From: an uncultured Methanomicrobiaceae archaeon
Lineage (GTDB): Archaea; Halobacteriota; Methanomicrobia; Methanomicrobiales; Methanoculleaceae
NCBI GenBank assembly: GCA_963826525.1
Contig: CAWGXH010000004.1
Location: 1,536,001-1,600,000, forward strand
Length of the DNA: 64,000 bases
Reading direction: 5' to 3'
Shown: one piece after another, positions 1 to 64,000 of the stretch
Numbering within the stretch: the stretch's first letter is position 1
Layout: every line of letters starts with the position of its first letter
Notes under the pieces: generated by a model
Databases searched by the model: none
The model's input: only the letters and a program-made list of their open reading frames with translations
What the model was told of the DNA's origin: nothing
Program-made: the position numbers and the translations under genes

Positions 1-747
1 ACGGCATACGGAGAGAAGCAGCATCTTCCCGTTCAAGGCGAAGAGGTGTGCATGTACGTCTACCAGGAGTCTGCGTCCTTCTTCTCCGACAAGGATAATT
101 TCACACGTTGCCGCGCCTCTCTCCAGAAGTTCACATGCCATGGCAGTGCAGTCATCCACGCAGTTCTCATCGCAGATATCCAGAAGAGACAGCTCGAGCA
201 TCGCCTCGCGTTCGTACCCCAGTTTTTGCAGCGTCGCGTCGTTTACCTCGGTGAACGGTCCGATCACGCCGTCGGAGACTTCGTTTACCAGGATAGCATC
301 GCTGGCGTTGTCGAAGATTGCCCGGTAGCGTCTCTCGCTTTCAAGAAGCGCCTTCTCCATCCGGTGCCGGATGAGTGCTATCTCGATGAGGCTGAAGACC
401 TCGCGCGTCCGGTATGGTTTTGTGAGGTAGCCGTACGGAGCGCTCTGCAGTACCCGCCTGAGCACGTCATCGTCGGAACGGGCGGTGAGGTAGATCACGG
501 GGATGCGAAGGGTGCTGAGGATCTGCTCTGCCACCTCAATGCCGTCCTGGTGCCCGTCGAGCCTGATGTCCATGAGAACAAGGTCCGGATTGATCTGTGG
601 TATGTCCCGGAGCGCATCCTCTCCGCTTCTGAAGATCGCTGGAATCACATATCCGTGATGCCGCAGAGATTCTTCCAGCGACATCGCGACGATCTCTTCA
701 TCTTCCACAATGACGATTTTTTTTCCGGGGGTGACGACTGAATTCAT
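1..747 (-). CDS. Response-regulator receiver + PAS domain signalling protein (3' end outside window)
   Basis: Hand translation from ATG 747 (not in ORF track): MNSVVTPGKKIVIVEDEEIVAMSL...PDLVLMDIRLDG...PVIYLTA...YLTKP (receiver), then ESERRYRAIFDNASDAILV (PAS). Confidence 0.9.
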   Translation of the reverse strand, partial: MNSVVTPGKKIVIVEDEEIVAMSLEESLRHHGYVIPAIFRSGEDALRDIPQINPDLVLMDIRLDGHQDGIEVAEQILSTLRIPVIYLTARSDDDVLRRVLQSAPYGYLTKPYRTREVFSLIEIALIRHRMEKALLESERRYRAIFDNASDAILVNEVSDGVIGPFTEVNDATLQKLGYEREAMLELSLLDICDENCVDDCTAMACELLERGAATCEIILVGEEGRRLLVDVHAHLFALNGKMLLLSVCR

Positions 748-1040
748 AACTGACTCCGTTGAGGCGGTAAGACGTCCTCTGATGCGTGGAGGAAGCAGTC
801 CTTTGCACACGAGCGATACGGACACACGCGGCCCCTTTCTTGTGGCCACCCTTTTTCCCTGTGCTGGTGGTGACCCCTTCGAGAGGTATTTGCTCCGTTT
901 CCCTCTCGAAACGCATCCGCTTCGTACGGCCGCGGAGAAGGTTCGGGCAATGGTCGTATGTATATGCGCATACTTCGGTAATGATTTAAATTGCTTGCTG
1001 TTTTCCTGTTTCTTGTTTCGAACGCTGGAACTGTGCACAA
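744..1040 (-). CDS. Hypothetical protein (doubtful)
   Basis: Only support is the ATGA stop/start overlap with the receiver gene and a C-terminal CPYRSCAKDC motif. Confidence 0.25.
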   Translation of the reverse strand: MCTVPAFETRNRKTASNLNHYRSMRIYIRPLPEPSPRPYEADAFREGNGANTSRRGHHQHREKGWPQERGRVCPYRSCAKDCFLHASEDVLPPQRSQL

Positions 1041-1078
1041 GGTATAACTTGGAGGAGAATCACCCCGCGTTCGACCCG

Positions 1079-1939
1079 CTACTCATTTTCAAAGACATGT
1101 TTGAGGATTGCATGGATCTCCTGTTTCCGGTGATGGATATACTCTTCACCTGCTCGTGTCGCACTATATACCTTGGAACGCCCCTCTGTTCGCGTTTCGA
1201 GATACTCCTTCTTTTCAAGGTCATACAGATAGGAATAGACCCTGGCCATCGGGATGATCACGTGGAACCGTTCATTGATCCCACGCAGAATATCGTATCC
1301 CGATACCGGCCGGGTGAGGTAGGAGAGGATGAGCGGTTCCAGTAACTTTTTAACCACATCTTCAACGACCGTACGATCTGCAACGTCGATACGCGGCGTG
1401 TTGCGTGGTTCCGGCCGGAGGGAAACGACCGTTTCGTTGGCTGTCATGATGGTAATGTGAGGTATTCCCCAGACGATTTCAGAAGTCTCCGCGCTCGTCA
1501 TCGAGCTGGTGTCAAGTGCAAGCAGCACGGATATTGGGACGCCTGCATCCTGCATCTCCAGGATCTGCTGCTTTACTTTCACAATGCTCCGGAAGTCGTC
1601 GATCCTGGAGAAATCAAACACACATCTGGTGCCCTGACCCTCGTTTGTACCGTCGCAGATATGATCGATAACCTGCGGCAGTTCGTCGATCGAATCTCGT
1701 AACTCAAGGACTGAAATTCGTTTGGCAGCGATATCGGACTGCAGGGCAGATCGCAGTTTCGTATGGTAATACGCATACAGGCAGTGCTCGGATTGCCGTA
1801 TTCCCTGATGTATATACTGAGAAAAATAGTGATACTTGTCCACGCCGTTCGAATAGAGAAACAGGCTGACTGTTGGAATATGGTGCGATAGCAGAACTAT
1901 ACTCGTTGCTCTGTCGGTCTCTGGCGTGGTGTTGTTCAT
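1079..1939 (-). CDS. MEDS/DcmR-like sensory domain fused to PadR-family winged-HTH regulator
   Basis: N-terminal LFLYSN..DKY..FSQYIHQG...EHCLY is MEDS-like. C-terminal LILSYL..PVSGYDIL..I..RF......RVYSYLYDLEKK..K.YS.T..G is PadR-like. Confidence 0.75.
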   Translation of the reverse strand: MNNTTPETDRATSIVLLSHHIPTVSLFLYSNGVDKYHYFSQYIHQGIRQSEHCLYAYYHTKLRSALQSDIAAKRISVLELRDSIDELPQVIDHICDGTNEGQGTRCVFDFSRIDDFRSIVKVKQQILEMQDAGVPISVLLALDTSSMTSAETSEIVWGIPHITIMTANETVVSLRPEPRNTPRIDVADRTVVEDVVKKLLEPLILSYLTRPVSGYDILRGINERFHVIIPMARVYSYLYDLEKKEYLETRTEGRSKVYSATRAGEEYIHHRKQEIHAILKHVFENE

Positions 1940-2160
1940 GGGAGAGTCACCGGTCGAGGTCGCAGGAGTGAATGCAGACCTCAGTTACTGCTGGTCGTTC
2001 GCTACATCAACTTTCGTTCCCCAGTATAAAAATATGGTGAATTAATCGTTCATAATTGGCGCAATTGAGAAAATCTCTTTTATGAGTGGAACATTTTTCC
2101 TTCGAAACGAAAAGAGGCGAACCGAACTGCGGGAAATTTTTATCGTTGCAGGTCGGCCTT

Positions 2161-2652
2161 CTACCGTGTCTCCCGTACGGCTCCGGTGTGGACATTGCGG
2201 TGCGGGTTCTCCGGTGTGAGAGAGGCATGCCTGTCGGGCGGCATCGTCCGCAGATCTGTACTCCCGTTATGGCGGGTAAGTTGAATTTTTAAATGGGTAT
2301 ATCGCGCGGTCAGGATCTGCTTAACGTCGCTTAACATCAGATGTTCCCGATACTCCATCGGGAAGATTGTTGCTTGGGAGCGGATTCTTTTGAGGGCTTC
2401 GCGGTGCTGGCGCCTCGCCGCCCGGGTGTCCCTGGAGACATCTGCGACCTCTGATACCACTGCTGCGATGTCGTTATAGCAGACGGTATAGACCGGCTTT
2501 CTATCGACACCGATATTTCCAAAGTCTCTGTGCTGCCGTGATGCTACGATCCCGTAGAAATAGACGCCGGAACGGTTCTTCTTGTTTGGTTTGCTCGCTT
2601 CATACGTCGTACTACCGGATTGCGCCATACCTGTCATCATAGCTGTTGACAC
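2161..2652 (-). CDS. GvpL/GvpF-family gas-vesicle protein, short or divergent
   Basis: GVYFYGIV...FGNIGVD..PVYTV.YNDIAAVVSEV...H.E.L.......TIFPM matches the GvpL/GvpF N-terminal signature. The C-terminal half appears to be missing. Confidence 0.7.
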   Translation of the reverse strand: MSTAMMTGMAQSGSTTYEASKPNKKNRSGVYFYGIVASRQHRDFGNIGVDRKPVYTVCYNDIAAVVSEVADVSRDTRAARRQHREALKRIRSQATIFPMEYREHLMLSDVKQILTARYTHLKIQLTRHNGSTDLRTMPPDRHASLTPENPHRNVHTGAVRETR

Positions 2653-3607
2653 CTCATGGAGGACGCCTGTCTCTCACGCTGTGTCTTGGCACAAGGTTCA
2701 TTTCAGGTGCGAAGATACTGCCCTCTTCTGTGCATTTTACCGCCGGACAAAAGAGGCATGCGGGTTTTTTCATTTTTTGTTTCAAATGGTGAAACGTTCT
2801 GGCGTTCGCCTTCGTCGGATCGGTGCCGGCCTTTTTTACACGGTGAATTTCTGGTTTTTTATCGTTCCATTGCCGAATCCGCCTCTGGTTTCTTTCTGAT
2901 ATTCCATAAGCCGAATACTTTTGCAGACACGGCAGCATTGCTGCAGGAGGGGGAGGGGCGGTGGCCTAGCTACCCGGCGCCGGTACGCTGGGTGAATTTC
3001 GCCGCCTCTTCGCCGATGGTTGCCCGGTGCAGTCTTCGATACGCTACGGACGTCGCGTGACTTCTTCCGGGAGCATAGATATGCCGCAAACTGTGACGGT
3101 TCGTCGCGGGTGCTTGTTGCACGAGGTCGGTCGCACCGGTTGGCCTGATTGGGCATCGGACACGGAGACCCGGATAGGGGGCAGAGGATCTTTTGAGGGA
3201 CGCTGCTTCTCTGACTGCTCCTCCGGGGATGGGCACGATATTCAGGACATCGTACATTTAGTCTCAAAAAATGAAAGATGGGGTTTCCTTAATTTCACTT
3301 TCAGTAAATCTTGCTCCATAGGGATCTGCTGATGCACCAGATACTTCAAAGCACCTCGTTCACTGATCGGAAAGTCGGAGTTCTCCCCCTGTCATCCGAA
3401 CCAGGTGATACATCGGTATCGGATCCCCCGAATTCCGAGGGAAGATGAAACAAACATGAACAAGAGAGCACAAAACCCGGAGAAGGCGCCCATAGTCCGG
3501 GTGGAAGGTAATCGGGGGGGCCTCCATGCCCAAACACCTTTACGGGATGTACTACTCCTTTGAAACCTTGAAGTTGGACAAAAACCGTCCACAAACCTGG
3601 TTGCACA

Positions 3608-4769
3608 ATGTATAGTGATCATGACCAGCCCCTCAGCCTCGCCTCTCCCTGGAAGTACTGGAGGCAATCCAAAGAGTCTCCGGATGAGCGTGATGAGGGC
3701 GTCTGTTGTTTACCAAAGACCCCGGATGAGATCTTCTGGCTCCGAAACCCGGATGACGGAAAAATACTGTACATCAGCCCTGCAGCAACCAGCATCTGGG
3801 GTATCGATCCCCGCACCCTTCTCGCAGACCCGCGAGCGCTCACGCAATCGATTCATCCCGAGGACCGGGAGAGTTTCATACGGCATCTTGCTGGCCAAAA
3901 ATCCGGCAGTTCTTGCCATCTTCGAGTACAGAATCGTCCTCCCGGATACCAGTGTCAGATGGATTCGGGATCGTGTTTTTCCTATCCGGGATGGAGATGA
4001 ACGGTTTATGCACATGCTCGGAGTGTCGACTGATATCACCGGAGAGATCAGTGCGGAAACTGCCCTGAAGAACGAGCTTGAGCGAAAAGCAGATTTTCTC
4101 TCGATTGCATCGCACGAGCTGAAAACACCCCTTCAACCAATCGTGGGGTACCTCTATCTCATGCTCGAGAACCCGCATGATTTTGGACTGACTGCAGAGG
4201 GTACGCTGTTTTTGGAGGAGATTCAAAAATCCATAACCCGGGTGAATGAGGTCGTAAACCGGATTCTCGCGGTGAGCCTTACCGACATCGAACAGGAGAT
4301 CGTGCAGCCGCATTGGGAGATCGTAGCACTTGAAGACCTCGTCGGCCATGTCATTCGGGCCTGCAACACCGGAGACGAGACGACGTATGCTCTTGATCTC
4401 CCTCCCGATCAGACGATCGAGACCGATTGGGACTACCTCTACGAAACGTTGTACGAAATCTGCGTCAATGCGGTGAAGCATTCCGATCCTCCGCATCGCA
4501 TTGTCATTGGGTATACCGAGGACACCGAGTCTCATCTCCTCTCAATATCCGATAATGGCCCCGGCATGGACGAGACTACCCGCAGAAATCTATTTCGTCC
4601 GTTCTATATCGGTGACAAGGATAAACTCTCCCGGACGTGCGGACGTCTCGGGCTCGGGCTCACCATCGCAAAAAAGAATGTCGAGATACTGGGGGGGACC
4701 ATTTTGGTTGCCAGCACCCCGGGTCAGGGGAGTACGTTCACCCTCCGGCTCCCGAAACAGCATACGTGA
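3608..4769 (+). CDS. PAS-domain sensor histidine kinase (frameshift ~3915)
   Basis: PAS start ILYISPA..IWG...IHPEDR in ORF 3608 continues in ORF 3615 as FEYRIV..DTSVRWIRDR. H-box SHELKTPL, NAVKH, DNGPGM and GLGLTI boxes follow. Confidence 0.85.
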
Positions 4770-4802
4770 GCCGGGAGGAGGTGTCTCTGAGGGGTTCCCT
4801 CC

Positions 4803-7735
4803 TTACGAGGCGGCGTGGGAAGAGGATTCGTCTTCTTCTCTCCCTGCCCCGGAGTTCCTCTGATCCTTCTCATGAATGAGGCTGATAACCTTCATCGCAG
4901 CATAGACTCCTTTGACCTGAAGATCACTCCTCCGCCGTAATACTGCTTTAATCGCCTGAACCGTTTCGCTATCCCCGGTCTTCTCGAGAGATGTAATTGC
5001 CCCTTCCTGGATCTCCCGGTCCGTGTCGAAGAGTGCCTCGATGAGCGCGCCCGTCGCTGGCTTTCCAAGTGCAACAACGTCATCCCACTGCTTGTCCACT
5101 ATCAACACCGTTGCATATTCTTCCGGGAGACGTGGTTGCCACCCGCTCTGTTCAAGTGTCGAAAGCACCTCCCTGCGGACGGAAAAACTGCCGGAGCGAA
5201 GGAGAGGGACAAGTTGAGACATGGCCTTTTCCTCCCCGAGGAGCGTCTTCAAGGCACCGATAGCGTTACGCCGGATGACCTGCTCCTCGTCTTTCAGAAA
5301 AACCGATGCGTGCGAGCCCCAATAGTCGGCCCGCTTCATCAAGGACGATCGTGCGGCAGATTTCACGTCTGCGTGCGTATCCTCCAGTGCAGAGAGCAGT
5401 GCGCGTATCGCTTCATCGTCTTCGAACTCACCGAGGGTTTTGACGGCAAGAGAACGGCTTCCGGGGTCCGGACTTTTCGTGAGCTCGCAGAGCGGGCGAA
5501 CGGCCCCCCTCGGTTTCAGAACCGCAATTGATTCAGCAGCCCGCCGTTTTACTTCAAATACCGGATCATCGAGTGCAACGACCAGAGAACTGAAAACACG
5601 GTGATCGCCCAGCATTCCGAGAGATAGCGCTGCACGCCACCGGACTTCTGCGTCCGGATCGCCCAGTGCGTTCATGAGCGGCTGAATGCCCCGGAGGTCC
5701 CCGAGTCTGCCCAGCGCTTCGGCAGCCTTGTGCCGCAGCGAGGGATCTGCATGAAGATCGGCCAGCGCACCGATGAAATACTGCAGGTCCGGCACGTTGT
5801 CGTCTGTTGTGGGAGATGCCTCCTTGACTTCGGACAGCATCTCTGTCCTGGTTTTCTCACCTGATAGGGCTTTTTCCTGTTCGGCGACTCCTGGCTCTCT
5901 CGGGATCCGGCTGCGTAGATCCTTCGGCACCAGTGCCGGTTTTGCGTTCTGCGGCTTCGGAGATGAGTTGCTGATAAGGCCGAGGCGCCGTATCTCCTTC
6001 CAGTTCTCCTTTGCAATAAGATACGCCAATTGTTCTTTGGCGTCTGCGGGTTTCCAGCCGATTGCGTCGAGTGCTCGAGCTGCCGCCAGTCTCACCTCCG
6101 TATCCGGGTCATCAAGCAGCGTCGTGAGTGGCCGGGCCGCTGCGACTGCATTGCATATGCCGAGCAGACGAGCTGCTTCTTTTCGTATTCCGACATCCGG
6201 GTCTTGTAGCGCCTGAATAAGGAGATCCATTGCTTCGGTTCCCGGATATGACCCAAGTGCCTGTACTGTCTCCATGCGAACGGTGAGATTGGGATCATGG
6301 AAGAAGGAGAGCAGAGCCGGCAGCACTCGCGTATCTCCGATGCTGCCCATAGCCTGTATTGCGCCGAGACGAACCTCATAGTTCCCGTCACCGGCTGCGG
6401 CGATGATGGTCGCAACGGCGCGTTTCGATCCGATCTTCCCGAGTGCAATAACCGAATATTTGCAGAGGTCGGTGTTTCCGGTTGTAAATGCCCGGATAAG
6501 GGGATCCACTGCTGTTGAATCTTTCATTTCTCCGAGGGCTATCGCAGCAGAGCTTGAAACGCGTTTGTCTGCATCCTCGAGTGCTGCGATGAGAGGCCCG
6601 ACTGCCCGTTTGTCACGGCTACCGCCGAGTATCGAAGCTGCTCTCCACCTGATATCCGGGTCGGGGTTTTTCAGCAACGCGATGAGGGGTTCGGTTGCCA
6701 GGTGACCGAGTATCTTGAGCGCCTCTGCTATGTTCGTCCTCTCTGCAGCCTGCCGTTCCTGTAACTCACGGGTGAGAGGGCCGATGCCGTGCCGCTTGAG
6801 CCGTACCAGGCCTATCCAATCGTCTTTCGCGCTTAGGAACAGGATCTGCCGGTACAGACTCTTCGGCTCCCACCCTAACCGTTCGAGTGCTCCTGCCGCT
6901 ACTTTTCGGGTATCAGAAAGGTGCTTTCGAGCCCGTGAATAAGAGCCCGTATCGATCCGACATCCCCTATCTCCGCCAGGGCGGCAGCGGCTTCGTAACT
7001 GACGGCTTCTACCGGATCGTCAAGAGCCCGCTCGAGGTGCACAACCGCATGCGGGCTTCTTGTTTCACCGAGAATTTTTGCGGCACGCATCCTGACGTCA
7101 AAGTACTCGTCGTTCAGCGCCCAGACGAGGACGTCAATGAGGTGCCTGCGATGCCGCGACACTTCCTTCCAGTCTCTTCGGGCAAACGCAAAAACGCCTA
7201 TTTCTCTGGTATCATTAGGTTTCCACCCGCAAGTTTCCAGGGACTCGGCTGCTTTTGACCTGATGCCGGGATGCGGATCAAGCAGTTTCTCCTGCAATGC
7301 TGCACTTGCATGCTGATCCCCGACATTTCCAAGCGCCCAAATCGTTGCAATCCGTATGTCGTGGTCGGCGTCCGGGAGACACCGAATGATATGCGCCGTC
7401 GCACGCGGGTCGCGGATCTTTCCAAGTGCCCAGATCACCTGGAGCCGCATTGTTCCGTCAGGATCTTGTAGGAGAGGGATGAGTGCGTCTGTTGCCCGAG
7501 AATCTCCGATCGAACCGAGTGCCTCTGCAGCTTTCCACCGGACATCCGGATCGGAATCGGACAATGCCTGCATGAGGGGTTCGACTGCCTTCTGGTCGCG
7601 TAACTCTCCAAGGCCTCCCGCTGCCATCCACCGGAGATCCTTATCCTCGCTCCCGAGTGCCGTCAGCAGATTTCTGATGTCCCTCTTTGCAACCAGGCGG
7701 TTGATGTCGGTGGTGCCGAAATGGAATGGTTTCAT
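4803..7735 (-). CDS. Large HEAT-repeat (PBS lyase-like) protein (frameshift ~6905)
   Basis: Many L.D.D..VR..AA.ALG.IGD.RA repeats in ORFs 6899-7735 and 4803-6677, with HEAT-like sequence bridging them. Confidence 0.85.
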
Positions 7736-7757
7736 GCTGCATCTCTCATGGAGAACA

Positions 7758-8168
7758 CTATCCGGACGTCCCTGTAGTCCTTTCTGACCGGCATAATCCC
7801 ATCAGTCCGCTGTACTGTGCGATGATCTCTTTCAACCGTGCCGGTTCGACGGGTTTAATGACAACTCCGGCAATGCTATCCGCGTAAGGTGCAAGTTCTT
7901 CATCATTTAGTTTCCATGCCGAGAGGATCACGACCGGGACATTCAGTGCTCCGGGAAGTTTCCTCCGTTCGTCCAGAAATTGCAACCCGTTCATCGGGGA
8001 CATCATGAGGTCAAGGAGTATCAGTGCAGGAGGATCGCTTTCTAGTATGTCGAGGCCAATTCTCGGATCGTTCACCGTCACAGGGGAGTATCCAAATGAT
8101 TTTATCAGCAGGTTGAGGATCCGAAGGTTTTTTTCGTCGTCATCGATGACCAGTACTTTCTTTGTCAT
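7758..8168 (-). CDS. Stand-alone CheY-like response regulator
   Basis: VLVIDDD, LILLDLMMSPMNG, VVILSA, IKP receiver motifs. Confidence 0.9.
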   Translation of the reverse strand: MTKKVLVIDDDEKNLRILNLLIKSFGYSPVTVNDPRIGLDILESDPPALILLDLMMSPMNGLQFLDERRKLPGALNVPVVILSAWKLNDEELAPYADSIAGVVIKPVEPARLKEIIAQYSGLMGLCRSERTTGTSG

Positions 8169-8606
8169 ACCTAGTGTCCTGTCTTTTTGATCCGTTCCCG
8201 GAACGAATGCTGCAGCTCTGGAAGAGAAACGGGTTCCGACAGTAAAGTATTTTCAAGGGTGATGTTTAAAGGTTTCTTATTCGCAGCGAAGAGGCACAAT
8301 TTTCAATTTCCGTACACGGTGCATCTTCTCACTCCCGAATCTTCCTGCAGACGGATCCGGAGAGTCTTTATGAGGCATTCTGCCGGCTCTGCGCTCTTCC
8401 TCAACACTGGGCGCTGCCGGGGATCGAGGAGGCCAATTGTATCGGGAGGGAGTTTTCCCCTCCCCCCCGTCACCCCGCGAAGGCTCTCGCACCGGTTCAC
8501 TCTTCGAAGATGCCGCAGAGCAGATCCTGAAGGTGTACGGGAATTAACCCCCGTCCGGGAAGACCGATCTGTACGAAAGAATGTGTCTTCGACTCTCTTC
8601 CGATGA

Positions 8607-10065
8607 TCACTGTTCCTTGCTCCGAATCGGTCTGTAGGATCCCTGTGGGATGAGGATCTCAAAACGGGCGCCTTTTCCCGGAGTACCTGTTTCACGGATA
8701 GAGAGATTGGTGATGGAAAGGATCTCCCTGGTCAGAAAGAGGCCGTAACCTGTGTTTTTGTAATGCTCTCTTTTGAAGATCGCCTCTTTGAGCTGTTCGG
8801 GAATCCCCTGACCGTCGTCTTCGCAGAGGAGCACCATGTCGCGACCTCTGTCCTGTGTTGAAAACGTGATCCGTGTTGTTTGTTCTCCGTGAACGACCGC
8901 ATTCGTTGCAAGGTTATAGATCACTCTTTCGAGGAGAGCGTCGGCATAGACCTCTATAGGATCGGCCGTCACGGTAATTGTTACTCCCTTCGGCGTGACG
9001 GTTGCGGTTCCTCTGGCAATCGTATCCCGAAGATCCTGCCAGACCGGCTCTTTAATCCTGATGCTCTGGTAATCCCGCGAAAACTCCACCTGCTCCCATA
9101 AAGTATGGGTGAGAACGTCGATCTCACCGATATATTCCGTCAGTGGTTGTGTCGCGGGAACTGTCTGTTTGGCCACCTCGATATACCCCAGCAGAGCTTG
9201 AATTGTGTTCAACAGGTCGTGCTGCGTAATTTTGCTGATGAGCGTGAGTTTGGTATTGGCCAGGGTGAGAGACTCGTTTGCCTGTTGCAGCTGAATCCTC
9301 GTCTCGTGGAACTGTGTTACGTCGCGTATCGATTCGATGGCCCCCACTACCTCGCCCTGGTTGTTGCGAAGGGGGGTCGCGATGATCCAGAGCACAGTCC
9401 TTCTCCCGTGAAGGTCTCGGACTTCGACATCGCCGGAGAGTACTCCGTCGATGTTACGGATGTTCGGATACGTCTCCCTGAGCAGTTCCGGGTCGTCATC
9501 AATTACGATATCGAGCAGGATCGGGCGGCGTTTTCCGAAGAGGCGGTAGGCAGACTCGTAATTTCCCTTGCCGATGACCTCTTCGCCCTTGGTGCCGGTC
9601 AGTTCCTCCATCGCCCGGTTCCATATAACGATCCGGCCGGCCAGATCCCTCACGATTGTTGCATCGGGAAGAAAATCTATGATATTGATGAGTTTTTTCT
9701 CGGATTCCGCCAATGCCTCTTTTGTGCGCTGCTGGCTGGCCGAGAGATAGGTGATAACACTGGCTACGAGTATGAAGAGAATGAACCGCACGGCTGCCCC
9801 GAGGATGGTTTCCGCATCCTGCGTGAACAAGAAAACCATGACGACATAGAGGCATGCGAGCACAACCGAGAACACAAAACCTCTTTGGGCATAAAAAAAG
9901 CATGCGAGGAGGATCGGGAAATAAAAAAGATTCTGATATATGATGTAGATGCCGACTCAAGCGAGTAAATACTGATGGCAATGGCAAGGGCAGGTACTCG
10001 CTACGACCAGAACGAGTGGAACACTGGTCGGAGCCCCTGAATCGGAGATGGCGATGTTTATTCAT
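8607..10065 (-). CDS. Membrane-bound PAS sensor histidine kinase (N-terminal frameshifts; start approximate)
   Basis: TM helices, PAS (IIDFLPDAT..D..G.IVIWN), H-box QHDLLN, NAVVHG, EDDGQGIP, GYGLFL. TM reading frame extends upstream of 9875 across indels. Confidence 0.85.
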
Positions 10066-10566
10066 GATTTTGATTACGTATCGCTGATTTTGGTTCAAAC
10101 ACCGTACCGTTCCGCCGCCCCGCCCATATCGTATGACCGTAATAAGGGGGCTGAACCGGCACCACTCTCACGAGCCCGGTGATTTCACCGGTTTGGCTGC
10201 CAGTACGTCTCTTCCGTGATCGAGTGTGTCGATGGGGCACTAACACAACGATTAGAATGTAATTGCTGATTGGATAATTTAAACTTTCTTGATGATGAAG
10301 CTCTGGGAATTTCCGGATTCTCGATAACGTCGATCACTCCATGATTTTTATTGGCATTGCTGCACAGGGCAAGTTCCTTTTAGAGGTGGATGTATCGGAT
10401 GCAATACCTAGTTGTATCACCTGGATGCACCCCATGCATTTCAGGATTAGCGGGCGATGTGCATCGGTTACTCGCCGTGCCGAAATCCTACCTCTAAAAC
10501 CTTCGTTAAAACCGGGAAAGAATCCTTAACTAGCCCCTTTCAGGACGGAGAGAGGGGGTGTCCCTC

Positions 10567-11070
10567 TCACCCGAGCGCCGGCATGCCGTCCGCCCAGGTC
10601 TCGACCGTGGTGCGGATAGCGTTGTCCTCGTAGGCCGTGATCCGGACTGCATCACGGCTGAACGTGACGTAGTAGATCTCGCCGGACGGGTCGTGGCACT
10701 TCAGCTGGCACGAGTAGGAATCGTGCTCCGCATCGCGGACGGCCTCGCCACCCATCGCGGTCGCGAGCGCCGCATTGCCCATCAGGTTGGTGGCGACGGT
10801 CCCGAACGCGGCGACCGTCGGTGCCCGTGCGGAGATAGCCCCGACACGCTTGCCATCGTCGTCCTCGAAGTTCACCTTCGCGGTGTAGGACTCGCGGTTC
10901 AGCGTCACGCCGTCATAGGTGACGCCGCCCTCGATGTAGTCCACGCACCCGAAGGGGTTGTCGGCCAGCACGCTCGCGACGATAGCGTCGAAGGTGCTGA
11001 TGTCGGCGATCGGGATGGAAAGTTCCCGGACCGCCGTTCTGGTGTTGCTCTTCTCGATAAAGTCCGCCAT
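10567..11070 (-). CDS. Hypothetical protein (167 aa)
   Basis: Coding-like acidic ORF starting MADFIEKSNTRTAVRELS, with strong GC3 bias and GGAG upstream. Resembles, from recollection only, a Methanomicrobiales multicopy family. Confidence 0.75.
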   Translation of the reverse strand: MADFIEKSNTRTAVRELSIPIADISTFDAIVASVLADNPFGCVDYIEGGVTYDGVTLNRESYTAKVNFEDDDGKRVGAISARAPTVAAFGTVATNLMGNAALATAMGGEAVRDAEHDSYSCQLKCHDPSGEIYYVTFSRDAVRITAYEDNAIRTTVETWADGMPALG

Positions 11071-11184
11071 TGGCAGTGCTCCTGCCTGTCGGGTCCCGGG
11101 ATGACAGACAATCATTAGGTATTACTTACAGTAATATTAATGTGACTTTATCACCTATCCTTTCTCCAATGGAGGAATGATGCG

Positions 11185-11430
11185 ATGCCGGAGGAGAAGA
11201 CCACCCGGGAGCTCGTCTACGAGACCAACCGGGACGTGAAGTGGATCTGCAGGACGCTTGCGGAGATGAAGGAGCAGGCCGGTGATCACGAGAATCGTCT
11301 GCGAGCGATCGAGGGCTGGCGGCAGACGAAGATCGGCGAGGAACAGCGGATGCAGCGGATCAGCGCCGGCGCCGGCGGGCTCGTCGGCGGGGTCGTAGCG
11401 GTCATGGTGCGGGTGCTCGGCGGGTGGTAG
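11185..11430 (+). CDS. Small coiled-coil protein with C-terminal TM helix (virus-like, XhlA/holin-type architecture)
   Basis: GGAGG RBS; heptad stretch DHENRLRAIE; C-terminal hydrophobic AGGLVGGVVAVMV. Confidence 0.65.
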   Translation: MPEEKTTRELVYETNRDVKWICRTLAEMKEQAGDHENRLRAIEGWRQTKIGEEQRMQRISAGAGGLVGGVVAVMVRVLGGW

Positions 11431-11794
11431 GAAGCAATCGCTTCGTGCAGGATGTTGCCGACGGCAGAGCGGGGCAGTTCTGCCACAAAAAAGTCAGTAA
11501 GATATACTACCAGAATCTCGAGGGTCTTTTTGTGCCGCTGCAGAAACATCCTGAGGTCTTCGTCCTGCGATGGCTGCGGCTTCTCTTCCTTTGCCTGACT
11601 TCACGAGAGCCTCCAGACTCCGGTTGAGAAAAGCCTGGTTCCTGCGCAGAACAACGACGAGCACGAGCATACGACAGGATAACATCCGGGTCGCGTTCGT
11701 CCCGGGGAGAAATAACCACCAAAGGCGTCGCCATCATGACCGGCGATACATTCCAACGTGGGTTCTGCAATCAGGCAACGTTCCGCTGCGCTCT

Positions 11795-13736
11795 TCACGC
11801 TACCCGCTCCAGCCCAAGGGCACCGAGGTATGCCATGGTCTGGAGAATATCCTTGTTTTCCGGTGTCAGCATCTCGTCTGGGTTCCTGAACGCGAAACCA
11901 AGGACCCCGAATGTAACATTGTATGCTCTCATCGGAACGTAATGTCCTGCGCCGGCTGGAAGCGTTTCGGTGCCCCTGCCCGCCGCCTGGCCGTTCTCGA
12001 ACGCCCATTGGGCGATCGTCGTCTCTTTGGGTGTGAGAGGAAAGTCGGGGTCGCCGACGCTCACAAAAAGCCCCCCGACCCTCGGCATGAAGATAGCACA
12101 GGTACTCTCGCCGAACTGCTTCATATGGCGATAGAGGGTATCGAGAAGCTCCTGCCGATGCCCGACGTTCGCCAGGTCGCGGGAGAGGACGGCAACGGCC
12201 TCGACCTCCGCCTCGCTCCTCCGTATCTGCGGGAGCAGGTTGCGGAGCCTCGTAGCGAGACTGCTGATGATGAACGCAATGACCACATACCCCACGAATG
12301 AGATGAAATATTCCCAGTCAGCGATGGTAAACGTGTAATAGGGTGTCACAAAAGCAAAGTCGAAGACCAGGATGCTTGCAATCGCAGTGAGTATTGCAGT
12401 CCCTCGACGGAAGAGGAGCGCTGCCGCCACCACCGGAATCGAGCTGAATGATGAGCAGGTTCGACGGGCTGATGAAACGCTGCAGGAAGTAATTCGTTAT
12501 CGTCACCAGCGCGATGAGTACTGCGCTGACGGTGAAATCCAGGCTCATAAGTCGCGGCAGCTGCCGGTGAAGGGGAATAGGCACTGCTGCTTTCGGTTCA
12601 TAGAGGAAGATGTCGATCCCCTTCGACCGGACCATGATCCGGTACACGGGAGAGTAGAAGATATCCAGTCCCCGGGGTTTGCCGAGCATGATCATGGAAA
12701 CATTGTGCTGCCGGGCGTACCTGAGCAGTTCTCCCGCCACATTCTCTCCGCGGTAACGCACGATCCGCCCCCCGAGACTTCGCGCTGTCTCCATCGCATC
12801 GTTGAGCCACTGCCGCTCCCGATCCGTGAGACTCTGTTCTTCCCCGGTTCCGATAGAGATCACGATCCAGTCCGCACCGAACCTATCCGCAAGACGGTAC
12901 GCCGCACGGACCATCTGCTCCGCCGCAGGACCCGGGCGTATCCCCACGAGGAGACGCTCTCCGGCCGGCCACGGGCCCGGAATGGCCCTGGCTCGCATCT
13001 CTGTGATCATCTGCCTATCGGTGATCTGCGCCACGTACCGGAGAGCAATCTGCCGGAGCGCCAGCAGATTTTCCGTGCTGAAGAATCTCCGGACGGCCTG
13101 CTCGGCCATGTCCTGCACGTAGACCTTTCCGGCACGGAGGCGGACACGAAGTTCCTCGGGAGGAATGTCTATCAGGCGAATCTCGTCGGCGTCGTAGAGG
13201 AACGTATCCGGCACCGTCTCTGTGACATGTATCCCCGTGATCTGGGCGACGATGTCGTTCTGGCTCTCGATGTGCTGGATGTTGACGGTGGTGTAGACCG
13301 ATATTCCCGCGTGGAGGATCTCTTCGATGTCCTGGTAGCGCTTGGCGTGGCGGCTTCCCGGTGCATCGGTATGTGCAAGTTCGTCGACGAGGACGACCTC
13401 CGGGCGGCGCCGGATGACCGCGTCGAGATCGAGCTCCCACAGCGTCAGGCCCTGATACTCAACGGCGATCGCGGGGACGGACTCGAGCCGTGCTGCGAGA
13501 ACGTCCGTCTCAACCCTCCCGTGCGTCTCCACATACCCGATCACAATGTCGAGCCCGTCCCTCCGGTGCGAAAGCGCATCCTGGAGCATCGCGTAGGTCT
13601 TCCCGACACCGGCGGCATAGCCCAGATAGACCGTCAGACGTCCCTCTTCTGCTTTCTGTTCCGCACGCTTTGCTACGGCGAGCAGGTCCTCGGGCAGGGG
13701 GCGGCCCTCTTCGGCATCTCTCTCCGGTGTCGTCAT
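11795..13736 (-). CDS. kdpD: KdpD-like K+ sensor (KdpD-USP-4TM-GAF, no kinase domain; frameshift ~12440)
   Basis: YLGYAAGVGKTYAML, LVDELAHT, KRYQDIEEIL, TTVNIQHIES, ETVPD; USP; TM; GAF (AGRGTETLP). Stops right after GAF. Confidence 0.9.
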
Positions 13737-14317
13737 CCTCCTCCATCCAGATCGTCCAGTGCACGGTTGAGCGAGAGGACGTTGACGTACTGCCCCGTGA
13801 ACGGAACCGGGAGGGCTTCCGCCCGGGCGAGGACGAGTGTGCGGACCTCGCTCTCCGGAAGGTTGCGAGCCCTGGCAACGGCGGGGACTTGCAGCAGCGC
13901 GGCATCAAGGCTGATAGCGGGGTCAAGCCCGCTCCCGGACGCCATGACCAGATCCGATGGTATGGAGCCGTTCACTCCGGCATCCCGGAGAAGGCTCACC
14001 CGCTCTGCGATCTGCTCCTGGAGCAGAGGACTTATCGGCGCCAGGTTGGATCCGCCGGAGAACGAGGCATTGTACACGCTGATCGGTGTCGCCGAGGGGC
14101 GGCTCTGGAAGTACAGCGGTGCGCTGAAGTTCTGGCCGATCAGGCTCGAGCCGATCACCCGCCCCTGATCGCCGACGACCAGGCTCCCGTGCGCCTGATA
14201 CGGGAATGCCGTCCCGGCGACGATCGTTACCGCAAGGGGATAGACAAATCCCGTGATTACGAAGAGGAAGAGGAAGAGGAACAGACCGGTTTTCACCGCA
14301 CGGCGTATAGTTGTCAC
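13733..14317 (-). CDS. kdpC: K+-transporting ATPase subunit C
   Basis: GSSLIGQNF, YFQSRPSA, SGGSNLAP, ASGSGLDP, VNVLSLN. Confidence 0.95.
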   Translation of the reverse strand: MTTIRRAVKTGLFLFLFLFVITGFVYPLAVTIVAGTAFPYQAHGSLVVGDQGRVIGSSLIGQNFSAPLYFQSRPSATPISVYNASFSGGSNLAPISPLLQEQIAERVSLLRDAGVNGSIPSDLVMASGSGLDPAISLDAALLQVPAVARARNLPESEVRTLVLARAEALPVPFTGQYVNVLSLNRALDDLDGGG

Positions 14318-14331
14318 GAATAAGCACCTTT

Positions 14332-16402
14332 TCAGATATGCAGGATTCCGGCGAGCACGAGGTCAATCGCTTTGATGCCGAGAAACGGGGCGACGAGGCC
14401 GCCGATACCGAAGAGGATCAGATTGTAGGCGAAGAGCCTTGATGCCGGCATCGGTTTGAACTTCACGCCCGCGAGCGCGATCGGGATCAGGAGCGGGATG
14501 ATCAGAGCATTGAAGATGACCGCGGAGAGGATGGCGGACTGTGGGGTCGCGAGGTCCATGACGTTCAGCACCACGAGCTCTGGGTAGATCCCGACCAGGG
14601 CGGCCGGTATGATGGCGAAATACTTGGCGATATCGTTCGCGATGGAGAACGTGGTGAGGGCCCCGCGGGTCATCAGGATCTGTTTGCCGATTTCGACGAT
14701 ATCCAGCAGTTTTGTGGGATTGCTGTCCAGATCGATGATGTTGGCCGCCTCCCGCGCCGGCTGCGTCCCGTTGTTCATGGCCACCGCCACGTCGGCCTGG
14801 GCGAGGGCAGGTGCATCGTTGGTCCCATCGCCCGTCATGGCTACCATGGAGCCCTCGTCCTGAGTTTCGCGGATCATCCGCAGTTTATCGTCCGGCTTCG
14901 CTTCGGCAAGGTAATCGTCCACGCCCGCTTCGGCCGCGATCGCAGCCGCGGTGAGCGGGTTGTCGCCCGTGATCATGACCGTCCGGATTCCTATCCGGCG
15001 AAGGTCGGCGAACCGTTCCCTGATGCCGGTCTTCAGGATGTCCTTGAGGAAGATCACGCCGAGGATCGTCTCGTTCCTGGCCACCACCAGGGGGGTGCCT
15101 CCTGCCGACGCGATCCCGTTTACTTTTGCCATAAGATCGGGAGGAATGGGCTCTCCACGCTCCTCGACCATCTTCGTAATCGCGTCGGTGGCTCCTTTCA
15201 GGTATAAAGTCCCCCTGCACTCGGCGCCGCTTACCCGGGTGGCGGCCGAGAACGGAATGAACGTGGTCTCCCCGGGGCAAGCAGGAATGGTACCGGTCTT
15301 CTCCCTGACAAGGGCAAGGATGCTCCGGCCCTCCGGGGTCTCGTCGGCATAGGAGGAGAGAAGGGAAGCCTGCATCAACGCATCGCGGGACTGCCCCTCC
15401 ACCGGGATGAATTCTGCCGCCTGTCGGTTTCCGAGGGTGATCGTCCCGGTCTTGTCGAGGAGCAGGACATTGACGTCGCCCGCCGCCTCGATCGCACGGC
15501 CTGATAGTGCGATGATGTTCCGCTGGAAGAGGCGGTCCATGCCGGCGATCCCGATCGCCGGGAGAAGGGCGGCGATGGTCGTGGGAGCCAGGCAGACGAA
15601 GAGTGCGACCAGTACCGTGAGGGTGGCGGGGGCGCCCGAACCGGTGAACGAAGCGCTGTAGGCAGATACCGGGTAGAGGTTGCCGACAACCGCCAGGAAG
15701 ACGGCGGTCAATGCCAGCAGCAGGATCTCGAGTGCAACCTCGTTGGGTGTCTTGCGCCGTTCGGCACCCTCGACCATGGCGATCATGCGGTCGAGGAAGG
15801 TCTCCCCGGGCTTTGTGGTGACCCGGACGATGATCTCGTTCGCGAGCACCGTAGTGCCCCCCGTCACGCCGCTACGGTCTCCCCCAGCCTCGCGCACCAC
15901 CGGTGCGGACTCTCCGGTGATAGCGGCTTCGTTGACCAGAGCGGCTCCCTTCACCACCTCCCCATCCCCGGGGATGATCTCGTTCGCCCTCACGAGGACG
16001 AGGTCGTCCGCGCCGGAGGTCGGCGGAAGAGACCTCTTCGATCGGCGCATCGAATGCCTCTTTCGCGAGGCGGTGCGCGGGCACACTGGTGCGGGACTGC
16101 CGGAGCGACGCCGCCCGTGCCTTCCCCCGCCCTTCGGAGAGAGACTCGGCGAAGTTGGCGAAGAGCACCGTCAGCCAGAGCCAGAGAGAGACGAGCCCGG
16201 TGAATATCGTCTCTTCGGGGACTGCAGCGGCGAGGCCGGCGAAGAAGCTCGCCGTCGTAACGATCCCGCCGATCTCCACCGCCAGCATGACCGGGTTGTC
16301 TACCTGTTTGCGGAGGTCCAGTTTGCGCACGGTGCCGATGAGCGCTTCGCGGATGAGCTCGGGTTCGAGAGCGCCGAACCGGGGATACCGTTTCCGGGTC
16401 AT
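14332..16402 (-). CDS. kdpB: K+-transporting ATPase subunit B (frameshift ~16010)
   Basis: [22 protein letters not shown] phosphorylation motif, TGDGTNDAP. Confidence 0.95.
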
Positions 16403-16406
16403 CGGG

Positions 16407-18114
16407 CTACCCTCCTCCGAACAGGAGCAGGTGATCGGCAATCGGCCCCATGGCGAAGAGCGGGAAGAAGGTGAGCGCCCCGACGATCAGGATCACGAGG
16501 ATCGTCCAGACGGTGAACGTCCCGGAGGCGGTTGGCAGCGTTCCGGGTCCCGGTGGAGCGGCCTTCTTTTCGGCCATCGATCCGGCTAGGGCAAGCATTG
16601 CGACCGCCGGAACGAACCGCCCGATGGCCATCGCCGCGGCGCCGGCGAGTGCGTAGAAGATATCGGATGCGTCGAACCCGGCAAATGCACTCCCGTTGTT
16701 GTTGGACATGGAGGCAAAGGTGTAGATGAGTTCGGAGAGGCCGTGCGGGCCCGGGTTGTGCATCGCTGCGGTCACGCCCGGCAGGAGCAGGGCGACTCCC
16801 GTGAGGACGAGGACGAGCACGCCCGGCACCAGGACCGTGAGAACGGCCATGCGCATCTCCCGAACCTCGATCTTCTTGCCGAGGGTACTCGGGAGTCCTC
16901 CCGATCATCAGGCCGGCGATGAAGACGGCGACCACGATAAAGCCGATGAACGTATAGAATCCCGATCCTACCCCGCCGAAGGCGACCTCGCCGAGCAGGA
17001 TCAGGAACATCGGTATCATGCCGGCGATCGGCATGAAGGAGTCGAACAGGGCGTTGACCGCTCCGCAGGACGTCGCGGTGGTGGAGGCGGCGAAGAGGGC
17101 GGTGCCGCCGAGTCCGAACCGCACCTCTTTGCCTTCCATGGAGATTCCGGTCACGCCGTACTGCCCCATGAGCGGGTTGCCGCCCAATTCTGCGGTATAG
17201 AGCACACCGAGGGCGGAGAGGTATATCACCAGCATAACGGCGTAGATCGCCCATCCCTGCCGCATCGACCCGGCCATCCGCCCGAAGACGAAGGGTAGGG
17301 CGGTCGGGATCAGCAGGATCAGAAAGATCTCCACGAGGTTGGTGAACGGTGTCGGGTTCTCGTAGGGATGGGCGGAGTTGGCGTTGAAGAATCCGCCCCC
17401 GTTCGTGCCGAACTCCTTGATGGCCTCTTGAGAGGCGACGGGCCCCATGGCGATCGTCTGCGGTCCGGCAGGGCCGTACCCCACGGCGTGCACGTAGGGG
17501 TCGAAGTTCTGGACGACTCCCTGCGAGACGAGCAGGAGGGCGATGATAAATGCAACCGGGAGGAGGATGTAGAGGACGCACCGCGTCATGTCCACCCAGA
17601 AGTTGCCGATCCGGTCGGTCGACCGGCGGGTGATCCCCCGCATCACCGCGACGGCGATGCAGATGCCGGTGGCGGCAGAGAGGAAGTTCTGAACCGCGAA
17701 ACCTGCCATCTGGGTCAGGTAACTCGCGGAGACCTCTCCCGCATAGATCTGGTAATTGGTGTTGGTGACGAAACTGACCGCTGCGTGGATTGCCGTGCGA
17801 AGGTCGAATGCGCTGAAGCCTTCCGGGTTCAGCGGCAGGTAACCCTGCAACAGGAGGAGCGAGAAGAGAACAAAGAAACCGATGCCGTTGAAGATGAGCA
17901 TGTCCCATACGTACCCCTTCCACCCTTCCTCCGTATCTGCCGATGTGCCGATGAAATGATAGAGCCGGGTCTCAATCATTCCGAGGAAGCCGCGGGAGTA
18001 GCCCCCGGAGAAGACATGGGTCATGAACCTGCTGAAGAACACTCCCGCGACGGTTACGGCTGCGAGGAACCCGAGGAAGAGGAAACCGTCGAGAAGCGGT
18101 TCTGGTTGTGCCAT
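16407..18114 (-). CDS. kdpA: K+-transporting ATPase subunit A (frameshift ~16880)
   Basis: [39 protein letters not shown], then [10 protein letters not shown] in the second frame. Confidence 0.95.
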
Positions 18115-18423
18115 AGCGGATCATCTGGTTTGTATAAACTGGGAAAGATAATTCCTATCATTATAAAATTAACGTCCCTGCGGAGTAGTCTTTACCATGC
18201 TATACGGGTCCGTCGTCCCGGGCGAGGGGGGAAGCATGGTGGAATACCAAACGGACGCCGGTGGCGATCGGGGAGGTAGTGCAGCAATCCGCACGCCGTC
18301 ATAGCAGCCTCCTTCGATCTCTTCGGCAGATATCTCGTCGTCCGCCTTTTCTTCTCGTACAGGGCGTCGGGGGCGCCCGGGGGTATATCAGATTTATATC
18401 GGAGAGGGTGCCACGCTGTATAC

Positions 18424-19896
18424 ATGAAGCGCATCGAACACCTGGCGTCCATCGCCGGTGACATCGGCGCGATATTCCGGTGGCTCGGCATCCTCGCCCT
18501 TGCACCCTTCATCGTTATCGTCATCTTCGGGGAATGGCAGATGATCATCCCCATGGCTCCGGTACCGATACTCTTTTTCATTCTCGGTTATCTGCTGCAG
18601 AGGATCCGTCCGAACGAACGTCACCCAAAGTTCAGTGTCGCACTGGTCGGCGTGGCGCTCACCTGGCTCCTTGCAGCGCTCATCGGGGCGATTCCGTTTC
18701 TGCTCGGTGCACAGATGTCCATTACGGACAGCATTTTCGAGTCAATGTCGGGATGGACAACCAGCGGTTTTTCCGTTGTTCCGGTCATCGACAACCTTCC
18801 CCAGACACTTATCTTCTGGCGCTCGTATACCCAGTGGATAGGGGGAATCGGCATCATTGCATTCGGAGTCGCGATGTACAACCGGTCTGCCATTGCACTC
18901 TCGCGCCTCTACCATTCGGAAGGCAGACCAGAGGAGTTTATGCCCAGCGTGACCGGCACCGCACGGCGCGTATGGATCGTCTATCTGGCACTCACGGTCG
19001 CATTCACCGTCTTGATCCTGTTCTCCGGGATTCCGCTCTGGGATTCTCTCAATCTTGTGATGGTTGCGATATCGACCGGTGGGTTCTCCAACCACGACGG
19101 CGGAGTGCTTTTCTACCAGAATCCAATGCTGGAGGGAATGCTCATACCGGTCATGATCGCCGGCTCTCTGCCGATTCAGGTCAGCATCCTGCTTTATTAC
19201 GGTAAATTCCAGCCGTTCATCAGGAGCCGGATCCTCCACTTCATCACGGCCGCAACTCTGACGGTTTCCGCCCTCGTCGTCTTCAACCTGCAGTGGAACA
19301 ACGGGATGCCGCTATTACAGGCGATCCGTGAAGGAGTCTTCTGCGTCGTCTCGGGCTTTACCACCACCGGATTCCAGAACTCCGATATACTCCTCTGGAC
19401 ACCGGTCGCAGTCGTCCTGCTCACGATCCTGATGTTCGTCGGAACGTCGCTCGGGAGCACCGGCGGCGGCATCAAGGTAAACCGGGTGCTCCTCACCTAC
19501 AGCGCACTGGTCTGGTGGTTCAAGCGGCTCTTCGTCAGCAGGAACGTAAAAATTCCATTCCGCTACGAAGGGGTGACGTATCCGGAATCGATCTCGGAGG
19601 TCGAGATCGCAAAGAACATGCTGATCATCTTTCTGTACTTCTCCACCTTCGTCGCGGCGACGGTATTTGCACTCCAGGTCACGGCGACAACCTTTACCGT
19701 CTACGAAGTTCTCTTCGAGGTAGTGTCGGCGCTCAGCAATGTCGGCTTGAGTGTCGGGTACCTGACGCCGGGCTCGCCGTTGCCCATCAAGTGGCTTTTC
19801 ATCTTCCTGATGTGGATCGGGAGATTGGAGTTTGTAGCAGTGATTGCGCTGTTCATCGGCCTCGTGAAGGGGTTCGATGCCTTCGAGGTGAAGTGA
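18424..19896 (+). CDS. trkH: TrkH-family potassium uptake protein
   Basis: FESMSGWTTSG, QWIGGIG, STGGFS, GSTGGGIK, SALSNVGLS, MWIGRLE. Confidence 0.92.
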   Translation: MKRIEHLASIAGDIGAIFRWLGILALAPFIVIVIFGEWQMIIPMAPVPILFFILGYLLQRIRPNERHPKFSVALVGVALTWLLAALIGAIPFLLGAQMSITDSIFESMSGWTTSGFSVVPVIDNLPQTLIFWRSYTQWIGGIGIIAFGVAMYNRSAIALSRLYHSEGRPEEFMPSVTGTARRVWIVYLALTVAFTVLILFSGIPLWDSLNLVMVAISTGGFSNHDGGVLFYQNPMLEGMLIPVMIAGSLPIQVSILLYYGKFQPFIRSRILHFITAATLTVSALVVFNLQWNNGMPLLQAIREGVFCVVSGFTTTGFQNSDILLWTPVAVVLLTILMFVGTSLGSTGGGIKVNRVLLTYSALVWWFKRLFVSRNVKIPFRYEGVTYPESISEVEIAKNMLIIFLYFSTFVAATVFALQVTATTFTVYEVLFEVVSALSNVGLSVGYLTPGSPLPIKWLFIFLMWIGRLEFVAVIALFIGLVKGFDAFEVK

Positions 19897-20192
19897 CGGC
19901 GTCGATACCCCCAGGTCTCCTTTTCGTGCTCGGCAGGTACCGCAACAAAACAACCGAGCAGGAGAACTTTCATTCTTGCGCGCGGCTCATCTTCCGATCT
20001 CAATCTCTCGCCGCTCCGGGAACGGCGTGCGGATTTTGCGAACTACGCATGCCGGTTACTGTGCGGGAGGCGAAACGGTTCCTCAACGAATATTTCGTTC
20101 CGGCGTCAACTGTCGGTATCCTGCCGCTCTGCGAGAGTTTATTTCCAAAATCGATCACTATAACAACCAGTGTCGAAAAATATTGAGCAAAT

Positions 20193-21664
20193 ATGAGCCG
20201 GTTCTCGGAGATCGCGGCTATCGCCCCGGATCTCGGTCGGATCTTCCTGTTCATGGGCGTGGTATCCTGCCTCCCCCTGCTCGTCGGCCTCATGTACGCC
20301 GAGTACGAGATCCTGCTCGCGATGGCGTCGGCTCCGGCGGTCTTTGTCCTGCCGGCCTGATCCTCGTCCGGGTTCCGGGAGACGAACGGGAGCCGCCGCT
20401 CTCGATCGCTCTCGGCTCGGTCGCCCTGATCTGGCTCGTCGCCTCGCTCATCGGTGCTCTGCCGTTCACCCTCGGGATCGGGATGCCGTATACCGACGCC
20501 GTCTTCGAGGCGATGTCCGGCTGGACGTCGACGGGCCTGACCCTGATCCCCGACGTCGATGCCGTGCCGATGACCTTGCTCTTCTGGCGGTCGCTCACCC
20601 AGTGGATGGGCGGGATCGGGATCGTGGCGTTCACCGTGGCGCTCGCGTCCCGGTCGAGCCTGACGAGTTTCCGGCTCTACCGTTCGGAAGGCCGGAGCGA
20701 GACGCTGATGCCGAGCGTGGTCGCGACGGCCGTGCAGATGTGGCGGATCTACCTCCTCCTCACCCTGGCCGGGGTCGGCCTCGTCCTCCTCTCCGGCGTT
20801 CCGCTCTGGGATGCGGTGAATATCAGCATGACCGCTATCGCGACGGGCGGGTTCTCGGTGCATACCGCGGGGATCATGTACTACGATAACGCCCTTCTCG
20901 AAGCGCTGATCATCCCGATCATGATCGCCGGCGCCCTGCCGTTCAAGATCTACTACCTGATGTACTTCCGCCACCATCTCGGCGTCTTCGGCGACCGCCA
21001 GGCATACCTGCTCTTCGGCCTGATCGGGATCGTCTCGGCGATCGTCGCCTTCGATCTCGTCTATCTCTCTGCCGTCGAACCTGTGATCGCAATCCGGCAG
21101 GCCGTCTTCATGGTCGCGAGCGCCATCACCTGCACGGGGTTTAACAACGCCCTCGTCATCGAATGGTCGAGCGTGACGGTGCTCTTCCTCTCCTTCTTCA
21201 TGCTGATCGGCGGCTCGTCGGGGAGCACCGCCGGCGGGATAAAACTCTCCCGGATCATCCTCGGGGCGGAGAGCCTGGTCTGGTGGTTCCAGCGGCTCTT
21301 CCGGAGCAGCCGGGCGGTCATCCCGTTCCGGCACGAGGGGAGACCCATCGAACGGAATATCGCCGAGTACGAGGTCTCGAAGAACATGCTGATCGTCATC
21401 CTCTTCTTCGTCATCGTCTTCTCCGCGACATTGCTGACGATGCACCTCGAAGGCTATGCCGGGTTCGAGTCGAGCGACGTCCTCTTCGACGTGATCTCGG
21501 CGATGTCGAACGTCGGGCTCTCCACCGGGTTCGTCACCCCGGATATGAGCACGGCGTCGAAGTGGCTCTTCGTCGCGATCATGTGGGCAGGCAGGCTTGA
21601 GGTTATTCCGGTGATCGCCCTTGCAATGGGACTGCTGCGGCAGGTGAGTCTGAAGCGGGGGTGA
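20193..21664 (+). CDS. trkH: Second TrkH-family potassium uptake protein (frameshift ~20350)
   Basis: Start MSRFSEIAAIAPDLG by hand translation; FEAMSGWTSTG, GSTAGGIK, MWAGRLE. Confidence 0.9.
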
Positions 21665-21921
21665 CGTCGTGCGATTATTCTATCCGCCCCCCCTGGATGC
21701 AAAAACGGTCTCTCTCAACGGTCTTCCGGAGCCACCGGCACTTCGCGGTAAGATCACGCCCTTTTGTATGGGGTTCCGGTATCCGGGGCAGGCCACCGTC
21801 TTTTCCCTCGTCCCTCCTTGAGGAGAGGACGCTCAATCAATGATGGAGCGATTCAGGGAGAAGAAATGCGCCGCCGCAACGAGTGTCCCCCACCGGCCGG
21901 TGAGAGGGAGAAAGGCCCCGG

Positions 21922-22848
21922 CTATGCCTCCGCCCCGCACTCCACCCGGCATTGTGCCGATCGGTAAAAAAAGTAACCGACGATGACAAAAGTGACAACG
22001 GGCGATAGCCACGCCGGGATATGGACGCCGAAACTGTCCAGGATCATGATCGTCCCGAGCACGAGGATCGAGTACATCGCCCCGTTCTTGAGGTACTGGT
22101 AGCACTTGATCCGCTCGATATTCCGGATGGTGAGTTCCCGCACGACGAAGGCTCCGATACCGTTTCCGATCAGGATCAGCGGCACGGCAAGCGTGAATGC
22201 AAATGCCCCGATGACACCATCGATCGAGAAGGTCGCATCGATCACCTCGAGGTAGAAGATCTTGGAGATATCCGACATCCTCTGATCTTTGAGCCGGGCC
22301 TCCTGCACCTCCGCGTTCTGCCGGAAACCGTGGACGATGAAGAACGCCGTCGAACCGACGACCGCCCCGAACCCCATCAGCGGGCTCACCTGCAGGCCGA
22401 ACCAGACGATACCGCAGAGCAGGATCGAGACGACCGCAAAGAACCAGACGCTCTTCCGGGCGAAGAACCGCTCTCCCGGAAGGCCGAAGTTCTTCTCCTC
22501 GACAAAGAGCCAGTGGAAGAAGAGAAAGACGAGGAACGTGCCGCCGCCGATCAGGAGGATCGGTGAGGAGGCCTCGATCGCCTCGACCACGGCGGGGTCG
22601 CTCGAGAATGTTGCAAAGAGCGCTCCGACAGGGCCGAGAGACGGGGTGGCCACCCAGACAATCAGCCAGGGGAGGAGACCGCGTATCACAAACACCGCAA
22701 GCAGCAGTCCCCATATGAGAAACCACCTGCGGGCCTTCTCCTGCATCGTCGCGAGCACCTCGGCATTGATGATGGCGTTGTCGATGCTCGATATGATCTC
22801 AAAGAGGCAGAGTCCCGCCACGACCAGGATGAGAGAGAACAGGTCCAT
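21922..22848 (-). CDS. TerC-like / DUF475 integral membrane protein
   Basis: EIISSIDNAIINA, YLEVIDATFSIDGVIGAFA, YLKNGAMYSI. Confidence 0.85.
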   Translation of the reverse strand: MDLFSLILVVAGLCLFEIISSIDNAIINAEVLATMQEKARRWFLIWGLLLAVFVIRGLLPWLIVWVATPSLGPVGALFATFSSDPAVVEAIEASSPILLIGGGTFLVFLFFHWLFVEEKNFGLPGERFFARKSVWFFAVVSILLCGIVWFGLQVSPLMGFGAVVGSTAFFIVHGFRQNAEVQEARLKDQRMSDISKIFYLEVIDATFSIDGVIGAFAFTLAVPLILIGNGIGAFVVRELTIRNIERIKCYQYLKNGAMYSILVLGTIMILDSFGVHIPAWLSPVVTFVIVGYFFYRSAQCRVECGAEA

Positions 22849-22978
22849 ACGTGTTGAGGAATGTCTGCCGGTGAATCCATATAAAACAATAGTTCCGCTC
22901 CGAAACTCCCGGTTCCATTCTTTCGTGCCTCGTTTTCATTTTCGAGACCCGGGAACGTAACCTTGTCCCCTTGCTCTG

Positions 22979-23471
22979 TCAGTCTCCAACGGTCTGCACT
23001 TCCGGTGCCGGCAGCGGGAGTTGTTGCTGCAGCAGGACCCGCTGCTCTTCCACGGAGAGCACCCGGTCGACCGCCATCGTCCGGAGGATCCCGTCCGTGC
23101 CGGTGGCGAGCAGCAGCACCGAGGTATTGCCCGTGCATGCCCGGTTCCGGCAGGCCATGGCGATGGTCCGCGCCGCCTGGCCACTCACAAAGTACCCGGG
23201 GATTGTACTCAATGACGACGAAGGCCTGCCGCGACCTCCGGACGGCGTAGGCCAGCGCCCCGGCATCGCCTGCACGCACTACCCGGACCCGCTCGCTCTG
23301 CTCCGGTTCGATGACGGGCAGCAGGTGCGGGACGTTGCGGCAGATGTAGAGGGCCGAGTCGCCGTGCTCCCGGAGCGCTCCCGCGAGTGCCGCCCGCAAG
23401 GTATTTCCCGGAGCGATGAGGAGCGTAACGGTCTTCTGCCGGGGGAGATCGGAGGGCATGACGGTCATCAC
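22979..23471 (-). CDS. Hypothetical protein, possible degenerate RecA/P-loop fold (frameshift ~23200)
   Basis: Two overlapping frames join into ~160 aa: LYICRN..LL...RVVRA.....L......FVVIEYNP / ..VLLLA...QQQLPLP. No Walker A. Confidence 0.5.
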
Positions 23472-23648
23472 CGGAGTGTGGCAGTTTACAGCATATGAAT
23501 TGTCAACCGTGAGCGGTGCGAAAGTAATCGATCTGCGTGCCGCTCCGACGAAACCGAGCTTTTTGAGTCCTCTTTAAGAGTTTTTCGCGAGCGTGCCGAA
23601 TGTGAACAGCGTCCCCGTTTATCACCTCGTGCGGACGACGCTTGGATC

Positions 23649-24768
23649 ATGACGATAAGAGGCTACCTCGGGTGGGATCAGACGCTCTTCCGCGACCCCG
23701 ATGTCTTTGAGATCGATTACATCCCGGACCAGCTCCACCACCGCGACCGGCAGCTGCGGGAGCTCGCCTTCCATGTCCGCCCGGCACTCCGGGGCGGCCG
23801 GCCGCTGAACGCCGTCTGCAAGGGGTTGCCGGGCACCGGGAAGACGACGAGCGTGTTCAGAAGCTCTTCGCCGAGATCGAGCAGATTCCGCGGGAAGGTT
23901 GCTGCCGGTCTACGTGAACTGCCAGACCGACCGGACGAAGTACATGATCTACTCCCGGATCTACGCGAAGCTCTTCGGCCACGCCCCACCGCGGACAGGG
24001 CTTTCGATCCGGTCGGTGATGGACGCGATCGGCGATGCTCTGCAGAAACGAAAGGTCGGTCTGATCGTCTGCCTGGACGATGCGAACCTGTTGCACTACG
24101 ACGGGACGCTTGGCGATGTCTTAAACTCCCTGCTCCGGCTGCACCAGGACTATCCGGGTGTCCGGGCCGGCGTCTTTACAACCATCAGCGATGTCGATCT
24201 GGATCTTGTCCGGAACCTCGATCCCTGGGTGGTCTCGGTCTTCCGGCCGACGATGATCTACTTCCCGCCCTACGACGCCGACGAGATCAGGGGGATCCTT
24301 CGGGAGCGGACGCGGGCTGGACTCTACCCGAACGTGCTTTCACCGGATATGTTCGAGGTCATCATCGAGCAGACGATGGAGTCGGGCGACGTACGGGTAG
24401 GGCTCGACCTCGTGAAGCGGGCGGTCATGCACGCCGAGGCGGCATCCCGCACTGAGGTTGTCAAAGAGGACATCATGGCCGCCTACGAGCAGGCGAAGCA
24501 CGTGCATCTCGTCTGCACCGTCCGGGCGCTCTCGGCAGGCGAGCGGCTGCTGCTCAGGAGGATTGCGGAGCTCTCGCAGGAGCAGACCGAGCCGTTGGTC
24601 TCGAAGGAGATCTACGCGGCGGTGAAGGATACCGCGAATATCGGCTACACGGCGTTCTTCAAGCGGCTGCAAAAAGACCAATATCCCGCGATTGATCGGC
24701 ACTGTCTGGTTGTAGCCCGGCGGTCGGCCAAACGAGATTCGTGCTCCGGTGTGAGCATGGGAAGGTGA
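23649..24768 (+). CDS. cdc6: Orc1/Cdc6 replication initiator homolog (frameshift ~23860; degenerate C-terminus)
   Basis: FEIDYIPDQLHHRD, Walker A GLPGTGKTT, VYVNCQ, CLDDAN, FPPYDADEI..IL..R, GDVRVGLDL. Confidence 0.9.
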
Positions 24769-24842
24769 AAGGAGTTTTGGTGGACAGATATACAAGAATA
24801 AATATCAACAGAGTTTTATTTTGAATTGTTCACGGGTGAATC

Positions 24843-25802
24843 ATGGAAACGCGCTTGAAGTGGAGATTATATGAGACAGAACTGCAAATTTTGAGTGATG
24901 ACATCATCGACAGGCGCGAAACCTATAATGCGATAGGGAAACGATTGGAATTAATATTCGGCCCCACTGGGAAGATCCGTGGTGTCGATGCACGGCTCCT
25001 TGCATTTCTCGAATTTCTATACACGAAGTCTCAAGGCCCATATGCTCCGGACTTCCTAAAATATTCACAGATCATTAAAGTAATCATAAGGAGATCAAGG
25101 CCATTAAGAAATATGCTGAATGAATCTGGGGCACATGCGATAGGAAACATGGTTTTGAACGGGAGAGGGAATTTAAATTTTACAATTTCAGATTACAACG
25201 AACTTTCCTCCGTATTGGATTTCTGGGAGGATTGTGGCCTTCAGACACAAAACCCCCGTGCGATTTTCGATGCAATATTGATTAAAAAAGGGATTCGAAA
25301 CAGAATCGAAAGTAGGGATGGCGCTCTCCTCATCAGACTTTCGAATATTTTTCCGATGTTTGAGAGTGAAATTATATCGCCAGACCTGGATTTAAACCAA
25401 TTAAATAGGGGTTTACAAAACCCGTTTTCAGGCTATTTTGAGGATATTACTCAAAAGTATTTGTCACAAGGGAAAAGTATCAGTGACATTATCGAGATAC
25501 AAAATCAGCGTGCAGGGAAAACTCAGAATAGAAGAAACCAATATTTATCATTTTTAGTAAAAAAGCGCTGTAATTATCAATGTCAGATTTGTGCCACATG
25601 CGACCCTGTGAAAATCCCCTTCTCTATTCAGGTTCACCATATCACACCCTTATCAGAGAACGGTGACGACCACTCCCGCAACATGATCGTGGTATGTAAT
25701 TATCACCATCATGATATTCACAGTGGCAGGATACAGTTGGAAAAAGGGGAGGTTATTACGATTGAAAGGAATGGTAAAAAGTTTTTCACTAGCCCAAACT
25801 AA
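24843..25802 (+). CDS. HNH endonuclease with unrecognised N-terminal domain (McrA-like C-terminus)
   Basis: CQIC...QVHHITPLSENGDD...NMIVVCNYHH..IH. Visibly AT-rich relative to flanks. Confidence 0.85.
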   Translation: METRLKWRLYETELQILSDDIIDRRETYNAIGKRLELIFGPTGKIRGVDARLLAFLEFLYTKSQGPYAPDFLKYSQIIKVIIRRSRPLRNMLNESGAHAIGNMVLNGRGNLNFTISDYNELSSVLDFWEDCGLQTQNPRAIFDAILIKKGIRNRIESRDGALLIRLSNIFPMFESEIISPDLDLNQLNRGLQNPFSGYFEDITQKYLSQGKSISDIIEIQNQRAGKTQNRRNQYLSFLVKKRCNYQCQICATCDPVKIPFSIQVHHITPLSENGDDHSRNMIVVCNYHHHDIHSGRIQLEKGEVITIERNGKKFFTSPN

Positions 25803-25999
25803 TTGTCACTGGATGCGAGAAGAAGGGGATCAACCCTGTGAACATCTGCGCGAATCAATCTTGAGCCGCTCACCGTTGACCTTTTGGTTGGTCTCGCTCG
25901 TTATGACCCCGGTTTTCCATTTCAACCGGGATAAGCATTCTACCATTAGCCAAAGTCGACTGGGCCGGGTCGCAAAGACTCCATGGTGATACGCAGATT

Positions 26000-26140
26000 T
26001 CAACCGCCACCCCGCCGCCGGCGCTCCTGCTCCTCCTTCGTGACCGGCTCGTGGCCGACGATCTCGATATCATCAGGAGCCCAGGTGAACTTCTCGGTGT
26101 GGTCGACCGGCTGCTCCGGTCTCTTCCCTCTCTTGCTCAT
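26000..26140 (-). CDS. Small hypothetical protein (46 aa)
   Basis: MSKRGKRPEQPVDHTEKFTWAPDDIEIV...; ATGA-coupled to the upstream ORF. Confidence 0.55.
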   Translation of the reverse strand: MSKRGKRPEQPVDHTEKFTWAPDDIEIVGHEPVTKEEQERRRRGGG

Positions 26141-26454
26141 ATGACCGCACCCTCCGGGACATCCTCCGCCTCCGGCAGCGGGAGGAGAGTGCTCTCGACC
26201 GTCCATCCGGGATAGAGCAGCGTGATCTCCCGGGCTGCGTGGTCGATCCAGTAGAGGTCGTTCTCATCGCTCATCCGGTCCGTCAGCCAGGACCACGGGC
26301 CGGGCTTGACTCTGTCCAGGAGCGCCTGGTATATCTGACCCGGACTGCCGCGAACGGCGTAGTCGATCCGGTCAGGGGCGTGGGGGTCGTCGCCCTCTCC
26401 CCGGACGATGATCGCATCTCCCTCACGCTCTAGGGTTATCGTCCAGTGCGCCAT
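26137..26454 (-). CDS. Hypothetical protein (acidic, virus-like)
   Basis: Coding-like composition; coupled to the downstream ORF. Confidence 0.65.
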   Translation of the reverse strand: MAHWTITLEREGDAIIVRGEGDDPHAPDRIDYAVRGSPGQIYQALLDRVKPGPWSWLTDRMSDENDLYWIDHAAREITLLYPGWTVESTLLPLPEAEDVPEGAVI

Positions 26455-26613
26455 AGATGACCTTGGTGCTGACGGACTACATAACCATATGCAATTCGCC
26501 CGAACCGGCTAGCGTGAGCCTGATTACAGGCATATGTGCTCTCTTTTTCCAGAATATCCCATAAAAAGGGCCATTATTGGATTCGCTCCGCATTTCTTCG
26601 CCCGCTCATGCTC

Positions 26614-26864
26614 GATTACATGCCCGTTACATACCTGGAAAGACAACATATGGGGAGGTATGACAATACAGAGTCCGATCCGGAGTTTTTCGGATACGGG
26701 AGATCCAGACTCAGTCTACCGTGATGTACATACACCCAGTAGTGTACTGATTACATACCCGTTACATATCGGAAACCAATCACAATTGACGTATTCCCGG
26801 AAATCCCTGCAAAATAGTTTTTTCTGATCGGCTGCAGCCCGATCTGTACATGTGGATTACATAC
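26614..26864. repeat. Imperfect direct repeats GATTACAT(G/A)CCCGTTACATA..GGAAA
   Basis: 26614-26641 gattacatgcccgttacatacctggaaa; 26749-26776 gattacatacccgttacatatcggaaac; partial copy gattacatac at 26855. Confidence 0.7.
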
Positions 26865-26930
26865 TTCATGCCCAGTAGGGAACATATCTTCTTGACCTGT
26901 TTGATCGAGTCTCCGGGTCCTGCAACCGGA

Positions 26931-27128
26931 TCAGACCCGTTTCAATAGTATCACTGATAATGCGCGATGCAATAGGGTAATTCGTATCGTCGATACCCAG
27001 TCGCGATCCGCATCGTCGCGGGTGAGTATGTCCGTGGCCAATGCTTTCTGGACGGCTGTGCTGGCGTAGTTTTTATTGACAGGATGGAACTCTCTGTCCG
27101 TTTGGGTTGGTGCTGTGAACGTTCCCAT
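26931..27128 (-). pseudogene. Probable N-terminal stub of a tyrosine integrase
   Basis: Starts 64 bp beyond the tRNA-Glu 3' end. FHPVNKNYASTAVQKALATDILTRDDA resembles, from recollection, Methanomicrobiales integrase N-termini. No catalytic domain follows. Confidence 0.5.
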
Positions 27129-27191
27129 GCAAGGGAGGTCAGAATAGAGACTTATAAACGTTTGGCGAGAGATCCGAACCTGAAAACGGAA

Positions 27192-27266
27192 TGCTGCTAT
27201 GGGGATTCGAACCCCAGTCGAGGGAGTGAGAGTCCCTCATGATTGGCCGGACTACACTATAGCAGC
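27192..27266 (-). tRNA. tRNA-Glu(CTC)
   Basis: GCTGCTA/TAGCAGC acceptor stem, AGGGA-CTCTCAC-TCCCT anticodon arm, GGTTCGAATCC T-arm. Confidence 0.97.
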
Positions 27267-27449
27267 ACAGGTGTTGTGCTCTATATTGTTGGATCCTGTT
27301 GTACTTAAATCTATTCATTTCTGCGCGATGTGCAATCTCGCCGGGAATATGGCGTTAGGGAGAGAAGCGGCGCCGGAACGGCCTTGGCTCGCCGATGCCC
27401 ATCACAGGCACCAATAAGTAGCTCCCGATCATACGTATATGAACCTACA

Positions 27450-28562
27450 ATGAGCAGTGTTGAAGAGCAGATACGGGAAATTGAAGACGAGCTGAAGAAG
27501 ACCCCGTACAACAAAGCAACCTCGAAGCATATCGGAAGGCTGAAGGCAAAACTCGCCAGGATTCGCGACGAAGCCGTAGCCCGTGCCATGGCATCGAGCG
27601 GCGGCGGCGAGGGCTTTTCGGTTAAAAAATCCGGAGACGCGACGGTCGTCCTCGTCGGATTCCCGTCGGTCGGTAAGAGTACGCTGCTCAATACACTCAC
27701 CGGCACGAAGAGCGAGACGGCATCGTATGCCTTCACGACCCTGACGGTGATCCCGGGCGCCCTCGAACACAAAGGTGCGAGGATCCAGGTTCTCGACATT
27801 CCCGGGCTGATCGCGGGCGCGGCGATCGGCAAGGGGCGCGGAAAGGAGGTCATCGCCGTCGTGAGGGGCGCGGATCTCATCCTGGTTTTGGTGGATGTTT
27901 TCAACGAAAAGCACGTGGACGTGCTGCTCCGCGAACTCTACGACGCCGGCATCCGGATCAACCGCCCGAAGCCCGACATCACCATCAAGAAGGCGGGGTG
28001 CGGCGGTGTCCGGCTGAATACCGTCGGTACGGCGGAGCTCGATATCGAGGATATCCGGTCTATCCTTGCGGAGACCAGAGTCGTCAATGCGGATGTCCTG
28101 ATCCGCGGCGAGGTAACGCAGGACGACTTCATCGACGCCATGTTCGGGAACCGTGTCTACGTCCCTGCGTTCATCGCGGTCAATAAGGTCGATCTCGTCG
28201 ACGAGGAGTCCCGAAAGGAGATCGAAGAGGATATGGAGAACCGCTTCGGACAGCCCCCGATCATGCTCTCGGCGTACAGCGGCTACCATATCGAAGAACT
28301 CAAGGATGCAATCTACGACAACCTCGGGTTCATGCGGGTCTTCTTAAAGCCCGTCGGCGGGCCGGCCGACATGGACGAACCGCTCATCATCCGGACCCCG
28401 GCAACGGTGGAGGATGTCTGTAACCGGCTCCACCGCGACTTCGTAGAAAAGTTCAGGTACGCAAAAGTCTGGGGAAGTTCGGTCAAGCACGATGCCCAGC
28501 GTGTCGGTCTTGCCCATTCGCTGGACGACGGGGATGTCCTGACGGTCGTCACTCGTTGCTGA
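27450..28562 (+). CDS. DRG/Rbg-family GTPase with TGS domain
   Basis: NKATSKHIGRLKAKLA, GFPSVGKS, YAFTT, DIPG, NKVD, QRVG. Confidence 0.95.
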   Translation: MSSVEEQIREIEDELKKTPYNKATSKHIGRLKAKLARIRDEAVARAMASSGGGEGFSVKKSGDATVVLVGFPSVGKSTLLNTLTGTKSETASYAFTTLTVIPGALEHKGARIQVLDIPGLIAGAAIGKGRGKEVIAVVRGADLILVLVDVFNEKHVDVLLRELYDAGIRINRPKPDITIKKAGCGGVRLNTVGTAELDIEDIRSILAETRVVNADVLIRGEVTQDDFIDAMFGNRVYVPAFIAVNKVDLVDEESRKEIEEDMENRFGQPPIMLSAYSGYHIEELKDAIYDNLGFMRVFLKPVGGPADMDEPLIIRTPATVEDVCNRLHRDFVEKFRYAKVWGSSVKHDAQRVGLAHSLDDGDVLTVVTRC

Positions 28563-29664
28563 TTACGCTTTTTACCACCGGGAGCGGCGCATCGGTCTTC
28601 AGCGCCGTCCCCGCATAGTGCGCCCTGCTTGCCCGGTAGCCGAGCGCGGAGAGCCGCTCGACCACCGTCTCGATCCCGGTCGGCGAGACCTTCTCCGCTT
28701 TTGCAATCACGTGGTAGTCGTAGTGGCTCGAGGTGTCGAGCTCGTGAGCGCAGAGATCGATGAGCCGTGCAAGCGGGGCTGCCGACCCGAGCGCCATCCC
28801 TGAAAGCCTCTCCCGCAGGGCGGCGAGGGTGGCAGGATCGTTGATCCGTCCGAGCCAGAGCGGGCCTATCGGCACCATCCTTGTGGAGCAGCAGCCGCAC
28901 TGCGCCGGCTCCGGAAGGAGCCCTGCCGCTTCCGTCCGTTCGAAGCAGTCGGGACACTGCATGATGTATCCCATCCTCGCAAGAGTGCGGTCCGCCGCGC
29001 CTGCTCCGCGCAGGAGCCGGAGATGGAGGCGGATGAAGTGCTCTCGGGAGAAGCAGAAGATCGGCTCCACCCCTCGGTCGTACTTGATCACCTCCCGGAC
29101 GGCGAACCCCATCAGTATCCGGAGAGCGACCTCGCCGTGGTACTCCGTATTCATGGGGCGAGCAAAGTAGCGCCGCATGCCCGCTTTCAAGTGCGCCCCG
29201 CAGAGCGGTGCGGTGTCGGTTGCGGTGACGAAGAGGTACCGCCGGGCACTGCGGGCTGCGGCATCGATGAAAGGTGCCGGTGTTCCGAAGGGGTCAAGAT
29301 CGACAGCGTCGAAGCTCCGGTTACTCATGAGCGCATTGACGTCCTGGTGGGTAACTTCAATCTGTCCGTCGCGATCCGAGGCGTTCCGGCGAATGAGATC
29401 GACCGCCCGCACATCGCGGTCGTTGATCGTCACCGGGATGCCGCACTCGTGGGAGACGCGAATCCCCCGCACTCCCGAGGCGCCCATGGCGTCCAGGTAG
29501 TCCGATGGTTCCACCTCCGAAAGAAACAACACCGTCGCATCCCGGTTCAGTTCCATCCGGGGATTGAAAAAGACCGGGCCGCTACCGGGCGGGAATGTAT
29601 GGTGAGGATCTTGCCTGGGCACAAGAAATCGTGTACTCCCCTCCGTAACCTCGACAAAATCCAT
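28549..29664 (-). CDS. trm1: tRNA (guanine-26-N2)-dimethyltransferase
   Basis: VFFNPRMELNRD, SGVRGIR, DLDPFGTP, TATD, GPLWLG. Confidence 0.95.
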   Translation of the reverse strand: MDFVEVTEGSTRFLVPRQDPHHTFPPGSGPVFFNPRMELNRDATVLFLSEVEPSDYLDAMGASGVRGIRVSHECGIPVTINDRDVRAVDLIRRNASDRDGQIEVTHQDVNALMSNRSFDAVDLDPFGTPAPFIDAAARSARRYLFVTATDTAPLCGAHLKAGMRRYFARPMNTEYHGEVALRILMGFAVREVIKYDRGVEPIFCFSREHFIRLHLRLLRGAGAADRTLARMGYIMQCPDCFERTEAAGLLPEPAQCGCCSTRMVPIGPLWLGRINDPATLAALRERLSGMALGSAAPLARLIDLCAHELDTSSHYDYHVIAKAEKVSPTGIETVVERLSALGYRASRAHYAGTALKTDAPLPVVKSVISNE

Positions 29665-29733
29665 ATGGTCAACACATGTGGATGTTCGATACGCTTATAC
29701 CTTTTTGTGAGAAACTACTATGCTCGCATCCCG

Positions 29734-29808
29734 GGGCTTGTGGCCTAGCCCGGACATGGCGTCAGCCTCCTAGACTGAATGTCGGGGGTTCAAATCCCCC
29801 CAAGCCCG
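29734..29808 (+). tRNA. tRNA-Arg(CCT)
   Basis: GGGCTTG/CAAGCCC acceptor stem, anticodon CCT, GGTTCAAATCC T-arm. One mismatch in the anticodon stem. Confidence 0.88.
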
Positions 29809-30104
29809 CTCTTTACTTTCTGCTTTCACTGTTTTCCGACCGGAGCGTCCCCGTTCATCATCACCGCCTCCCGGAGCCTTCCTGTTTGAAGCTCTCCCTC
29901 TGCTATCCCGGATGTGCCCGTCTCCCGGCATGACGGAGAGCAGAGGGTGTATATGAGATTCAGTGCACCCGGAACCTGCCATTCGATACACCGGCGGTAT
30001 GCGGCCGTCCGGAGCTGGTGAGCGAGCACCGCCGGGTCGATGGCATCGGGGGGACAGACCCCCCACCTATTTATCTCCCGCCGTAGAACCCTCTCTACCG
30101 TATA

Positions 30105-30944
30105 ATGAGCCTGCCTGCACATTTCCGCATAACACGCCCTCATAATGCCGTTGTTGCCGGTCTCGCTGCCGCCCTCGGCTACCTGATCGCCACGGGGAGT
30201 CTCACTCCCGGAGTGCTCCTGCTGGTGGTGGTTGTCGCATGCATCACCGCCGGCGGCAACGTTCTCAACGACGTCTTCGATATCGAGATCGATCGGATTA
30301 ACCGGCCTGAACGGCCGATTCCGTCCGGTGCGGTAAGCCTCAACGGCGCACGGCTATTTGCCGGCCTTCTCTTTCTGGTGGGAGTCGCCGCCTCGCTCTT
30401 CACTAATATCCTCTGTCTTGGATTTGCGGTCGTCAATACCCTTATCCTCATCGCCTATGCAGTCCGGCTCAAGAAGACCCCGCTCTTCGGGAACATCGCT
30501 GTCGCGTACCTCGCGGCGAGTATCTTCCTCTTCGGCGGCGCCTTCGCCGGTATCGACGGCCTTGTGCAGAACCTGCCGCTCGCAGGTATCACGTTCCTTG
30601 CCACTGTTGCCCGCGAACTCTTAAAGGATGCCGAGGATGTTGACGGCGATGCGGCAGGTGGGGCTCGTACCCTCCCCATGATCGTCGGTATCCGAAAGAC
30701 CGCGCTCCTTGCATTCGCCTGTGTGTGCGGGGCGGTGATCGCAAGTTATCTTCCGGTCGGGAACTGGTGGGGACTCTTCTACCTGATCGGCATCGGCGTC
30801 GTGGATCTCATCATTCTCGCCGGTGCAGGGAAGGGGCTGTTCTGCGAGACCCCGGCCTGTGTCCGGAGTTCGGAGGCGACGTCGCTCCTCCGGATTGGCA
30901 TGTTCTCCGCCCTTCTGGTCTTCACCGTCGCCGCACTCATCTGA
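30105..30944 (+). CDS. Digeranylgeranylglyceryl phosphate synthase (UbiA family)
   Basis: NDVFDIEIDRINRPERPIPSG, RELLKDAEDVDGD, many TM helices. Confidence 0.92.
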   Translation: MSLPAHFRITRPHNAVVAGLAAALGYLIATGSLTPGVLLLVVVVACITAGGNVLNDVFDIEIDRINRPERPIPSGAVSLNGARLFAGLLFLVGVAASLFTNILCLGFAVVNTLILIAYAVRLKKTPLFGNIAVAYLAASIFLFGGAFAGIDGLVQNLPLAGITFLATVARELLKDAEDVDGDAAGGARTLPMIVGIRKTALLAFACVCGAVIASYLPVGNWWGLFYLIGIGVVDLIILAGAGKGLFCETPACVRSSEATSLLRIGMFSALLVFTVAALI

Positions 30945-31062
30945 CTGCGGGCGCACGACCCGGACGCCTACAGAGAGGCCGGCAGCCTTCAACGCATTTT
31001 CTTTGACGACCGGAGAATGAAAATTTATTATGTTCCCGCTACGAGGTTACTAGGAGATATTC

Positions 31063-31473
31063 ATGAAAATTTACCGGCACGGGGATACATACATCGCATC
31101 GAAGGGCTCGTTCTTCGACGGCAACGTCAGGATCGACGGCAACTTCATCGTCCCCCCGGAGACCCATTTCTGGGGCAACCTCATCGTGGAGGGCAGCCTC
31201 GAGCTTGGCCCGCTCTCGACGGTCGGAGGACGGGTGGAGAGCAAAAGCATCGTGATCGGCCACGATGCAAAGATAAAAGGCCCCGTCGTCGTGACGGAGG
31301 ATGCGACTATCTGCGATAACGCACGGCTTTTCGCCATACGTGCCGGGGGCGACATCATCCTCCGCCCGGGGGTCGTCGTCGGTGACGTCAGCAGCGATGA
31401 GACGATCTATGTGTATGGGAAGATAGCGAGTGAACGCCTAGTCGGCAGAGCTGTAAAGGTGTACGGAACCTGA
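31063..31473 (+). CDS. Bactofilin-like beta-helical (polymer-forming cytoskeletal family) protein
   Basis: Repeating G.(V/I/L)..G.(V/I).(V/I) beta-helix pattern. Confidence 0.6.
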   Translation: MKIYRHGDTYIASKGSFFDGNVRIDGNFIVPPETHFWGNLIVEGSLELGPLSTVGGRVESKSIVIGHDAKIKGPVVVTEDATICDNARLFAIRAGGDIILRPGVVVGDVSSDETIYVYGKIASERLVGRAVKVYGT

Positions 31474-32139
31474 CGGCAGGTCGAGGCCGAGCATTGCCGC
31501 CTCGAAGACTTCATTCCAGTTCACCATCGTCTCCACGCACCCGTCTTTTAAGTTCACGACGCCGAGAGCCGGTATCCCCATCCGGTCACACATCTCGAGC
31601 CCCTCTTTTATCTCCATCAGGCATCCGACGCCGATAATGCCCTTCGGGTGGTACTGTTTGACCATCCGTTTGATGAAGGTCGACCCGGGAACGATGAAGA
31701 CCTGGTATTCCACTTCCTCGAGGCGCCGGTTCAGTTCGCCGATGCCGCACTTTCCGCACCGCATGCACCGGAGCCCCTCCGGCGTCAGGTTTGCCGGACA
31801 CCGGGACGATCGCAGGCACTGCGGGAGGAAGACTGCCCTCTTGTCGAGAGGAATCGCGGCGAAGGCTCTGGTATTCATCGCGTTATGGAGTTTGATAAAG
31901 AACGTCAGCAGATCTTTATCGTCGATCCCGAGAAGTTTGCAGATCGCCCTGACCAGCCCCTCCATCAGCACCATGCCGGGTTTCAGGATCCGCGGGAAGT
32001 AGAACTTCCCGTTCGTGATGGAGAAGAATGCGGTGACGGCGAGTCCTACGCCGGTGAGGAGGAGACCCACGAGGATCAGGATCGTGACCTCGCCGATGAT
32101 GGCCATCAGCGAAGTCCATGTGCCGGAATCAACGATCAT
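31438..32139 (-). CDS. DUF116-family protein
   Basis: FLPQCLR..RCPA, C..CGKCGI, IVPGST, GVGC..E. Confidence 0.85.
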   Translation of the reverse strand: MIVDSGTWTSLMAIIGEVTILILVGLLLTGVGLAVTAFFSITNGKFYFPRILKPGMVLMEGLVRAICKLLGIDDKDLLTFFIKLHNAMNTRAFAAIPLDKRAVFLPQCLRSSRCPANLTPEGLRCMRCGKCGIGELNRRLEEVEYQVFIVPGSTFIKRMVKQYHPKGIIGVGCLMEIKEGLEMCDRMGIPALGVVNLKDGCVETMVNWNEVFEAAMLGLDLPSGSVHLYSSAD

Positions 32140-32145
32140 ATGTCA

Positions 32146-33190
32146 CTATCCCCTCGCTTTCAGAGAGGCGAACGATTCGGCGTAGGGTGGCCGGAGCACC
32201 CCAGCCTCGGTGACGATGGCAGTGACGAGATCGAGGGGCGTGGCGTCGAATGCGTAGTTCAATACCTTAACGTTCGCAGGGGCGAGCTGCCGCTCTCCGC
32301 AGTATGCGAGTTCGTCACGGCTTCGTTCTTCTATTATTATATCTTTTGCCTTGTGGGCGAGATCGAAGGTGGAGAGCGGTGCCGCCACGTAGAAGGGAAT
32401 GCCGTGGTGGCGGGCGGAGACGGCATGCATATAGGTGCCGATCTTGTTGAAGACCGCATCGCGGGTGATCCGGTCTGCCCCGACGATGACGAGGTCGATG
32501 GCTCCCGTCTGCATCAGGTATGCCGCGGACGAATCGGTGATCAACGTGACGTCGAGCCCCTCGTGCGCGAGCTCCCAGCAGGTCAGGCGGGAACCCTGGT
32601 TGAGCGGCCTTGTTTCGCAGGCGATCACCCGCACCGACTTTCCTGCGGCGACGGCCGACCGGATCACGCCGAGCGCGGTTCCCCACGCCCGGCAAGCGAG
32701 GGCACCTGCATTGCAGTGCGTGAGCACCGTCGCTCCGTCGGGGATCAGAATCCGCTCCGAACCCGCCGAGTGTTCTGCAGGTCGCCTCGTCTTCGTCGGC
32801 GACGGCCAGCGCCTCGGCAATGGCCCGGCTTCGCGCCTCCCCGACGGAAGTGGCCTTTCGGATCTCTGCAAGCACCCTGTCGATCCCCCAGGCGAGGTTC
32901 ACCGCCGTCGGCCGGGTGTTCCGAAGTATCTCGGCAGCGTGCGCGACCTCGCTCCTGAACCGGTCGGGATCGGTCTCACTGCTGGTTGCCGCCGCGAGAG
33001 CGACACCCATGGCACCGGCGACGCCGAGTGCCGGCGCCCCCCTGATCGCAAGCCGCCGGATTGCATCGGCGAGCCGGTCGACGGTGGTGCACCGGACGAC
33101 CTCGTAGCGGCCGGGAAGCGCCGTCTGATCGATAAAGAGGATGCTGTTTGTCTCCCGATCCCATGCAACCGTGTATTCCGTCCCGGTCAT
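32146..33190 (-). CDS. mtnA: Methylthioribose-1-phosphate isomerase (eIF2B-like) (frameshift ~32750)
   Basis: [50 protein letters not shown]. Confidence 0.9.
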
Positions 33191-33194
33191 CGTT

Positions 33195-34469
33195 TCAGTC
33201 CGCCCTGAGCGCGTCGAGGTATGCCCGCATCGCCGCCGCTCCGCCCATTGCCACTGAGTCGGGAATATCGCGGGGCGCCGCAGCAGCTCCTGCGATGTAG
33301 ATGCCCGGCCTGATGGTCCTGACGGGAGCGGTCTTCTCGTCTTCAGCGGCAAAAAATCCGGTCTTCGCCCTGGGTATGCCGAGTTTTCCCGCGATCTCGT
33401 CTGCACCGGCCGCAGGCTCGAGGCCGACCGAGAGCACGACGAGATCGGGAGAGAACTGCTCGACCTCGCCGGTCTCGGTATTCTCGGCCTGGAGGAGCAT
33501 GCTGCTGCTGCCCACGATCACTTCGCCCGGGAATCCGCGGATAAACCGGACACCCATCTGCTGTGCACGGTTGTAATACTCCTCGTATCCCTTTCCGTAT
33601 GCGCGGATATCGTTGTAGAATATCCGGACGTCAATTGCCGGGTACTTCTCTTTAACGAGCATCGCGTTCTTCATGGCGTACATGCAGCAGACCCCGGAGC
33701 AGTATGGGCGATCGACTGAGGTGTCGCGGGATCCCACGCACTGCACGAACGCAATGCTTCCGGGCGCCGTCCCGTCGGAGAGCCGTTTGAGTTTGCCTCC
33801 CGTGGGGCCGCTCGCGTTGATCATCCGCTCGAACTCAAGGCTCGTGATGACATCCGGGCCTGAGAGGTAACGCAGCTGCTCCTTCCTCCGGGCGTTGAAG
33901 GTCGCGTATCCGGTCGCCAGCACAATCGAGGCGACGCCGATCTTAATCGTCCGTTCAGTGTCCTCACGGAGCACCGCCTCTCGCCCGCAGATGTCGTAGC
34001 AGAGTCCGCACTCGATGCAGTGCTCGTTGTCCTTGATGACGATGTCGGGGACGGCCTGCGGGTGGGGCTTATAGATAGCTTTCCGGACGCCGATCCCTGC
34101 ATCGAACCGATTGTAGACCTCCACAGGGCAGATCCGGACGCAGTCCCCACAGCCGTTGCACTCCGCCTCGTCGACATAGCGGGGGTGCTTCCGGATCGTG
34201 ACCGTGAAGTTCCCGACCTCTCCCTCGACCGAATCCACCTCGGTACAGGTATGGATGGTGATATTCGGGTGGCGTGCAACGTCCACCATCTTCGGGGAGA
34301 GGATGCACATTGAGCAGTCGTTCGTCGGAAAGGTTTTGTCGAGCTGAGCCATGTGGCCGCCGATCGTCGGCTCGCGCTCGATCAGGTGAACGTGGATATC
34401 ATGATCCGCAAGGTCAAGAGCCGCCTGGATACCCGCGACACCCGCTCCGATAACCGCTACCTCAGCCAT
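33195..34469 (-). CDS. HdrA-like FAD/Fe-S oxidoreductase (short form)
   Basis: IGAGVAG, GGHMAQLDKTFPTNDCSMCI, two ferredoxin-like motifs, QCVGSRD, YCSGVCCMYA, PRDIPDSV. Confidence 0.9.
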   Translation of the reverse strand: MAEVAVIGAGVAGIQAALDLADHDIHVHLIEREPTIGGHMAQLDKTFPTNDCSMCILSPKMVDVARHPNITIHTCTEVDSVEGEVGNFTVTIRKHPRYVDEAECNGCGDCVRICPVEVYNRFDAGIGVRKAIYKPHPQAVPDIVIKDNEHCIECGLCYDICGREAVLREDTERTIKIGVASIVLATGYATFNARRKEQLRYLSGPDVITSLEFERMINASGPTGGKLKRLSDGTAPGSIAFVQCVGSRDTSVDRPYCSGVCCMYAMKNAMLVKEKYPAIDVRIFYNDIRAYGKGYEEYYNRAQQMGVRFIRGFPGEVIVGSSSMLLQAENTETGEVEQFSPDLVVLSVGLEPAAGADEIAGKLGIPRAKTGFFAAEDEKTAPVRTIRPGIYIAGAAAAPRDIPDSVAMGGAAAMRAYLDALRAD

Positions 34470-34954
34470 GCCGGTACCTCCCTGCAAGTTCGACGTACCG
34501 ACCGTGCATTCGCGATGATACTTTGCCGCTGCTCTTCGCTTGTCTCCTTCACCACTTTGCCGGGGACGCCGAGGACGAGGGAGCCCGCCGGGATCTCCTT
34601 CCCCTCGGTGATGACCGCCCCGGCGCCGATGACGGAGCCTTCGCCGACGATTGCACCGTTCAGTACGATCGCCCCCATCCCGACGAGGACGCGATCCCGG
34701 ATCGTGCAGCCGTGCAGGATGGCGCCGTGGCCTACCGAGACCTGCGAGCCGATGGTGACCGGGTATCCGGTCGTCGTGTGGACGACGGCGTTGTCCTGGA
34801 TGTTCGACTCCTTCCCGATGGCGATACGGTCCTTGTCGGCACGAACGACGGCGCCGAACCAGACATTCGCGTCGTCGCCGATGGTGACATCTCCGATGAC
34901 CGTTGCATTCTCGGCGATGAAGACCCGGGAACCTGCAACAATGCCGCTCTCCAT
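34462..34954 (-). CDS. Gamma-class carbonic anhydrase family protein (frameshift near C-terminus ~34498)
   Basis: Hexapeptide repeats, NIQDNAVVH, GHGAILHGC. Corrected tail reads YVELAGRYRHG*. Confidence 0.9.
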
Positions 34955-35113
34955 AGTACGTCTACTATTTGATGCGGTCATACAAAATGCTCTCCATTCC
35001 GGAGGGTGGAACGCCGCATGCAATTGCTCTCCGGTGCCCGCCGCCCGGCGCGGATGACGAGCCTATGGCGGATCACTACCCATAAGGCTTACCGGACACA
35101 ACCTCTCTGCACA

Positions 35114-35572
35114 ATGAGAGTGATGGTCGGAGGAACGTTCGATCCCCTGCACGCCGGGCACCAGAAGTTGCTCACCCGTTCATTCCAGGCTGCAGGGCAG
35201 GACGGTTATGTGACGATCGGTATAACGACCGACGAGTTCGCGGGGAGCAAGACCCATCCCGTCCGGCCGTTCGAGGAGCGGAGACGTGACGTCGAGGAGT
35301 TTATACGGCAGAGCGGCTTTCCCGCCGGCTGGATGATCGAGCCGCTCTCCGACCGGTATGGCTCTGCGCTCGAGGCGGACTTCGACGCCCTGGTCGTCTC
35401 TGAAGAGACGTTCCCCGTCGCTGTTGAGATAAACGTTCTTCGCAAAAATCACGGGCGAAAAAAGGTGGACATTCACGAGATCAGCTGCGTGCTCGCTGAA
35501 GACGGAAGAAGGATCTCGAGCACGCGCATCTACCGGGGCGAGATCGACCGCCGCGGCCAGCTCGTCAGATGA
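35114..35572 (+). CDS. coaD: Phosphopantetheine adenylyltransferase (archaeal type)
   Basis: GGTFDPLHAGH, VVSEET, ISSTRI..GEID. Confidence 0.92.
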   Translation: MRVMVGGTFDPLHAGHQKLLTRSFQAAGQDGYVTIGITTDEFAGSKTHPVRPFEERRRDVEEFIRQSGFPAGWMIEPLSDRYGSALEADFDALVVSEETFPVAVEINVLRKNHGRKKVDIHEISCVLAEDGRRISSTRIYRGEIDRRGQLVR

Positions 35573-36036
35573 TGTGGCCTGCGATATCGGTCTTGATCCA
35601 CCAGTCGCAGTAGAGGCAGTGCAGACCTTTTTCGAGCACCTCAAAGGTGCTCTCCACCGGCTCGTTCGTGTTGGTGATGCAGCCCGGGTTCGGGCAGCGG
35701 ACGACGCCCCGGAGGATCTTCGGGATCTCGACCCCTTTCTTCTCGACGACAAGGTACCTCCCGGATGATATTGATCTTCGCCTGCGGCGCGATCAGGGCG
35801 ATCCGGTCGACCTCTTCGGTGCGAAGCTCGCGGTTCTCGATCTTGACGATGTCTTTCTTCTCCATCCGGTGGCTTGCAACATTGGTGGCGACGCTCAGCG
35901 ACTCGGTCGTCGATCCCGTGATCCCGAGGATCTTCAGCACGTTGAGTGCTTCTCCCGCAGTGATATGATCGATCACGGTGCCGCTCCGGATGGGACTGAT
36001 GAGCAGGCCTTTCACGGGACTCGCTTCGTCGTTCAT
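35565..36036 (-). CDS. pyrI: Aspartate carbamoyltransferase regulatory chain (frameshift ~35757)
   Basis: [15 protein letters not shown]; second frame has CPNPGCITN and CLYC. Confidence 0.92.
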
Positions 36037-36932
36037 TTCATCACCTCATGGAGGAGTGCCATTCTGACCGGCACCCCGTTTCGTGACTGTTCGAAGTAGC
36101 GTGCGTACGGGAGGCTGTCCACCCCTGAGTCGATCTCACCCGCCCGCGGCAGCGGATGCAGCACTATCAGGTGTTCCTGCACATTGGCCAGGAGTTCGGG
36201 AGTGATCCGGTAACTCGATGCCACGTTATAGTACGATGCCGAATCGGGGAAGCGCTCCCGCTGGATGCGGGTGACGTAGAGGACGTCGAGATCTTCGACG
36301 ATCTCGCTCACGTCTTCGTGCTGGATGACCTCCATCCCCCGCTCGCGCAGTTCGTGGAGAATATTCGCCGGAAGCTCGAGTCCTGCCGGCGCGATGGTGT
36401 GTATGGTCACCCCGTAGAGGGAGAGGGCATAGGCGAGCGAGTGCGCCGTCCTGCCGTAGCGCAGGTCGCCGAGCATCCCGACGTTGATCCCGTCGATCGG
36501 CATCGACTGGCGTATCGTGTAGAGATCGAGGAGGGTCTGGGACGGGTGCTGGCCGGCACCGTCTCCGGCGTTAATGACCGGAACGGTCGCAAACTCGCTT
36601 GCGAGCCTGGCCGCCCCTTCTTTCGGGTGCCGGAGCACGATGGCATCGACGTAGCCGCTCACCACCCGAATGGTGTCGGCAAGCGTCTCCCCCTTCACGA
36701 TGGAACTTGCCTCGACACTGTCGACGCTGATCGACTTGCCGCCGAGCCGTGCCATGGCCGTCTCGAACGACATCCTGGTACGCGTGCTGGGCTCGAAGAA
36801 GAGGAGGGCGAGCAGTTTCTCTTCGAGAGCGTGGCGGTCGTACGTGCGGGTATCGAACGCACCTGCTCTCTCAAGCAGGTAGTCGATATCTCTCCGTGTA
36901 TAATCTCTGATCGAGATGATATGGTTCGTCAT
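36033..36932 (-). CDS. pyrB: Aspartate carbamoyltransferase catalytic chain
   Basis: [22 protein letters not shown]. Confidence 0.97.
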
Positions 36933-37117
36933 GCCTTATCTTCCGGGGAGTCGTGGGCAGCAGGTGAGAGGATCGGCGTTTTCTTTCGTTCTCTCTCACG
37001 GAATATGTCCTCTATAACGTATCGTCCTCCCCCATAATAGAGTGATGGCACCGTTGCCGTCCCCCGATCGCAACCTTTGTCAGATACGGAAACAATCTAA
37101 CTGAACGGAGATACGAA

Positions 37118-37321
37118 ATGCCGGAGATCGAAGGCGAGTACGCACCCGAAACCTGCTGCCACTGCGATGGGCTCGGGTGCCTCTACTGCGATAAAAAGGG
37201 CGTTGTCATGGTGCTGCAACCGTCACGGAAGTGCGAACACTGCGGGGGGGACTGTTGCATCTACTGCGGCTACACCGGGTGGCATCATCCCCTGCGCGAG
37301 GAAAAAGGGAAACGTTGCTGA
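37118..37321 (+). CDS. Small Cys-rich zinc-finger-like protein
   Basis: Two CxxCxGx(G/C)CxxC units. Confidence 0.7.
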   Translation: MPEIEGEYAPETCCHCDGLGCLYCDKKGVVMVLQPSRKCEHCGGDCCIYCGYTGWHHPLREEKGKRC

Positions 37322-37323
37322 AA

Positions 37324-38049
37324 CTATTTTCGGGCGATCGTGATGTACCCGCTGTGGCCGACCCTGGTGGACGGCCGCGTTCCCCGCCCTGAACGGACGA
37401 GCTCGCGCTCCATACACTCGTAGGCGTGCACGTCCCGGAAGAGGGGCTGCGCCGCATCGAGGACGGTGAACGTATGTTCGAGGAACGGCGTGTAACTCGC
37501 GAGGTAACCGCCCGGTTTGAGAAGGGCGTGCGCGTGCTCGACGTGCGCCGCAGAGAGCCCCATATCGAGATGGACGACGTCGTACAGGCCGTCGGCCTCA
37601 AGCACGTCGCAGGTGCGCACCTCGACGTTTTCAAGACCGGCGTTGTTGATGTTCTTTCTCGCAAGCGCTGCAAACTCCGGCCGCACCTCGCAGGTGACCA
37701 CCCGGCGGGCGATGTTTCCGAAGTATATGGCTGCAATGCCGCTCCCCGTTCCCGCATCAAGCACCTCGTCCCGGCGGTTCATCCCGGTATAGGCGATCAC
37801 CATGCCGATATCCTTCGGGAGCATCGGTGCACCGCTCCTGCGGGCATGGGTGAAAAAATCCGTCGGGCGGGGGCGGAGAATGGTAAACGCCACATCTTTA
37901 TGCGTTCTTATGATGTCGCCGGGTGACGCACCGACGAGCGTCCCGAGATCGAGTGTCCCGAGGTCCGTGCCGAGCTCTCCAGGCCCGGCCTGCACATAAT
38001 ATTCCCGCTTCTCCCCGACAAGGAGAAGGCGTTCGCCTTCCTCGATCAT
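37324..38049 (-). CDS. trmI: tRNA (adenine-57/58-N1)-methyltransferase
   Basis: PKDIG, VLDAGTGSG, GTRPS..VGHSGYI. Confidence 0.9.
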   Translation of the reverse strand: MIEEGERLLLVGEKREYYVQAGPGELGTDLGTLDLGTLVGASPGDIIRTHKDVAFTILRPRPTDFFTHARRSGAPMLPKDIGMVIAYTGMNRRDEVLDAGTGSGIAAIYFGNIARRVVTCEVRPEFAALARKNINNAGLENVEVRTCDVLEADGLYDVVHLDMGLSAAHVEHAHALLKPGGYLASYTPFLEHTFTVLDAAQPLFRDVHAYECMERELVRSGRGTRPSTRVGHSGYITIARK

Positions 38050-38384
38050 TGCTGTGCAAGCTTCAGAATGGCTTCGGCGATATCGCCCCTGGTCTCGGTG
38101 AGTGCAGCCCGTGCAGCCTCCTCACCGACGCCCGTCTGGGATGCGACGAGGGCTACGTCTTCGGCAGGGATATCCGGCGCTGCTTCTTCGAACCGTGCGT
38201 CGCCGGTGAGCTGGTAGGTGGTCACGCCCTGCATCTTCGTCGCCACCACTTCGGCGTTATCGAAGACGTAGTTGCCGCTTGGAGTGTAGATGACGACCTT
38301 CTCGACGTCTTCTATCTGCTCCATCTCCATGCCCATCTGCTTCATCATCTGCTTCATTTTCTTTGGGTTTATGTTTGGAAACAT
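38046..38384 (-). CDS. nac: Nascent polypeptide-associated complex protein
   Basis: NPKKMKQMMKQMG; UBA tail GDIAEAILKL. Confidence 0.95.
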   Translation of the reverse strand: MFPNINPKKMKQMMKQMGMEMEQIEDVEKVVIYTPSGNYVFDNAEVVATKMQGVTTYQLTGDARFEEAAPDIPAEDVALVASQTGVGEEAARAALTETRGDIAEAILKLAQQ

Positions 38385-38863
38385 TCCGAATCCCTTCCCT
38401 GCCGTACTTTTACCGCTACACCGTAATTAAATGCCAGCATCTCCGCCCCGCCGAGCAGGGCGACACCGGTGGCAACGAGCGTATCGCCGTCTCCGACGAC
38501 GAGCACTTCGTCCCCCGCCCGGATGCCGGGATCTGCCCCGACAATGTGCTTTGCCATCGCGTTCTTTCCTGCCGCGACAAAAGGCGTTACATCCTCCCTG
38601 ATCGCCACGCGGTAGGCAGGTGCCCGGCACGCGGAGACGAGGCGCGATGCACCGACATACCCGAGGGTCAATCTGCCGTCCTGTGCACGGACGGTGGCAA
38701 GGCGGATTCTGCCCAGGAGTATCTGGCGGATCCTTCCCGTCGTGGAGAGCTGAAACTCACACTCGTCGGGAAAGACGGCTGCACCTGCACCGTTGCCGAA
38801 CTGAAAATCAGCAATGGTGCGAACTCTGCGAAGCAGACTGTTCTTCGAGTACTCGGTTGACAC
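38369..38863 (-). CDS. PUA-domain protein (archaeosine TGT C-terminal-like)
   Basis: IADFQFG, S.TGRIRQ, AKH...ADPGIRAGDEVLVV, GVAVKVR. Confidence 0.85.
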   Translation of the reverse strand: MSTEYSKNSLLRRVRTIADFQFGNGAGAAVFPDECEFQLSTTGRIRQILLGRIRLATVRAQDGRLTLGYVGASRLVSACRAPAYRVAIREDVTPFVAAGKNAMAKHIVGADPGIRAGDEVLVVGDGDTLVATGVALLGGAEMLAFNYGVAVKVRQGRDSECFQT

Positions 38864-40205
38864 GATTGATAAACTCCTGTTCCTTCTCTTTTGGTATATA
38901 CGCACCCGCCGCGATCCGGTGCCCTCCTCCGGCACCGCCGACCTCTTCCGACGCCCGCACCATCGCATCCTGGAGGTCGACGCCCCGGGAAAGCGCCCAC
39001 TCGTTCGTCCTCGCAGATACCTTGGTCATCTCCGGGTCGTCGATCATGACGCTCATGATCAGGATCGGCTTATGCCAGTCGAGCTTCGAGAGTGCCATGC
39101 CGGCTCCGATCCCGACGATCGTATCGGGGAACCGGTCGCCGGTATGGACGTACTGGAGGTGCGAGAGCTCGGTAACACCTGTATCAAGGATGTACTGGAG
39201 GAGCTCTCGTATGATCGCACGGTGGTTAGTGAGCATTCTCTCCGCGTCCTGGTAGGCGGTGCCGCGGTCTCCCCGGCAGACGCTGCTGCCGATACGGGGC
39301 TGTGTCCAGCGCCCGCAGGCGTTTAAGAGGGTGGCATACTCGGAGGCGTTCCGTAGCGGCGTCCGCTCCGGTTCGTCGGGGAAGAGGTAGATCTCTCCGA
39401 GGAGGCGTCCGGTCTCTTTCCCGTGGGCGACGAGCTGCTGGGTCAGCGCACTGATGATCGTCTTCTTGTCCTCAAAGGAGAGTTCCTCCCAGACAAGCCA
39501 GCGCCCTTCGTCCGCCTTTAAGGTCACGTTCAGTTTCTGCAGAAAGCGGAGGGCGGCGTTGGTGTTGCCGCTGATCCCGGCGATGTAGGGATCGTCGCTG
39601 TAGCCGAGACAGACGTGGACGGGTCTCGTTGAGGTGCCGTAACAGTTGAGGTCGTGTCTCCGGATAACGACGTTGCCGAACATCGCCCCGTCGAGCGCGA
39701 TCTCGCGTGCGGGTCCGACGAGGCCGCAGCCCTCCCTGGCCATCATATCTCCGACATTCCCCACCACGGCGAGCTTGGCAAGGTCGCTGTTGCCGCTGTC
39801 GAGCTCCTTTGCCATCAGGTATGCAACGCCTGCGGCGCTCATCTTCTGATGCCCGTGATCCAGACAGTTGACCTGCGTGTACCCGGTATCGCAGGGCTGG
39901 CTGACGTGGTGGTCGACGATCAGCACCTCGTCAGCCGTAAGGCCGTGCGCTTCGAGGAGGTTCTGCTGGCCTGCTCCGAGATCGGTGAAGACCTTGAGCG
40001 ACGCATCCTTCGGTACGTGCCGCATCGCCATCGGTTCGAGCTGGCGGACGAAGACGGATTTGACGGGGATCCCCTCCCGCGAGATCGCCTGTGCAAGGAT
40101 CGATTCGGTACTGATACCGTCGGCATCGATATGGGAGACTATCGTCACCTCATCCGCATCGCGTATGGTCTTCACGCCTCTCCTGATATCGTCGCCGAAC
40201 TCCAT
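38808..40205 (-). CDS. RecJ-like DHH/DHHA1 phosphoesterase
   Basis: SHIDADG, TDLG, DHH, LLNACGR, GGGHRIAAG. Confidence 0.9.
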   Translation of the reverse strand: MEFGDDIRRGVKTIRDADEVTIVSHIDADGISTESILAQAISREGIPVKSVFVRQLEPMAMRHVPKDASLKVFTDLGAGQQNLLEAHGLTADEVLIVDHHVSQPCDTGYTQVNCLDHGHQKMSAAGVAYLMAKELDSGNSDLAKLAVVGNVGDMMAREGCGLVGPAREIALDGAMFGNVVIRRHDLNCYGTSTRPVHVCLGYSDDPYIAGISGNTNAALRFLQKLNVTLKADEGRWLVWEELSFEDKKTIISALTQQLVAHGKETGRLLGEIYLFPDEPERTPLRNASEYATLLNACGRWTQPRIGSSVCRGDRGTAYQDAERMLTNHRAIIRELLQYILDTGVTELSHLQYVHTGDRFPDTIVGIGAGMALSKLDWHKPILIMSVMIDDPEMTKVSARTNEWALSRGVDLQDAMVRASEEVGGAGGGHRIAAGAYIPKEKEQEFINRVNRVLEEQSASQSSHHC

Positions 40206-40348
40206 CTCCTTAGAGTATGGGTTCTGTCTGCCAATAAATTCTGGTATCGCCATAACGGCAAACGCGAGACCGGGCATTTCGGATTCATAAGATTTCTATG
40301 GCATGCAGTCCATAGCACTCTCTATAGCTGCCGGAGTGTGGTCGAATC

Positions 40349-41752
40349 GTGAAATCTGATGAACTGCGTGAGTTTTGTGAGGATGGCGTGGTCGGTGCGG
40401 CCAGGATGCGGGCGATAGAGGAGAATGCCATGGCGCTCGGCCTCTCCTCTCCCAGGATGATGGAGAGCGCAGGAAAAGCGCTTGCCGGAGCCGTGCTTGC
40501 ATACGATCCGGATCGCGTTCTGATCCTCTGTGGGAAAGGGAAGAACGGCGGTGACGGGATGGTCGCCGCCCGGTACCTTCAGTCGGCCGCCGAAGTGCAT
40601 GCCATCTACCTGGAATCCGGGAGGATGGCGCCAGAAACCGCCGCCGAACTCCTGCTGCTCCGACATACCGGTGTTACCCTGCACCCTATCCGGTGCACGC
40701 CGGACGTGCTGGCACTCCACCACCTCTTCGAGAGAGCGGATATCATCGTCGATGCGCTCCTCGGCACCGGCGCCGGGGGCACGCTTCGCGAACCGCTCGG
40801 TGCCTGCGTCGAACTCGCAAACGGGAGCGGCAGTCCGATCGTTGCCGCAGATCTTCCCACGCCCGGTATCCGGGCGGCGCGAATCCTCTCCTTCCACCGC
40901 CCGAAACAGGACGGAGCGGAGATTGTGGATATCGGCATTCCGCTCGAGGCGGAGTGCTATGCCGGACCCGGCGATCTGGCGCTTCTCCCGACCCGGTCAT
41001 CGTCGGCCCACAAGGGTGCCGGGGGGGAGGTGCTGGTGGTGGGCGGAGGGCCCTACCAGGGGGCGCCGTACCTCGCCGCTCTTGCCGCTCTCCGGGGCGG
41101 TGCGGATATCGTTCGGATCGCCTCTCCCGCCTTCATCCCGATGCCCGATCTCATCTACGAGCGGCTCGAAGGGACGCATATCACGGAAGACCATATTGAA
41201 ACCATCCTCCGGCTCGTCGATCGCGCCGATGTGGTCGTCTGCGGGATGGGTCTTGGGACAGAGAGTCACGTCGTCGTCCGAGCGATCGCTGAAAACGCTG
41301 CACGGGCAGTCTTTGATGCGGATGCTCTCAGGCACCCGCTGCCGGTGGCGGACGAGACGATCTACACGCCGCATGCCGGGGAGTTTTCACGGATGACGGG
41401 GGATAACCTCCCCGAAGACCTCGCCGCCCGTGCCCGCACGGTGCGATCCGCAGCCGGAGAGGGAACCGTCCTCCTCAAAGGGCCTGTCGACATCATATCC
41501 GACGGCACCCGGGTGCGGTTCAATCGTACCGGAACGTCGGCGATGACCGTCGGAGGGACGGGCGACGTCCTCGCAGGCCTGACGGGAGCGCTCTTCTGCA
41601 CGCTTCCGGCATTTGAGGCTGCTTCTCTTGCGGCATACGTCAACGGGCGCGCCGGGATGGCGGCTGCCGAATGTCGGGGCAATGGGATGCTGGCGACCGA
41701 TCTTGTTGAATATATCCCGGGCGAATTATTCGGAAGGAAGATCCATGGTTGA
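40349..41752 (+). CDS. nnr: Bifunctional NAD(P)HX epimerase/dehydratase
   Basis: [41 protein letters not shown]. Confidence 0.92.
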
Positions 41753-42212
41753 GTTTACGCATATCAGGGGCGACCGCGTTCATATGGTCGATATCACCGG
41801 AAAGGCGGACGTAACGAGGGAAGCCATCGCGAAGGGCAAAATCTACCTTCGGCCGGAGACGCTTGCGGCTATCCGTGAAGGGAAGACGCTGAAAGGGAAT
41901 GTCCTTGCGACGGCACGGGTGGCCGCAACTCTTGCGGTGAAGGAGACCTCGCGGCTCATTCCCATGTGCCACCCGATCTCCCTCGGGAGCATCACCGTCG
42001 ATTTTGAGGAGGGGGACGGGTACATCGAGGCGATGGCCGGGGTAAAATCGTATGGGAAGACCGGCGTCGAGATGGAAGCGCTTACCGGGGTCTCCGTCGC
42101 CCTTCTGACCATCTGGGATATGGTCAAGTCTGCCGAGAAGGACGAAGACGGGCAGTATCCGGTCACGAGGATCGAAGAGATCCGCGTGGTTGAGAAGAGA
42201 AAGGGGAAGTAG
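41745..42212 (+). CDS. moaC: Cyclic pyranopterin monophosphate synthase
   Basis: [27 protein letters not shown]. Confidence 0.95.
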
Positions 42213-42274
42213 GGCGGATCTTCCTTCGCGGTTCCGCCGGATACGAGCCTTTATATCGTCTCCTGTCGACCTGT

Positions 42275-42341
42275 TAGGAACCACGGGACTCGTCCCGGGA
42301 AAGGAATGTGGCGGAAACGCTGAACCTGAGGTGAAGAACTA
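42275..42341 (+). promoter_or_regulatory. Structured 5' leader of rpl15e (candidate eL15 ribosomal-protein leader)
   Basis: Follows TATA TTTATAT (~42250). Nested pairings AGG/CCT, CCAC/GTGG, CGGGA-CTCG-TCCCG and GCG-GAAA-CGC; GAGGTGA RBS adjoins the outer stem. Confidence 0.55.
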
Positions 42342-42932
42342 ATGGCAAAATCAATGTATGCCTACGTACGTGAGGCATGGAAGCGCCCCGACGAATCCGA
42401 AGTCGGCGGTCTCCTCTGGGAGCGGATGCAGGTATGGCGGCGCGAAGGAAGCATCGTACGTGTTGAGCATCCTACCCGTATTGACCGGGCACGGACGCTC
42501 GGGTACAAGGCAAAGCAGGGAATCGTCGTTGCACGCGTTAAGATCCGCCGCGGAGGCCGGAGGAAGTCCCGGTACGTCCGTGGACGCAGAACCGCCCGCA
42601 TGGGTATGCGCCGGATCACACCCGGCAAGAGCCTGCAGCGGATGGCGGAAGAGCGTGCATCCCGCAAGTTCCCGAATATGGAGGTCTTGAACTCCTACTG
42701 GGTCGGTCAGGACGGACGCCAGAAGTGGTATGAGGTTATCCTCGTCGACGGCAGCCATCCCTCGATCCGGAGCGACAAGACGCTTTGCTGGATTGCAAAC
42801 CCCGTTCACCGTGGCCGTGCGGAGCGTGGAAAGACCTCCGCCGGTATGAAAGGACGCGGCATGAGCACACGGGGCAGGGGCACGGAGAAGACGCGCCCGA
42901 GCATCCGCTCCAATGCAAACCGCGGTAAATAA
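42342..42932 (+). CDS. rpl15e: 50S ribosomal protein eL15
   Basis: [29 protein letters not shown]. Confidence 0.98.
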
Positions 42933-42958
42933 TCACCCTTTTTTTACGAACAGATCTG

Positions 42959-43600
42959 ATGAACGCCACTGACGCAAGTGTATGTTCCTATCCTGCCGGA
43001 GATTCTTCGATCCGGCGCATGGCGATCGAAGCGGCGGAACTCGGGTTTGACAGCATCGTCTCCATTGAGGGGAATCACGCCGACTCGGATGCCCTTTCAG
43101 TCCTGCGGGGCAGCATCATCAGTGCGTCGTCCGTCAAAGAGGTACTCCGGCAGACGAAGCGGGCGGGCGAAACGGCCGATCTGGTCTTCGTCAACGCGGG
43201 GGATCTCGCCTTCAACCGGGCGGTCGTCACCATCAGAGAGATCCAGGTGCTCCGGAACATCTACAAAACACCTAAGAACTCCTTTGATCACGTAACGGCA
43301 CGGTCCGCAGCGGAAAAGGGTGTGGCGGTCGATATCAACCTCTACCCGATCGTTCATTACCGGGGAGTCGGGAGGCAGAAGGTGCTCCACCGGTATGCCG
43401 ACCTGCTCATGCTTCACCGCCGCTACGGCTTTCTGCTGACCCTCTCGAGCAACGCGCGATCAATCCTCGATCAGCGGTCCGTCCGGGAGATGCACGAGCT
43501 CTCTGCCCTCTTCGGCATGACCGCAGAGGAGGTACGCGCCGCCCTCGGAACCGTCTCCCGGCTCCTCGAACCGGAACGTCCGGTGAAGGTGATCAAATGA
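42959..43600 (+). CDS. rnp3: RNase P protein subunit Rpp30
   Basis: Operon position; FDHV.AR.AA, LSSNA.S..D.R..RE. Confidence 0.85.
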   Translation: MNATDASVCSYPAGDSSIRRMAIEAAELGFDSIVSIEGNHADSDALSVLRGSIISASSVKEVLRQTKRAGETADLVFVNAGDLAFNRAVVTIREIQVLRNIYKTPKNSFDHVTARSAAEKGVAVDINLYPIVHYRGVGRQKVLHRYADLLMLHRRYGFLLTLSSNARSILDQRSVREMHELSALFGMTAEEVRAALGTVSRLLEPERPVKVIK

Positions 43601-44079
43601 GACCGCGGCCACCGGTGATGCGGCAGAAGCGGCGATACATTCTTGTCCGGCTCACCCCCTTCGGGGTCTGCCGGGACCAGAAACAGATCTACCTGTCGGT
43701 GATTGATGCGGCAACCGCACTCCTCGGCGACGTGGTGACCGGGCTTTCGCAGCCTGCGGTCGTCTACTGCGATGATCAGTTCGTCATCGTCCGATGTCGC
43801 CGGGGTTCGGAGCACGAGATCACGACCGCACTCGCCACGGTTACCTCTGTCGGGGATCGACCCGCTGTTATGAGAACGGTTGCCGTCTCCGGCACCGTCC
43901 ATGCACTGAAGCGGCAGATCCGGGTTATCTGTCCGGTATCGGAGACGGGGGAGTGCATGATCGGGGAAAAATATTTTACCGTATACCGCTATCCCCGTCA
44001 AAAGGTTGATTTGGTTGAAAAAAGTATTAAAGACCAGAAGTTATTGTTTTTCACCGAAACGGATTTGGAGGAGAGATAA
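43597..44079 (+). CDS. rnp2: RNase P protein subunit Pop5
   Basis: PPVMRQKRRYILV, VSGT...LK. Confidence 0.88.
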   Translation: MRPRPPVMRQKRRYILVRLTPFGVCRDQKQIYLSVIDAATALLGDVVTGLSQPAVVYCDDQFVIVRCRRGSEHEITTALATVTSVGDRPAVMRTVAVSGTVHALKRQIRVICPVSETGECMIGEKYFTVYRYPRQKVDLVEKSIKDQKLLFFTETDLEER

Positions 44080-44801
44080 TGCAGCCACAATATCAAATGG
44101 GATATGACCGGGCGATCACCGTATTCAGCCCGGACGGACGGCTTTACCAGGTCGAGTATGCACGGGAAGCGGTCAAACGCGGCACCACCGCCGTCGGTAT
44201 CAAGTGCAGTAACGGTGTCGTGCTGATCGTCGATAAGAGGGTGAGTTCCCGCCTCCTCGAGCCGGTTTCCATCGAGAAGATCTTCAAGATCGACGCACAC
44301 ATCGGAGTGGCATCCTCGGGCCTCGTCGGGGATGCACGGTCGCTCGTGGACAGGGCACGGGTGGAAGCTCAGATTAACCGGGTCTCCTTTGACGAGCCGA
44401 TGGACGTCGAGGTTCTCGCAAAGAAACTCTGCGATCACATGCAGGTCTACACACAGTTCGGGGGCGCCCGTCCCTACGGTACCGCCCTCCTCATCGCCGG
44501 CATCAGCGAAAACGAAGCGCGCCTCTTTGAGACCGATCCGAGCGGTACGCTGCTTGAATACAAGGCGACGGGGATTGGAACCGGCAGGCCTGCGGTCATG
44601 AAGGTCTTTGAGGACGAGTACCGGGAAGACCTGACCACTGAAGATGCGGTTCAGCTCGGGCTCAAGGCACTCCATGCCGCGACCGAGGGGAAGTTCGACG
44701 TGAACACGGTCGAGATCGGCATCGTTTCCCTGGAGGAGAAATCCTTCCGGAAGCTCGAGCGGGATGAAGTAAAAATATTCGTCGACAAGTACGAGCAGTG
44801 A
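44079..44801 (+). CDS. psmA: Proteasome subunit alpha
   Basis: YDRAITVFSPDGRLYQVEYAREA. Confidence 0.98.
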   Translation: MQPQYQMGYDRAITVFSPDGRLYQVEYAREAVKRGTTAVGIKCSNGVVLIVDKRVSSRLLEPVSIEKIFKIDAHIGVASSGLVGDARSLVDRARVEAQINRVSFDEPMDVEVLAKKLCDHMQVYTQFGGARPYGTALLIAGISENEARLFETDPSGTLLEYKATGIGTGRPAVMKVFEDEYREDLTTEDAVQLGLKALHAATEGKFDVNTVEIGIVSLEEKSFRKLERDEVKIFVDKYEQ

Positions 44802-44811
44802 GTCGTCCTGC

Positions 44812-45510
44812 ATGATCCCCCTCGATAAGGCAGTTGTGGCACGCCTTGAAAGCCACGGAGAGCGATTCGAGGTTCTCGTTGACCCTGATATGGCGGTGCC
44901 GGTCAGGCATGGCGAAGCAGTCGACCTTGAAGACGTAGTCGCCGCTGACTACGTCTTCTCGAACGCCGCCCATGCGGAGAAGGCTTCCGAAGAGGCGCTT
45001 TTGAAAGTATTCGCCACAACGGAGTTCGAACCGATCGCCCGCCGGATTATCCAGAAGGGCGAGATTCACCTCACCGCCGAACAGCGCCGTCAGATGATCG
45101 CCGACAAGCGCCGCCAGGTCATCACGTTCATCGCACGAAATGCGATAAATCCTCAGAATAACCTCCCTCATCCCCCGCAGCGGATCGAACTTGCGATGGA
45201 GCAGGTCAAGATCAACATCGACCCGTTCAAGCACCTCGACGAGCTCGTCAAGGAGGCAGTAAAGGCTCTCCGGCCGATACTGCCTATCCGGTTCGAGGAA
45301 GTCCGCATCGCAGTGAGGTTTCCCCCGGACTATGCGGCACGGGCTTTCGGAGAGATTCAGCCGGCCGCCACGATCGAGCAGAACGAATGGCAGAAGGACG
45401 GGTCGTGGATCTGTGTCGTCAGAATTCCCGCCGGGATCCAGGAAGAGTTCTTCAGTCTGGTAAACCGCGTGTCGAAGGGTGATGCCGAGGTCAAACTTCT
45501 GGATCGCTGA
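44812..45510 (+). CDS. SBDS/Sdo1 ribosome maturation factor
   Basis: GERFEVLVDP, GEIHLTAEQRR, PHPPQRIE. Confidence 0.95.
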   Translation: MIPLDKAVVARLESHGERFEVLVDPDMAVPVRHGEAVDLEDVVAADYVFSNAAHAEKASEEALLKVFATTEFEPIARRIIQKGEIHLTAEQRRQMIADKRRQVITFIARNAINPQNNLPHPPQRIELAMEQVKINIDPFKHLDELVKEAVKALRPILPIRFEEVRIAVRFPPDYAARAFGEIQPAATIEQNEWQKDGSWICVVRIPAGIQEEFFSLVNRVSKGDAEVKLLDR

Positions 45511-45572
45511 ACCGTGATTAACTATATTAATCGAAAACGCAAATATAAAAGGACATATCAGAGGTGTGCGGA

Positions 45573-45863
45573 ATGGCAAAAGGCAAACAGAGAGCAAAAG
45601 GAAGGGTTGTCGGAAGTTCCGGTCGTTTCGGACCGCGGTATGGGAGATTTACCAGAAAGAGAGTTAACGAGATCGAGAAGGTCTCGCGTGCCCTTCACAG
45701 CTGTCCGCGCTGTGATCAGATTGCTGTGCGCCGGCAGGGAACCGGCATCTGGGAATGCCGCAAGTGCGGGTTCAAGTTCGCTGGTGGCACCTATGTGCCG
45801 GAGACCCCGACGATGCGTGTCGCTACCCGGAGCATTGAACGCTCAATGCAGAAGGAGGCATAA
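45573..45863 (+). CDS. rpl37ae: 50S ribosomal protein eL43 (L37ae)
   Basis: [24 protein letters not shown]. Confidence 0.97.
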
Positions 45864-45868
45864 TCAGT

Positions 45869-46000
45869 TTGGCAGCCTATAAATGCGCACGGTGCAAGCA
45901 GAAGGTGGATATTGATATTAATATCCGTTGTCCCTACTGTGGACACCGTATCCTCTTTAAAGAGCGTGGAGCCGGAATTAAAGACTTAAAGGCCAGATGA
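45869..46000 (+). CDS. rpoP: RNA polymerase subunit Rpo12 (P)
   Basis: Not in ORF track. TTG start; [33 protein letters not shown]. Confidence 0.93.
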
Positions 46001-46401
46001 CGGTCGTCACCACTTCACGCAAACCGCTCCCCGAGGTGCGGTCGTTAGCGCGCGATATGGCTTTTGCCCTCGGGGGAAGGTATTTTACCCGCGGCAAGAT
46101 GGGGATGAGCGAGCTCCTCGCAGAGGATCAGACGGCGCTCGTCCTCTCCAAACAGGGCCGCATCTTTCTTTTACAGGTATATAGCGACGATACGCCTGTT
46201 GCCAGCGTCTCCGTGAGCGGTTTCTCCGTCGAACACCGCGAGGGGGAGATCCGGCGGGGCCTGTACGTGGCCGACCGCCCGGTCTTCGATGACCTGAAGG
46301 ATCATCTCGCGGTCTCTCACGCAGAAGACCTCCGGGAGCATACGATGGAGTTCGACGGGACACAGCGAAAACACTATGTCCTCACGCTGACAGAGCCATG
46401 A
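45997..46401 (+). CDS. Brix-like ribosome biogenesis protein
   Basis: TTSRKP....R..ARD, RGK; conserved position after rpoP. Confidence 0.75.
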
Positions 46402-46646
46402 CCTCTTCGGCGACCTTCAGGTTTTCCGGCGAGAGCGCAGGACTTCTCTATCGTTCGATATGTCAGGGGCAGGGGGAGGTCGCCGGTCGTTCGACTGCCC
46501 GGGTCTGGATTCAAGATGATACGACGCTCATGCTCCTGATTACCGCCGCGGATACAGCCGCGCTCCGAGCCGCCCTGAACAGCTGGCTTCGGCTCATCAA
46601 CGTTGCGGACGAGGTTCTCGATCTCGTGCAGGCGACGCGCCCCTGA
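46398..46646 (+). CDS. pcc1: KEOPS complex subunit Pcc1
   Basis: I.AADTAALRAALNSWLRLI. Confidence 0.9.
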   Translation: MTSSATFRFSGESAGLLYRSICQGQGEVAGRSTARVWIQDDTTLMLLITAADTAALRAALNSWLRLINVADEVLDLVQATRP

Positions 46647-46734
46647 GCCGCAACCGGATCGCTCACTTTTTTGCTCTCCCCGTTCTATGTCTGCACTACG
46701 TTCCGGGCGAACGGTCTTCTCCCGTGGTGACGGC

Positions 46735-47508
46735 ATGGATGGTACACTTCGCGCACTGATTCTGGCACTCGGTATCGCTCTCGTACTTGCCGGGGGGTTC
46801 ATCGGCTTCTTCGGGTACGTTGGAGTTATGTACGATCGAACGCTTACGAGCACGTACACGTATGGGGTCGCCGTCGAGACCGATGCTCCGCTCTCGAACG
46901 TGACGCTGTTTCTCCCTCTGCCCGACAACGGTGGGCGTTCGCCGGTTGTCGCGGATGTCGGCGCGGGTGACATCTACGGACTCCCGATGAGCTGGCAGAC
47001 CGGGGTGTACGGCACCGGAAAAGCGACGCTCCTGAAGATTACGGCCGGACGGATAGAGGCGGCATACCGTCCTGCTCCCGTACCTGCAGATCAGGGGGAG
47101 AACCTGACGCCTGCAGCCGGACGTTTGCCTGTCCCTGTCCCTATCGAGCTCATCATCGAGGCGGAGGCAGAGAGACTGATCGATACCCGCTTTCCCGTCG
47201 GGAACAGCACGGTGCTTCTGCCGAAGTTCAACCTGACGGAGGTTCGCTGCGATCTTCCGCATGACCTGCAGGATCCGCCTGCCTGTTACGACTACGAAAC
47301 GTCGTTCTTTGCCGACTACGAGGCGGCACCCGACACCACGGTAACTATCTCCGTCAGCCTGACCGGGTCGAATACGTGGTTTATCTTCGGCTGGTCCGGC
47401 AATGAGTTCCGCGACCGGGCCGTGCTCACGCTCACGGGAGAGAGCCACGGATGGCAATCTGCGGACGGGTCGATGACGGCCGGCATCGGGCTTTATGAGA
47501 TTCTGTAG
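46735..47508 (+). CDS. N-terminally anchored exported hypothetical protein
   Basis: N-terminal TM helix, LSNVTLFLPLP, several N-X-S/T sequons. Confidence 0.75.
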   Translation: MDGTLRALILALGIALVLAGGFIGFFGYVGVMYDRTLTSTYTYGVAVETDAPLSNVTLFLPLPDNGGRSPVVADVGAGDIYGLPMSWQTGVYGTGKATLLKITAGRIEAAYRPAPVPADQGENLTPAAGRLPVPVPIELIIEAEAERLIDTRFPVGNSTVLLPKFNLTEVRCDLPHDLQDPPACYDYETSFFADYEAAPDTTVTISVSLTGSNTWFIFGWSGNEFRDRAVLTLTGESHGWQSADGSMTAGIGLYEIL

Positions 47509-47659
47509 CCGGAGAGGGGCATACAAGCCTCATCTTTTAATGTATGAAGATTCTTATCATGTAGGCAAAGGATGGAGTGCGCATCCCGCGGGAGACCTTG
47601 AGCCGTCCCCATCGCACGTATGAAAAATACTATTGTATGTTAAGAGGAGATCGGTGAAC

Positions 47660-48019
47660 ATGGATAATATTCCGCCAAAAGTCCAGAATCAGCTTGCCAT
47701 GTTGCAGCAGATGCAGCAGCAGCTGCAGACGATCGTGTCGCAGAAGGCGCAGTACGAGATGACGGCACGGGAGGCCAGAAGAGCGGTCGAAGACCTCGGT
47801 GACGTGCCTGAGGATGCGAACATCTACATGAGCGTCGGCAACGTCATGATGCAGCAGAGCAGGGATAAGGTCATATCGACGTTAAATGAGAAACTCGAGA
47901 CACTCGACCTGCGTATCAAATCCCTCGAGAAGCAGGAGAAGGCGCTTCAGAGCCGGTTTGAACAGCTCTCCACTCAGATAAAGGGTGCGCTTGAAGGAAA
48001 GCCTCCAGGCGCCAGTTAG
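47660..48019 (+). CDS. pfdB: Prefoldin beta subunit
   Basis: Coiled coils flanking IYMSVGNVM; operon position. Confidence 0.95.
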   Translation: MDNIPPKVQNQLAMLQQMQQQLQTIVSQKAQYEMTAREARRAVEDLGDVPEDANIYMSVGNVMMQQSRDKVISTLNEKLETLDLRIKSLEKQEKALQSRFEQLSTQIKGALEGKPPGAS

Positions 48020-48090
48020 AAGTCGCTTCCTTTTTTTAAGTCCCCCGGAGACCGGGGTGGGCAGGGATGCCGGTTATCGCTGGGTGTCCG

Positions 48091-49619
48091 TCACTCTTCA
48101 GCCCTCGATACCCGGCAGACGAGGTTGATGGCGTTGACCATCGCCTCGACGGATGCGAGAACGATGTCGTCGCTGGAGCCGCTAGCCTCAAAGACTCTGC
48201 CCCGTGCATCTTCGACGGCGATAGTGACATGACCGAGGGCATCCGTCCCGCCTGATATCGCATCGATATGGAACTCCTTGAGGTGGATGGGGGCGGGAAT
48301 TATGCCGAGGATCGCTTTGACCGCGGCGTCGACGGGGCCGTTTCCGATGCTCGAGAAGCTGTGCTCTTCTCCGTTGACGGTTGCCCGTATACTCGCGGTC
48401 GGGATGAGGTGATTCCCGGTCATGATGGCGATCTCCTGCAGGTCGATGACCTTCGCATCGGCCCGGATCTTCATGACGCTCTCGGCGATCTCGTAGAGGT
48501 CGGCGTCGGTGACCCGTTTACCCTTACTTGCGATGATCTTCACCCTGTGTACGATCTCGTCGAGCTGGGCATCTTCCGGTTCGAGGTGCACCTCGGTGAG
48601 CATCTGCCGCACGGCGTGGCGGCCTGCGTGTTTGCCGAGTTTCAGCCTCCGCCGGTGGCCGACCATCTCGGGTGTCATGATCCCGGGTTCGAAGGTATCG
48701 GAGCGGGTGATGACGCCGTGCGAGTGGATCCCGCTCTCGTGGGCGAATGCGTTCTCCCCAACGATCGGCTGGATGGGCGGTATCTGGATGCCGGCGTAGC
48801 GTGAGACCAGTCGGGAGGTCTCGACAAGGCTTGTGGTGGCGATGCCGGTATTGATGCCGTAGATGGATTCGAGGGTCATCACCGTCTGCGCGAGATCCGC
48901 GTTTCCTGCCCGCTCACCGATGCCGTTGACCGTCACCTGCACCTGAGAGGCACCACCCTCCACCGCGGCGATGGTGTTCGCCACCGCGAGACCGAAGTCG
49001 TTGTGGCAGTGGACGTCGATGGGACAGCGGATCTCCCCTGCGATCCGGGTCACAGCTCCCTCATCGCTGTCGGCGTGATGACGCCGACCGTGTCGGGGAC
49101 GTTGATGACGGTTGCACCGCCCTCGACGGCCGCGTGGTAGACTTCGATTAAGTAGTCCCAGTCCGTCCTCGTTGCATCCATCGCCGAGAACATGCACTGG
49201 CCGAGGTGCTCGCGGACGTAGCCGACGATCGAGCGGGTGATCTCGAGCACCTCCTCGCGGCTCTTCCGGATAGTATGCTCCCGCTGGATGTCGGATGTCG
49301 GGATGAAGACATGGACCATGTCCACATCGCAGTCGAGGCAGACGTCTACATCGGCCTGGATGGATCGCGCCAGTCCGCAGACGTTCGCGGAGAGCGGCAG
49401 CTCGCGGATGGCTTTGACGATCTCTCTCTCGGCTCCGGAGGAAGCCGGGAATCCTGCTTCGATGACATGGACTCCTATGTCGGAGATCTGCTGTGCAATA
49501 CCGAGCTTCTGCTCCCGTGTGAACGAGATGCCCGGGGTCTGTTCACCATCCCTGAGGGTGGTGTCGAAAACAGTAATGTCCTTGTTCGCCTGGCTAGCGA
49601 CGAAGAAGACAGTACGCAT
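48091..49619 (-). CDS. leuA: 2-isopropylmalate/citramalate synthase family enzyme with C-terminal regulatory domain (internal frameshift ~49053; true start uncertain)
   Basis: DTTLRDGEQ, EAGFP, HCHNDFG, GIGERAGN, HESGIH, GNGPVDA. LeuA versus CimA cannot be settled by eye. Confidence 0.88.
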
Positions 49620-49656
49620 CAGCGTACGCGTCTGCGTCGGCGTTCATGCGTTTCAT
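49594..49656 (-). CDS. Putative leader peptide MKRMNADADAYADAYCLLRR overlapping the leuA 5' end
   Basis: ATG 49656 to TAG 49594. Start lies 29 nt below the first base of the TATA box; the only Leu codons are tandem CTT CTT. Confidence 0.55.
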   Translation of the reverse strand: MKRMNADADAYADAYCLLRR

Positions 49657-49675
49657 TCATAACCATTGGGGGCCC

Positions 49676-49685
49676 ATATATATAA
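49676..49685 (-). promoter_or_regulatory. TATA box for the leader-leuA transcript
   Basis: TTATATATAT on the minus strand; typical archaeal spacing predicts a TSS at ~49656. Confidence 0.65.
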
Positions 49686-49769
49686 TGGCGATGGCGGTTC
49701 CGGGGCAGATTGCGGGAGTAGAATCGACATATTTAATAACAACGCCTTCATACATTAGTAGCGCAGTGC

Positions 49770-49876
49770 CCCGCCTTAACTCAGACTGGTAGAGTGCGCG
49801 GCTGTAGTATAGAATCGCCGTTTCGGCGAACTGCGCGGCTACCGCGATGTCCCCGGTTCGAATCCGGGAGGCGGGA
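49770..49876 (+). tRNA. tRNA-Tyr(GTA) with 33-nt intron (49808-49840)
   Basis: CCCGCCT/AGGCGGG acceptor stem. BHB motif: CUGU/GCGG helix with AGU and CUA bulges at the canonical 37/38 position. Confidence 0.95.
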
Positions 49877-49890
49877 TCTCAATCATTGGT

Positions 49891-49963
49891 GCCCAGGTAG
49901 TGTAGTGGCCTATCATGACGGCCTGTCACGCCGTCGACACGGATTCGAATTCCGTCCTGGGCG
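49891..49963 (+). tRNA. tRNA-Asp(GTC)
   Basis: GCCCAGG/CCTGGGC acceptor stem; ACGGC-CTGTCAC-GCCGT anticodon arm. Confidence 0.97.
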
Positions 49964-50243
49964 TTTCCCATTTTCACTGCATTTCAAGTATCGTTCTTAA
50001 GAAGTAGAGCCGCTGCCATGACCGTCATGGCATTCGCCTGACCTGACAGCACATGCTGGCAGGTTTCTTTTGCGTTCCGGTGCCCGTACAGCCGAGTGAT
50101 GTCTCCGGGACTCGCTCGGATTCCTGAGATGAGGCCTGCATCTCTCTCCCTCGTTGTGAGCACTCTATTTATCCCGGGGGGTTTTGCGAAACCTCCCTCG
50201 CCGTGCGAAGGTATAAATATGGGGGTGTAGTGTATGGACTCCT

Positions 50244-50378
50244 ATGCGCGGTCTGGTACACTTGCACCCTGGGGATGCACTCCTGAACAGTATGGGGTAT
50301 ATCATCATCGCCCTTGCAATCGTTGCTTTTGGGAGTCTGGCCTTATTTATGGTCATATCGCTGTCTGAACTGATGTGA
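50244..50378 (+). CDS. Possible small single-TM protein (44 aa)
   Basis: TATAAATA at 50212; ORF ...MGYIIIALAIVAFGSLALFMVISLSELM. Below the ORF-track cutoff. Confidence 0.4.
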   Translation: MRGLVHLHPGDALLNSMGYIIIALAIVAFGSLALFMVISLSELM

Positions 50379-50662
50379 GATCCTCTTCCGGGTGTTTCCG
50401 GAGGATTTAACTACTTTTGACTTTCGCCGCTCGTGGTGCTGCATGCCCGGGCGGGTGATCGTTCTTTTCCTGCCGGTGCTCCCGTTAGCAGCTCCAGGGT
50501 CTGTATCGGTCAATGGTATTTCTTCATCCGGTACATCCGGGTACACCCGGCCGACTCGGCCTGCGTGGGCGGCCATCCGGAGCACGAATGCGGGAGGTTC
50601 ATTACCTATTGCCGGTACAGTATGAAGAAACAGTACCAGAAGTACAAAGGATGTGATGCTGT

Positions 50663-51316
50663 ATGGAGAGAGGCACTGAGCCACACCGCTCGGACAGGGA
50701 TTTTACGGTCGAGAAGGAAGGAGTACAGGCGCTGCGGGAGGCCATGACGGAAGACGGGGATGCGGGCATACGCAGGATGGCATCGATATTCCTGGGGAGT
50801 CTCTCCTGCCCCGAAGCGGTGGATTCTCTGCTTGCCGGCCTTTGCGATCCGGAGAAGGACGTGCGGGCTCAGGCAATGCGGTCACTGGTTGCGATCGGCT
50901 CCCCGTCCGTGAAACCGCTCTCTCCGGCACTCCGGGACGAGGACTGGAGAGTGCGGTATCGGGCTGCAGAAGCGCTCGGGCTGATCGCGGATCCTGCGGG
51001 ATTCGATCCGCTTGTTGCCGCTCTCTCCGATGAAAAGGATCATGTCAGGTACATGGCGGCGAAGGGTCTTGGAAAACTTCGTGATCTGCGTGCCGTTCCC
51101 TTCCTGATCGCCCTGCAGAGCGACGAGAACGAGTATGTGCGGCGGAGTGTCGCCGTATCGCTCGGCGCCATCGGCGGTGAGCAGGCAGCCCGGGCACTCG
51201 ACGGCGCCCTCGATACGGAGACCTGCGAGGGCGTGCGGGACGCGATTGCGGCCGCCCTCCGGGAAGTACGCTTCCGGATCCGTATAGTGTTGCATCTCTC
51301 TAACAGAAACGGGTGA
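50663..51316 (+). CDS. HEAT-repeat protein
   Basis: DEDWRVRYRAAEALG-type repeats. Confidence 0.85.
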   Translation: MERGTEPHRSDRDFTVEKEGVQALREAMTEDGDAGIRRMASIFLGSLSCPEAVDSLLAGLCDPEKDVRAQAMRSLVAIGSPSVKPLSPALRDEDWRVRYRAAEALGLIADPAGFDPLVAALSDEKDHVRYMAAKGLGKLRDLRAVPFLIALQSDENEYVRRSVAVSLGAIGGEQAARALDGALDTETCEGVRDAIAAALREVRFRIRIVLHLSNRNG

Positions 51317-52031
51317 CGATGGCGGTGATGTTATCGCTGCTCGCTCCCGCCTTCGCCGCTGCAACAAGCCTCCTGCACGCTTCGCCCGGGTCAACGGAAA
51401 GAAGCGTCTCCCATATCCGCTCTTCCGGGACGTAATCGTGCAGCCCGTCGGTACTGAGCAGGAGTGTGGCGTTTCGGAGGTCTTTTTCGTAGGTATCGAC
51501 CGAAACAGTCCCGGCAAGGCCGAGGGCTTGTGTCAGGATGTTCTTCTTTGGGTGGCGGGCTGCCTCTCCGGCGCCGATCACCCCTGCATCCACCAGTTCC
51601 TGCACGTAACTATGATCCTTCGTGTGCCAGATCGCGTCCCTGGTGACGATATATGCTCTGCTGTCACCGACCGTGGCGATCCGACAGATCCCTTTCTCAT
51701 CGACGAGCGCGGCGGTCAGCGTTGTCCCCGCATTCAGCCCGTTCTCCAGGTTGTACCGATAAATCGCGGCATTCGCCCGCCGAAACCCGATCGTCAGCAG
51801 GGTGCCGGGGTCGGGGTGCGGCAGGGACTCCAAAAGGGTCTCGGTGAGAATGCGGATCGCCATCGTGCTCGCCACATCGCCCGCCGCATGGCCGCCGAGC
51901 CCGTCTGCAACGGCAAAGATCCGGTATCGCCCGACCTCGCCGGTAAAGAGTGCATCCTCGTTTCTCGCTCTTTTTCCTTGGTCGCTGACAGACGCGACGG
52001 CTCCTCCGGACAGCGGCATCACCCGTATCAT
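51300..52031 (-). CDS. PP2C-family Ser/Thr phosphatase
   Basis: R..NED, VADGLGG, GTT, VGDSRAY, DHS, STDGL, DNIT. Confidence 0.93.
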   Translation of the reverse strand: MIRVMPLSGGAVASVSDQGKRARNEDALFTGEVGRYRIFAVADGLGGHAAGDVASTMAIRILTETLLESLPHPDPGTLLTIGFRRANAAIYRYNLENGLNAGTTLTAALVDEKGICRIATVGDSRAYIVTRDAIWHTKDHSYVQELVDAGVIGAGEAARHPKKNILTQALGLAGTVSVDTYEKDLRNATLLLSTDGLHDYVPEERIWETLLSVDPGEACRRLVAAAKAGASSDNITAIVTRFC

Positions 52032-52178
52032 GGCTATCTATCACACTCCCTCATGGGAGTATCGGTTTTGCGGTCGGTTATCGTGCAGGTGATCCTATCC
52101 GGCAGCACGTATGGGGCGTTGAAACCGGTCTCTCTCTGTTTGAAGTACGACTCCATCCGTGTTCGTCGGAGGGGCTTT

Positions 52179-52925
52179 TCAGATCAGCAGAAGAAGTGCG
52201 GTATACAGAAAAGCACCCAGGACGAATGGCGTTATCCGGCTCTTTCGTTCTTCGGGGAGTTCCTCCTTGAGCACGTTGAGGATAACGCCGCCGGCGAGGA
52301 ACGAGGCGAGGACGGCGACTCCGAGTGCCGAGACCTCGGTCAGGTAGCCGAGAACCCATCCCCCCACCAATGAACCGGTGAGCACCCACCGCCCGATCTC
52401 GTCGTAGTCACGCCGGTGATCCTTTCGCAGTCCGTAGTCGGTGACGAAGAAATGCAGTGCCATCGCCACGGCAAAGAACACGAGGCTGAGTGCACCCGGC
52501 TTTTCCCGGTGGAGCAGGAGATAGCCGATGAGCATATTGTAGATGCCGAAGGAGGTGATGTGCAGCCAGAAGACGTTCCGGCTGGTCGTCGTCCGGTCGG
52601 GGCCGGCAGCAACTGTCTGCTCCTGGGAGTTCCTGACCATGCGCTCAAGCCCGTAAAAGACAACGAGACCGAGAAGAGCGATGATGTATATGTGGTTCTC
52701 GATGGAGACGAGCACTCCGGAGCGGATAGACGCAAGGACGACCTCCTGACCGGCACCGAGCTCGGGGAGCAGGCGGACGAAGATGTATGCCACAGAGACC
52801 CCGCCTGCCAGTGACAGCCATCGACTTCTGGGGATGACATCCAGAAACCGCAGTTTTCCGGCTATCAGGTGCACAAAGACCAGGACGGCCACGGCGATCA
52901 GGGTCAGCGTGACGATGGATACCAT
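52179..52925 (-). CDS. Multi-pass membrane protein (ZIP-like)
   Basis: SLAGGVSVAYIFVRLLPEL, ALHFFVTD, LNVLKEELP. Confidence 0.7.
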   Translation of the reverse strand: MVSIVTLTLIAVAVLVFVHLIAGKLRFLDVIPRSRWLSLAGGVSVAYIFVRLLPELGAGQEVVLASIRSGVLVSIENHIYIIALLGLVVFYGLERMVRNSQEQTVAAGPDRTTTSRNVFWLHITSFGIYNMLIGYLLLHREKPGALSLVFFAVAMALHFFVTDYGLRKDHRRDYDEIGRWVLTGSLVGGWVLGYLTEVSALGVAVLASFLAGGVILNVLKEELPEERKSRITPFVLGAFLYTALLLLI

Positions 52926-53274
52926 CGGGGCTGATGAGGTGCCTTGAGTATATTAGGTGTCTCTCCGTGTGTATCCTGCTTGAGCGGAGTACCCTGCTGG
53001 ACGTTTCGCAGTCCGGCGTTACCACCGATCGAAAGGGTCTTCAATCCCTGCCTGCCCCTCCTCTGCGTAATCGCTCCTGGTTTCTCGCGGTGCTTGTTCC
53101 GTGGTCTATAATCTGATGTGATGCTTCATTGCCACCCGTCGCCCGGTCGGTACTTTTCGGTAGCCGCTTCTCCCCCCTCTCTGCCGGGCGGGGCGGAATG
53201 CATAGGTACGATTGCCCGGTAAGACTGCACGTCTCCTTCTGTCGTTTCCAGAGGAGTCTGGGGGATATTCCAAA

Positions 53275-54729
53275 ATGGCCGATGAAAGGATATACTCATT
53301 TCCAGCGGTTAGGAGGTGGCTCGGCAACCCGTTTGCCCTTGCGGCTCTCCGTTTCATGACCGTGAAGGATGATTGCGGAGACCGCCTCACTAATGCAATC
53401 AACTACTACCTGGACCCGTCGGAGACCCACTGCTGGAGGTGCAACCTTGCCGGGTGCATGGTCGGGCTTACCCTCCGCCGGAGCGGTAAACTCTTCGGCG
53501 TCAGCGAAGACGATATTCGTTCCGGACTCTCGGAGACGGTCTTTCAACGGGGGTTGAAGAACGTCCTTGAGGGGATCGGGCGCTACGGCGTCACCATGCC
53601 GCAGATCGTCAACGCTCCCTTTATGGTGGTCTGGGACTTCACCCACCGGTGCAACCTCCGGTGCACCCACTGCTACCAGGATGCCCAGAAGGCGCTTCCG
53701 CACGAACTTGATACGGATGAAGCGAAACGTCTCGTGGAGGATCTCGCCGCTGCCGGCGTGGTGATCATCGCATTCTCAGGAGGTGAGCCCCTGATGCGCA
53801 AGGACTTCTTCGAGGTTGCCGCTCATGCCCGCGAAAACGGGATCTACGTGGCGCTCGCCACCAACGGCACGCTCATCACCCCGGAGACGGCCAAAAAGAT
53901 CCGGGATACCGGGATCGACTACGTGGAGATCTCCGTGGACGGCAAGGATGCAGCGAGCCACGACTCCATGCGGGGCATGCCCGGTGCGTTTGCTAAGGCC
54001 GTGGAAGGCATCCGAAACTGCGTTGCCGAGGATCTCTACACCTGTATAGCGACAACGGTTACGCAGGCGAACTACGACCAGGTACCCGCGATATACGATC
54101 TCGCCTCAGACCTCGGGGTGAAGCGGCTGATGTGCTTCAACTTCATCCCGACCGGGCGTGGCGTGGAACTCGTGGATCTGGATATCACCCCCGGGCAGAG
54201 GAGAGACCTGATCCGGTTCCTTATCGGCAAAAACCAGAACGGTGCACAGACGGAAGCGCTCACCACGGCGCCGCAGATCGCAGCAGTGGCTCTCGAGGAT
54301 CAGGAGGGTTCGGGAGTTCCCGTCGGGCACTTCTACGCCGGGGAAGAGATGGAAGGCAGGACACGGCTGCTCGCAGAGTTCATCGGGGGGTGCGGGGCGG
54401 GACGGCTGTACTGCAGTATCGAGCCCGAAGGCGACGTGCAGCCCTGCGTCTTCATGCCGATTCCGGTAGGAAACGTTCGCGAAACGCCGTTCATCGAGAT
54501 CTGGCACACGAGTGATGTCCTCCGGAAGCTGCGGGATCGGAGCGAGCTCTCCGGGGCATGCGGCGATTGCGGGAGTAAGTATATCTGCGGGGGCTGCAGG
54601 GCACGGGCGTGGGCGTACTTCGGGGATCTCAACGCACCCGATCCGGGATGCGTGAAGAACCTCGACTCCTGGGAGTCGCTCCGGAACGGGAAGGATCCGG
54701 CTCCCGAACCCTCCTCGGATGCCCGGTAG
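53275..54729 (+). CDS. Radical SAM/SPASM protein with N-terminal extension
   Basis: CNLRCTHC, SGGEP, GCGAGR..C, PC, C..C.....CGGCRARA. Confidence 0.9.
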   Translation: MADERIYSFPAVRRWLGNPFALAALRFMTVKDDCGDRLTNAINYYLDPSETHCWRCNLAGCMVGLTLRRSGKLFGVSEDDIRSGLSETVFQRGLKNVLEGIGRYGVTMPQIVNAPFMVVWDFTHRCNLRCTHCYQDAQKALPHELDTDEAKRLVEDLAAAGVVIIAFSGGEPLMRKDFFEVAAHARENGIYVALATNGTLITPETAKKIRDTGIDYVEISVDGKDAASHDSMRGMPGAFAKAVEGIRNCVAEDLYTCIATTVTQANYDQVPAIYDLASDLGVKRLMCFNFIPTGRGVELVDLDITPGQRRDLIRFLIGKNQNGAQTEALTTAPQIAAVALEDQEGSGVPVGHFYAGEEMEGRTRLLAEFIGGCGAGRLYCSIEPEGDVQPCVFMPIPVGNVRETPFIEIWHTSDVLRKLRDRSELSGACGDCGSKYICGGCRARAWAYFGDLNAPDPGCVKNLDSWESLRNGKDPAPEPSSDAR

Positions 54730-55028
54730 TCGCCGCCGGTTGAAATGAGCGGTGTGGGGAAGCGATCTCCACCGGCAGACCGCTCCCTTCCCCCTCAGGC
54801 GATCTTCCGCTCAGGTGCCCGGGCTAAGGAGGTGACTGATCGGGAATGCGCCCCGCCCGCTCTTCAAGACGGCTACTTCCGGTGGGGCGTACGCAGCCGG
54901 CCTCTTCTCTCCCCTCCATGATCGTCATCCCGATGCAGTTCCTCCGGAGAAACCGACCTGCCATTGAAATGGCGAGTCGGATCTTCCGGAAATGGATAAG
55001 TACTCGTGTCGTGAAGGAACGACTCTCT

Positions 55029-55373
55029 ATGCCTAATGCTGACAGGGATATGAAGATCGCGCGGATCCTCATCATCATATCCATCATATTCGGGATCTTC
55101 GTCGCGGTGACGGTACTGTACATCGGCATTGCGGGATTTTACGGAAGAATCGCTCTTCCTGGCCTGTTTCCTGCAGGCGCGATCGCGATTGGCGTGGTCA
55201 AGATCATCGGGATCGGTATCGGGCTGCTGGCACTCCAGACGCTCAGGGGAGGATCAGTGAGGCGGGCGGGGGCGTATGCCCTCGTTGCATCGTTCCTCCC
55301 GCCGCTGGATCTGATCATGCTCCTTGCAGCGCTGTTCCTCCTGCCGTTACGCCGAGGGAGCGAACCGGCGTAA
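55029..55373 (+). CDS. Small membrane protein
   Basis: About three hydrophobic helices. Confidence 0.6.
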   Translation: MPNADRDMKIARILIIISIIFGIFVAVTVLYIGIAGFYGRIALPGLFPAGAIAIGVVKIIGIGIGLLALQTLRGGSVRRAGAYALVASFLPPLDLIMLLAALFLLPLRRGSEPA

Positions 55374-55513
55374 CTGGTTGAAGGCTTTCCGGAGGCGATC
55401 CGGATTAGACTTTTATAGAATGGCATCGGTTTGTAGCACAATGCCCATGGATCGACGCTGTCAGGACGGTTCTATCATCAGCGACGATAACGTGTATCCG
55501 GAGATCTGATCGC

Positions 55514-56606
55514 ATGGGTGATGCCGTGAACGGCGGAGAGCCGCCCCGGATCATCTCCTGGAACGTGACGTTCCGGTGCCCGCTACGCTGTGCCCACTGC
55601 TATCTCGATGCAGGCGAACGGGAAGACCCTGCCGAGCTCGATACCGCAGAGGGGATGGCGCTCATCGATCGGATCAGCGAGATCGGGAGGCCGATTCTGG
55701 TGCTCAGCGGAGGCGAGCCGCTTATGCGGCCGGATATCTTCGACCTCGCCGGACACGCAACGGAATGCGGCCTGCGGGTTGCCATGGGGACGAGCGGGGT
55801 TTCCATCACCGGCGACGTGGCGGAACAGATGCGGGACGCCGGCATTCGAAAGGTGGCGATCAGCATCGATTCCGCGGACCCTGACGTTCACGATACCTTC
55901 AGGGGCGTGAAGGGTGCCTTCTCCCGGGCTATCGACGCCGTCCGTGCGGTTACGGATCAGGGGATTCCCGTGCAGATCCATATGGCCGTCAGAACGCCGG
56001 ATCCCGACGAGATTGACAGCATCGTCCGGCTCGGTTCAGAGCTCGGCATCCGGGATTACCAGTTCTTCTTTCTCGTTCCCACCGGGCGGGGAAGCGAGCT
56101 TGACGACATTGCGCCGATGGAGTGACGAAGCGGTGATCGGGCGGATCCTTGAGCACGCCCGCGAGCCGGGGCTCTCGGTGCGGCCGACCTGTGCACCGCA
56201 GTTCGTGCGGGTGGCAGACCGGATGGGGATTGACCCGGCATCTGGGGTCAGGGGCTGCATCGCCGGCATCAGTTACTGCCGGATCACGCCGACGGGGGAC
56301 GTAACGCCCTGCCCGTACCTCCCTCTTCCGGTCGGGAACGTCCGGTATCGCACGTTCGGGGAGATCTGGTCGGGCTCGCCGGTGCTGGCCGCTCTCCGCA
56401 GCCCGGATAACCTGAAAGGGAAGTGCGGCCGGTGCGGCTACCGCAGCATCTGTGGCGGGTGCCGCGCCCGGGCGTTCGGCGTCCGGCGGGAGGCAGGAGA
56501 TGTATGCGGCAGTCCGGCACGAACCGGCATGCCGGACGGGGATTACCTGGCGGAAGACCCCTGGTGTCCGTATGAACCGGCTTTTGGAGAGATGCAGGAT
56601 GAGTGA
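55514..56606 (+). CDS. ahbD: AhbD/NirJ2-like radical SAM haem synthase (frameshift ~56122)
   Basis: CPLRCAHC, TCAPQF, GCIAG..YC, CGGCRARA, DYLAEDPWC; adjacent to ahbAB. Confidence 0.75.
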
Positions 56607-57096
56607 TGTGACACTTGACAGACAGGATCGAGAACTTCTCGAGGTACTGCAGGACGATCTCCCCCTGGTATCCCGGCCGTGGCGGGAGATAGGGGAACGG
56701 CTCGGCATGCCGGAACATGACATCCTCGAACGGGTGCAGAGGCTCACTCGGATAGGGATCATCCGGAATATCTCCCCGATCCTCGAATCAAAACGGATTG
56801 GCCTCGCGGCCTCCACCCTCGTCGGTATGCGGGTGCCGGAGGAGCGTATCGATGAGGTTGCGGCGATCGTCAACCGCAACACAGCCGTATCGCATAACTA
56901 CGTCAGGGACCACGAGTACAACGTCTGGTTCACCCTCGCATCTCCCGATGATGCGACGCTCTCCTGTACGGTGGATGCAATCGTCCGGCAGACCGGCCTT
57001 CCTCCGGCGGACGTGTTGAATCTGCTTTCGGTCAGACGGTTCAAGATCGGCGTCCGATTCCGGTTCTCTCCGAACGGTGACGGAGGTGAGGCGTGA
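56599..57096 (+). CDS. ahbA: Sirohaem decarboxylase subunit (Lrp/AsnC-like)
   Basis: LQDDLPLVSRPW, VSHNYVRDHEYNVWFT. Confidence 0.85.
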   Translation: MSDVTLDRQDRELLEVLQDDLPLVSRPWREIGERLGMPEHDILERVQRLTRIGIIRNISPILESKRIGLAASTLVGMRVPEERIDEVAAIVNRNTAVSHNYVRDHEYNVWFTLASPDDATLSCTVDAIVRQTGLPPADVLNLLSVRRFKIGVRFRFSPNGDGGEA

Positions 57097-57581
57097 TACC
57101 CCTCGACCGTGCACTCCTTCTCCGGCTTGAGCAGGGGGTCCCGCTGGTGGAAGAACCCTTTGCCGCCATCGCCGGGGATCTTGGGGTTTCGGAAGACGAG
57201 GTGCTCAAGCGGCTCCGTGCACTCGCCGAGGAGGGGACCATCCGACGGTTTGCAGCGCGGATCAATCACCGGAACGCCGGCATCACTGCCAACGCGATGG
57301 TCGGATGGTGTGTGCCCCCCGGCCGGGTAGACCGGTTCGCAGAGGTCGTGATCCGGTTCCCGGAGGTGACGCACTGCTACGAGCGGGCCATCGTTCCCGG
57401 CCGGTGGGAGTACAACCTCTTCACCGTCCTCCACGGTCGGCACCGGGAGACCGTCGATCGCTGCATCGCCCGGATCGCCGAGGCGACCGGTATTGATGAT
57501 TACGTCGTCCTGGTCAGCACCCGGGAACTGAAACGAGCCCCGACAGGCAGGCTCCCACACCTGAAGGAGGGCAGCGCATGA
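57093..57581 (+). CDS. ahbB: Sirohaem decarboxylase subunit
   Basis: PLVEEPF, NAMVGW, VTHCYER, WEYNLFTVLHG, STRELK. Confidence 0.85.
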   Translation: MIPLDRALLLRLEQGVPLVEEPFAAIAGDLGVSEDEVLKRLRALAEEGTIRRFAARINHRNAGITANAMVGWCVPPGRVDRFAEVVIRFPEVTHCYERAIVPGRWEYNLFTVLHGRHRETVDRCIARIAEATGIDDYVVLVSTRELKRAPTGRLPHLKEGSA

Positions 57582-58769
57582 TCCGGTTTACCCAGGCTCG
57601 TCTACGGGGATGCACCCGTGAGCGGCTCCGCCCGCAGACATGCAGAGACCGACAGGAGTCAACTCGCATTTACAGAGGTCTATCGGCCGGTGGTCTTCTG
57701 GAACATCACGAACCGGTGCAACCTCGCCTGCACCCACTGCTATATCAGGGGAGGGCCTGATCAGCGGCGCAGCGACGAGCTGACAACGGATGAGTCGATT
57801 GCTCTCATCGATGATCTCGCAGCGATGGGCGTTCCACTGCTCCTCTTCACCGGCGGTGAACCGCTGCTCCGGGAAGATTTCTGGGATCTGGCAGCATATG
57901 CCCGGAAACGCGGGCTCCATGCGGTCGTGAGCACCAATGGCACACTCATCACCCCCGCCGTCGCCCGCAGGCTTCAGGATGTTGGGATCGAGTATGCCGG
58001 TATCTCGCTCGACGGTGCGACAGCAGCCACGCACGATGGGTTCCGCGGGGTGCCGGGCAGTTTTGCCCGGTCTGTCCGGGCACTCGAAAACTGTACCGAG
58101 GCCGGCCTGAAGTGCGGCGTCCGGTTCACCGTCACGAAGAAGAACCAGCACGAGCTCGGCGACCTTATTGCCCTCGCAAAAACCCTGGGAGTCAACCGGT
58201 TCTGCGTCTACTGGCTTGTGCCGAGCGGGCGGGGGAACGAGATCCATACCGATCACCAGCTTCTGCCGGATGAGGCGCGGGCGATCGTCGACCTGATCTA
58301 CCGGGAGACGCTCCTGACCGACCCGTCGGCCATGGAATTTCTGACGGTCGACGCGCCCCAGGATGGGGCTTATCTACTCGAGAGGCTCCAGGCGGACAAC
58401 CATCCGGCAGAGGAACGGGCAGCGTTGCTCCTTGCCCGGATGGGCGGCTGCAGTGCGGGGAAGCGGGTGGCCAACATCGATCCCTCGGGGAATGTCTACC
58501 CCTGTCAGTTCGCACAGTTGGAGCCGTTTCTCATTGGAAACGTGCGGGAAAAGAGGTTCTCCGACCTCTGGAACGATCCGGAGAACCAGGTATTGTCGGC
58601 GTTCAGGGACGCTCCCCTCCGGATGGACGGGCGGTGCAGCTCCTGTGCAGAGCACGAGATCTGCGGCGGCGGGTGCCTGATCAGGGCATACGCATCAGAC
58701 CGTGACATCCGTGCAGGAGATCCGTTCTGTTCGAAGGTGTCCTCCGGGGCATTTCCCGGCCGGAGGTAG
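57578..58769 (+). CDS. ahbC: AhbC/NirJ1-like radical SAM Fe-coproporphyrin synthase (frameshift ~57596)
   Basis: RPVVFWNITNRCNLACTHCY, LTVD..QDG, GNVYPCQF. Confidence 0.78.
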
Positions 58770-59234
58770 ATCTACGTACCGGTGCCTGCTACAGGAGAAC
58801 GACCATGAACAATGCTTTTTCCGTCCCGTGGGGTCGGGCTTCGAAGAATCTGCCTGCCGGGGGCGTGCCGCAACCCGGCCTCTCCCGGTAGGGGCACTCC
58901 TGTTCCCTGACACTGGGGTGCCGGGGGTCTGTCTGATTGGATCAGCATCAAGTCGTGTACCTGCTGTGTATGGGACGAATCCTACAATTTGTGACCCTTT
59001 TTGAATATATCTCAGAGTGGTGGGAGTTTCGAGTTGCGCTCCCGTGATTGACCGGTGCTTTTGGTGGCATTGGTATCTCCTTGTCCGATTCTGCTTGAAG
59101 TGCCGTGTTCGAGAGTTCTCAAAGGTTCTCGAAAGGTAGTTATACCCTCCCTCCATGAACGACCTGCTCCGTACCGAAAACCGGGTTCTACGGCCGGGGA
59201 CTGATTGCACGCACGGTTCGGGAGGCGGTTTCCC

Positions 59235-60516
59235 ATGGATATAGTGTTCGTGCTGAATCTGGCCCTTGTCGTGGTCAGTGGCTTTGTCATTATCACCGGA
59301 CTGGTCTCCCGACGGCTCAGGAGCTGGGATATTCCCGAACCTCTGCTGGCATTTCTCATCGGTGTTCTGCTGGGACCTGCCGTCTTCGGGCTCTTCCAGC
59401 TGCCCTCCGGGGTCAATCTGCCGCTGGTACTGGAGGAGGCCTCGCGGTTGACGCTCGGTATCGGGTTGATGGGCGTCGCTTTCCGGATCCCGCGAGGTTT
59501 CTTCACCCGCGAACGCAGATCGCTTGCTGCGCTCCTCGGGCCAGGGATGGTGATCATGTGGTTTATCACCACCGTTCTGGTATATGCTCTCCTCCGTTTT
59601 CCCCTTCCTGTGTGTCTGCTCATAGGGGCGATCCTCACGCCCACCGATCCACTGATAGCCTCCAGCATCGTGACGGGACATGTGGCGAAGGCCAATCTGC
59701 CCGAACGTCTCCGAAACCTGATCTCCTCGGAATCCGGCGCGAACGACGGTCTTGCGTTCCCTTTCGTTGTCTTCGCGATCCTCCTCGTGCAGGAGGTTGC
59801 CCGGCCCGCGCTGCTGGACTCCGTCATCTACGTCGTGGTCTGGCAGGTCGGCATGGCCGTACTCGCCAGCGCCCTCATCGGGTACGGAGCGGGGGCATTT
59901 CTTCGGTGGGCCGAGGCGCGGAAAACGATCGAAAAGCGCTCGTTTCTGGCATATGCGATTGCCCTTGCCTTTGCAACTCTGGGTGCGCTGAAGGTGATGC
60001 AGGTCGATAGTATCTTAGGGGTCTTCATCACCGGTGTCGTCTTCAGTTCGGTCGTCGAGGAAGAGTCTGTGGAATCCGGGGCTATCCAGAAAGAGGACAT
60101 TCTCGAAGCAGTCAACTATTTCCTGACCGTTCCCGTATTCATTCTCTTTGGCATCATTGTTCCCTGGCATGAATGGTTCTCCTTTGGATGGGCGGCTGTC
60201 ATCCTTTTCATCGCCATTCTCCTCTTCAGACGAATACCGATGCTCCTCTCCCTTCGCTCTCTCCTATGGGAAGAGAAGAGGGGCGTCAATGCACTCTTCA
60301 TGGGCTGGTTTGGGCCAATGGGGGTATCCACCCTATTTTATGCCGGTTTCGCCGTCGGGAAAAACCGGCCTTGCGACGATATGGACCATCGTCAGTCTTG
60401 TCATCGCTGTCTCTATCGTGGTGCACGGTCTGACGGCAACACCGTTCACGCTCCTGTACAGCCGTTACGCCAGACGGAGTCCTGGAGAGGCAGATTCCTC
60501 CTCTCCAACGGAGTAA
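59235..60516 (+). CDS. NhaP/CPA1 cation:proton antiporter (frameshift in A-run ~60360)
   Basis: PTDP, ESGANDGLAFPF, GWFGPMG, SIVVHGLT. Confidence 0.88.
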
Positions 60517-60666
60517 AACCTGCAGCCTTGTTCCCGGAGCAGGGACCGGGACAACTCATCGTGCTGCAGGGCGAGTTTTTTATCTTTCATCAGAGCCTCC
60601 GTTGACGAATATGGGTCTCTGTCTGACACCGGAACGCGCTCCGGAACAGGTGTTTCCCTGAAATGA

Positions 60667-61593
60667 GTGTGGTTTAATTACCATGAGGACCCTGGAGCGA
60701 TGGACTTGATACTGCGTTTCTTACAGGGTATCGCCTTTGCACTGACGATTCCTGCATCGCTTGCGATCATGACGATAGCAACCGGACAGGCAACACGGGG
60801 GGGATCGATGGGCACGTTCAATAGTGCGCGATTCCTTGGGTTTACCATAGGGCCCTTGATTGGTGGATACATTTATACGGCTTTTCGGCCGGATGTTGCA
60901 TTCTACGTGGGAACCGGCTTCATAGTCCTGGCGATCATTCTCGTACAGTCCTGGGTGCATGATGAGCGCAGAGGAGGTATAGCAGCAGGAAGCGGGAATA
61001 AGAAGTCCCGCTCCCGTATCTTTGACCGTTCGCTTCTCTCAGCGGGCATTTTCGGGTTGGCATTCGCTGTTTTTCTGATGGCCGGGTCATTCTCCATGCT
61101 TGTGACGCTGGAACCTCAGTTCAACGCCAGGCTCCAGGAGACTGCATTTGCATTCTCTATAGCGTTCGCAGCGCTCACTGCGACCCAGGTGGTGCTCCAG
61201 ATACCGCTGGGAAGACTATCGGACCGGTGGGGGCGGAAACCGTTCATTATCGGGGGATTGCTGCTCCTGGCCCCATCCACCGCCCTCCTTGGGCTGATCT
61301 TCACGACCTACCAGCTCATCGGCGTGCGCCTGATGCAGGGAGTCGCCACTGCGGCAATTGCTGCACCGGCTTTTGCTCTGGCAGGTGATCTGTCTGGAGC
61401 AGGGTCGGAGGGGCGTAGTTTGAGCATCGTTACGACCGGGTTCGGTCTTGGGATTGCGCTGGGTCCGCTCATCGCTGGTTTTCTTGCCCTCTATGCCTTC
61501 GAATTGCCGTTCCTTATCGGCGGCATTCTTGCGCTTATCGGAGCCTGGGTGGTCTTCCACTATGTGCCGGAAACGGTCGAGAGACAGTCGTGA
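60667..61593 (+). pseudogene. MFS transporter, apparently 5'-truncated
   Basis: RFLQG, GRLSDRWGRK motif in the second half. Only ~308 aa; the first TM helices are absent. Confidence 0.7.
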
Positions 61594-61842
61594 ATGCGGC
61601 AAAGGGAGGGTATTGATACGATTGCCCCGGGGCATTTCGCGCTGGAGCGGTATCATTCGGCAAGACGAACCCGGCCTGGCAGGATTGCGGTGATGTGTGG
61701 TGGGAGCGCCAGCCAGGTCATCCCCTTCCGGAAAATCGATTTCTCCCGTGGAGAATTCTGCACAGAGGTCATAGGTGCCCTTACCGCGGCGGCCATTCCA
61801 GGCGATAATACTATTATGCGGGGGGCGCATGGATGGACGGAT

Positions 61843-63234
61843 ATGCGACCGCAGGACAACGTCCCTTCGAGCCTGCTGGCCTTTTCGGTACTTGCTGGAT
61901 GCATCGGCATACTGGCAGGTCTTTTCGCTGTCATCTTCAGGCTGCTGATTGCGCTCTTCCATAACATCCTCTTCACCGGCAAGGCATCGATCGCCTATAG
62001 CGAAACCGTATACACCGCTGTGAGCCCCTGGGGGCCGCTCGTGGTCTTTGTGCCGGTTGTCGGTGCAGTGGGAGTGGCCTTCATCGCAAAGCACTTCTCA
62101 CCCCAGGTATTGCGAAGCGGTATTCCCGATGTCCTGAACGTGGTCTACTACGAGGATGGCATGCTGGCGAGAGGGCTTGCGATCTTCAGGACTCTCGCAT
62201 CTGCTCTTTCCATCGGGAGCGGAGCGCCGGTCGGGCGGGAAGGGTCGATCTTTCAGGTGGGAGCGGCCATCGCCTCAACAGCAGGGGGGTTGTTCTCTCT
62301 CTCCCGGGAAAGGACGCGGGTACTCATGGCGGCAGGCGGAGCCGGCGGGGTGGCCGCAACCTTCAATACTCCGGTGGGGGGATCCTCTTCAGCATAGAAC
62401 TCGTGCTTCAACGGGCAGGTCTTCGTGATGTTATCCCGCTGGTGGTCGCTTCGGGCGCGGCCACGTACATCGGCCGGTACTTCTTCGGATCCGCGCCCAT
62501 ATTTATCCTGACGGGTGCAACGGCACCGGGTGTCGTCGAAGCGCCGCCCGTTCTGCTCCTTTATGCCCTTCTCGGAGGAGCGCTCGGCATCGTTTCGGGG
62601 CTGTTTATCAGAGCTGACGTACGGCACGGAGGATCTCCTGGAGCGTCACTTCGGTGAGAATCTCTACCTCCGCCATGGGCTCGGGATGTTCGCGGTCGGC
62701 ATCCTGATCTATCTGACGATGGTGCTCTCCGGTCGGTATTACATAGAGGGAGGTGGATACTATCCAGTTCAGGAGATCCTCTCCGGGTCACTCTCTGCAC
62801 TATCCGTCCTTCTGGTTCTCTTCCTCTTAAAATTCATCAGTACATCGGTTGCACTTGGTTCCGGTGCATCGGGGGGTGTCTTCTTTCCGGCACTGTTCCT
62901 GGGAGCAGCGTTTGGTGGTGTCTACGGTTATCTCCTTGCAGGGATCTTCCCGGACCTGCACCTGAATCCGCAGACGTTTGTGATCTCCGGAATGGCGGGT
63001 GTCTTCGGATCGACGACCGGAGCGGTATTTGCGGCCATCGTCATGATCTTCGAGATGACGCTCAACTTTAACGCCCTGGTCCCCTCCACAATCGTCGTGC
63101 TGCTGAGTTACGGTGTTCGAAGGCTCATCGTGCGGGACAGCATCTATACCCTCGCCCTCACCCGGGGAGGGCGGCCGGTGCCCGAAGCGCTCGACGTGGA
63201 GGGTTATGGAAATCAGAATTGGGGTTCGAAGTAG
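61843..63234 (+). CDS. CLC-family chloride channel/transporter (frameshifts ~62385 and ~62620)
   Basis: SGIP, GREG, FNTP, GGVFFP, FEMT, SIY. Confidence 0.88.
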
Positions 63235-63321
63235 CCTTCCCTACATGGCCTCAGGTCAGGAGCAACGCTACGGATGGATTCCAGCGCAATAATTATATAG
63301 GGTGCGTGTATTGGGTCTCCC

Positions 63322-63906
63322 ATGAGACCAATAGGAGTTCTTCTCATGGCACTTCTTGTGGTGAGTGCATGCGTTCTCATCGCAGGATGCACATCGCCCA
63401 GCGGGAACGCCACCCCGGCAACGACTCCGCCAACCACGACGGTGACGGGTACACCGACATCTGCCCCTACCACGGCGGCAGCAAACGCGACCGCGACGGC
63501 CACAACCGCAGCGAATACGACTGCGACCGCCACGTCTTCGGGCGGTGGGACGTACACCGTGATGACCAGTTCTAGCAGCCAGCTGGGGACATACCTGGTC
63601 GACGGGAAGGGAGTGACCCTGTACAATTTCACGACCGATTCCAAGGATCAAAGTTCCTGTAGTGGAGCATGCGTGAATGTGTGGCCGGTCTTCTACGCCT
63701 CGTCGATATCCGTTCCGTCCGATCTGAACGCGTCCGACTTCAGCTCGTTTACCAGGAGTGACGGGTCGATGCAGACTGCATATAAGGGAATGCCCCTGTA
63801 CTACTATGCCGCGGATACATCGGCAGGTCAGACCACGGGACAGGGACTGAATCAGTTCGGTGGCCTTTGGTACGTCGTTCCGCCAGATTCACCCGGGTAT
63901 TCGTAA
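63322..63906 (+). CDS. Secreted lipoprotein with Thr/Ala linker and Lipoprotein_15 (COG4315)-type repeats
   Basis: Lipobox LIAGC; G.TLY.F..D, C...WP, G.PLYYY..D..G...G. Confidence 0.85.
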   Translation: MRPIGVLLMALLVVSACVLIAGCTSPSGNATPATTPPTTTVTGTPTSAPTTAAANATATATTAANTTATATSSGGGTYTVMTSSSSQLGTYLVDGKGVTLYNFTTDSKDQSSCSGACVNVWPVFYASSISVPSDLNASDFSSFTRSDGSMQTAYKGMPLYYYAADTSAGQTTGQGLNQFGGLWYVVPPDSPGYS

Positions 63907-63912
63907 CTCGAA

Positions 63913-63924
63913 TTTTCTTTTTTT
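63913..63924 (+). terminator. Oligo-T terminator
   Basis: T-rich run directly after the stop codon. Confidence 0.5.
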
Positions 63925-64000
63925 AATCATCCCGGGCAGCAACCCACTCTACACCTGAGATATTCAGGGTACGAGAACATACTCCGGCGTTTTTGAGACC

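Follow-up and report, generated by a model that had tools for sequence, protein, structure and literature searches.

A candidate leucine-sensing +1 frameshift leader ahead of archaeal leuA, with an isoleucine-codon counterpart in citramalate synthase genes

In a 64,000-nucleotide stretch of DNA from an uncultured Methanomicrobiaceae archaeon (hereafter the window), a gene of the 2-isopropylmalate synthase (LeuA) type is overlapped at its 5' end by a 20-codon open reading frame that holds tandem leucine codons and is not in register with the enzyme. This raises the question of how ribosomes enter the enzyme frame, and whether the availability of leucine has a part in it. A first-pass annotation of the DNA had proposed that ribosomes pausing on the second leucine codon slip by +1 into leuA. 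All leader features were found on the minus strand at the positions given there (Table 1), and the enzyme frame, containing VFDTTLRDGEQ, is +1 relative to the leader ORF as it had claimed. At the candidate shift site the A-site codon is CUU (Leu) in the leader frame and UUC (Phe) in the +1 frame, and re-pairing of the P-site CUU on UUC is possible. The enzyme frame is closed by a TGA eight codons 5' of its sole nearby start, ATG 49619-49617, and neither GGAGG nor GGTG precedes this ATG, in agreement with the earlier statement that it has no Shine-Dalgarno (SD)-like sequence. In archaea the centre of the TATA box lies about 26-27 nt ahead of the transcription start, and the leader ATG 49656 is predicted to be located at or beside the 5' end of the transcript. 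The proposed leaderless start at this ATG held up as regards spacing, the distance from TATA centre to leader ATG being 25-28 nt (mode 26) in 37 of 40 unique loci of the order. A second ATG at 49660, which the first pass had missed, opens a 13-codon ORF in the third frame, and its TGA overlaps ATG 49619.

Table 1. Features of the leuA leader and gene in the window
Feature	Position	Strand	Remark
TATA box TTATATATAT	49676..49685	-	centre about 25-26 nt 5' of ATG 49656
Leader ORF MKRMNADADAYADAYCLLRR*, 20 codons and TAG	49594..49656	-	-1 register relative to the enzyme; identical in the same-genus genome L002
Possible hairpin GUACGC-UGAU-GCGUAC	49612..49627	-	its end lies 3 nt from the P-site codon, on the 5' side; most loci of the family have a similar one
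Rival in-frame ATG (MRTVFF..)	49617..49619	-	within the leader ORF, 3 codons (9 nt) before CUU CUU
Candidate shift site CUU CUU C	49602..49608	-	tandem CTT CTT at 49608-49603
Leader stop codon UAG	49594..49596	-	2 codons past the second CUU
Predicted 2-isopropylmalate synthase (LeuA-type) coding sequence	48091..49607	-	+1 frame; interrupted near 49054, where one base is lacking
One-base deletion in the gene body	49053..49054	.	one base missing in the alignment with L002; a relative's contig adds a base behind 49053

The gene is present as two ORF pieces, 49050-49619 and 48091-49197, both of which match NCBIfam NF002085 and other LeuA models. Full-length orthologues of the window gene score 676-682 bits with NF002085 (cut-off 517), and a second paralogue scores 592. 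The JGI, NCBI and UniRef databases name the first paralogue 2-isopropylmalate synthase, and JGI and UniRef name the second D-/(R)-citramalate synthase or CimA. The assignment of loci as LeuA-type or CimA-type used below is a predicted one, resting on these family-model scores and database names.

An indel in an error-prone assembly could have thrown a true start at ATG 49656 out of frame. The assembly does contain such errors, as the first-pass annotation had cautioned: the gene body lacks one base near 49054, the cimA-like gene is split too, and genome completeness is 87.6%. The caution applied to the gene body and not to the leader. The leader is the same base for base in a genome of the same genus, L002, whose orthologue is an uninterrupted 517-codon open frame. 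A 546x contig from a relative of about 91% identity spans 48905-49760 and has no indel between 49594 and 49656; its only indels fall at 49053, 49673/4 and 49683. The frame offset is moreover the same in all other genomes examined. On these three grounds the artefact reading of the leader was rejected, and its probability is close to nil. The deletion near 49054 is an assembly error or a strain mutation and lies outside the recoding signal. Metagenome contigs X1-X3 cover only fragments. The sequencing runs listed for the locus are DNA runs with small shares (0.06-0.13), and no RNA run is among those listed.

The layout recurs at all 41 orthologous loci of the order, which, like the other loci counted here, belong to related genomes and do not represent independent events. 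It consists of a TATA box about 26 nt 5' of an ATG in the -1 register, a short ORF with [C/U]UU-CUU, and a stop one to seven codons further on (41/41). The comparison suggested by the first pass, in which the out-of-frame ORF with its CUU site should be kept among orthologues and the in-frame ATG should not, gave this very pattern in the 41 genomes of the order. Where the window has the in-frame ATG 49619, 18 genomes from the neighbouring genus have AAG and L004 has CAG. Within the window's family, presence or absence of the ATG goes along with a conservative leader-frame exchange of Asp and Glu (GAU-G or GAA-G).

Among 36 examined genomes from other orders of the phylum, a sample that left out families f9, f12, f20 and f23, the cassette was found in 31; Halobacteria-like families in this sample gave no match at the threshold used. 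Homologous leaders of 6-21 codons are present at 72 of 77 unique LeuA loci examined. An ATG in the leader frame was found at 149 of 150 LeuA loci, and the leader frame of LeuA-type loci stops 1-10 codons past the A-site codon. A pattern scan also placed the cassette in Bathyarchaeia and others, a taxonomic range that is a lower bound, with at least 80 matches. When the spacer was left free (16-46 nt), 80 of 80 among the matches listed were in the register that requires a +1 step. In 19 sequences of the window's family, variable sites in the leader are distributed 6/4/10 over the codon positions of the leader frame, and downstream of the site they are distributed 4/4/19 over those of the enzyme frame. 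The phase of substitution thus switches at the candidate shift site.

The codon in the A site differs with the paralogue. LeuA-type loci have a leucine codon in 149 of 150 cases (CUU 80, UUA 47, CUA 21, UUG 1) and CimA-type loci an isoleucine codon in 42 of 42 (AUU 33, AUC 9), whereas phenylalanine was never found although detection allowed it. This specificity is the strongest argument for an amino-acid-sensing frameshift, and the Ile codon in the cassette of the paralogue predicted for the isoleucine branch lends strong indirect support to the predicted sensing of leucine. The P-site codon of the 150 LeuA loci is CTT in 76 and TTT in 72, which permits re-pairing from CUU to UUC and from UUU to UUC or UUU; in cimA, re-pairing after a slip would be poor (UUU to UUA, AUU to UUA). 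Where the enzyme frame encodes Phe-Phe, the first Phe is UUC in 80 of 80 loci, giving CUU in the leader frame, while the second varies (UUC 51, UUU 28). The Leu codon in the enzyme frame of cimA is the rare UUA in 42 of 42. In 17 of 18 cimA loci a GGUG stands 8-11 nt 5' of the leader ATG, and a third paralogue has a plain SD sequence and ATG in all four loci. The window genome has a single tRNA-Leu(GAG) gene and a single tRNA-Phe(GAA) gene, and CUU would be read by tRNA-Leu(GAG) through wobble pairing. CUU accounts for 15.6% of the Leu codons of this genome (CUC, 53%). These figures and the single tRNA genes count in favour of the frameshift reading, as indirect evidence for slow decoding in the A site; that CUU is not a rare codon counts against it.

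Canonical starts in the enzyme frame are lacking at many loci. No ATG, GTG or TTG is present in that frame in 23 of the 41 loci of the order, or in the open frame before DTTLRDGEQ at 39 of the 72 LeuA loci with the cassette; for the typed loci as a whole the numbers are 69 of 150 for LeuA and 21 of 42 for CimA. The +1 relation of the ORFs holds at all loci, and a start is lacking in about half. At L031 the enzyme frame is shut by a TGA a few codons 5' of the site, with no start after it, and in several loci GGG AUC is immediately preceded by a stop of the enzyme frame. In L005 one +1 step at CTTC yields a continuous protein of 525 residues that begins with ATG. The window genome does not strictly require a frameshift, because its own gene has the in-frame ATG 49619. 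The trans-frame N-terminus was found in no database protein; each of the 24 matches covers only residues 17-40 or so of the query.

We consider it likely, from sequence comparison, that the leader is a site of programmed +1 ribosomal frameshifting that senses charged tRNA. The leuA mRNA, probably leaderless, would begin at ATG 49656. Ribosomes would first translate the 20-codon ORF, one base out of register with the enzyme. With the first CUU in the P site the ribosome would await Leu-tRNA at the second, and the peptidyl-tRNA could slip from CUU to UUC; the enzyme frame would then be read, yielding LeuA with the trans-frame N-terminus ..DAYCL-FVASQANK... Prompt decoding of the second CUU would instead lead to the UAG two codons on and to no enzyme. 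LeuA output would in this way rise as charged tRNA-Leu falls, which amounts to feedback control, and the paralogous citramalate synthase of the isoleucine branch would be controlled alike, through an Ile codon in the A site. The parts of such a sensor would be a leader of a few codons, a slippery NUU and one codon for the end product, with the frame changing when the aminoacyl-tRNA is scarce. That a tRNA-charging sensor built into decoding sets the first committed enzymes of the leucine and isoleucine branches in many archaea, with apparently interchangeable stimulators (anti-SD pairing in most lineages, an RNA hairpin in others), has in our estimate an even chance of being right. The lineages concerned include Methanomicrobiales, Methanosarcinales, Methanotrichales, Methanoperedens and Bathyarchaeia.

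A leader peptide could also regulate without recoding, the short ORF sensing Leu and a paused ribosome altering access to an in-frame start of LeuA, as in bacterial translational attenuators; this start would be ATG 49619 here and CTG, TTG, GTG or AUY elsewhere. Such an arrangement has a precedent in the leaderless polycysteine short ORFs of mycobacteria, which passages of bioRxiv 10.1101/834739 present as translational attenuators. It also agrees with the canonical in-frame start (ATG, GTG or TTG) that 11 of the 41 loci of the order, the window and ten others, have 4-5 codons 5' of the site, with the in-frame ATG that families f10, f11 and f18 have downstream of the leader, 24-27 nt before DTT, and with database annotation, which gives for example MKRTVFF from a CTG and LRGIVFF from a TTG. 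We nevertheless regard it as unlikely, since about half of the LeuA and CimA loci counted above have no canonical in-frame start and several carry the stop before GGG AUC. Where an in-frame ATG exists, it toggles with synonymous or conservative changes of the leader frame (GAU/GAC, GAU/GAA), and a ribosome paused on CUU would cover ATG 49619, 11 nt upstream, and block rather than expose it. The predicted fold of the window leader is not significant either (z -1.41).

A different possibility is that the +1 shift is obligatory but is no amino-acid sensor or is located elsewhere, for example as a constitutive, efficient P-site slip from NGG to GGN three codons upstream, with the Leu and Ile codons as by-products of Phe-Phe/Tyr and Leu-Phe in the enzyme frame. 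The enzyme-frame peptide G-I-(V/A)-F-(F/Y) is indeed conserved across the cassette and is translated as such from an SD sequence and ATG in the Hodarchaeota gene L175, while in the leader frame R, C and Y replace one another there, as do D, N and Y; an NGG precedes GAU, AAU or UAU in most lineages besides f1 and f4. A single-step haplotype network of the three codons before the site gave a mixed picture of which frame is under protein selection: 14 edges are synonymous and 12 non-synonymous in the leader frame, as against 4 and 22 in the enzyme frame, and wobble variation of the enzyme frame accounts for 6 edges at position 0 and 3 at position -3. Given the conserved enzyme-frame peptide and this wobble variation, the shift could therefore lie farther upstream, e.g. 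at NGG_N. Yet the window's family, f4 and the cimA genes of Methanomicrobiales (AUG AGU/ACA GAU) have no NGG and still lack in-frame starts. By-product codons also fit poorly with the invariant UUC of the first Phe beside a variable second, with the invariant UUA of cimA, with the absence of any single-step variation at the A-site codon, and with the fact that the commonest tolerated change (position -1, 13 edges) is synonymous in the leader frame. AF2 models of 40 database LeuA proteins give MRGIVFF a pLDDT below 50 and no secondary structure, which is weak evidence that the structure does not need this peptide. We take an obligatory shift of this kind to be quite improbable. Transcriptional slippage on a T-rich run, bringing part of the mRNA into frame, would suit the T5-T6 runs at the site outside the order (e.g. 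CGT TTT TTA), but the window and all 41 loci of the order read CTTCTT or TTTCTT with no long homopolymer, and the amino-acid-specific codon would be left unexplained. This explanation is very improbable.

Candidate stimulators of the proposed frameshift differ among lineages. Most have a strong anti-SD-complementary element just 5' of the site; the GAGGGAUCG-type element of f3, f5, f7, f10 and f14 has a predicted pairing energy of -11 to -13 kcal/mol with the 3' tail of the 16S rRNA. Pairing of -10 kcal/mol or stronger is predicted at 42% of sites, a set that is partly pattern-selected, vs 3% of gene-body windows. The window's family f1 shows weak SD-like pairing (-1.8 to -4.8 kcal/mol). In f4 a 6-bp hairpin stands in place of the SD-like element, with 92.8% pairing, a value reached by 0 of 500 shuffles, and compensatory changes at two pairs. 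For the possible hairpin of the window's family, a covariation test is impossible because the 3' arm is invariant. An Rfam search (E<=1, six loci) returned only tRNAs and one 16S fragment, none of them at a leader.

Two scans were aimed at other genes. A crude scan of the window genome for a TATA box, ATG and short ORF followed by a long, startless +1 or -1 ORF gave ten candidates, and none of the four inspected was convincing. The motif RGGGATYGYNTT had 72 matches in five genomes vs 16 for the reversed control; among the 30 of 72 that were inspected only three leuA/cimA leaders fit, and the others were ordinary coding G-I-V-F stretches, e.g. in a permease.

Several known systems resemble parts of the proposed device. 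The leu, ilv, thr, his and trp operons of bacteria are regulated by leader-peptide attenuation through alternative hairpins and a terminator. Like them, the archaeal loci have a short ORF with end-product codons (Leu for leuA, Ile for cimA) in which ribosome speed would be the sensor; unlike them, the archaeal leader overlaps the enzyme coding sequence, leaving no room for a terminator, and the output would be a change of frame. Compared with attenuation leaders, codons for the regulating amino acid are present, in the window as tandem CUU CUU. Alternative terminator and antiterminator hairpins between leader and gene are not seen: the fold of the window leader is not significant, and no Rfam family matched at the six leaders searched. 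For mycobacteria, parts of bioRxiv 10.1101/834739 describe polycysteine ORFs at several loci that follow one logic, termed a 'ribulon', in which a stalled ribosome opens a structure hiding the ribosome-binding site of a separate downstream gene. As far as these parts go, the likeness is a leaderless short ORF that serves genes of an amino acid's metabolism as a sensor specific to that amino acid, and the difference is that about half of the archaeal genes have no start codon of their own.

In hungry-codon frameshifting of E. coli and at the CUU-AGG-C site of yeast Ty1, a vacant A site leads the P-site tRNA to slip by +1. The archaeal sites would likewise combine a scarce aminoacyl-tRNA with a P-site tRNA (Leu on CUU, Phe on UUU) slipping by +1, but the former are laboratory phenomena or a retrotransposon device and not homeostatic sensors placed on the biosynthetic gene for the amino acid that is scarce. 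Sections of the reviews PMC5009743 and PMC8211752 mention 'hungry' frameshifting, and they also list archaeal recoding: the -1 shift of fucA in Saccharolobus, halovirus tail genes and Mg-chelatase candidates. These cases, as far as the sections describe them, differ from the present one in direction, genes and logic. The same sections contain no mention of isopropylmalate or citramalate synthase, and the main text of a Methanosarcina mazei Ribo-seq study (PMC11456600) has no occurrence of 'frameshift' or 'leuA'. The first-pass remark of being aware of no such description in archaea is matched by our literature search, in which no description of a leuA/cimA frameshift or leader was found.

Translational regulation of amino-acid biosynthesis is little described for archaea, and the portions of the literature that were searched, two recoding reviews among them, contained no counterpart of bacterial attenuation. 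If the frameshift reading is true, the cassette would be such a counterpart, the first natural amino-acid-sensing programmed frameshift and the first +1 frameshift that is widespread among cellular genes of archaea. With some 20 nt it would form a sensor, both simple and portable, linking tRNA charging to enzyme output, and the autoregulatory frameshifts, a small set that includes RF2 and antizyme, would gain a member that uses a sense codon and is tied to a metabolite. It would also explain the CTG and TTG starts that gene callers assign to these genes, as judged from the DNA, and the N-termini of hundreds of database entries would have to be corrected. Because a leucine and an isoleucine version stand in one genome, a control of specificity is built in, and the proposal is directly testable in the genetically tractable Methanosarcina.

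Bacterial prfB, encoding release factor 2, is an autoregulatory +1 frameshift in which CUU slips and an SD-like element lies upstream. The archaeal leaders share with it a short upstream frame that ends soon after the site, a P-site CUU for the +1 slip and, in most lineages, an anti-SD-complementary element, the candidate stimulator, a few nucleotides upstream; in the scheme proposed here, slow A-site decoding would favour the shift and the product would feed back on its own synthesis. They differ from prfB in that the slow A-site codon would be a sense codon awaiting an aminoacyl-tRNA instead of a stop codon that the gene product itself recognises, in that the sensed quantity would be an amino acid made by the pathway, in being archaeal, and in the position of the site, 6-20 codons from the predicted 5' end of the mRNA; in the window's own family the SD-like pairing is weak. 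The prfB frameshift is also covered in a section of PMC5009743. One orthologous leader, L021, even reads CUU CUU UGA C.

The enzyme gene is preceded on the minus strand of the window by a short leader ORF, and the +1 frame of this ORF is the enzyme frame, which encodes ..VFDTTLRDGEQ... On re-reading of that strand, every coordinate in the first-pass annotation proved correct. A TGA a short distance upstream closes the enzyme frame, whose sole nearby start is ATG 49619, with no SD-like sequence found before it; the presence of an in-frame ATG in the window's own gene was counted against a frameshift. With a four-base step at CTTC, the window reads continuously from the leader ATG as far as the assembly gap, and another locus of the order, L005, reads as a continuous protein of 525 residues. 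Another ATG (49660) lies 4 nt farther upstream than the leader ATG, in the third frame, and starts an ORF whose TGA overlaps ATG 49619 (UGAUG), a classic coupling arrangement. It was found only in the window and in the same-genus genome, and may lie outside the transcript, since its TATA spacing of about 22 nt fits more poorly than that of ATG 49656.

Features of the leuA leader region and of the cimA leader in the same genome
Feature	Position	Strand	Basis or remark
TATA box TTATATATAT	49685-49676	minus	sequence read
Leader ORF MKRMNADADAYADAYCLLRR*, opened by ATG 49656	49656-49594	minus	sequence read
Adjacent CTT CTT codons	49608-49603	minus	sequence read
Leader stop TAG	49596-49594	minus	sequence read
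ORF MNETHERRRRRVR*, opened by ATG 49660	49619-49660	minus	
tRNA gene, 107 nt; probably contains an intron, given its length	49770-49876	plus, divergent from leuA	Rfam; missed by ARAGORN
tRNA-Asp(GTC)	49891-49963	plus, divergent from leuA	
cimA leader, ATG AGT GAT TGT TTT ATT GGG TGA (MSDCFIG*)	contig C5, ~285834-285950, outside the window	minus	

The caveat that this assembly has indel errors was borne out in the gene body (~49054), not in the leader. Relative to the same-genus ortholog, one base is absent at about 49054 (window 49053-49054, minus strand), so that the enzyme is read as two ORFs, 49050-49619 and 48091-49197, both matching NCBIfam 2-isopropylmalate synthase models. At precisely this gap a relative's 546x contig carries an extra base, and it has no indel across 49594-49656; the same-genus genome (L002) has an identical leader and an uninterrupted enzyme frame of 517 codons. 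An indel placing ATG 49656 in frame, the check that had been proposed, was thus seen in neither. On these comparisons, the frameshift in the body is an assembly or strain defect, and the offset of the leader is genuine. In the window's genome the cimA-like gene is also split in two, and completeness stands at 87.6%; together with the broken leuA, this indicates that the assembly carries indel errors.

Orthologous 5' regions were taken from 39 of the 41 Methanomicrobiales genomes searched (one of the others had no ortholog match and one had its match at a contig edge), and two members of the order from the phylum sample brought the set to 41. The alignment that had been suggested as a check returned the same design in 41/41 loci: an out-of-frame ORF of 10-21 codons that carries [C/U]UU-CUU and stops 1-7 codons past it, and an enzyme frame already open ahead of the site. 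For 23 of them, no ATG, GTG or TTG occurs in the open enzyme frame ahead of DTTLRDGEQ, and in one locus (L031) a TGA shuts it only a few codons before the site. The TATA centre precedes the -1-register ATG by 25-28 nt in 37 of 40 unique loci, most often by 26 nt. Within the window's family, the in-frame ATG occurs exactly where the leader frame reads Asp-Ala (GAU G..) and not Glu-Ala (GAA G..), a pattern suggesting that it is a side effect of a conservative substitution in the leader. Among 19 sequences of this family, variable sites are distributed 6/4/10 over leader-frame codon positions 1/2/3 and, downstream, 4/4/19 over enzyme-frame positions, so that their phase switches at the site.

The range of the cassette (leader ORF, NUU P-site codon, A-site amino-acid codon and early stop) was assessed in an even phylum sample of 121 genomes, 101 of them with a match. 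It was present in 31 of the 36 loci examined outside the order, comprising families f7 (9/9), f14 (8/8), f10 (7/7), f18 (2/2), f16 (2/2, as a GUU-CUA variant) and f11, f19 and f24 (1/1 each). The leader was absent and an ordinary in-frame ATG present in the remaining five (f8, two; f15, one; f17, two). A further sample of family f4 gave the cassette in 29/30 loci. AT-rich lineages have the site CG(U/C) UUU UUA, which keeps leucine at the A-site with another codon; in them the enzyme frame often has UGA directly ahead of GGG AUC. A pattern scan with one genome per species returned at least 119 stretches, and all 80 among the matches listed had the register requiring +1, despite a free spacer. 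The matches listed included Methanoregula, Methanolinea, Methanofollis, Methanocalculus, Methanothrix/Methanosaeta, Methanoperedens, Methanohalophilus, Methanococcoides, Methanolobus, Methanomethylovorans, Methanimicrococcus, several Bathyarchaeia, one Methanomassiliicoccales and one Hodarchaeota. Two Bathyarchaeia loci (L134, L164) have a minimal leader, ATG GGG GAT CG(C/T) TTT ATC, and upstream in the same frame a similar GTG AGG GAT CA(T/A) TGG stretch, which may be a duplicated cassette. Bacterial MAG records of Caldisericota and Chlamydiia (L184, L195) include contigs of 2.3 and 1.9 kb with a Methanothrix-type leuA leader, probably archaeal DNA binned in error.

Each genome has three paralogs. 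The third (~390-430 residues) has a plain SD plus ATG in 4/4 loci. The ~505-residue paralog, D-/(R)-citramalate synthase according to JGI and CimA according to UniRef, has a leader of otherwise the same design, ATG AGT GA(T/G) TG(T/C) TTT ATT with a stop 1-3 codons later, in 19/19 unique loci from Methanomicrobiales. The window's own genome has it too, with GGTGA 10 nt ahead of the ATG and +1 needed to enter the enzyme frame. GGUG precedes the cimA leader ATG by 8-11 nt in 17/18 loci, and an in-frame GTG is also lacking in 6/19. The cimA leader reads ..AGG AAU CGU UUU AUU in Methanosarcina-like genomes and has a tandem AUU AUU in another family. In three f4 genomes (G027:C1:1599154-1600504, G032 and G037; L039, L043, L105), leuA and cimA are adjacent and divergent, ~250-290 bp apart, so that the Leu and Ile leaders point away from each other across one intergenic region.

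BLAST comparison with a single LeuA and a single CimA reference assigned a type to 192 unique cassette-bearing loci. In these related genomes, where the counts measure conservation and not independent events, the predicted A-site codon was Leu in 149 of 150 LeuA-type loci (CUU 80, UUA 47, CUA 21, UUG 1) and Ile in 42/42 CimA-type loci (AUU 33, AUC 9). Only L139 deviates; this gene is truncated, and the two references scored just 52 versus 39 bits against it. No Phe codon was found at the A-site among the 192 loci, though detection allowed it. The first codon of the enzyme-frame Phe-Phe was UUC in 80/80 (the second UUC in 51, UUU in 28), and the enzyme-frame Leu of cimA was the rare UUA in 42/42. 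Because the first Phe is always UUC, as needed for CUU, and the cimA Leu always UUA, we argue from codon usage that selective constraint at the site lies in the leader frame.

In prfB, +1 slippage is promoted by a duplex directly behind the ribosome, a position that mRNA pairing to rRNA or to itself could fill. Outside the window's own family (f1) and f4, the sequence of the 10 nt preceding the site hardly varies: (A/G)G(A/G)GG(A)AU(C/U)G(C/U). The 16S rRNA of the window's genome ends in ..GGAUCACCUCCU, with which GAGGGAUCG-type elements pair at -11 to -13 kcal/mol, the duplex stopping 2 nt before the P-site codon. Pairing of -10 kcal/mol or stronger was found at 42% of 168 sites, a set partly chosen by a pattern containing GGGA, versus 3% of 3360 windows in the bodies of the genes concerned. 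Family f4 is without such an element and instead has a 6-bp hairpin with a 5-nt loop, ending 7 nt before the site. Of the cells of this hairpin (L273-L302, 26 nt before the shift site), 92.8% are paired; none of 500 shuffles was as high, slid controls gave 20-53%, and compensatory changes GC<->AU and AU<->UA occur. The f4 leader peptide mirrors this covariation (V-T..V-A versus V-A..A-A residues). A hairpin is possible at 49612-49627 in the window's family, and no Rfam family was found at the leaders of six loci.

The comparative evidence supports the interpretation of the first-pass annotation, a recoding switch, and the leader is rather likely to sense tRNA charging through programmed +1 frameshifting. 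In the most economical reading, ribosomes would initiate at the leader ATG and then, holding NUU in the P site, pause for the aminoacyl-tRNA of the pathway itself. On slow arrival the P-site tRNA would slip +1 (CUU to UUC; UUU to UUU/UUC), or the +1 codon would be read directly, and the enzyme would be made after the shift. The window's genome has one tRNA-Leu(GAG) gene, and CUU and CUC make up 15.6% and 53% of its Leu codons. Against this reading, an in-frame ATG follows the leader in f10, f11 and f18, where the leader may function as a uORF of its own, by analogy with the mycobacterial polycysteine ORFs described in a preprint (bioRxiv 10.1101/834739). The shift could also occur three codons earlier, at NGG_N, in lineages having that sequence, since there is some variation at enzyme-frame wobble positions; moreover, G-I-(V/A)-F-(F/Y) is conserved in the enzyme frame along the cassette, and a Hodarchaeota gene translates this peptide normally from an SD plus ATG. 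However, NGG_N is missing in the window's family, f4 and Methanomicrobiales cimA, and a predicted AF2 pLDDT below 50 for the MRGIVFF segment argues weakly against a structural need for it.

The proposed +1 device would share the autoregulatory frameshift logic of prfB and antizyme, and would add to it that of leader-peptide attenuation. A full-text literature search turned up neither a frameshift nor a leader described for archaeal leuA/cimA, and the main text of the M. mazei Ribo-seq paper PMC11456600 does not mention one; term searches of the recoding reviews PMC5009743 (first part) and PMC8211752 gave no mention of a leuA/cimA frameshift. As far as this search shows, the device would be a previously undescribed form of autoregulatory +1 frameshifting. 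None of 24 database protein matches carries the trans-frame N-terminus, and if the frameshift reading is true, the N-termini of public entries are systematically wrong. Public leuA/cimA entries start at CTG, TTG, GTG or far-upstream ATGs (e.g. MKRTVFF, LRGIVFF, VSVLF..); for LeuA N-termini such as MKRTVFF or LRGIVFF, the DNA reads CTG and TTG.
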